In this document: positions 1-29,204 of the stretch, one piece after another
How positions within the stretch are numbered: position 1 is the first letter of the stretch
How the letters are laid out: each line of letters starts with the position of its first letter
Virus record (IMG/VR): IMGVR_UViG_3300020474_000074
Span: 1-29,204 of that record
Reading direction: 5' to 3' (one strand)
DNA from: a virus
Lineage: Duplodnaviria; Caudoviricetes
DNA length: 29,204 nucleotides
Program-made: the position numbers and the translations under genes
Notes under the pieces: model-generated
Told to the model about the DNA's origin: nothing
The model's input: only the letters and a program-made list of their open reading frames with translations
Databases searched by the model: none

Positions 1-1578
1 TCCCTGTAGGAATACACTAGCAGGTGTATTAGGTTTGTTTGAACCAAAACTGGTTACACCATTAGCAACTGTTTTAAAGGAATCAGATTGATCTTTAAAG
101 ACACCCTTAGTGTATTTATTTTGTTGTTGTACAAAACGTTCATTTAAAGTTTTAGCTGCATCAGGATCAATACCACTTAAAGCATCAACAGCTTCTTGTG
201 TAATAAAACCATTAGGAATAGCTTCATACTGTTCAATTGATCTAGCCTTTGCTAGTGCTTCATTAGTATAGCTTTCTTCATACTTTTGAATTGTGGCTGG
301 TACTTTACCATAAGTGTCTCTAAAAAATCTTATAGCAGCTTCAGCATTAGCTTTACTACCATCTTCAGTAAGAGACGCTAAAAATCTCTTAGTATCTTCC
401 TTATAACTTACCTCGTCAGCTTGAATCTGTACCTCACGGTATTGGGTATCGCCACGCATACGTGCTATTTTAATAGCACCCATTCTGCCAGGATTGCTTA
501 AAGCAAAAGGTTGTCCTTTATTTACAGTAGCATTGGCGATCTGATCAAGGGTGAATAAATACTCACCGTTAAGATCTCTTTGAAGTGCTAACTTTTCAAA
601 CCATTCATAAGCTTTTCCATAATCACCGTTGTTATTTCTTACAATTGTATTGAAAGAAGAAACAATATTTTGATTAAAGGCAGTGGGGTTTTGAGTTAGA
701 ATTGTAGTAGCATTATCTGTTCTAATCCCCTGCTCTATTTGTATCTCACGCTTTCTGGCTTGTGTCTGGATACCTTGGTTAACTTTATTAACAGCTGCTA
801 ACCCATCACGTATCATCTCAGGTTTAAGATTTAAGATACCAGATTTTTGTACGAAATCCCTTTTGAAATTAGTAATAAATGCTGCAGTACCAGCAGAGTC
901 TAGACCCTCTGCTTCTAATAAAGCTTTGTTTAGTTGTTGTGGGTAGAGATTAGTTAGGATATAATTAGCCCTAGCTTGGTCTAATTTATAACGACCATTA
1001 CTATCCAAAGATCTTGCTTTAGAAATAGCAAGGGGGTTACCATTTTTAGCTTCAGCTACATCTAATGCACTTTGACGTACTTCTTCTGTAGCTGCTAGTT
1101 CATACTCACCTAAAAGTTGTTGGATTACTGGGTCAGAAGTGGGGTCAAGGTCAAACTCATTAAGTGCTTGTTGAGCAAGTTCATCAGACTTTGCCTTTTG
1201 TATCTCTTCGTATTTTTTAGTTGCTGTTTCACTAAATTCAGAAATACTCTCAAAGATTTTAGATTGTGTTCTTTGGTCTATTTCTAATTGGTTCCTAGCA
1301 GTTTGTGCATCCAACTGCATTTGACGCATCTCAGTGTTTTGATTCTGAGTTTGAATCTCAAAATTTCTTTGGCGATCTGATCTTTCTGCTTTTTGGTTTG
1401 CTCTTACTTCTCGACTAATACGTTCTCTTTGAGAAATATCAGCTTCAGCAGCAGTACGCATACCTTGTACGACACGATTACTATCTTCACGCATACGTGA
1501 GATAGCAGCATCGCTTACTTGTTGAGGGGAGAACCCTCTAGATCTAGCGGCTCCCCTGTATTGTACTTGTTTAGCCAT
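1..1578 (-). CDS. Internal virion (ejection) protein, gp15-like, 3'-truncated by the window edge
   Basis: Not in the ORF track because it runs off the edge. ATG at 1576-1578 gives MAKQVQYRGAARSRGFSPQQVSDAAISRMREDS..., and the same frame is open at both ends read. Helical, Q/E/A-rich. Sits downstream of the tail tube genes as in T7-like synteny. Confidence 0.7.
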   Translation of the reverse strand, partial: MAKQVQYRGAARSRGFSPQQVSDAAISRMREDSNRVVQGMRTAAEADISQRERISREVRANQKAERSDRQRNFEIQTQNQNTEMRQMQLDAQTARNQLEIDQRTQSKIFESISEFSETATKKYEEIQKAKSDELAQQALNEFDLDPTSDPVIQQLLGEYELAATEEVRQSALDVAEAKNGNPLAISKARSLDSNGRYKLDQARANYILTNLYPQQLNKALLEAEGLDSAGTAAFITNFKRDFVQKSGILNLKPEMIRDGLAAVNKVNQGIQTQARKREIQIEQGIRTDNATTILTQNPTAFNQNIVSSFNTIVRNNNGDYGKAYEWFEKLALQRDLNGEYLFTLDQIANATVNKGQPFALSNPGRMGAIKIARMRGDTQYREVQIQADEVSYKEDTKRFLASLTEDGSKANAEAAIRFFRDTYGKVPATIQKYEESYTNEALAKARSIEQYEAIPNGFITQEAVDALSGIDPDAAKTLNERFVQQQNKYTKGVFKDQSDSFKTVANGVTSFGSNKPNTPASVFLQG

Positions 1579-1603
1579 GGTTATTAAGTTACATTTTTAT
1601 GTA

Positions 1604-2620
1604 TTAGAAAGATGCAGGTACATTAAAGGCACCTCCAAATGCACCAGTATTAGATCCGAACGAACTGAAGCTCATACCGGAACCGATACTACCAGTACCG
1701 CCCCATGGACTTTGATAACCTCCTCCACCAATGCCACCTGCAATTGCTGTCGCAGCTGAAGTTAAGCCAGAAAATAGTGGAGCACTAACACTCTGTCTTG
1801 TAGGTGCTTGTACAGCTCCTGGTAATACTTTTTGAGGTTTAATAAAGATACGTTCAGGTGCTTGTTCAGGTTTCAATACTGCAGGCGGTCTTTCTGGTCT
1901 AATCATCATTGATGCTTTAGCACCCATATCAGCAGCATAACGCTGCATACCAATTTGTCTTAAGTTACGTTGTGATTGCTCAACAGAACTAGATAAACTA
2001 GCATCCATAATAGCAGCGTTACGTCCTAAAGATGCAATAGTAGATTGTAATGCTTTACCACGTGAATTACCAGATTGCCCTAATGCAGCTCTACCTTCAT
2101 TCTGAAGTTGATCGACAAGCATACCCTGCCTGCTAAAAGCATCTTCAGTATAAAGCTCATTTAATGCTGATTGTTCAGATTCATAAGCCTGCTGTGCTGC
2201 AATATTGTTGTATGCCAGCCGACTTTCAGTATTTTCTACAGACTTACCGTACTGTTTTATTGCAGATAAATACTGATAATCTTGGATTTCAGTCTGATAC
2301 CTCCAATTTCTTAGAGCAGTATCGTATTCATATTCTCTTTGTCGTTGATAGTTTGCTATATCAACTTTGAAGGCTTCCTTATTATATTCATTGGTAGCAT
2401 CAGCTGCATCTTCTGCAGCTTCCATCTGGTCTTTGTAAGCTTTTTCAGCTTTTCTATTAGCTTTATCAGCTTGGTTGCTTCCAAAAATGCCACCAGCAAT
2501 AGCAGAAATACCACTAACAATAGCCCCAGCACCAATTACAATGTTCATCTCTAGCCCAGATTCAGCTAGTTGTTCGTCTAATAGACTCCACCCTTTGGGA
2601 TTAAATTCAGTGTCAAACAT
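1604..2620 (-). CDS. Internal virion protein, gp14-like
   Basis: Gly/Ala-rich hydrophobic N-terminal stretch (GAGAIVSGISAIAGGIFGS), coiled-coil middle and Gly-rich C-terminus. Directly follows tail tubular B. Confidence 0.65.
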   Translation of the reverse strand: MFDTEFNPKGWSLLDEQLAESGLEMNIVIGAGAIVSGISAIAGGIFGSNQADKANRKAEKAYKDQMEAAEDAADATNEYNKEAFKVDIANYQRQREYEYDTALRNWRYQTEIQDYQYLSAIKQYGKSVENTESRLAYNNIAAQQAYESEQSALNELYTEDAFSRQGMLVDQLQNEGRAALGQSGNSRGKALQSTIASLGRNAAIMDASLSSSVEQSQRNLRQIGMQRYAADMGAKASMMIRPERPPAVLKPEQAPERIFIKPQKVLPGAVQAPTRQSVSAPLFSGLTSAATAIAGGIGGGGYQSPWGGTGSIGSGMSFSSFGSNTGAFGGAFNVPASF

Positions 2621-5136
2621 TAAGTCCTCTTATAAAAACGTGGGGAATAGTTACCTTCCCACATCATTGACACCAACGATACAGGGTATGGGAAATCACT
2701 TGTCACTTTTAATTCAAAATTAGTGTTACGTTGATGGATAGGTACAGTAAATATGTATTCAGGTTTTACTGGATTAGTTGATGCTTCATAATTATCAGAA
2801 ACAGTTACAGACTTAAGAGCTATCCACTCTTGGGTACTGTTTAACTTTGTTTTAAAAGTTAATGCACCATTTCTATTAGCAGATAGTTTTATTCTAGCAA
2901 TAGTTGTTACTGCTGTATAATCTGTAGTAACAGCATCACGTCTGTAATAAAGTTTAGGTAATACAACCTCAAAGTTAAAAGGATAACCTACGATAATACC
3001 ATCAGCAAGGTTTGACTGATCTTTTTGTACTTCAAAATAATAATAAGAACCGTCATACTTAGGTTTACCTTCTAAAGCTGTACCTTCTTCTGCACCAGGT
3101 TTACCGATTAGTACAGTAGAATCCTTTTCAGTAATAGGTTTAAATGGAACATACACTTTTGTTACATCATTCACTGCATCATAACTAACAGCAGTACCTC
3201 CACCATTATGTTTTGGCCTACAAGCAAAATCTAAACAAGGACTACCAGAAACACTACTAGCATTAGCTGTAACTTCTCCAGTTGGAATTTCGTCTAGTGT
3301 TATGGTTTGTAGTGTATATTCATCTTCATGCTGTATAATTAATGTTACATCATCATTTAGAATATAAGCAGATTGAATAGTACCATTTACTTGCCATTTA
3401 GTCCAAGCTTGGAACTGATTTTTTTCTCCATCATTATAGTATCTAAATAGATACATATAAGATGAATGCTTATCTACTAGAATACTTAATGAATTTTGTG
3501 GACTTACAATTAAATCGTCTACAGTATTGGGGATCCATTCTAACACCTGTTGACTGATATCAACAACCTGAGGGTTCTCCTCATCACCGCGTAATTGTAG
3601 AGAAAACACCTTACTATAAGATGAAACTTTGCTAACAAATACAGCAGTTGTTCCTACATCACGTGGTTCTATGTTACGATCCATCTCATAATTAGATATG
3701 GATCTGATAATAGTAGTTGATGGTGTTAAGATACTTGTGTCTGGCGAGAATACTATAAACTGCTGACGTTCACCAAATAAGGTTAAACCTTGTGGTGATG
3801 GTAGTACACTAAATAATTTGACAGGGCGTACACTGGCTACACTAAGATCAATAGGATCTGAGTCAATTTGTGTTAAGGCAGATTTTACAAAAAAGTTATA
3901 GGGGTCATTAGCAACACCAAGGATAATGTTATCGTCTGCCAATATACCAAATCTATTGTTATAAAAGAACGTTGATGTAATTTTATTACCAATAAAAGAG
4001 GGTATAGGGCTGGTTGTATCGTCTCCTGCAAAACGGTCTTTCCAAGCAATAGGGCCAAATGTAAATGTAGTTGGTCCTGTATTAGCCAACTCATGTGGCA
4101 TAGAAGTAGCAAGAAGACCAGGACTAGCATCGCGAGCAATCGTCTCTTTCCAAAAACCACGACCTCTATTTAGATTAGTATCATAAGCGATGAATTTAAC
4201 ATGATAATCATCTTCAGCACTATCACTGTTTAAGATTTTTACGTTATGACCTGTAAAAGATTCAAGGGGTAGTTTAGATACTTCAGTTACATCATCTTCA
4301 AACGCTTCTAGTGCATTGTTATTAAGACCACCTTTAGCATCGATTGTAAATCCTACAGGAGTACCTGTGACTGCACTATAATCAGTTACCACTGCATTAG
4401 AACCAGTACCACGTTTAATAACAATACTATTGTTGTAACCTTCTAAGTACCATATGCCATCAAAATCTGAGTTAGATGCTGTATGTTGTGCTTCAATAAC
4501 ACTTTTAATTTTATCGATAAGATGGTTGTTTGTATTTACACTACCAGAATCATACAACAACATATCATCAAATGTTGTGCTTGATTGTGCTGTTACCTTA
4601 GCTTCAACACCTTGAATATTAACAGTATATTCAAATGTATCAACAAGTGTAAGTAGTTTAAGCGTAGCAACTGAACTAGCAACAAATGTACCAGCTGCCT
4701 GCATAGTAGTTGTTACAGTTTTGTTTGTAATAATTGTTGTATCTTGAATACTACGGAAATGATAATCGTCCTCATTAGTGCCAGTAAGGTAAGAAGTAGC
4801 AATAGCGCCACCACCTGGTGCCGTCACCGTACACCACGTACCTGTATTGGTCCAGACATAAATGTTAGTACCTTTAATAGCACCTACATATGACTGAGCA
4901 GATGATCTATCAATAAAAAACCATGTAGCATTATCTAATTCAGTTTTGGTGAAAGCTGTTCCATTTTGTTTCTTCAGATGATCAGTAAACTTCATACCAG
5001 GTCTTTTTAATAGACCATAGGTAGCATCAGGATATCCGTTAATACACTCCGATACCTGACCTTCTAGTTTTTTGTCATCATTTTGTTTAGAGACACCACC
5101 AAGAAAATTAGGTGTCAGTTGTGTTACTACTGGCAT
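2620..5136 (-). CDS. Tail tubular protein B (nozzle, T7 gp12-like)
   Basis: 838 aa. N-terminus 'QLTPNFLGGVSKQ..GLLKRPG', internal 'FFYNNRFGIL', C-terminus 'WEGNYSPRFY', as in gp12 homologues. Synteny agrees. Confidence 0.92.
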   Translation of the reverse strand: MPVVTQLTPNFLGGVSKQNDDKKLEGQVSECINGYPDATYGLLKRPGMKFTDHLKKQNGTAFTKTELDNATWFFIDRSSAQSYVGAIKGTNIYVWTNTGTWCTVTAPGGGAIATSYLTGTNEDDYHFRSIQDTTIITNKTVTTTMQAAGTFVASSVATLKLLTLVDTFEYTVNIQGVEAKVTAQSSTTFDDMLLYDSGSVNTNNHLIDKIKSVIEAQHTASNSDFDGIWYLEGYNNSIVIKRGTGSNAVVTDYSAVTGTPVGFTIDAKGGLNNNALEAFEDDVTEVSKLPLESFTGHNVKILNSDSAEDDYHVKFIAYDTNLNRGRGFWKETIARDASPGLLATSMPHELANTGPTTFTFGPIAWKDRFAGDDTTSPIPSFIGNKITSTFFYNNRFGILADDNIILGVANDPYNFFVKSALTQIDSDPIDLSVASVRPVKLFSVLPSPQGLTLFGERQQFIVFSPDTSILTPSTTIIRSISNYEMDRNIEPRDVGTTAVFVSKVSSYSKVFSLQLRGDEENPQVVDISQQVLEWIPNTVDDLIVSPQNSLSILVDKHSSYMYLFRYYNDGEKNQFQAWTKWQVNGTIQSAYILNDDVTLIIQHEDEYTLQTITLDEIPTGEVTANASSVSGSPCLDFACRPKHNGGGTAVSYDAVNDVTKVYVPFKPITEKDSTVLIGKPGAEEGTALEGKPKYDGSYYYFEVQKDQSNLADGIIVGYPFNFEVVLPKLYYRRDAVTTDYTAVTTIARIKLSANRNGALTFKTKLNSTQEWIALKSVTVSDNYEASTNPVKPEYIFTVPIHQRNTNFELKVTSDFPYPVSLVSMMWEGNYSPRFYKRT

Positions 5137-6023
5137 TAGCGAATCAATGTATTAAAAGGACTGTAGCTTTTGTAAAAATTACCTTCTTGAGGAGCACCAA
5201 AGAAACTATGATTGCCTTGATTACATTCATATTCTAGTGCCATAGCTCTAGTAAAAGCTTCTTTTTGTTGTAGCATTTGGTATTGATTTGAATCACCTAG
5301 TACTCTACTGCAAAATACTACTGCAGCACGTGCTACAATATAATCTTGAATAGGTTTAGGTAGGTATTGATATTCCCAATTCCAAACAATATCTAAGTAA
5401 AAAGTTTCATCGCTATCCCATACATCAGTATGTTCAATTGTATCATAAAGATACCCACCACGATTAACAGCATGACGCCCTAGATTTGCTACGTAGTCTT
5501 GGCTTAGATCAACTTGCAACGCATTATTAGGAATAGCAATTTTCTTAGTACTAGCGTCTGGTTGTATGTTTTTGTAATTTCGTTCGATATTAAATGTCCA
5601 GCCTTCGGACTGTACTTCACGTGAAACTTCAGTTAAAGTATTATATGCAATCGCAACTTCCGGGTTGGTTTGTGTTTCTACTTTATAAGAAACAACTGAT
5701 TTAACTAGGTTTGTGCTAGATACGGTTTGAGAAATATTAACAGTATAGTTATATGTCTCAGGGTTTGTACCTTGAGCAACACCAGCAACAGCAATAGATG
5801 TATTAAGAGTTACACCAGTACCTGAAATATAAGTACCAACAGGAATAGAAGCCTCTTCAGTGGTCAATGTAGTGCCACTAATGGAGCCTAAAAAGTTCCC
5901 TTGTGGTTCAAGTACATAAGTAGATTCAGTTGTTAAAGTGTTCACGGGAGCCTGACCAACTGACGCCAGGATCTGATTAACAGCTTGTAGCTCAGTATTG
6001 GAGCCAGTAGTAGGAGAAGGCAT
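5136..6023 (-). CDS. Tail tubular protein A (adaptor, T7 gp11-like) with inserted beta-domain
   Basis: 'ELQAVNQILASVGQAPV' and 'VQSEGWTFN' motifs. Follows the capsid gene and terminator. Confidence 0.9.
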   Translation of the reverse strand: MPSPTTGSNTELQAVNQILASVGQAPVNTLTTESTYVLEPQGNFLGSISGTTLTTEEASIPVGTYISGTGVTLNTSIAVAGVAQGTNPETYNYTVNISQTVSSTNLVKSVVSYKVETQTNPEVAIAYNTLTEVSREVQSEGWTFNIERNYKNIQPDASTKKIAIPNNALQVDLSQDYVANLGRHAVNRGGYLYDTIEHTDVWDSDETFYLDIVWNWEYQYLPKPIQDYIVARAAVVFCSRVLGDSNQYQMLQQKEAFTRAMALEYECNQGNHSFFGAPQEGNFYKSYSPFNTLIR

Positions 6024-6057
6024 AATTGATAATGAGTATTATTCTCAATAAATAGTT

Positions 6058-6086
6058 AAAAAAAAGGAGACTCCGAAGAGACTCCC
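6058..6086 (-). terminator. Intrinsic terminator after the major capsid gene (T-phi equivalent)
   Basis: Minus strand GGGAGTCTC-TTCG-GAGTCTCC-TTTTTTTT: a UUCG-capped stem followed by a U8 tract, 15 nt after the capsid stop. Confidence 0.88.
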
Positions 6087-6100
6087 ATATGACATAAAAA

Positions 6101-7225
6101 TCAGAATGCAGAAGGAGCACTAGCACCAACATACAGTTCAACAGCTGCAGCGGGGTTAAGATAATCAGCGCCACATGCCAAACGTCCGAGCATAACATCA
6201 CCTTGATAAATCACGGAGACGTCGCCAGAAGTTACTTGTACTTGAGGACCAATTGCTTCAACCATACCGGCTGCTTCTTTTTGGAAGATAAGACCACAGG
6301 ACTTAGCACCGAATTGGGTTGCAGTACCATAATCATTGTTGATTCCAGTTTGTGCATCAGAAGCATCTTCAAGGGTTTCACCCACGAAGTCACCCACATT
6401 AGTAGGTGAGGTTACTCCCGTAGTACCACCGTAAGCAGTACCATACTTGCCAAGGAATGGGATATTCATTGACTTGTAAATCTTGATACCAGCAATTTCA
6501 ACAATACCTTGACCGGACTGCAAGGTAGAACCTTGTACGTCACGGTTAACAAGACCATTAGTACCAACAGCTTGGATCAGTTCATAGTACTGACGGGGGT
6601 TCAGGACAGCAACACGGCCATCAGAAGATACACCCTTTTCATCCATAGCTGATGCAGCATCATAGAATGCAGTTACCAGGTTAGCAGCAACATAAGCATC
6701 AGAATCGTTAGTAGTAGCACCAACACGAATCTGAGTACCACCGGGCTCTTCATAGTTAGTAGCACTAACAGGAGAAGCCTTACGTGCACCACGTGCAATA
6801 GCACGGAATACAAGGCGGTCATACTTTTCTGCCAAAGCGTAGCCGATTTTACGACTAATTTCTGAGCGCAGATCGTAGTGAGCAAGAACTTCATCAAGCT
6901 CATAAACAAATGCTGAGCTGATCAACAAATCATCACATGTGATTGTCTTCTCAGCTACTGGAGGAGCATTGTTGCTATCTCCAAGAATAGAATTACCAGG
7001 AGTATGGAATTCACTTTTTGTACGTCCAGTGAAAATGAACTGCATTGATTTGCCGTTCCTAAGCGTACGCTTCATGATCAAATCACGAGCGATCGTATTT
7101 CGCTGGAAGCCTTTGAACATCTCACCTGAAAATAATTTCAAGTAAAGAGCGCGGGTATCACCCGACAAGTTAGACTGACCCAGCTGAGTTAGCTGAGCCG
7201 GGTTAACAGAAGATTGAAAAGCCAT
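6101..7225 (-). CDS. Major capsid protein (T7 gp10-like)
   Basis: 'ALYLKLFSGEMFKGF', 'RTLRNGKSMQFIFTGR' and 'YDLRSEISRKIGYALA' are typical of cyanopodovirus capsids. 374 aa. Confidence 0.95.
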   Translation of the reverse strand: MAFQSSVNPAQLTQLGQSNLSGDTRALYLKLFSGEMFKGFQRNTIARDLIMKRTLRNGKSMQFIFTGRTKSEFHTPGNSILGDSNNAPPVAEKTITCDDLLISSAFVYELDEVLAHYDLRSEISRKIGYALAEKYDRLVFRAIARGARKASPVSATNYEEPGGTQIRVGATTNDSDAYVAANLVTAFYDAASAMDEKGVSSDGRVAVLNPRQYYELIQAVGTNGLVNRDVQGSTLQSGQGIVEIAGIKIYKSMNIPFLGKYGTAYGGTTGVTSPTNVGDFVGETLEDASDAQTGINNDYGTATQFGAKSCGLIFQKEAAGMVEAIGPQVQVTSGDVSVIYQGDVMLGRLACGADYLNPAAAVELYVGASAPSAF

Positions 7226-7252
7226 TTTAAAGAGAGTAGTAATATATCAACT

Positions 7253-7338
7253 CTCAAAGATCTTTGAGTTATTTAATTTGTATTGTGGTCTATCCCACCG
7301 TCTAGACGGCAAAGGGTATCCGCGTACGGGCCAATGCC
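7253..7338 (-). promoter_or_regulatory. Structured leader upstream of the capsid gene
   Basis: Perfect palindromes CTCAAAGATCTTTGAG (7253-7268) and CCGTCTAGACGG (7298-7309). Also a CCG-TACG-CGG hairpin inside a GGCA/TGCC stem, and a GTGG/CCAC hairpin. Confidence 0.45.
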
Positions 7339-7341
7339 AAT

Positions 7342-7383
7342 AGTGAAGAGGGGAATTGCACCCCTCATTAGATCTATCTCACT
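7342..7383 (-). other. tRNA-half-like (acceptor stem plus T-arm) RNA element, copy 1
   Basis: AGTGAG-ATAGATCTAAT-GAGGGG-TGCAATT-CCCCTC-TTCACT. Confidence 0.5.
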
Positions 7384-7426
7384 TAGTGTACTTTACACCG
7401 CGATAGCAATAAGTCTTGCCTTGCAT
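7379..7426 (-). CDS. Downstream peptide (DUF4278-like), 15 aa MQGKTYCYRGVKYTK
   Basis: YRGxxY signature, AAGGAG Shine-Dalgarno at 7433-7438, immediately downstream of the riboswitch. Confidence 0.8.
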   Translation of the reverse strand: MQGKTYCYRGVKYTK

Positions 7427-7448
7427 AGTATTCTCCTTTTAAGAAGAT

Positions 7449-7677
7449 CTAACTGTCCCGTTCCATACAGCTAGTGTCATGCGTCCATTGATTTATTAAA
7501 AGATACTTCTAATACCATTCTATCTAAATCAGATTTTAATCTTATTAAAGCCTCTTGTTCTGATGGATCACCACCAGGCCAAGTTTCTAGATATTTAGAT
7601 ACTGCTTTATGTGTTAAAACAATCCAAGTATCATTAACTGTTATTTGAAAGAATTCCATAAATCAATGAATGAACGG
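7449..7677 (-). ncRNA. Downstream-peptide / glutamine-II riboswitch with an expanded P2 loop
   Basis: Minus strand CCGTTCA-[13-bp stem, 161-nt loop]-CGCA-TGACA-CTAGCTGT-ATGGAACGGG-ACAGTTAG. CCGTTC can pair with loop GAACGG as a pseudoknot. Followed by a YRGxxY peptide ORF. Confidence 0.78.
7477..7659 (-). CDS. Hypothetical protein, 60 aa, WPGGDPxEQ motif, nested in the riboswitch
   Basis: ATG-initiated and on the coding strand. The WPGGDP.EQ motif is recalled from small picocyanobacterial/cyanophage proteins. Confidence 0.65.
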   Translation of the reverse strand: MEFFQITVNDTWIVLTHKAVSKYLETWPGGDPSEQEALIRLKSDLDRMVLEVSFNKSMDA

Positions 7678-7685
7678 ACGTATGT

Positions 7686-8720
7686 TTATGCAAGGTCTAG
7701 TGGGAAATTGTGTGCATTACGTTCATGCATAACTTCCATACCCAATCCTGCTCTGTTGAGTACATCTGCCCAGGTATTAATAACGTGAGTGTTATTATCA
7801 ACAATAGACTGATTAAAGTTAAAGCCATTTAAGTTGAACGCCATTGTAGAGACACCAAGAGCGGTAAACCAAATGCCAACAACAGGCCAAGCGGCAAGGA
7901 AAAAGTGGAGACTACGGCTGTTGTTAAAGCTAGCGTACTGGAAAATAAGCCTACCAAAATAGCCGTGCGCTGCAACGATGTTGTACGTCTCTTCTTCTTG
8001 CCCAAATTTGTAGCCATTGTTATGAGATTCATTTTCTGTTGTTTCACGTACGAGAGAAGATGTGACCAAAGATCCATGCATAGCTGAAAACAGTGAGCCA
8101 CCAAAAACACCAGCAACTCCCAACATGTGGAAGGGGTGCATGAGGATGTTGTGCTCGGCTTGGAATACCAACATATAATTAAAAGTACCGGAAATGCCAA
8201 GAGGCATAGCGTCTGAAAAGCTACCTTGTCCAAAGGGATAAACAAGGAATACAGCGGATGCCGCTGCCACGGGTGCGGAGTATGCAACACAAATCCAAGG
8301 GCGCATGCCCAGGCGATAGGACAATTCCCATTCCCTACCAAGGTATGCATAGATACCAATAAGGAAATGAAAGATGACAAGTTGAAAAGGTCCACCATTA
8401 TAGAGCCACTCGTCGAGTGAGGCAGCTTCCCAAATGGGGTAGAAATGTAGACCAATGGCGTTGCTGGAAGGAACAACAGCACCAGAAATGATGTTGTTGC
8501 CATACATCAGTGAACCTGCAACAGGCTCGCGGATGCCGTCGATATCAACCGGAGGTGCGGCGATGAAAGCGACGATGAAGCAAATGGTAGCGGCAAGCAG
8601 TGTGGGGATCATTAGTACTCCGAACCAACCAACATAAAGACGGTTGTTAGTACTGGTTACCCAGTCACAGAAGTTCTCCCAAAGATTATTTTGTTGTTGT
8701 TGTGAAATTGTAGCTGACAT
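7686..8720 (-). CDS. psbA: Photosystem II reaction centre protein D1
   Basis: [52 protein letters not shown]. 344 aa. Confidence 0.99.
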
Positions 8721-8788
8721 TAAATTAGTAGTGCATTGTGTGTTTTGTTCAAAGTAAGTAAGACCAGTTTAAAGACTTGGCTGTCTAG

Positions 8789-8828
8789 AGCTATGCAGGG
8801 AATTGCACCCTGCTTATTCTATTTAGCT
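8789..8828 (-). other. tRNA-half-like (acceptor stem plus T-arm) RNA element, copy 2, upstream of psbA
   Basis: AGCTA-AATAGAATAA-GCAGGG-TGCAATT-CCCTGC-A-TAGCT. Confidence 0.5.
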
Positions 8829-9530
8829 TGGCCTAAAATAAGTAACCGAGGAATGCCACTCATCACTACCATTCGTATTGAAACTGTTTCCAGCTCCGGC
8901 AGGTGTGGTAGTACCTGAATTTGGTATGACTGCGTAGGCAATCATCACTGAACTTCTTCGAGTAAAGAATCCGTCTTGACGTGATCCACCAGCAAATCCC
9001 ACAAGCGTAAGACCACTTGGAGCTGTGCAGCTTGTGATCGTATCATCATCTAGATAACCGCCTGCAATTTGCAACGAATAGTTCTCAGCAGTTCCTGTGC
9101 CATTCTGATTGCTCGATGGTACAACCGGATCACCTGAGTTACCACTAGTAAATGCATAAGGATCATTATTAAAATCAACACTGACTGTGCCTGTTGAGCA
9201 TCTAAAGATCACCAACGCCCCTGCTTCTGTATCGCTGTCAGAAGTGACAGAAACAGTTCCTTCGTTGCTTGTGGCAATCCTGACTTGCTCTTTATAACTC
9301 GGATCGTTATCTGTTCTGAAAAAATTATTGTCCCAACCAGTCAAGGTGGTAATTGATCCAGCATTATCTCCACTTTGAGTGAATAGCAGCAAATCACCTG
9401 TCTGTACCCCGTCAACGCTAAAGCTTGCGCCAGCTGCTTGCTTAAACTCTGAATCGGGAACTGACCATGTTGCAGTGCTAGGAGCACTTGATGTTGGATA
9501 ACCACCAAAAACTGCTTGATGTATTCCCAT
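8823..9530 (-). CDS. Putative fibre-associated/receptor-binding beta-sandwich protein
   Basis: S/T/G-rich with a 'GDLLLF' strand. Coupled to the upstream collagen fibre gene by a shared base at 9530. Confidence 0.5.
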   Translation of the reverse strand: MGIHQAVFGGYPTSSAPSTATWSVPDSEFKQAAGASFSVDGVQTGDLLLFTQSGDNAGSITTLTGWDNNFFRTDNDPSYKEQVRIATSNEGTVSVTSDSDTEAGALVIFRCSTGTVSVDFNNDPYAFTSGNSGDPVVPSSNQNGTGTAENYSLQIAGGYLDDDTITSCTAPSGLTLVGFAGGSRQDGFFTRRSSVMIAYAVIPNSGTTTPAGAGNSFNTNGSDEWHSSVTYFRPS

Positions 9531-11152
9531 TAGGTTAACCCTGCTCCACTAATTACAAATTCATTGCTTCCCACCGCCAGCACTGAGCACAAACCATATT
9601 GAGCCAGCACCCTGTTACCCGTAGTTGCAGATCCAGCAAGTCTCAATGTGACGCTTCCACCTTGAGTAATTGTTTGATTGCTGCCGCTATCGTTGAAGAT
9701 AGAGACCACATTGCCCGCACTAAATACACCACTTGGAATGGTGACTCCACCAGTGGTTATATTAATATGTTTACCGTTATCTCCTGCGACAAGAGTATAT
9801 GCACTCGTCTGGCTGTTCTGCGGAATGTCGCTCGGGCCAGCAGCCCCGTCTGCGCCAGCAGCACCGGTTGGTCCTTGTGGACCAGAGCCTGATAACGAAA
9901 ATATCGAAAGTGCTGAAGTACCTAACTCTAGTGAAGTTGTAATACCAGCATCATTTTTCTGCGCTTGTACGCGGACTACATTATTTGCAGTTAAAACAGC
10001 GATACAAGAACCTACAGCAGTGAAATCACCATCAGCTGTGTTCCTTGAATAGACCGAACACTCTGAACCTGTTACAGCAGTTCCACCAACTTGTACTTCA
10101 CCACTAACAATAACACGGTTATTTCCTGATGATTGGTCACCATCTAAAGAGTATTCAATGTAGTAAGTACCAGCATTAACAACTGTAATTTCACCACCAG
10201 TTCCAACAGTAAAATCGGACGCATCCGATGTTACAATCGTCGTATCAAAATCAACGGTGGCTAGTGACGTAGTTAAAGCCTGTGAGCCGCTGCCATCAAC
10301 ATGTAAATAGCGACTAGGTGTACCACCACCACCACCAGATTGATTAACCCACTGAGTGTTGTAATTAGTACTATCAATTTTTGCTAGTACTTGGTTAGCA
10401 GTACCTCCAGTAGGTACACCTTGTCCAGCTGGACCCTGTGGACCTGTAGAGCCTGTTGCACCAGTAGCACCATCCGATCCATCAGCACCTGCCGGTCCAG
10501 TCGGTCCTGTCGGTCCTGTAGGCCCTGTAGAGCCCGTTGGACCTGCCGGACCTGTTGGACCTTCTGGTCCTGTGGCTCCGTCTGAACCGGCTGCACCTGC
10601 TGGTCCTGTTGGCCCTTGTGGTCCAGTTGGACCTGTAGCGCCTGTAGCTCCATCTGAACCATCAGCGCCGTCTGACCCTGCTGGACCTGTTGGACCTGTT
10701 GGACCCTGTGGACCTGTCGCACCATCTGAACCATCATTACCGGCTGGTCCTTGTGAACCTGTTGGTCCTGCTGGTCCTGTAGCTCCGGTTGATCCTGTAT
10801 TACCTCTAGGTATATCAAAATCAAATACAGCAGCTGAAGATGTACCACTATTAGTTACAGCAGCATTGGCACCAGCTGCTAGCGTTGTTGTTGTACCAGC
10901 ACTAAGAGTTGCTCCAGCTGGTCCTGTTGGTCCAGTCGGTCCTGTTGGTCCTGTTGCGCCTTGTGGACCTTGAGAACCAGTAGCTCCATCACTACCAGAC
11001 GGTCCTTGTGGTCCTTGTGCACCATCAGCTCCAGCTGAACCTGTTGCACCGGCTGGACCTTGTGGACCTTGTGGACCAGTGGGACCAGTCGGACCAGGTT
11101 CAAGTACAACTAGATCTAACTCACCTGTAATAGGGTTGAACTGAAATGCCAT
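9530..11152 (-). CDS. Collagen-like fibre protein with a C1q/BclA-C-like domain and a C-terminal phage fibre domain
   Basis: About 20 and about 40 uninterrupted Gly-X-Y triplets. '[15 protein letters not shown]' resembles a C1q/BclA strand. C-terminal module '[19 protein letters not shown]...VISGAGLT'. Confidence 0.8.
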
Positions 11153-11159
11153 TAGATCC

Positions 11160-11408
11160 TCACTTATTTACAACAGTGTAAACTTCTTTATAAGAACCAT
11201 CCTGCCCTTCTTTAATTTCAGAAATCAGTTCCTGGTTAGATCCAATTTTATATTCTACCTCAGTACTTTGTACAGGATATACATTAAACTGAGCTAACAC
11301 ATGGTTAGTGATAGGTTCAGGAAAAGATACATGAGGATATTCTTCGTAGAGTGCTTGAAGATCGAAGGGATAATCTTGTACACCATTAAAAACTTTTACG
11401 TACTTCAA
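11160..11408 (-). CDS. Hypothetical protein, possible fibre assembly chaperone
   Basis: '[18 protein letters not shown]...LAQFNVYPV' resembles small proteins found beside phage fibre genes. Lies between the two collagen genes. Confidence 0.45.
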
Positions 11409-12313
11409 AGTTTTACCCCCATTAATTGTCCATTAGATTTCCAAATTTCTACAACTGACAGGTTATTAAGTCTAGGTGCCGCGCCAGAAACCCAATGGAT
11501 TTTTGGCCAAGTAATACTATAGCCATTTTTATTAGCAATAGTAACACGTACCATACTACCCTCTTTGAAATTAACTAATGAAAGAGTTTCACTTTTGGAT
11601 AGTACAAGTGTTTGTAAAAATGCAGTAGAAGCATCAACAGAACCATCGACTACAGTACACCCATATGTTACATACTGAAGTGTCTTATTAAGTAATGTCT
11701 GTTCTTCTGCAGATCTAACTAAACTAGATAGTGGTAAACTTGTTTCCCAGCCATCTCCAGTTGATACAACAACACCAGGTTCAGGGTATTGAATACCTGC
11801 ATCACCCTTCTCACCTTTTTGTCCTTGTTCACCTTTTTGCCCTTGTGGACCAGGTTCACCTTGTGGACCAGGAATACCTTGTAAACCTGTTTCACCATTA
11901 AGACCATCACGGCCTGGTGTACCATTAAGTCCATTTGTTCCGTCCTTACCAGCAGCACCAGGTGCACCATGTTTACCTTCTAAACCATCTAAGCCACGCT
12001 CACCACGTGCACCTTGTGATCCATCCTTACCTGCTGGACCCGCTGGACCCGTTTCACCTGTCGATCCTTGTGGACCTGTTTCACCGGGTTCACCTTTAGC
12101 ACCATCTTTACCAGGCAAACCTGAGATAGCAAATGCACCTGCAGACTTCCAAACTGTACCGTTATAAATGAAGACCTCGCCTTCTGCGCTGGTTACATAA
12201 ACATCACCCTTAATAGCTTCTTCAGGTAAAGAAGCTTTATCAGCCACGATACCTTTAACAGAAATTTTGGCTGAAATTTTTTGAAGGCCACCAGCGGGAT
12301 TTGTATTAAACAT
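11405..12313 (-). CDS. Collagen-like fibre protein
   Basis: About 35 Gly-X-Y triplets with charged X/Y residues. N-terminal 'GDVYV..FIYNGTVW' module and C-terminal 'SITWPKIHWVSGAAPRL' fibre module. Confidence 0.8.
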   Translation of the reverse strand: MFNTNPAGGLQKISAKISVKGIVADKASLPEEAIKGDVYVTSAEGEVFIYNGTVWKSAGAFAISGLPGKDGAKGEPGETGPQGSTGETGPAGPAGKDGSQGARGERGLDGLEGKHGAPGAAGKDGTNGLNGTPGRDGLNGETGLQGIPGPQGEPGPQGQKGEQGQKGEKGDAGIQYPEPGVVVSTGDGWETSLPLSSLVRSAEEQTLLNKTLQYVTYGCTVVDGSVDASTAFLQTLVLSKSETLSLVNFKEGSMVRVTIANKNGYSITWPKIHWVSGAAPRLNNLSVVEIWKSNGQLMGVKL

Positions 12314-12316
12314 AGT

Positions 12317-12505
12317 CTAAGTTTTCACTACAGTTACAACATCGTCATTGACATTATATGTCATTGTAAGTGTAGCAACAACAGAACCAGTAGCTCCACC
12401 ACGGCGGTACTCTACTTGAGTAAGATTGCTACCAGTATAAGTGTTGCCTACATAATCATGGTCAGGGATAAACATCCCTCCCGTTACTTGTACTAATTCT
12501 CTCAT
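12317..12505 (-). CDS. Hypothetical small beta-rich virion-associated protein
   Basis: 62-aa ORF on the coding strand, tightly packed against the collagen gene. Confidence 0.6.
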   Translation of the reverse strand: MRELVQVTGGMFIPDHDYVGNTYTGSNLTQVEYRRGGATGSVVATLTMTYNVNDDVVTVVKT

Positions 12506-12526
12506 TATGTTAAAGTGTTAAAGGAT

Positions 12527-12898
12527 TTAGAACGAATATTTAGCACCAAGTTTAGCTGATGCTTGGATTGGTTTACCGATATTAATTTGATCTTGGGTAA
12601 TACCGCTTACTTCACCATATACATCTAGCTTTTGAGATACCGAGAATACTACACCAGCTTTAGCAGATGCTTCAGTTGTTACAGTACCTCCATCAGGCAG
12701 TACCAAAGCAGGACCACCTTGAATATACCATGTAGATTTTTCACCAATTTTACCTTCATAACCTACATCGTTACGAATAACAGTACCTTCAGAATTGAGA
12801 CCATTAAAACCAGTTTCTGATTCAATATTTACATAAGGACCAGCAATTGCAGGAGCGGCAAGAATAGCAGCAGCGGGGAGGATAGCAAGAAATTTCAT
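12527..12898 (-). CDS. Secreted outer-membrane beta-barrel-like protein
   Basis: Signal peptide MKFLAILPAAAILAAPAIA, alternating amphipathic strands, and C-terminal 'GAKYSF' ending in Phe (beta-signal-like). Confidence 0.7.
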   Translation of the reverse strand: MKFLAILPAAAILAAPAIAGPYVNIESETGFNGLNSEGTVIRNDVGYEGKIGEKSTWYIQGGPALVLPDGGTVTTEASAKAGVVFSVSQKLDVYGEVSGITQDQINIGKPIQASAKLGAKYSF

Positions 12899-13347
12899 TT
12901 TAGTTTGTTTAAAAAAGAATAAGTATATTTTGTACGGTTACCATGAATACCCCAACCTAACCAGTAGTATGCAGCATTCATGTAATAACCTATTTGTTGA
13001 TGATTAGTTTGAAAAGCATAAAGATCTCTTCTAAACCTCATCTCATGTATCATGTAATCAGTTTGACATTTAAGACCACTAGGGTCTTGCTTACGTTTAG
13101 CACAATGGTTGCCAAGACCAATGTAACGGTTTTTAGAAGTCCATTGTATTAAACCATAACCACCACGAAGGCAGCTATCATAAGGAACGATAGCACCACC
13201 CTCGCAGATGTTAGATTTAAAATTAGACTCTTGCTGTATATTACCCAGAATGACTGCAAGTGCTGTACGATCTGTAACACCAGCAGTAGTCTGTAGTTGT
13301 TCTAGAACGTACTGCTGAGGTGCAGTACATTGTGGGCATTCAATCAT
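12895..13347 (-). CDS. Phage tail lysozyme-like muralytic protein
   Basis: 'ILGNIQQESNF' (catalytic Glu-Ser), 'GYGLIQWT' and 'QTDYMIHEM'. Confidence 0.75.
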   Translation of the reverse strand: MIECPQCTAPQQYVLEQLQTTAGVTDRTALAVILGNIQQESNFKSNICEGGAIVPYDSCLRGGYGLIQWTSKNRYIGLGNHCAKRKQDPSGLKCQTDYMIHEMRFRRDLYAFQTNHQQIGYYMNAAYYWLGWGIHGNRTKYTYSFLNKLK

Positions 13348-13493
13348 GATTTTTTAGCAGTTTTAGCAGCTCGTTTAAAGTTTGCAGCAGTTGGAGAACC
13401 TTTGCTACCTGGCTTACGCATCTTCTCACCTGAGCCTTTTGCGATACGCATTTTCTTTGCGTGGATGTTAGCGTAAAGACCTTTTTTAGCCAT
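13344..13493 (-). CDS. Small Lys-rich protein, 49 aa (MAKKGLYANIHAKKMRIAKGSGEKMRKPGSKG...)
   Basis: Read by hand. TAATG and ATGA overlaps with both neighbours. Confidence 0.7.
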   Translation of the reverse strand: MAKKGLYANIHAKKMRIAKGSGEKMRKPGSKGSPTAANFKRAAKTAKKS

Positions 13494-13561
13494 TACTTTT
13501 TAGCACCTTTTTTAGGTGGTCTTCCTTTTTGTGATCCGTAAGTTCCTTTACCTTTTGGCAT
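13493..13561 (-). CDS. Small basic peptide, 22 aa (MPKGKGTYGSQKGRPPKKGAKK)
   Basis: Read by hand. TAATG overlaps with hli and with the next ORF. Confidence 0.65.
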   Translation of the reverse strand: MPKGKGTYGSQKGRPPKKGAKK

Positions 13562-13755
13562 TACCATACTCCTGGAATAAGTTGACCAGTTAATACATAT
13601 GCTCCAAACGCAGCCATCATACCTAGCATAGCCAGGCGTCCGTTAAGCATCTCAGCTTTTTCGTTATGAGTTACAGTATAATCTTTATCAGTGTACATGG
13701 TGGGTTCTTTAGCAAAGAGGTTTTGTTGTCCGTGTTCGTTGGTGGTAACAGTCAT
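13561..13755 (-). CDS. hli: High-light-inducible protein
   Basis: Chlorophyll-binding motif AEMLNGRLAMLG and C-terminal TGQLIPGVW. Confidence 0.95.
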   Translation of the reverse strand: MTVTTNEHGQQNLFAKEPTMYTDKDYTVTHNEKAEMLNGRLAMLGMMAAFGAYVLTGQLIPGVW

Positions 13756-14399
13756 TAGAATTTAAGATCAGTAGAGTTACTAAGTTTACGCATAACATCC
13801 TCTCTATATGCAGGATCGCTATCGTAACGTGGATCATTCATTGCAGCTACAAGTTCTGGTTGACTACGATATACAGCAGTTGTTTCTGCAGCACTGCGAC
13901 CAGTCAAAAGCTGACCATCATTACCAACAGCATCAGTAAACTTACCGTTCAATGCTTGAACTGCAAAGTAAATAGAACTAGGGTTACCAGAAGACATTAC
14001 AGAATCATACATCTGAACTTCTTCTTTAGATAAATTCTGTCCAGCCCATTGAATCATTGATTGGTAAGCTTTTTCACCACCAACCATTTCAAACAATTGG
14101 TTTGCTTGTTCTTCTGATAGCTGTTCATTAGAAGAATTATTTTCTTCTTCTTCATTGTTTTGTGGTGAAGCTTCTTCTGTTACTTCTTCAGAAGGCTCAG
14201 CTTCTTCACGTGGTTCTCCAAACTTCTTTTGTAAGGAAAGGTAAGCTTTTTCTAGTTCTCTAGGATCACTAAACTTACCTGCTAGTAACTGTTGCTGTTC
14301 CCCTTCAGCAGCCTCGGCAACAGCTAGTGAGTCTTGCTCATCAGCATTTAGTTCTGGCTGATCAGCGGGGGTTTCATTGCTTGTTAGTACTTCTGCCAT
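13755..14399 (-). CDS. Capsid scaffolding protein (gp9-like)
   Basis: Acidic, with 'LLAGKF...LEKAYLSLQKK' and 'AMNDPRYDSDPAYR'. Follows the portal gene. Confidence 0.9.
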   Translation of the reverse strand: MAEVLTSNETPADQPELNADEQDSLAVAEAAEGEQQQLLAGKFSDPRELEKAYLSLQKKFGEPREEAEPSEEVTEEASPQNNEEEENNSSNEQLSEEQANQLFEMVGGEKAYQSMIQWAGQNLSKEEVQMYDSVMSSGNPSSIYFAVQALNGKFTDAVGNDGQLLTGRSAAETTAVYRSQPELVAAMNDPRYDSDPAYREDVMRKLSNSTDLKF

Positions 14400-14400
14400 A

Positions 14401-15966
14401 TTATTGTATTGGTGGTTGTTCTGGCTGCATCATTTCCATAGCAGCTTGTTCACGTTTCTGTTCAACAGCAGCCATTTGTGGTGCTTGTTGTTGTTCAGTC
14501 ATCATCTGTTGTTGTTCCATAGCTTGTTGCTGCTCGCCCTGTTGTTCTTCCATACTCTTCACTAGGTTAAGTACATCGATACCAGAGGCAGCTGCAAGAC
14601 GTTTAATAACTTCATCAGTATTGATAAACGTGCTGATAGCTTCAGGACCAATTGTTTGTGCAATTACCTGAAGGAACTGTCCTAAACTTTCTCGATCTTG
14701 ACCACGACCAATCGCATTGATACCTGCTACAATAGTAGGTTTAACAATACCACCTTTAGGTAAGCGTGGGATCTCTCCAGTTTTTTGTGCAACAGAAAGT
14801 TTACGGTTTAAATAAGGTACAAGGAACTCAACAGTTAGTAGACTAAACAATCCGCCAAGTTGTTGTTCCAGTTCCATTTGTGTCATTCGCACTTCTTCAG
14901 CAGTTGTGCGTTCTGATTGTCTTACATTAAGAACAAGAAATGCTTCATTAATTCGTTGACTTAAAGTACCTATCATTTGATAAGCAGTAGAGAAGTCAGC
15001 TGTCTTACCAACCTGTACTACACCAATATCATCAGGACGACCTTGGATAATAGCACCATTACCTGCTTTAGCAAGTGTAGCTGCTTTAGTAGTAGAGCTT
15101 GGTGAGACAGTAAACACTACCTTAGCAGCTGCAGCGCTGCCTTCAACCATTGCTTGTGACAGAGCTTCAAGTGACTTTAGATCACCAATGAATTCTTCTA
15201 CTCTGCCACGTCCATAGACTTCTCCGTCTACATGATTAAAACGTAAAACAAGCCAGGGGTTAGCATCAACAGGTGCTTTACCCATAGACTTAGTTAGAAT
15301 CTGATCATATACTTCTTGATGCCACACCCAACGATTGTTATCTAAGGTGCAGTGTGTATAGATATCACATTCATCATTTGTGCTGTCATCAACATTTTCC
15401 CACTTGTTTTCTAGGTCAAATGCTGGATAATTTTTTTTAAGTAGTTTCTTTGATATTGTTTCTTTAGTTACAATTTCTATAACATTACCGTTACCATCTC
15501 TGTCTACTACATATCGGTTTAACGGATAGAGTTTAAGCCCATCCTTACCCATAAAGACAAGAGCATTACCAGCTACTACAAGATGCTTTAATGCTTGATG
15601 AACAACAACACGATCACTGGAAGCTGCAATAGATTCCATGATGGTTCGTTCAATCTTAGCAAATGACAAGTCCATTTCTGATCTAATTTCTGGACCCAAT
15701 TCTTCTGGTAAGTTAATATCATTAACCTGTAGCTTAAAGAAACTTGTTTGTGGTGGTAGTAATGCAAGCATTAATTTACTTGCAAGTGTTACCACACCTT
15801 TAGCTCCTTGTGATTGCCACGGTGTTTTGAGTTTAATTGAACCTTTAGAATAAGTCTCATCCTCGCGGATAAGATAAGGTAGTGTTAGATCTGCGGCTTG
15901 TCTAGCAGTGTTTAAGAACTGTGAACGGTCTGAAGACAATCTATCATAACGTTTCTTTGCAGTCAT
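14401..15966 (-). CDS. Portal / head-to-tail connector (gp8-like)
   Basis: 'PWQSQGAKGVVTLASKLMLALLPP', 'GEVYGRG' and 'ERTTAEEVR'. Confidence 0.95.
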   Translation of the reverse strand: MTAKKRYDRLSSDRSQFLNTARQAADLTLPYLIREDETYSKGSIKLKTPWQSQGAKGVVTLASKLMLALLPPQTSFFKLQVNDINLPEELGPEIRSEMDLSFAKIERTIMESIAASSDRVVVHQALKHLVVAGNALVFMGKDGLKLYPLNRYVVDRDGNGNVIEIVTKETISKKLLKKNYPAFDLENKWENVDDSTNDECDIYTHCTLDNNRWVWHQEVYDQILTKSMGKAPVDANPWLVLRFNHVDGEVYGRGRVEEFIGDLKSLEALSQAMVEGSAAAAKVVFTVSPSSTTKAATLAKAGNGAIIQGRPDDIGVVQVGKTADFSTAYQMIGTLSQRINEAFLVLNVRQSERTTAEEVRMTQMELEQQLGGLFSLLTVEFLVPYLNRKLSVAQKTGEIPRLPKGGIVKPTIVAGINAIGRGQDRESLGQFLQVIAQTIGPEAISTFINTDEVIKRLAAASGIDVLNLVKSMEEQQGEQQQAMEQQQMMTEQQQAPQMAAVEQKREQAAMEMMQPEQPPIQ

Positions 15967-16574
15967 TAGATGTTTACCATTCCACTGATACCGGACATAA
16001 ATCTAGAAGCTGTGGTACCTCTCCTTTTAAATATTTTTGTACCACCTGCTCTTTCTGTTTGAGAAGCAGGTTGGATTTGTAAGTTACTTGTTTGCGATGC
16101 TCTAGATTGATTAGCAGCAGTAGTAGCTGCAGCAATTTTTGCATCTTGCATAGCCTTTTCTTTAGCAGCTGCTTCTTTCTTTATCATATCTGCATAGTCT
16201 TGAGACAGTTTAGATACAGCAGATCTTTCGTTTTGAACAATCCTCAGTTGTTTAGCAATATCTGATTGTGATTTAGAAGCAGTAGCTTGTAGCTGCTGTT
16301 GATAAGCCCGTTGCTGTCTTTCTAACTCAATTTTCGGATCTTCATAAATATAATTACCAGGAATTGTAGTAGATCTACTGCCTATTTTAGGGTTATATCT
16401 TGTGCTTTTTCTAGCAGGTGTCGAGTAGACAGGATCACCAAAACCACCAAGAGGGGTTTGAGAACTAATGTAACCCTTTTTTAATTTTGCTGGCTGTCCC
16501 AGCTTTTTAGGTTTCTCATAATATTTGTTGTCATATTTTTTGGAATTTAGAAGAATATTAAAAAGGCTAGACAT
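15966..16574 (-). CDS. Hypothetical virion protein (position of T7 gp6.7/7.3)
   Basis: Basic 202-aa ORF with a coiled-coil segment, coupled to the portal gene by TAATG. Confidence 0.55.
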   Translation of the reverse strand: MSSLFNILLNSKKYDNKYYEKPKKLGQPAKLKKGYISSQTPLGGFGDPVYSTPARKSTRYNPKIGSRSTTIPGNYIYEDPKIELERQQRAYQQQLQATASKSQSDIAKQLRIVQNERSAVSKLSQDYADMIKKEAAAKEKAMQDAKIAAATTAANQSRASQTSNLQIQPASQTERAGGTKIFKRRGTTASRFMSGISGMVNI

Positions 16575-16756
16575 TAATTTTCCTCCATATAATTAATGAT
16601 CCATTCAACAACACTACGTTGTCCAGATCTGTACATAATTTTTTCCATTGTATCTTCAGGGTTAGGATTAGTTGGTGGAAATGAGTGTTCTAAGGCTGCT
16701 ACAAGTCCACGGGAATTCATTCCTAGAACTTCAAGCGTATTGGGGGAGATTGACAT
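16574..16756 (-). CDS. Conserved small T7-like phage protein, 60 aa
   Basis: Likely ATG at 16756 (MSISPNTLE...). Contains 'FPP..P......IMYRSGQRSVVEWI'. Confidence 0.65.
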   Translation of the reverse strand: MSISPNTLEVLGMNSRGLVAALEHSFPPTNPNPEDTMEKIMYRSGQRSVVEWIINYMEEN

Positions 16757-17453
16757 TACTATGCTCAAAGAAAGCTGGCATCCGTGCTGCACGTGTATCG
16801 GAAAGCTGTGGAGCTTTACCCTCATACATTAAGAAATCACTAGAATCCAGCCAAAATTTTTTGTCCAAATGTTTATCGGTAGTATTAATACCTAAGGGTT
16901 GCATTACCCAATTGATAGTTGCCTTGCGGAGTTTATCAAGACTAGGGCTGAAATTAAGCCCCAGCTCCCGACAAACAAGGCTATTGGCAGCAACGTGTAC
17001 TTGTTCATCTCTACTTATATCGGCGGATACTGTACGCATCCCATCGTCACCATTACGACGTAGGAACGGGAGTAATACAAAGAAAATTGCACGTTCGGCA
17101 ACCATCGCTTTGAGGATTGTGTGATCAGGATGTGATGTCCATGCATCCCTAAGCTTGAGTGCTTCGGCTTCAGCTTTTTCATCAACACCGTAACTATTGG
17201 CAATGTAACCGAGAGCCAAGTCGTGGTTTTCTTCATCCTTGACATTTGATTCAAGGAGATTTCTTGATAGTATTGGAACTTCGGAAGCCAATCCATCACG
17301 GATAAAATCTCCCACAGGTAGTTCCATATGTCGCAAGGCAAGAACACGGAGAAGAGTCTCGTGTGCCCCTTCCTTGCATAATCCTGCAGTTGTCTGGACG
17401 GGTGTCCATTTTCTTTTGTTTTTTAGTAGTATCTCGTAAGGGTTTTTCCTCAT
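16731..17453 (-). CDS. nrdB: Ferritin-like protein, putative class I ribonucleotide reductase beta subunit
   Basis: Two ExxH metal motifs (DEENH, DEQVH). ATGA overlap with the alpha-subunit stop. Confidence 0.7.
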   Translation of the reverse strand: MRKNPYEILLKNKRKWTPVQTTAGLCKEGAHETLLRVLALRHMELPVGDFIRDGLASEVPILSRNLLESNVKDEENHDLALGYIANSYGVDEKAEAEALKLRDAWTSHPDHTILKAMVAERAIFFVLLPFLRRNGDDGMRTVSADISRDEQVHVAANSLVCRELGLNFSPSLDKLRKATINWVMQPLGINTTDKHLDKKFWLDSSDFLMYEGKAPQLSDTRAARMPAFFEHSNVNLPQYA

Positions 17454-18817
17454 TCTTGGCAATCACATGTAAGGTCTTCATTTAAAATGTCCTCTAGATA
17501 ACTCTCAACGTATTCTGAACCAATTGCAGCATATACGTCAGATTTATCTTGTGTATTCTCCATTACTTGTAATGAATAATATAGACTGGTTTGCGGAGAC
17601 CGAAGCCACTCTTCAACGAAATTATTATCGTAGATTACTTGGTCGCTCCAACTATTGAAGCTGTAACCATGAAGAAGTCCTGTGCGAGATAGTAAAGTCA
17701 TGATACCATCTGCAACTCTTTTATAATTTTCCCATCCAACATTAACAGCAATTTCTACATCACCATAGTTGTAAGTTTGTACTCCGAAAGTACCGCTGTC
17801 GCGATCGACTGTCTGCGAGATAGGTGGAGCGATTTCTGGTGTGCTAGTATAGCCATCCAGATCCAAGCTTCTATAACTGCAACTGGCGGTTGGAGCGATA
17901 GCAAAGGCTCGAACCATATTATTGTTGCGAGCGATTGTGGCTGCTTGATTAATTCCTGAAGCAAATTGAGAGACAAGTTCATACGCGGCAGATCGAATAG
18001 TTTCATTGTTGTTATATTGATCTAACGCTCTTCCAAATTGTTCGTAAGTCACTCCGTAACGTCGGAGGAGATTGGCCAGACCCAGCATTCCAAGTCCAAC
18101 TTGTCTATCGATTTCGGGGGATAGGTATTCACCAGTTGCTCCCACACCTGTTTTACTATGGAGTCTGCACAATTCGGACATGCCTTCAACAAAAGCACGG
18201 GGGATGTCGTCGAATTCACAGGCACCGAGATTGACATGTTGTAAGAGGCACGTTCCGCGTGAGGGCAAGTAAACCTCAAGGCAAACATTCCCGAAAATTC
18301 TGTTTCCTTCATTGTCATATCGGACTTTATTTAGCCATATATCTCCTGACTTGATTCCATGTAGTAGCTCTTCCTTAAACGTACAATCCTGCCACCACTC
18401 TTCAGTGATGTTGATGCATCGTTTGACCCAAGGAAGTTCGGATCTAGGAGTAGTAATGAACTCAAGAGCATCGGCATGATTAAGGGAAATATGAAGAACA
18501 ATCGCACCATTTTTGTAATGACCGCCTCTACGTAGGATTTCATTTAAAGAGCTATAAATTTTACCGAAAGATACGGGGCCAGATGCAACCACACCTGACT
18601 CCCTGACATAACCCTTAGGGTCAAGATCAGATAGGTGAATAGCACAACCTGCTCCGAATCTCAGGGCATGTGAAGCAAACCTCCAGCTTGCCTCAATACC
18701 ATTAGGTCCCTCCATTTCATTGGAGACCTTATAGACGGTACAGCTGACAGGAAGGCGACCAGTTGGGTCATCCATCCAAGATTGTACCCGTCCAGTGCGG
18801 GAGATTAGATTAGTCAT
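17450..18817 (-). CDS. nrdA: Ribonucleotide reductase alpha subunit, compact cyanopodovirus type
   Basis: PVSC, NVCLE finger loop, IAPTASCS, SLYY tyrosine pair and C-terminal CDC. Confidence 0.88.
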   Translation of the reverse strand: MTNLISRTGRVQSWMDDPTGRLPVSCTVYKVSNEMEGPNGIEASWRFASHALRFGAGCAIHLSDLDPKGYVRESGVVASGPVSFGKIYSSLNEILRRGGHYKNGAIVLHISLNHADALEFITTPRSELPWVKRCINITEEWWQDCTFKEELLHGIKSGDIWLNKVRYDNEGNRIFGNVCLEVYLPSRGTCLLQHVNLGACEFDDIPRAFVEGMSELCRLHSKTGVGATGEYLSPEIDRQVGLGMLGLANLLRRYGVTYEQFGRALDQYNNNETIRSAAYELVSQFASGINQAATIARNNNMVRAFAIAPTASCSYRSLDLDGYTSTPEIAPPISQTVDRDSGTFGVQTYNYGDVEIAVNVGWENYKRVADGIMTLLSRTGLLHGYSFNSWSDQVIYDNNFVEEWLRSPQTSLYYSLQVMENTQDKSDVYAAIGSEYVESYLEDILNEDLTCDCQE

Positions 18818-18869
18818 TTGTTGGTTTGATGTAATGATATTTTGGTTTAGCGTTCAACTGTTCCATTAT

Positions 18870-19067
18870 TTATTTGGCACGTGGTTTATGCTTGGTACGT
18901 AGGTTCTCTATTTTTTTATCTTGTTCTGAAATACGCCATTCAAGATCGTTAATTAATTCTAGAAGTGCATCAAATTTTTCCTCAGTATCCATCTCTTCGG
19001 TTGGACAACCGTAAACTGGATGTTCATAGCCAATCTTGTTTTGAAAAACATCGTTTGTATATCTCAT
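18870..19067 (-). CDS. Hypothetical protein
   Basis: 65 aa, coupled by TAATG, coiled-coil C-terminus. Confidence 0.6.
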   Translation of the reverse strand: MRYTNDVFQNKIGYEHPVYGCPTEEMDTEEKFDALLELINDLEWRISEQDKKIENLRTKHKPRAK

Positions 19068-19264
19068 TAGTTAACCTCCTGTGTTTTTGTTGGGCGCATT
19101 GCTTCCATGAAGGGAACCATTGCATTATCACCTTGGGTAGTGCGAATGTAATCAAGACATTGAGCTAACTGCCAATCGGCAGAGGCGCGCATATTCTCGG
19201 GGTCACAAGGGTGAACAGAGTCTTGGATTTGGTCGCAGATCTCGTCAGTCAGTGGGTGTGTCAT
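19067..19264 (-). CDS. Hypothetical protein
   Basis: 65 aa 'HPLTDEIC...MRASADWQL...EAMRP'. ATGA overlap with the MazG-like gene. Confidence 0.65.
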   Translation of the reverse strand: MTHPLTDEICDQIQDSVHPCDPENMRASADWQLAQCLDYIRTTQGDNAMVPFMEAMRPTKTQEVN

Positions 19265-19629
19265 ACCAAATCTTCAAAGGTTGCTTTCTTAAAATTTGGT
19301 CCCTTAAGAACCTTCCCATCTCCTCTGTAGATAGGCTTACCGTCTTCTCCCAACTTAGACATGTTCGCTTTATGAACACGTCTCATAGCTTCGTCTAGAT
19401 CCCATTCTTGGGATGCAGCATATTGGAAGCAGACATAGACAAGGTCAGCTAATTCATTGAGCTGTTCAGCCTCATCTTTGTGGTGATAAGCCTCATGGAA
19501 TTCACTCCATTCCTCATCGATCAAAGATTTCTGAGTCCCTCTCACTTTCCCACTCGTTGAAAGCTTGTAGGCTGCTCTGAATTGTTCCGCTTGATCCAGC
19601 AGAGATGGTGTGTTCAAGTTCATTTTCAA
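19261..19629 (-). CDS. mazG: MazG-like nucleoside triphosphate pyrophosphohydrolase
   Basis: EExxE...ELAD motif and 'RVHKANMSKLGEDGKPIYRGDGKVLKGPN'. Confidence 0.85.
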   Translation of the reverse strand: MKMNLNTPSLLDQAEQFRAAYKLSTSGKVRGTQKSLIDEEWSEFHEAYHHKDEAEQLNELADLVYVCFQYAASQEWDLDEAMRRVHKANMSKLGEDGKPIYRGDGKVLKGPNFKKATFEDLV

Positions 19630-19795
19630 GGTAGTTGATTGCTTGTTCTAGATCTCTTTGTTTAGTGTTGTTTTCTTTTTTACCAGCGCGGCAAACGTAT
19701 TTAACTACGTTCCCAAGATGAAAACTTAACTCTTGTTCTCGGATGAAGTCTCCGATTTTCCAATTGCTTCCGTAGTGTTCGGGTGATTGGGCCAT
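19514..19795 (-). CDS. DUF3310 family protein (T7 gp1.7-like)
   Basis: 'SPEHY...FHLGNVVKYVCRAGKK...DLEQAINYL'. Confidence 0.82.
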   Translation of the reverse strand: MAQSPEHYGSNWKIGDFIREQELSFHLGNVVKYVCRAGKKENNTKQRDLEQAINYLENELEHTISAGSSGTIQSSLQAFNEWESERDSEIFDR

Positions 19796-19953
19796 TTTTT
19801 CAATAAATTTGTCATGTTATTACCTAAAACAAAGCATTGCTTTTGTAATGCCATAAAAAGGGTAATAATATCTTTTTTATCTGCTTCAGGCAGCAAATCT
19901 TCAAGCCTTCTAAGCTTAAATTGTTGCTCCATTGTTAGATTAAATTCCGGCAT
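19726..19953 (-). CDS. nblA: NblA-like phycobilisome degradation adaptor (frame open upstream to 20121)
   Basis: 'LTMEQQFKLR...LFMALQKQ...NLLKKW' matches the NblA pattern L[ST]xEQxF...LxxQ...LxKxW. Confidence 0.75.
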   Translation of the reverse strand: MPEFNLTMEQQFKLRRLEDLLPEADKKDIITLFMALQKQCFVLGNNMTNLLKKWPNHPNTTEAIGKSETSSENKS

Positions 19954-20671
19954 CGGTGGGATCCCAGAGTATTGGTTGTTTTGCTGTCCAGTCATAATCA
20001 TCGGTGGTAAGAATCTTTGCAAGTCTTGCATTTTGCAGTGCAATGTCTTCACCAAGATCCTTCTCAGCAAATGCATCAACAACTGTTTTCCAAGTGTAAC
20101 CTTTTTCTTCAAACAAAGCAACTGCGCGTTTGATTCCTATCCCAGGTACACCACTGTAACCGTCCGTCTGGTCACCTGCAAGCGTTTGTATAAGGTGCCA
20201 GCGTTGTCCTTCTATAGCATCCACATTCACGGTTTCATCCATGTTGTAGAGCATCCCAGGTATCTGACGCATATCCTTATCAGGACTAACGATAATGTTA
20301 CCAGGATATTTAGTAGCGTAGATACCCATACTATCATCAGCTTCAAGAGTTGGGAGTATTACTACTTCATACTCATCTTTGAGAGCATTGATGACACGTT
20401 TGTATCCACAAGGTTTCTTACGATTACGGTGACCTTTATAAGCAGGCATGATTTCCTTACGAAAGTTAGTACTATCACTAAAGAAAAGAACTACTTCAGG
20501 TACATCCCACATGAACTTGGTTTTAATTTTATTTAGTTCACGTTTAACAGCTGAATAGGCTTCACTGAATTTGCTGACAACTACAATTACATCGTCACCA
20601 AAGTCTAGGTCAGACTCTGCACCAGCGCAAGCTTTATAAACAATGTAATCGGCGTCAACATTTAGCTTCAT
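19940..20671 (-). CDS. 5'-3' exonuclease (gp6-like)
   Basis: DAD, 'YKGHR', 'LEADD', 'DKDMRQIPG' and 'GDQTDGYSGVPGIG'. Confidence 0.93.
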   Translation of the reverse strand: MKLNVDADYIVYKACAGAESDLDFGDDVIVVVSKFSEAYSAVKRELNKIKTKFMWDVPEVVLFFSDSTNFRKEIMPAYKGHRNRKKPCGYKRVINALKDEYEVVILPTLEADDSMGIYATKYPGNIIVSPDKDMRQIPGMLYNMDETVNVDAIEGQRWHLIQTLAGDQTDGYSGVPGIGIKRAVALFEEKGYTWKTVVDAFAEKDLGEDIALQNARLAKILTTDDYDWTAKQPILWDPTDAGI

Positions 20672-20796
20672 TTACCTTGTCCTCTATATTTCTTTTTACC
20701 CTTTCGTGGTTTACTATGCAAACCGTTACCCTGACGTGTTTTCTTCGATGTAAAAGGTACTACGGTAATTACCCCCATCAATGACTTACTTCTCAT
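20668..20796 (-). CDS. Small basic protein, 42 aa (…KKTRQGNG…KKKYRGQGK)
   Basis: Read by hand. TAATG and ATGA overlaps with the polymerase and exonuclease genes. Confidence 0.65.
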   Translation of the reverse strand: MRSKSLMGVITVVPFTSKKTRQGNGLHSKPRKGKKKYRGQGK

Positions 20797-22067
20797 TAGT
20801 GTGTTTCACTCCAGTTTTTTCCTTGTTTTGCTTCCGCGTCGATTCTAACTCTGAGGTTGTAGTATTCTCCAGCTGCGAGACTGCTAAATACCAAGGATGT
20901 TGATAAGTCAGCTGCGTGTTCAGGGGAACACTCGAATTGTAATTCGTCATGTATGAAAGCTAGTTGAGAACAATTTAAATTTAATTTTTTTATGTTTTGT
21001 TGGTTGATAACCATCCAACGTTTTGCCAAGATTGCAGAGTTACCTTGAAGGCAGTAGTTCAACGCTTTATGCGGGCTATCCACCATAATTTTTCTGCCAT
21101 CGATAGACTTGAGAAAACCTCGCTCCGCTGCTTTCTTGATAGCCTCAAGTAATTTATCCAGCCCATCAATCGCTTGAATGTAGGCTTCTCTGATCTCTTT
21201 TCCTTTCTTCTTGGCTTTCGCGGATGAAAGAAGTTTGTCATAGCTGTGTCCAATTTTTTCGTCACCTGCACCATACAAAAATGCGTATGAAATTGTCTTG
21301 ATTTGTTTGCGAGAAACGCCCACCTTATCTGCATTTACTTGGTGTATATCTCCATTGAGGAGGATGTCTCTGTACCTATTTCCATCGTATCGGGATAGGA
21401 AATGGCTAAGCATACGAAGCTCAATCCCAGACAAATCAGCAGCGACCATGATTTTACCCGGAGATGGTATAAAAAGTTCTCTAAATCTAGGGTCACTTGG
21501 CACTTGGGCGAGATTTGGATTTCTGTGTGCACAGCGAAAAGTGGAAGTAGCAACGGAACAATGATGATGTATTCTATTAGCAGTCGTAGATAGCTTCAGC
21601 CACGCGTTCGCGCCTTCTGATATCATTCCAAGCATCTTCGTTATCGTCAAAATCCGCAGGAATGCAAGGGCAGTCGATGTCCCTATCTCCTTCAGTATCG
21701 GTTCGTCGATGATGGGCTTCCCAGTAGGTGTCGTCTGGGTTGGAATCCAACCATGAAATGTTTGCAGGATCCATGCTATATGATCTCTTGATGTAGGATT
21801 TAATTCTTTAAGGCGTGTAAGTGCAGCACCTTTGACATAGCCTTGGGTCCGATTATCTCGTTTAGGAGTAAATACTGGTCCGGCAACGTAAGGATGCCTG
21901 TTACGTAGTAGTTGATAAGTTTCTTCAAGCTCTTGTCTGAGAGTTGATGCAAGTTGCCATGCAGAGCGTTCATCAAAGCACCATCCATGTAATTCTTGTT
22001 TTGTGAGGATTTCCGCTGCTTCATGTTCTAGCGCAACCCATTCAGGTATGGTTGGAAGTGTGTCCAA
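20796..22067 (-). CDS. Family A DNA polymerase, polymerase domain (gp5 C-terminal part)
   Basis: Motif A DLSGIELR, motif B KTISYAFLYG (Tyr at the 762-equivalent position), motif C HDELQ. Confidence 0.95.
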   Translation of the reverse strand: MDTLPTIPEWVALEHEAAEILTKQELHGWCFDERSAWQLASTLRQELEETYQLLRNRHPYVAGPVFTPKRDNRTQGYVKGAALTRLKELNPTSRDHIAWILQTFHGWIPTQTTPTGKPIIDEPILKEIGTSTALAFLRILTITKMLGMISEGANAWLKLSTTANRIHHHCSVATSTFRCAHRNPNLAQVPSDPRFRELFIPSPGKIMVAADLSGIELRMLSHFLSRYDGNRYRDILLNGDIHQVNADKVGVSRKQIKTISYAFLYGAGDEKIGHSYDKLLSSAKAKKKGKEIREAYIQAIDGLDKLLEAIKKAAERGFLKSIDGRKIMVDSPHKALNYCLQGNSAILAKRWMVINQQNIKKLNLNCSQLAFIHDELQFECSPEHAADLSTSLVFSSLAAGEYYNLRVRIDAEAKQGKNWSETH

Positions 22068-22567
22068 AGTTTTTTAGTTACAGTAACGTCTTGTATCATG
22101 TAATTTTCCATTTCTGGTGTCCATTCTTTCCAATCGGTATCTTCGCAGTAATCACCTTTATGTTCATTAAGACGGTAACCCCAAGATGCTAGTGAATGTG
22201 ATCCATAAAGTTTAAGTGGCATACCCTCCCATGTTTTTTGTTTGTCAATTTCTGTCAAGTTCGGGTGATAAAGACGGCTAAGCAAAAGAGTATCCAAGCA
22301 ATCACCAATACGTCTAAACCAGGGGTAAAACTTATTGATGATAGGAATATCGTACCCAATAATGTTATGACCGATAATGTAATCAGCGTCTTCGAGTAAT
22401 TGGATACCGCGTACGATAGGTTCCGTTGCTTTTCTCTCCGTTGCTGACTGAAACGATTGGTCATTAAATACCATTGTTTTTTCAGTTTGAGTGTCATAAA
22501 TACAAAGGCAGTGGATTTTGGTAGCATCACGTAATAAACCGTCAGTTTCTAAATCAAAGATTAGCAT
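22028..22567 (-). CDS. DNA polymerase 3'-5' exonuclease domain (gp5 N-terminal part)
   Basis: ExoI DLETDG, ExoII HNIIGYD, 'HSLASWGYRL' and ExoIII YMIQD. Confidence 0.93.
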   Translation of the reverse strand: MLIFDLETDGLLRDATKIHCLCIYDTQTEKTMVFNDQSFQSATERKATEPIVRGIQLLEDADYIIGHNIIGYDIPIINKFYPWFRRIGDCLDTLLLSRLYHPNLTEIDKQKTWEGMPLKLYGSHSLASWGYRLNEHKGDYCEDTDWKEWTPEMENYMIQDVTVTKKLWTHFQPYLNGLR

Positions 22568-22768
22568 TCAACGTCCTTGCCAGTGATAGGTTTTATCAAC
22601 AAACTTAGCACGTTTCACTTCTTCTTCAGTAGGAGGATTAGGCTTATGTAATGATAAATCAATACGAAACGGTACATTTTCTTTAATAAATTCTTCGTTC
22701 ATGGCTTCGTATTCAGAAATCTGTTTCTGCGTTAAATTCTGCTGGTTCTGTAGTTTCATTATATTCAC
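22568..22768 (-). CDS. Hypothetical protein
   Basis: Fills the gap between gp4 and gp5 and abuts the polymerase ATG. Start uncertain. Confidence 0.55.
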   Translation of the reverse strand: MNIMKLQNQQNLTQKQISEYEAMNEEFIKENVPFRIDLSLHKPNPPTEEEVKRAKFVDKTYHWQGR

Positions 22769-24329
22769 AGGTAGATAAGTTAAACTTTAGTCTGCAAGCG
22801 ACACCATCTTCGCCAGAATTTCTATTTTTAAGGACTCTAACAATCGTTGTATTTCTATCAGATTCACTCTGCTGATCTCTTTCGAGTGCAATAACATTGT
22901 CACTGAGCTGACCAATGCTTCTACTTCCTCGAAGGTTTCGCAGTTGCACCCTGCCGCCTTCTTCATGTGATTGTCCATTTGTGGGTGTTGTTGTGTGACA
23001 TACTAAGAAAAGTGCTATACCTGTGCGTTCTACAAGTGAGCGTAACCGAGTCATAGTAACGTCAATCATTCGACGTTCATCTCCCTCAAGACCACTCATT
23101 AAGATTGATAGGTGGTCAAGGAAAATAACTTTACAATCAAGTCCTGAGGCTAGGTATTCAATCCTGTTATAGATAATATCAGGTTCATATGAACCAAAAC
23201 CGTCAAATAAGAATAAATCCCAATCTTTTACTGTTTTATCAAATGCTTCTGTCAATTCTTCATTAGTACGTTGTTCCAAATGTAATGATTTACGTACTCC
23301 AACTGACATTAAACCTAGACCTGTTCTTCTGACACTTTCTTCAAGCGCCAGGTAACCGATCCTGACCTTTTGCTGCAATAGGTGAGCTGCAATTTCACGA
23401 CAGAAGCTGGATTTTCCGATACCAGAACCTGCTGTAATCGTTGTAAGCTCCCCCAGCCTGATCCCTCGTAGTTCCTTTTCAAGTCCTTGGAATGGGTAGT
23501 CATAATCTGCTGGTGGTTGTGGTGTAGTTAATACTTCGAGTAAAGATTTTGCGTCTACAATACCATCAGGTCTGAATTCCTTACGTTTAAAGAATGCATC
23601 ATCGATAGCCTTGTTATCGCCAGCTTGTAAGGCGTCTGAAAGGTCTTTGTAAGCCTCTAGACGGGCGATGTAAGCCTTGCCAGGTGGTAGTACACCTGCA
23701 GCGTCCTCAGCAGCCTTCTGACCCGGTTCATCAGAATCAAACCAAAGCAATATTTCTTCATAACCTTGAAGAAACTCTAGGTTTTTCTGTACTGCTTTCT
23801 TGGCTCCTGCCGCACCACTAGGTAATGATACTACAGGCCAACTTGGAAATAGCTCTGCATAAGACACACAATCAAGCTCACCTTCAGTGATGATTATACG
23901 CTTACCACTGTTACTCCATAAATGTTGTCCAAAGAATGTACCAGGAGATTCTCCTTCATAAGTAAACTGCTTGTCTTTAGTTTTTATCTTAGCACCTTTT
24001 ACAATGCCAGATGGATCGTGATAGTAAAACCTTAACTTGTCTCCATCACGATATATTTTAAATTTCTCACATGTTGCTTGGCTTATCTTACGTTTCTGCA
24101 GCCGTTCGGCTGAGCCTTTGATTTCCAATTTGTTATTATTGTGAATGTGTACAGGTTCCTCATCACCTTGAGTATAAGTATGACATACAAAACAATAACT
24201 GTGGTCAGTATAGATAGCATTGCCATCTGATGATCCACAATTATCGCAAGGTCCGTGTCTTATAAACTCAGATGAGCCAGTCGATTGGTATGTTGTGGAA
24301 TGATGTCCACGGTATGTTGTGTTTGTCAC
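22713..24329 (-). CDS. Primase-helicase (gp4-like), start codon uncertain
   Basis: Zn finger CDNC..CFVC, TOPRIM EGELD/FDSD, Walker A AGSGIGKS, DHL and LRGS. Nearest in-frame near-cognate start is GTG at 24329. Confidence 0.93.
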   Translation of the reverse strand: MTNTTYRGHHSTTYQSTGSSEFIRHGPCDNCGSSDGNAIYTDHSYCFVCHTYTQGDEEPVHIHNNNKLEIKGSAERLQKRKISQATCEKFKIYRDGDKLRFYYHDPSGIVKGAKIKTKDKQFTYEGESPGTFFGQHLWSNSGKRIIITEGELDCVSYAELFPSWPVVSLPSGAAGAKKAVQKNLEFLQGYEEILLWFDSDEPGQKAAEDAAGVLPPGKAYIARLEAYKDLSDALQAGDNKAIDDAFFKRKEFRPDGIVDAKSLLEVLTTPQPPADYDYPFQGLEKELRGIRLGELTTITAGSGIGKSSFCREIAAHLLQQKVRIGYLALEESVRRTGLGLMSVGVRKSLHLEQRTNEELTEAFDKTVKDWDLFLFDGFGSYEPDIIYNRIEYLASGLDCKVIFLDHLSILMSGLEGDERRMIDVTMTRLRSLVERTGIALFLVCHTTTPTNGQSHEEGGRVQLRNLRGSRSIGQLSDNVIALERDQQSESDRNTTIVRVLKNRNSGEDGVACRLKFNLSTCEYNETTEPAEFNAETDF

Positions 24330-24621
24330 ACCATTTTGCGTATGTTGTTTTTGATCCTTTACTAATTTTATTATATGGAGACTGGAAGACCATACGTAAA
24401 TCAAGTTCAGGGTGTTGTTCTTTTACATTCTTGATCTTACGTCTATCTTCAGCTTCCCAATAACCTTTACATTCTAAATATACACCATTAGGTAATAGAA
24501 AATCAGGAGTGTAGATATGCTGAATGATATAAGGAACCTTTGTTGATTCATACTCATATTTAACACCCAGCTCACACATAAGATCAGCAACTCGTTCTTC
24601 GAGACCTGATCGAAATGCCAT
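24268..24621 (-). CDS. Endonuclease I / Holliday junction resolvase (gp3-like)
   Basis: 'FRSGLEE', 'YTPDFLLPNG', 'ECKG' and 'SKTTYAKWCDKH'. Confidence 0.95.
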   Translation of the reverse strand: MAFRSGLEERVADLMCELGVKYEYESTKVPYIIQHIYTPDFLLPNGVYLECKGYWEAEDRRKIKNVKEQHPELDLRMVFQSPYNKISKGSKTTYAKWCDKHNIPWTSFHNIPIDWLI

Positions 24622-25193
24622 TAGAAGTCGTCTTCAACCTCCTCTTCAACAACAGTAGGTGTAACATTTGGTGCACTTTGCTTGAAACCTTTAGTAGTTC
24701 CAAATAGTGCAGCTACATCTTCAGTACTCATATCTCCTGCATCCACTCCAGCAGCACCGCTAAGTGCAACGATCTGTACTCCAAGTAGTTTAAGACTTGT
24801 ACCGTAAGTAACGCCATCACGCATCACATAAGGTTTCTGATAGAACGCTAGGTTTACCTTTGTTCCACTATAAGCAGGGATGTTTGTATCAGTAATAATT
24901 GTCCCTTCAGTGTCAACTACAGGGGGCTTTTCATCCTCAGGCCAGCTGAACTTAATTGTGTATTGTCCTTCAGATACCTCTTCCCATGGTTCAGGTCGTA
25001 GTGTTGAACGCTTAGGGTTTTTTAGTTTGGATTCGCACCATTTTAAGTTTTCTGTACGTTCTTCTTCGAGACTTTCTACTACATCTTCAGACACTAAAGC
25101 TTTTAGGCTATAGCCAAACTTAGATGGTTTCAGTATAGCTTGGAATCCTTCAAGGACTACAGGCTGTTCAGTTTTGTGGATTGTACGTGGCAT
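24621..25193 (-). CDS. ssDNA-binding protein (gp2.5-like)
   Basis: Acidic C-terminal tail ending in Phe (EEEVEDDF). Lies between RNAP and gp3. Confidence 0.88.
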   Translation of the reverse strand: MPRTIHKTEQPVVLEGFQAILKPSKFGYSLKALVSEDVVESLEEERTENLKWCESKLKNPKRSTLRPEPWEEVSEGQYTIKFSWPEDEKPPVVDTEGTIITDTNIPAYSGTKVNLAFYQKPYVMRDGVTYGTSLKLLGVQIVALSGAAGVDAGDMSTEDVAALFGTTKGFKQSAPNVTPTVVEEEVEDDF

Positions 25194-27533
25194 TTAACAA
25201 AAGAAGTAAGTGGATTCAATTACGGATTCCGGTTCAAGGTCTCCAATAATCGGTGGTTCAGTCTTTGCGCCTATTTGGTCAGCAAAGTCTTGTAAGTAAT
25301 TGTGTTCGGCAAATAGGTGCATATATGTCTCTCGTACAATTGCACTGAGAGCAGACATGTCGGTAGCACGACACAATACAGAATCATGGATGAGAGCGAT
25401 CGGTGCATTGAAAGCTAATGCACTGAAGTGGAGCAAGGAAGCATCGAGTGAATGTATTAAGTTAGGTGCTGTTGCATTCTTGTGGTGTTGTTTGTCAACT
25501 TCGTCACTATCTTGTGTAGCAACTTCTAACTCACAACGACCAAGCAGTTGTAATTTAACTGTTACAACTTCTTTTTTCATAAGTTTTTGATTAACAACAA
25601 AACCTGATGGTGTAGACCAAGTTAGTTCTGTTTTACCCAAGTCAATTGCTTTAGCAACCTCCTCTTCAATCCAACTCATGACAGCCATAGGACCAGGTAC
25701 GACCTCATCCATAGCATTTCTAACAGCCTCAACAGTTTTTGTCAAGTCATCTTTATCAATCTCAATACCCTTTTCTTTTAGTGCGTCCTTGATGTACCCA
25801 CGATTTGAGAAAGGTTTTGCATTATAAGGTACGGTCATCACTACTCTTTTGACTACCTTTCTATCCATATAATTACGAATAGAATTAGGGCAGAAAGGAG
25901 TAGCAGTACGAGCGACGACAGCATAAGCATCCTGTGGTTTATCAGATGGTATAACATTAACAAGACTAGCAGTATTCTTATCTTTAGCAAGACCTGCTAG
26001 TATCTGTAACCCGCTACAAGTAGCATCTGTGGCTACAGGCAAACTTGTAAAATTACGATCACACTTAAGCACACAATGATAATACTCATCACATGCTGCC
26101 AAAAACTGCCATGGCTCATCAGCTACTTCCCAGTCGTGAATGTGTAAGATAGGATCACTAGCGACACAAGATATAAGATGAGTATTATCCTTTACCCAAT
26201 CTAATCTTTCTTGCATTGTAGCTTTATCTAGACCATACGTAGTTGCTACTTGAAATGCTAACCAATCTTCAGCTTCAGGAGTCATGTAAGACGGTTCAGC
26301 AAAAGACAATAAACTTTTTCCAAAGTCTGTGTCTTGTGGTGTTAAGAATGAAGGGATTGGGTAAGCTCTACCTCTGTAATCAAAAGACCAAGGAATAAAG
26401 AATTTATCTTTACTCTTAAATCTTTGTACAGCTTCCATTGTCATTCTTGTTCTACATGACTTCTTAAACTCTTGAGCTTGTAAATTGTAAACAGCAGCAG
26501 CTTGTCTGTTATAACTATGACGAGCTTCTTTATTATCTGCTATATCTACAGGCTTAGGAGGTAAGTCATGCTGAATAATAGGGAGAAACTTACCGACAGC
26601 TCGTTCCAATCTATCTAGTTCTTCCGCTACACCCACAGTGAATGGGTTTAGACGATAAGCAACCTTCTGAATTCGGTTCAAAAACTCAATAGGTCTCTCT
26701 CCCTGTATACATCCGCCCGTACCGCGTCTAACCATATCATGGCCTCTCATCACCTCATTTAGGATGTAACCGCCACATTTTTCATGTGTCCAGTCATTAG
26801 GTTCAATAAGCATTGGCCATGCAAGTGGGCTGAATAACTCAGCATCACGCATTACTGCGTCCTTGATCTCAAGAAATTCTGCAGTCGGTACAACATATTG
26901 AACACGTTTACGTCCTTCTTGTTGCATGTCTTTTGTGAACCACCCGATGCTTTGCATGATGCAGTCAAGTAACCAGCCTCCAAGTTTAATGCGATTAGCT
27001 CTGCCCCATGCATCCCATTGTTTAACGTCATAACGATTCATCAAAGTACGGATCACAACTATTTTTTGTTGTGTACCTATTGAACGATGCCAATAGTTCT
27101 CTTTTAATACATGTAGAAGTCCTGGTGCATGTTTTTCGTAGTGTCTCATTTGACACTCTTGCTCAACAGCAATACCTATGGCATCACACACATTTACTGC
27201 TTGATTACTTTTATCTTTATATGAAAAGACTTTATCAAAAGTTAATTTAACAGCTAAAGCAGCAGCAGCAAGAGGCTCAACATCAGCAAGATACCGTTGA
27301 ATCTCTTTGAATGTTTTACCTGCTTCACCTTTAGTCAACCTAGTTGTAGTATTTTCAATACGTCTAACCACAAGAGGCAACAAGGTATCAATAGAAGCAG
27401 CCCCATATACAGTAGCAGACGCATAAGATTTACTCTCTAAATCGTAGGTGTTCTTATGTAAACGCTTGAGACCTTGTGAAATAGCATCACGCTCAAATTG
27501 GATCTGTTCGTCTATTTGTGCTGGTGTTGGCAA
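25194..27533 (-). CDS. T7-like single-subunit RNA polymerase (gp1)
   Basis: DYRGRAY, DATCSGLQ, RKVVKRVVMTVPY, PNLIHSLDAS and IHDS. TTG start preceded by GAGGAGG. Confidence 0.97.
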   Translation of the reverse strand: MPTPAQIDEQIQFERDAISQGLKRLHKNTYDLESKSYASATVYGAASIDTLLPLVVRRIENTTTRLTKGEAGKTFKEIQRYLADVEPLAAAALAVKLTFDKVFSYKDKSNQAVNVCDAIGIAVEQECQMRHYEKHAPGLLHVLKENYWHRSIGTQQKIVVIRTLMNRYDVKQWDAWGRANRIKLGGWLLDCIMQSIGWFTKDMQQEGRKRVQYVVPTAEFLEIKDAVMRDAELFSPLAWPMLIEPNDWTHEKCGGYILNEVMRGHDMVRRGTGGCIQGERPIEFLNRIQKVAYRLNPFTVGVAEELDRLERAVGKFLPIIQHDLPPKPVDIADNKEARHSYNRQAAAVYNLQAQEFKKSCRTRMTMEAVQRFKSKDKFFIPWSFDYRGRAYPIPSFLTPQDTDFGKSLLSFAEPSYMTPEAEDWLAFQVATTYGLDKATMQERLDWVKDNTHLISCVASDPILHIHDWEVADEPWQFLAACDEYYHCVLKCDRNFTSLPVATDATCSGLQILAGLAKDKNTASLVNVIPSDKPQDAYAVVARTATPFCPNSIRNYMDRKVVKRVVMTVPYNAKPFSNRGYIKDALKEKGIEIDKDDLTKTVEAVRNAMDEVVPGPMAVMSWIEEEVAKAIDLGKTELTWSTPSGFVVNQKLMKKEVVTVKLQLLGRCELEVATQDSDEVDKQHHKNATAPNLIHSLDASLLHFSALAFNAPIALIHDSVLCRATDMSALSAIVRETYMHLFAEHNYLQDFADQIGAKTEPPIIGDLEPESVIESTYFFC

Positions 27534-27639
27534 ATAAATCCTCCTCTGCGTCCTTGTGATCGGTGAATGTGTAGCATTGAGCTAGTTCAGGATAGTCCTC
27601 ACTAAACTCTTCAAACTGTTCAATCGTAATCAGGCTCAT
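27493..27639 (-). CDS. Hypothetical acidic protein, ~48 aa
   Basis: ATG at 27639 (MSLITIEQFEEFSEDYPELA...). Overlaps the RNAP start. Confidence 0.5.
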   Translation of the reverse strand: MSLITIEQFEEFSEDYPELAQCYTFTDHKDAEEDLFANTSTNRRTDPI

Positions 27640-27931
27640 AATTAGGGGTGATAAAGTGTAAACTGTTTTCAGTGCAGACAACAATCTCGCTGCCTTTTAA
27701 CATTAGCTTTTTAATCTTGTTATCAGCAGCATGACGTTTTTGATAGACATATTCTTTTACTTTGCCTTTAGGTGTTGTTTCTCGGATAATACAACATACA
27801 GAACTAGGTAGCTCCCAACCACTTAACTTCCAATCACAAAACTCACCATAAGTTGGTGCATAAAGGAACTCATCAGGTATTTCCTTCCATTGTTGCCAAT
27901 TATTCGGCAAATAAGGTTTCTTGTTATTCAT
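27620..27931 (-). CDS. Conserved cyanopodovirus early hypothetical protein
   Basis: 103 aa 'PNNWQ.W...WELPSSVCCIIR...KVKEYVY'. Confidence 0.7.
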   Translation of the reverse strand: MNNKKPYLPNNWQQWKEIPDEFLYAPTYGEFCDWKLSGWELPSSVCCIIRETTPKGKVKEYVYQKRHAADNKIKKLMLKGSEIVVCTENSLHFITPNYEPDYD

Positions 27932-28085
27932 TTAGCTCTAAATAAACATCTCTTAAGTATTGTGATCCACCGGACAATTCAACTGCAGTCCATATGGCTA
28001 CATCTGAATCGGGTGCTAATAAATATCGCACCTGACCATCTGTTGTAGTATAGCACCACGTCTTAAGATTCTGTTTCTTTAGCAT
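27924..28085 (-). CDS. Hypothetical protein, 53 aa (MLKKQNLKTWCYTTTDGQVRYLLAPDS...)
   Basis: Read by hand. Overlaps both neighbours. Confidence 0.55.
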   Translation of the reverse strand: MLKKQNLKTWCYTTTDGQVRYLLAPDSDVAIWTAVELSGGSQYLRDVYLELNE

Positions 28086-28257
28086 TAGATTTACGTGCTT
28101 TGGTTGTTCGTTGCGTCCTTGGTTTAGGAGTTGTGAATGTGTCGCGTTCTGCTAACTCTTCATAAATTGCTGTCCATTTATGATTAGGATAGTGATGAAG
28201 AAAACATAAGATAGCGTTCTTGATGAAGTAATCATCATCATAAGATTTAGATTGCAT
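28063..28257 (-). CDS. Hypothetical early protein
   Basis: 64-aa ATG ORF on the coding strand. Confidence 0.6.
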   Translation of the reverse strand: MQSKSYDDDYFIKNAILCFLHHYPNHKWTAIYEELAERDTFTTPKPRTQRTTKARKSNAKETES

Positions 28258-28259
28258 AG

Positions 28260-28394
28260 TTAAATGATGTCGTCTGGTTTAATGTACTGTGCCTTGAGAG
28301 CCTCTGCACGCTCCCTTAGTCTCTTTAGTTGTCTTTGTACCCACAGCGTTTGAAAGCCTGCTGTGGGCGCTTGTGGACGTGTCTCAGGTGTCAT
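28260..28394 (-). CDS. Hypothetical early protein, 44 aa (MTPETRPQ...KPDDII)
   Basis: Read by hand. Tiles the gap between neighbours. Confidence 0.5.
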   Translation of the reverse strand: MTPETRPQAPTAGFQTLWVQRQLKRLRERAEALKAQYIKPDDII

Positions 28395-28533
28395 CTGATG
28401 CTATCTCGATAGAATGAATTGTATAATCTAGTTTGTTGAGACGTTCTACTTCTTTGTCCATTACTTTTTCAGAACCGACAAACAATGAACGCATCTCATT
28501 TAAAAAATTACAGTAGTAGTTAATCCTGATCAT
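28384..28533 (-). CDS. Hypothetical early protein, 49 aa (MIRINYYCNF...)
   Basis: Read by hand. TAATG overlap with the upstream ORF. Confidence 0.55.
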   Translation of the reverse strand: MIRINYYCNFLNEMRSLFVGSEKVMDKEVERLNKLDYTIHSIEIASDDT

Positions 28534-28727
28534 TAATTTATCTTATCAAAGAATGGATGGTTAAAGAATTCAGGATATAGTTTAGAGTTATCCATAATTT
28601 GATTGGCAATTGCATCAATGTCATGCCTTTCACCCTCTCCAATGAGTTGTTCAACAATCAATTGATAAGCATACTGAGCTGCAAACTTATCCAAACCATA
28701 GACATATTCTGCTGACATAGTGTTCAT
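28533..28727 (-). CDS. Hypothetical early protein
   Basis: 64 aa, preceded by AGGAG, ATGA overlap with the upstream ORF. Confidence 0.6.
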   Translation of the reverse strand: MNTMSAEYVYGLDKFAAQYAYQLIVEQLIGEGERHDIDAIANQIMDNSKLYPEFFNHPFFDKIN

Positions 28728-28843
28728 TTAGTTCTCCTGTAGTAGTTAGAGCTAACACGATTAGCTCGTTGATACACTGTTGCTGTGGCAAATAAGCCTA
28801 CCATTCCAATAATGGCAAGGATGATTGTTGTTTCAGTTGGCAT
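28724..28843 (-). CDS. Small single-pass membrane protein, 39 aa
   Basis: ATG at 28843. Hydrophobic IILAIIGMVGLFATATVY followed by a basic tail. Confidence 0.6.
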   Translation of the reverse strand: MPTETTIILAIIGMVGLFATATVYQRANRVSSNYYRRTK

Positions 28844-28974
28844 AAGTCGTTGCTGCGTCCTTGTAATGCGAAGTGAATGTGTTGAATGTGAAATCCGCCG
28901 CAATGTATTATTAATTACGACGGATTGTGATTGCAAGTAATAATAATCAATTAATACTGTTTAATAATAATTAA

Positions 28975-29202
28975 TTAGAAGTTACGATTGAAGAAATAGT
29001 ATTCACACTCGTGATAAATTGCAAAGTAATCATATTGAATTGATTGATACCATACTAACTCCCAATCAATTGCACTTTCTAAATAGACTGGCATCTTGTC
29101 AAGAATATCACTATTAATATCATATAGCAAGTCCTCACAAAATGTTGACTCGTCACGATAACAGCCAGAGTAAGCATCATCTAACGTTTCTTCGTTGTCG
29201 AT
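28975..29202 (-). CDS. ArdA-like anti-restriction protein, C-terminal fragment (5' end outside window)
   Basis: Read by hand: ...ETLDDAYSGCYRDESTFCEDLL...MPVYLESAIDWELVWYQSIQYDY...YYFFNRNF*. Acidic and aromatic, resembling the ArdA C-terminal pattern Y.G.Y....F.E...P..L...ID[YW]E......DY.....Y.F. Confidence 0.6.
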   Translation of the reverse strand: MDNEETLDDAYSGCYRDESTFCEDLLYDINSDILDKMPVYLESAIDWELVWYQSIQYDYFAIYHECEYYFFNRNF

Positions 29203-29204
29203 AC

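Follow-up and report, generated by a model that had tools for sequence, protein, structure and literature searches.

The window, the whole 29.2-kb stretch of viral DNA analysed here, belongs to a T7-like cyanophage, judged from its gene content (T7-like RNA polymerase, split DNA polymerase, portal, scaffold, hli, psbA, capsid, and tail genes). The element described below lies on the minus strand and is flanked by psbA and the major capsid gene (Table 1). The D1 protein of the window terminates at PLDLA (7686–7700) without a C-terminal extension; many relatives carry ~15 extra residues. Ahead of the capsid gene, within 7281–7366 (minus strand), are a hairpin (GAGGGG-TGCAATT-CCCCTC; 7348–7366) and a conserved stretch ending GCCGTCTAGACGGTGGGATAGACCAC, both of which recur in many related loci with the switch present or absent. 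The 7281–7366 region has no Rfam match and may be a structured leader in its own right, or a processing site.

Table 1 Features of the psbA–capsid interval, listed in the direction of the minus strand
Feature	Position	Strand	Evidence or remark
psbA (D1), upstream context	7686–8720	minus	PF00124, E 1.4e-89
5' pseudoknot strand C1-G2-U3-U4-C5-A6, CGTTCA	7676–7671	minus	sequence; numbering of PMC6698751
P1 5' arm TTCATTGATTTAT	7670–7658	minus	ends in AT, the first two bases of the nested start codon
Nested gene of 60 aa (PHROG_628), protein predicted as a hairpin of two helices	7659–7477	minus	phrog_628, E 1.6e-14; pLDDT 90
P1 3' arm ATAAATCAATGGA	7496–7484	minus	made up of the nested gene's final codons
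Linker strand C17-G18-C19-A20, CGCA	7483–7480	minus	within codons GAC GCA; stop TGA next
P2 hairpin CTAGCTGT/ACAGTTAG, 8 pairs	7474–7467/7456–7449	minus	RF01704 3' half and covariation
P2 loop ATGGAACGGG (A33–G42), completes the pseudoknot	within 7474–7449	minus	
Hairpin TCTTCT/AGGAGA over Shine-Dalgarno AGGAG (7437–7433)	7447–7432	minus	folding, −4.3 kcal/mol
15-aa peptide MQGKTYCYRGVKYTK, YRGVKY motif	7426–7379	minus	translation
Major capsid protein gene, downstream context	6101–7225	minus	PF21703, E 7e-73

An earlier note on this DNA had described the interval as a glutamine riboswitch with a protein gene inside it, and the sequence confirms all of the listed elements at their minus-strand coordinates. 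The stem that closes across the nested ORF consists of 13 pairs, one of them G-U, as claimed; among 200,000 shuffled versions of the 187-nt span, 2 give at least 13 pairs at the fixed anchors. The note called this gene-bearing stem P2, but it corresponds to P1, and the hairpin carrying ATGGAACGGG is P2 (PMC6698751). The pseudoknot pairs C1:G40, G2:C39, U3:A38, U4:A37, and C5:G36 are present (7676–7672 with 7459–7463), as are the P2 hairpin bearing the AUGGAACGGG loop and the positions of the long-range contacts C19:G41 and A33:G42 (G41, 7458; A33, 7466; G42, 7457). The pocket nucleotides named in PMC6698751 (C1, G2, U4, G18, C19, A33, G35, A37, C39, G40, G41, and G42) are all in place.

At the gathering score, Rfam has no match anywhere in the window. 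Below that score, it sees the 3' half of RF01704 alone (7449–7504; 15.6 bits vs 33; E 0.26). On a sequence profile trained on 57 compact phage copies, the native window matches in two pieces (17.5 and 7.5 bits), and the window with the loop removed in silico gives one full-length match (26.8–33.9 bits); 40 compact copies, a large share of which had served for training, score 31–58 bits on this profile. A separate model from the same 57 copies hits the two aptamer halves separately, the 5' pseudoknot strand region included. Glutamine-I (RF01739), a three-way junction with no pseudoknot, was rejected: it has no match in the window at E up to 10, and GAACG sits in the loop of a covarying hairpin, which places the element in class II, not class I. 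The absence or presence of the pseudoknot separates glutamine-I from glutamine-II (PMC6698751). All conserved nucleotides of the Downstream-peptide (glutamine-II) type are present and both stems covary, so that the fold type first proposed is upheld. By sequence and structure, the element is a glutamine-II-type riboswitch, a variant of RF01704.

A conserved CGTC(C) (7677–7680) adjoins C1 on the upstream side and is complementary to GGACG (7482–7488) at the end of P1. The CGTCC/GGACG complementarity is present in most compact copies and is paired in the minimum-energy fold of the window; this pairing is a candidate ligand-free alternative.

The nested protein aligns through residues 2–56 with positions 8–65 of the 66-position PHROG_628 profile, and relatives occur in 218 phage records. 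The dN/dS of the gene is 0.13 (66 sequences), 0.11 (27 sequences), and 0.22 (10 sequences of the window's lineage); a row of 5 mixed sequences that is out of register was left out. With this family membership and a dN/dS of 0.11–0.22, the conservation expected of the 60-aa ORF is borne out. As far as these comparisons of sequence reach, the nested ORF is a genuine gene, conserved and under purifying selection. In the T4-like phage S-CAM8, the gene is free-standing behind a baseplate gene, with no switch motifs adjoining. In a weak protein tree (55 rows, 58 columns), the free-standing rows needed 3–4 changes, and one change is still compatible.

The nested protein has no Pfam family, no solved-structure match by sequence, and no PDB fold match at E 0.001. 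It falls in no named Atlas cluster; 201 representatives are unnamed. Identity with NblA was rejected, as there is no NblA family in the Pfam results, including those for 22 nested members and 40 distant relatives, and no fold match. The nblA gene of T7-like phages is located downstream of an exonuclease or HNH gene (PMC12695635).

Covariation of the gene-spanning stem, which the earlier note proposed to look for in relatives, is found across lineages. MAFFT aligns the AUGs and misplaces the P1 arms; therefore, P1 was counted by anchored scripts. Pairs 2–6 of P1 are paired in 0.91 of cells vs 0.64 ± 0.03 for shuffled partners, and none of 5000 partner shuffles reaches the observed pairing (38 distinct arm combinations; kinship ignored). 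With the register slid by 1–3 bases, pairing is 0.31–0.54 (178 distinct sequences). At least five of the first six positions are paired in 157 of the 178 sequences; pairing at positions 7–8 is close to background, and position 1 is constrained in part by the search patterns. Within a single lineage, the arms follow a compensatory path through wobble intermediates (TCTTCT/AGAAGA, TCTTTT/AGAAGA, TCTTTT/AAAAGA, TCCTTT/AAAGGA), and a second within-lineage series is TCTATG/CATAGA, TCTATG/CATGGA, TCCATG/CATGGA. In P2, both sides change at all eight pairs, and 94.8% are paired (48 long forms). The pseudoknot pairs are invariant in 48/48 long forms, which is conservation without covariation, partly fixed by the search patterns.

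The codons that form the arms show no synonymous change, and the gene interior shows much. In particular, the Ile of the P1 3' arm is encoded by ATA in all 38 cases (related sequences), vs 24 of 271 Ile codons in the gene interior. On this pattern of substitution, the stem closing across the gene is kept by compensatory changes, and the conserved gene-in-aptamer architecture is very probably real. The same data bear on the idea that gene insertion split the switch and left a non-functional relic. The element does score below the Rfam threshold, the switch has been lost independently in L416 and L426, and P1 of the window is not favoured in the folding model (see below). However, the stems covary, the aptamer core persists across nested proteins as low as 34–80% identical to the window's, and synonymous change is confined to the gene interior. 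We consider a dead relic very improbable.

Pattern scans and other loci together give 178 distinct sequences of the gene-bearing long form. Gene-bearing loci make up 50/67 and 88/89 of the viral pattern matches and 108/113 of the metagenome matches; the scanned collections overlap, so these are counts of pattern matches and not of genomes, and core invariance in pattern-found loci is built into the patterns. In a sample of 120 viral switches found by the 3' half alone, 105 are compact (P1 span 10–24), 5 intermediate (38–44), and 10 long (161–187), and all 10 long forms hold the PHROG_628-type gene. A scan of P1 gaps of 190–220 gives three matches, none with a nested gene; gaps of ~45–140 and >220 are covered by the 120-locus sample only. 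Rfam passes 4/4 compact loci (37.7–59.3 bits) and 0/4 long loci. Among 129 long viral loci, psbA lies upstream in 110 and the capsid gene downstream in 97, within the available DNA.

Because pattern searches risk circularity, we ran a protein-led search with no RNA pattern and examined the 80 best-ranked of 577 loci; the ranking was by similarity to the window's protein, an order that favours nested forms. Twenty-three of the 80 have neither aptamer half and neither psbA nor the capsid gene nearby. The remaining 57 are podovirus-type loci, and 52 of them have both halves. Two of the other five are cut by contig ends, and three show partial or total loss of the switch (L416, L426, and L427). 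In L416 the gene is intact, and P2 and the peptide are cleanly deleted; L416 shares its contig with L003, recorded in the set of 14 loci below as having kept the gene and P1 and lost P2 and the peptide. L426 (1165–1420) has lost P2, C1 and G18 are changed, and its arms CCCATT/AATGGG leave six P1 pairs. Among 14 loci found with the protein, 11 of 12 close relatives have a complete switch, and two distant loci have none. The phage of L427, whose gene is free-standing, has a separate RF01704 match above the cut-off elsewhere (L660:754–808, G003); this match precedes a longer ORF with two YRG motifs, and its core looks altered.

The L426 locus, which lacks the ligand-binding bases and P2 and still pairs its arms, is what would be expected if the long P1 duplex, with or without glutamine, determined how the transcript running from psbA to the capsid gene is processed or how stable it is. 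Also in line with such a role, P1 in several long forms is predicted to continue through the gene as a long, irregular rod. Contigs from RNA libraries cover the element, wholly or for the most part, in separate short pieces (runs X1, X2, X3, X4, and X7), and one contig (X7) reaches into psbA; DNA carry-over is possible, and strand, ends, and level are not readable from the contigs. On the other hand, the retention of the ligand-contacting bases together with P2 at 52 of the 57 loci exceeds the needs of a plain duplex, L426 is a single case that may be recent decay, and a promoter and terminator scan of the element found nothing, including no terminator-like site. A role in mRNA fate alone is thus improbable in our judgement.

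A cultured representative exists. In Synechococcus phage S-SBP1, the long form encloses gp32 (record positions ~18974–19200), and the YRG peptide lacks an annotation; the main text of the S-SBP1 transcriptome paper does not contain the word riboswitch (PMC7885011). S-SBP1 was found by a DNA search with the element of a related lineage, not the window's own, and the same search gives 3'-half matches in P-SSP7, S-TIP37, S-RIP1, and others. The window's own element, compared with cultured phages, gives only two short chance matches, in RB49. A search of host genomes with a phage-specific pattern, which may miss host versions, gives one match, on a phage-like contig of a metagenome bin.

Downstream of the aptamer, a YRG-type motif is present at 128 of the 129 long viral loci. 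By sequence, the 15-aa peptide of the window is likely of the IF17-like/DUF4278 kind; it is too short for a Pfam scan, and the corresponding 35-aa stretch of S-SBP1 has no Pfam match. A Shine-Dalgarno hairpin similar to that of the window is present in L008, L010, L043, L143, and L171, and not in L334 or L413. In the compact Prochlorococcus MED4 switch, reporter output rises after ammonium, which makes it an ON switch (PMC6212724). In 115 long forms, the modelled accessibility of the downstream start rises from a mean of 0.41 to 0.49 on folding, with an increase in 74%. In the window, it does not rise, and the Shine-Dalgarno sequence lies in its own hairpin in both states. On these models, reciprocal control of the downstream peptide by the folded aptamer is plausible, with slight support.

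The element could accordingly be read as an ordinary ON switch for the YRG peptide, with a gene placed in the tolerant P1 loop to save space and not regulated by glutamine; ribosome traffic would merely lower the fraction of folded RNA. Compact switches with the same kind of peptide at the same psbA–capsid site, the MED4 reporter result (PMC6212724), the modelled rise in downstream-start access, and the persistence of the gene where the switch is lost all fit such a switch. The position of the nested start codon does not: the AUG lies within 3–12 bases of the P1 start in 174 of the 178 sequences, with 2–3 of its bases paired in P1 in 117, and a folded pseudoknot so near the AUG should hinder ribosome loading, given the size of the ribosome footprint. 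We regard an ordinary ON switch as rather unlikely. The earlier note held that folding hides the nested AUG; this stands for the 117 sequences just mentioned and falls for 58 of the 178, in which no AUG base is paired.

Folding models are consistent with closure of P1 in most long forms. The modelled probability of P1 exceeds 0.5 in 90 of 115 long forms, from a model that credits neither the pseudoknot nor the ligand, and the unconstrained fold of S-SBP1 contains both P1 and P2. For the window's own sequence, the probability is 0 to 0.58 and varies with the stretch folded; a local hairpin competes with P1, and forcing P1 costs 0.7–6.7 kcal/mol. Within the window's lineage, the probability is at least 0.89 in 10 of 14 members. 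The modelled accessibility of the nested start region, constrained vs free and with the pseudoknot unscored, is little changed or higher in many lineages.

The reading that we cautiously favour, from the sequences, is that the riboswitch works as a glutamine-dependent OFF switch for the nested gene and that translation of the gene unfolds the sensor. The stop codon follows the linker as GAC GCA TGA in 129 sequences and lies inside the 3' arm in 47. What does not vary is the placement of the pseudoknot strand and P1 immediately upstream of the nested AUG. From the positions of the AUG and the stop, the pseudoknot strand and P1 would therefore occupy the region where a ribosome loads, and a translating ribosome would have to open P1; the footprint size of the ribosome underlies this argument. 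The 3' arm, together with G18 and C19, which contact the ligand, is made of the gene's final codons; given the roles of these two bases in PMC6698751, we infer that a translating ribosome and the fold must collide sterically. For compact switches, P1 and P2 are reported to be present before ligand binds, and glutamine stabilises the pseudoknot (PMC6698751), suggesting that the glutamine-dependent step is the locking of the pseudoknot. The crystal construct has its P1 loop swapped for UUCG, and glutamine binding persists in an aptamer divided at the linker into two RNAs (PMC6698751). A block of initiation would follow from this behaviour of compact aptamers and from the cover of the loading region by the pseudoknot and P1.

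The OFF switch would operate as follows. Long-range pairing would close P1 on the new mRNA. At high glutamine, the pseudoknot would lock, 7676–7672 pairing with the P2 loop; the locked strand would lie 13–17 bases upstream of the nested AUG, with P1 reaching into the AUG, and ribosome loading would be barred. At low glutamine, a ribosome would load, cross the P1 3' arm with G18 and C19, and halt beside P2, so that the aptamer would be reset and further rounds of translation favoured. In the weakest step, the folded state would probably favour the downstream YRG peptide, as in the compact host switch. In T7, the fast phage polymerase outruns ribosomes; polymerase outrunning ribosomes here would leave P1 time to form. 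Evidence counter to the OFF switch is that the gene persists without an intact switch in L416, L426, L427, and T4-like phages; the marginal P1 of the window, the 58 sequences whose AUG is outside P1, and the modelled accessibility of the nested and downstream starts also speak against it.

The element shares with RF01704 the P1–pseudoknot–P2 order, the pocket nucleotides, and the downstream YRG peptide (PMC2864571, PMC6212724, PMC6698751), and with the compact phage copies that pass Rfam the same genomic site. Unlike RF01704, window-type P1 spans 152–188 bases vs 10–44, and it surrounds a protein gene that lends its first and last codons to P1 and the linker. In the founding alignment, the P1 loop block is ~85 columns wide, as counted from four rows, and the accessible text of that paper describes no gene-sized insert (PMC2864571). 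Glutamine riboswitches have been reported in phages, with no nesting described in the available part of the report (PMC9004378). The nearest likeness is the metE B12 riboswitch of M. tuberculosis, in which a translated ORF (uMetE2) lies inside the aptamer (PMC11260477). The uMetE2 ORF differs in having ~15 codons (+123 to +170) and limited conservation (PMC11260477), whereas the phage ORF has 54–60 codons, belongs to a family with free-standing homologues, takes up most of the aptamer length, and occurs in many lineages. Our literature search, which took in few subscription papers, found no description of a gene-enclosing glutamine riboswitch and no published precedent for a full conserved gene inside any riboswitch aptamer. 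The earlier note knew of no described riboswitch that encloses a gene, which stands for a full conserved gene and gives way for a short ORF (PMC11260477); the gene-enclosing glutamine-II form appears new. Structured RNA that tolerates a whole gene is also seen in group I introns, whose peripheral loops can hold the gene of a homing endonuclease. The intron is a ribozyme and its gene a mobile element; the phage RNA senses a metabolite, and some bases of its binding pocket belong to the gene as well.

The layout is not confined to class II. Among 49 class-I-like (RF01739) pattern matches, four loci (L618, L621, L650, and L652) bear a gene, a 55-aa ORF starting MFEIALPL between arms that pair at 7–8 of 8 positions. 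As in the long glutamine-II form, a small gene occupies an equivalent stem-loop and is missed by standard scans; unlike that form, RF01739 switches have no hairpin-loop pseudoknot. The 55-aa ORF gives no match to the PHROG_628 profile (L618 and L652 tested). Because the class-I-like cases carry an ORF outside the PHROG_628 family, comparison of these sequences points to repeated, independent origin of the gene-in-aptamer layout. Forty-five of the 49 class-I pattern loci (L611–L659) have a second, inner CGTTCA, and most of these share one upstream start, TACGTTCACAGACCCAGT, which precedes the 3' motif by ~180 bases; they possibly represent a double or interlocked class-I layout.

A wider reading, which we offer tentatively and hold to be doubtful, is that a self-enclosing switch evolved at least twice in cyanophages, in two glutamine classes and around unrelated genes. 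The sensor's own loop would be the regulated gene, and the passing ribosome would reset the switch. A single ligand would turn the enclosed gene OFF and the downstream glutamine-synthetase-inhibitor-like peptide ON, and the whole would form a bistable nitrogen toggle directly before the capsid gene.

In a textbook riboswitch, the sensor is followed by the gene that it controls. In the phage element, the gene lies within the sensor and contributes bases to its binding pocket, so that no separate expression platform would be needed and the ribosome would in effect be a ligand competing with glutamine. Because Rfam misses the long forms (~8%, 10 of the 120 sampled viral glutamine-II switches), counts of phage riboswitches are too low, and other riboswitch classes may hide likewise. 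S-SBP1 on Synechococcus WH7803 is a cultured phage–host pair with published infection RNA-seq, which allows direct testing. The nested gene would tie a common, uncharacterised family of cyanophage proteins to the nitrogen status of the host.
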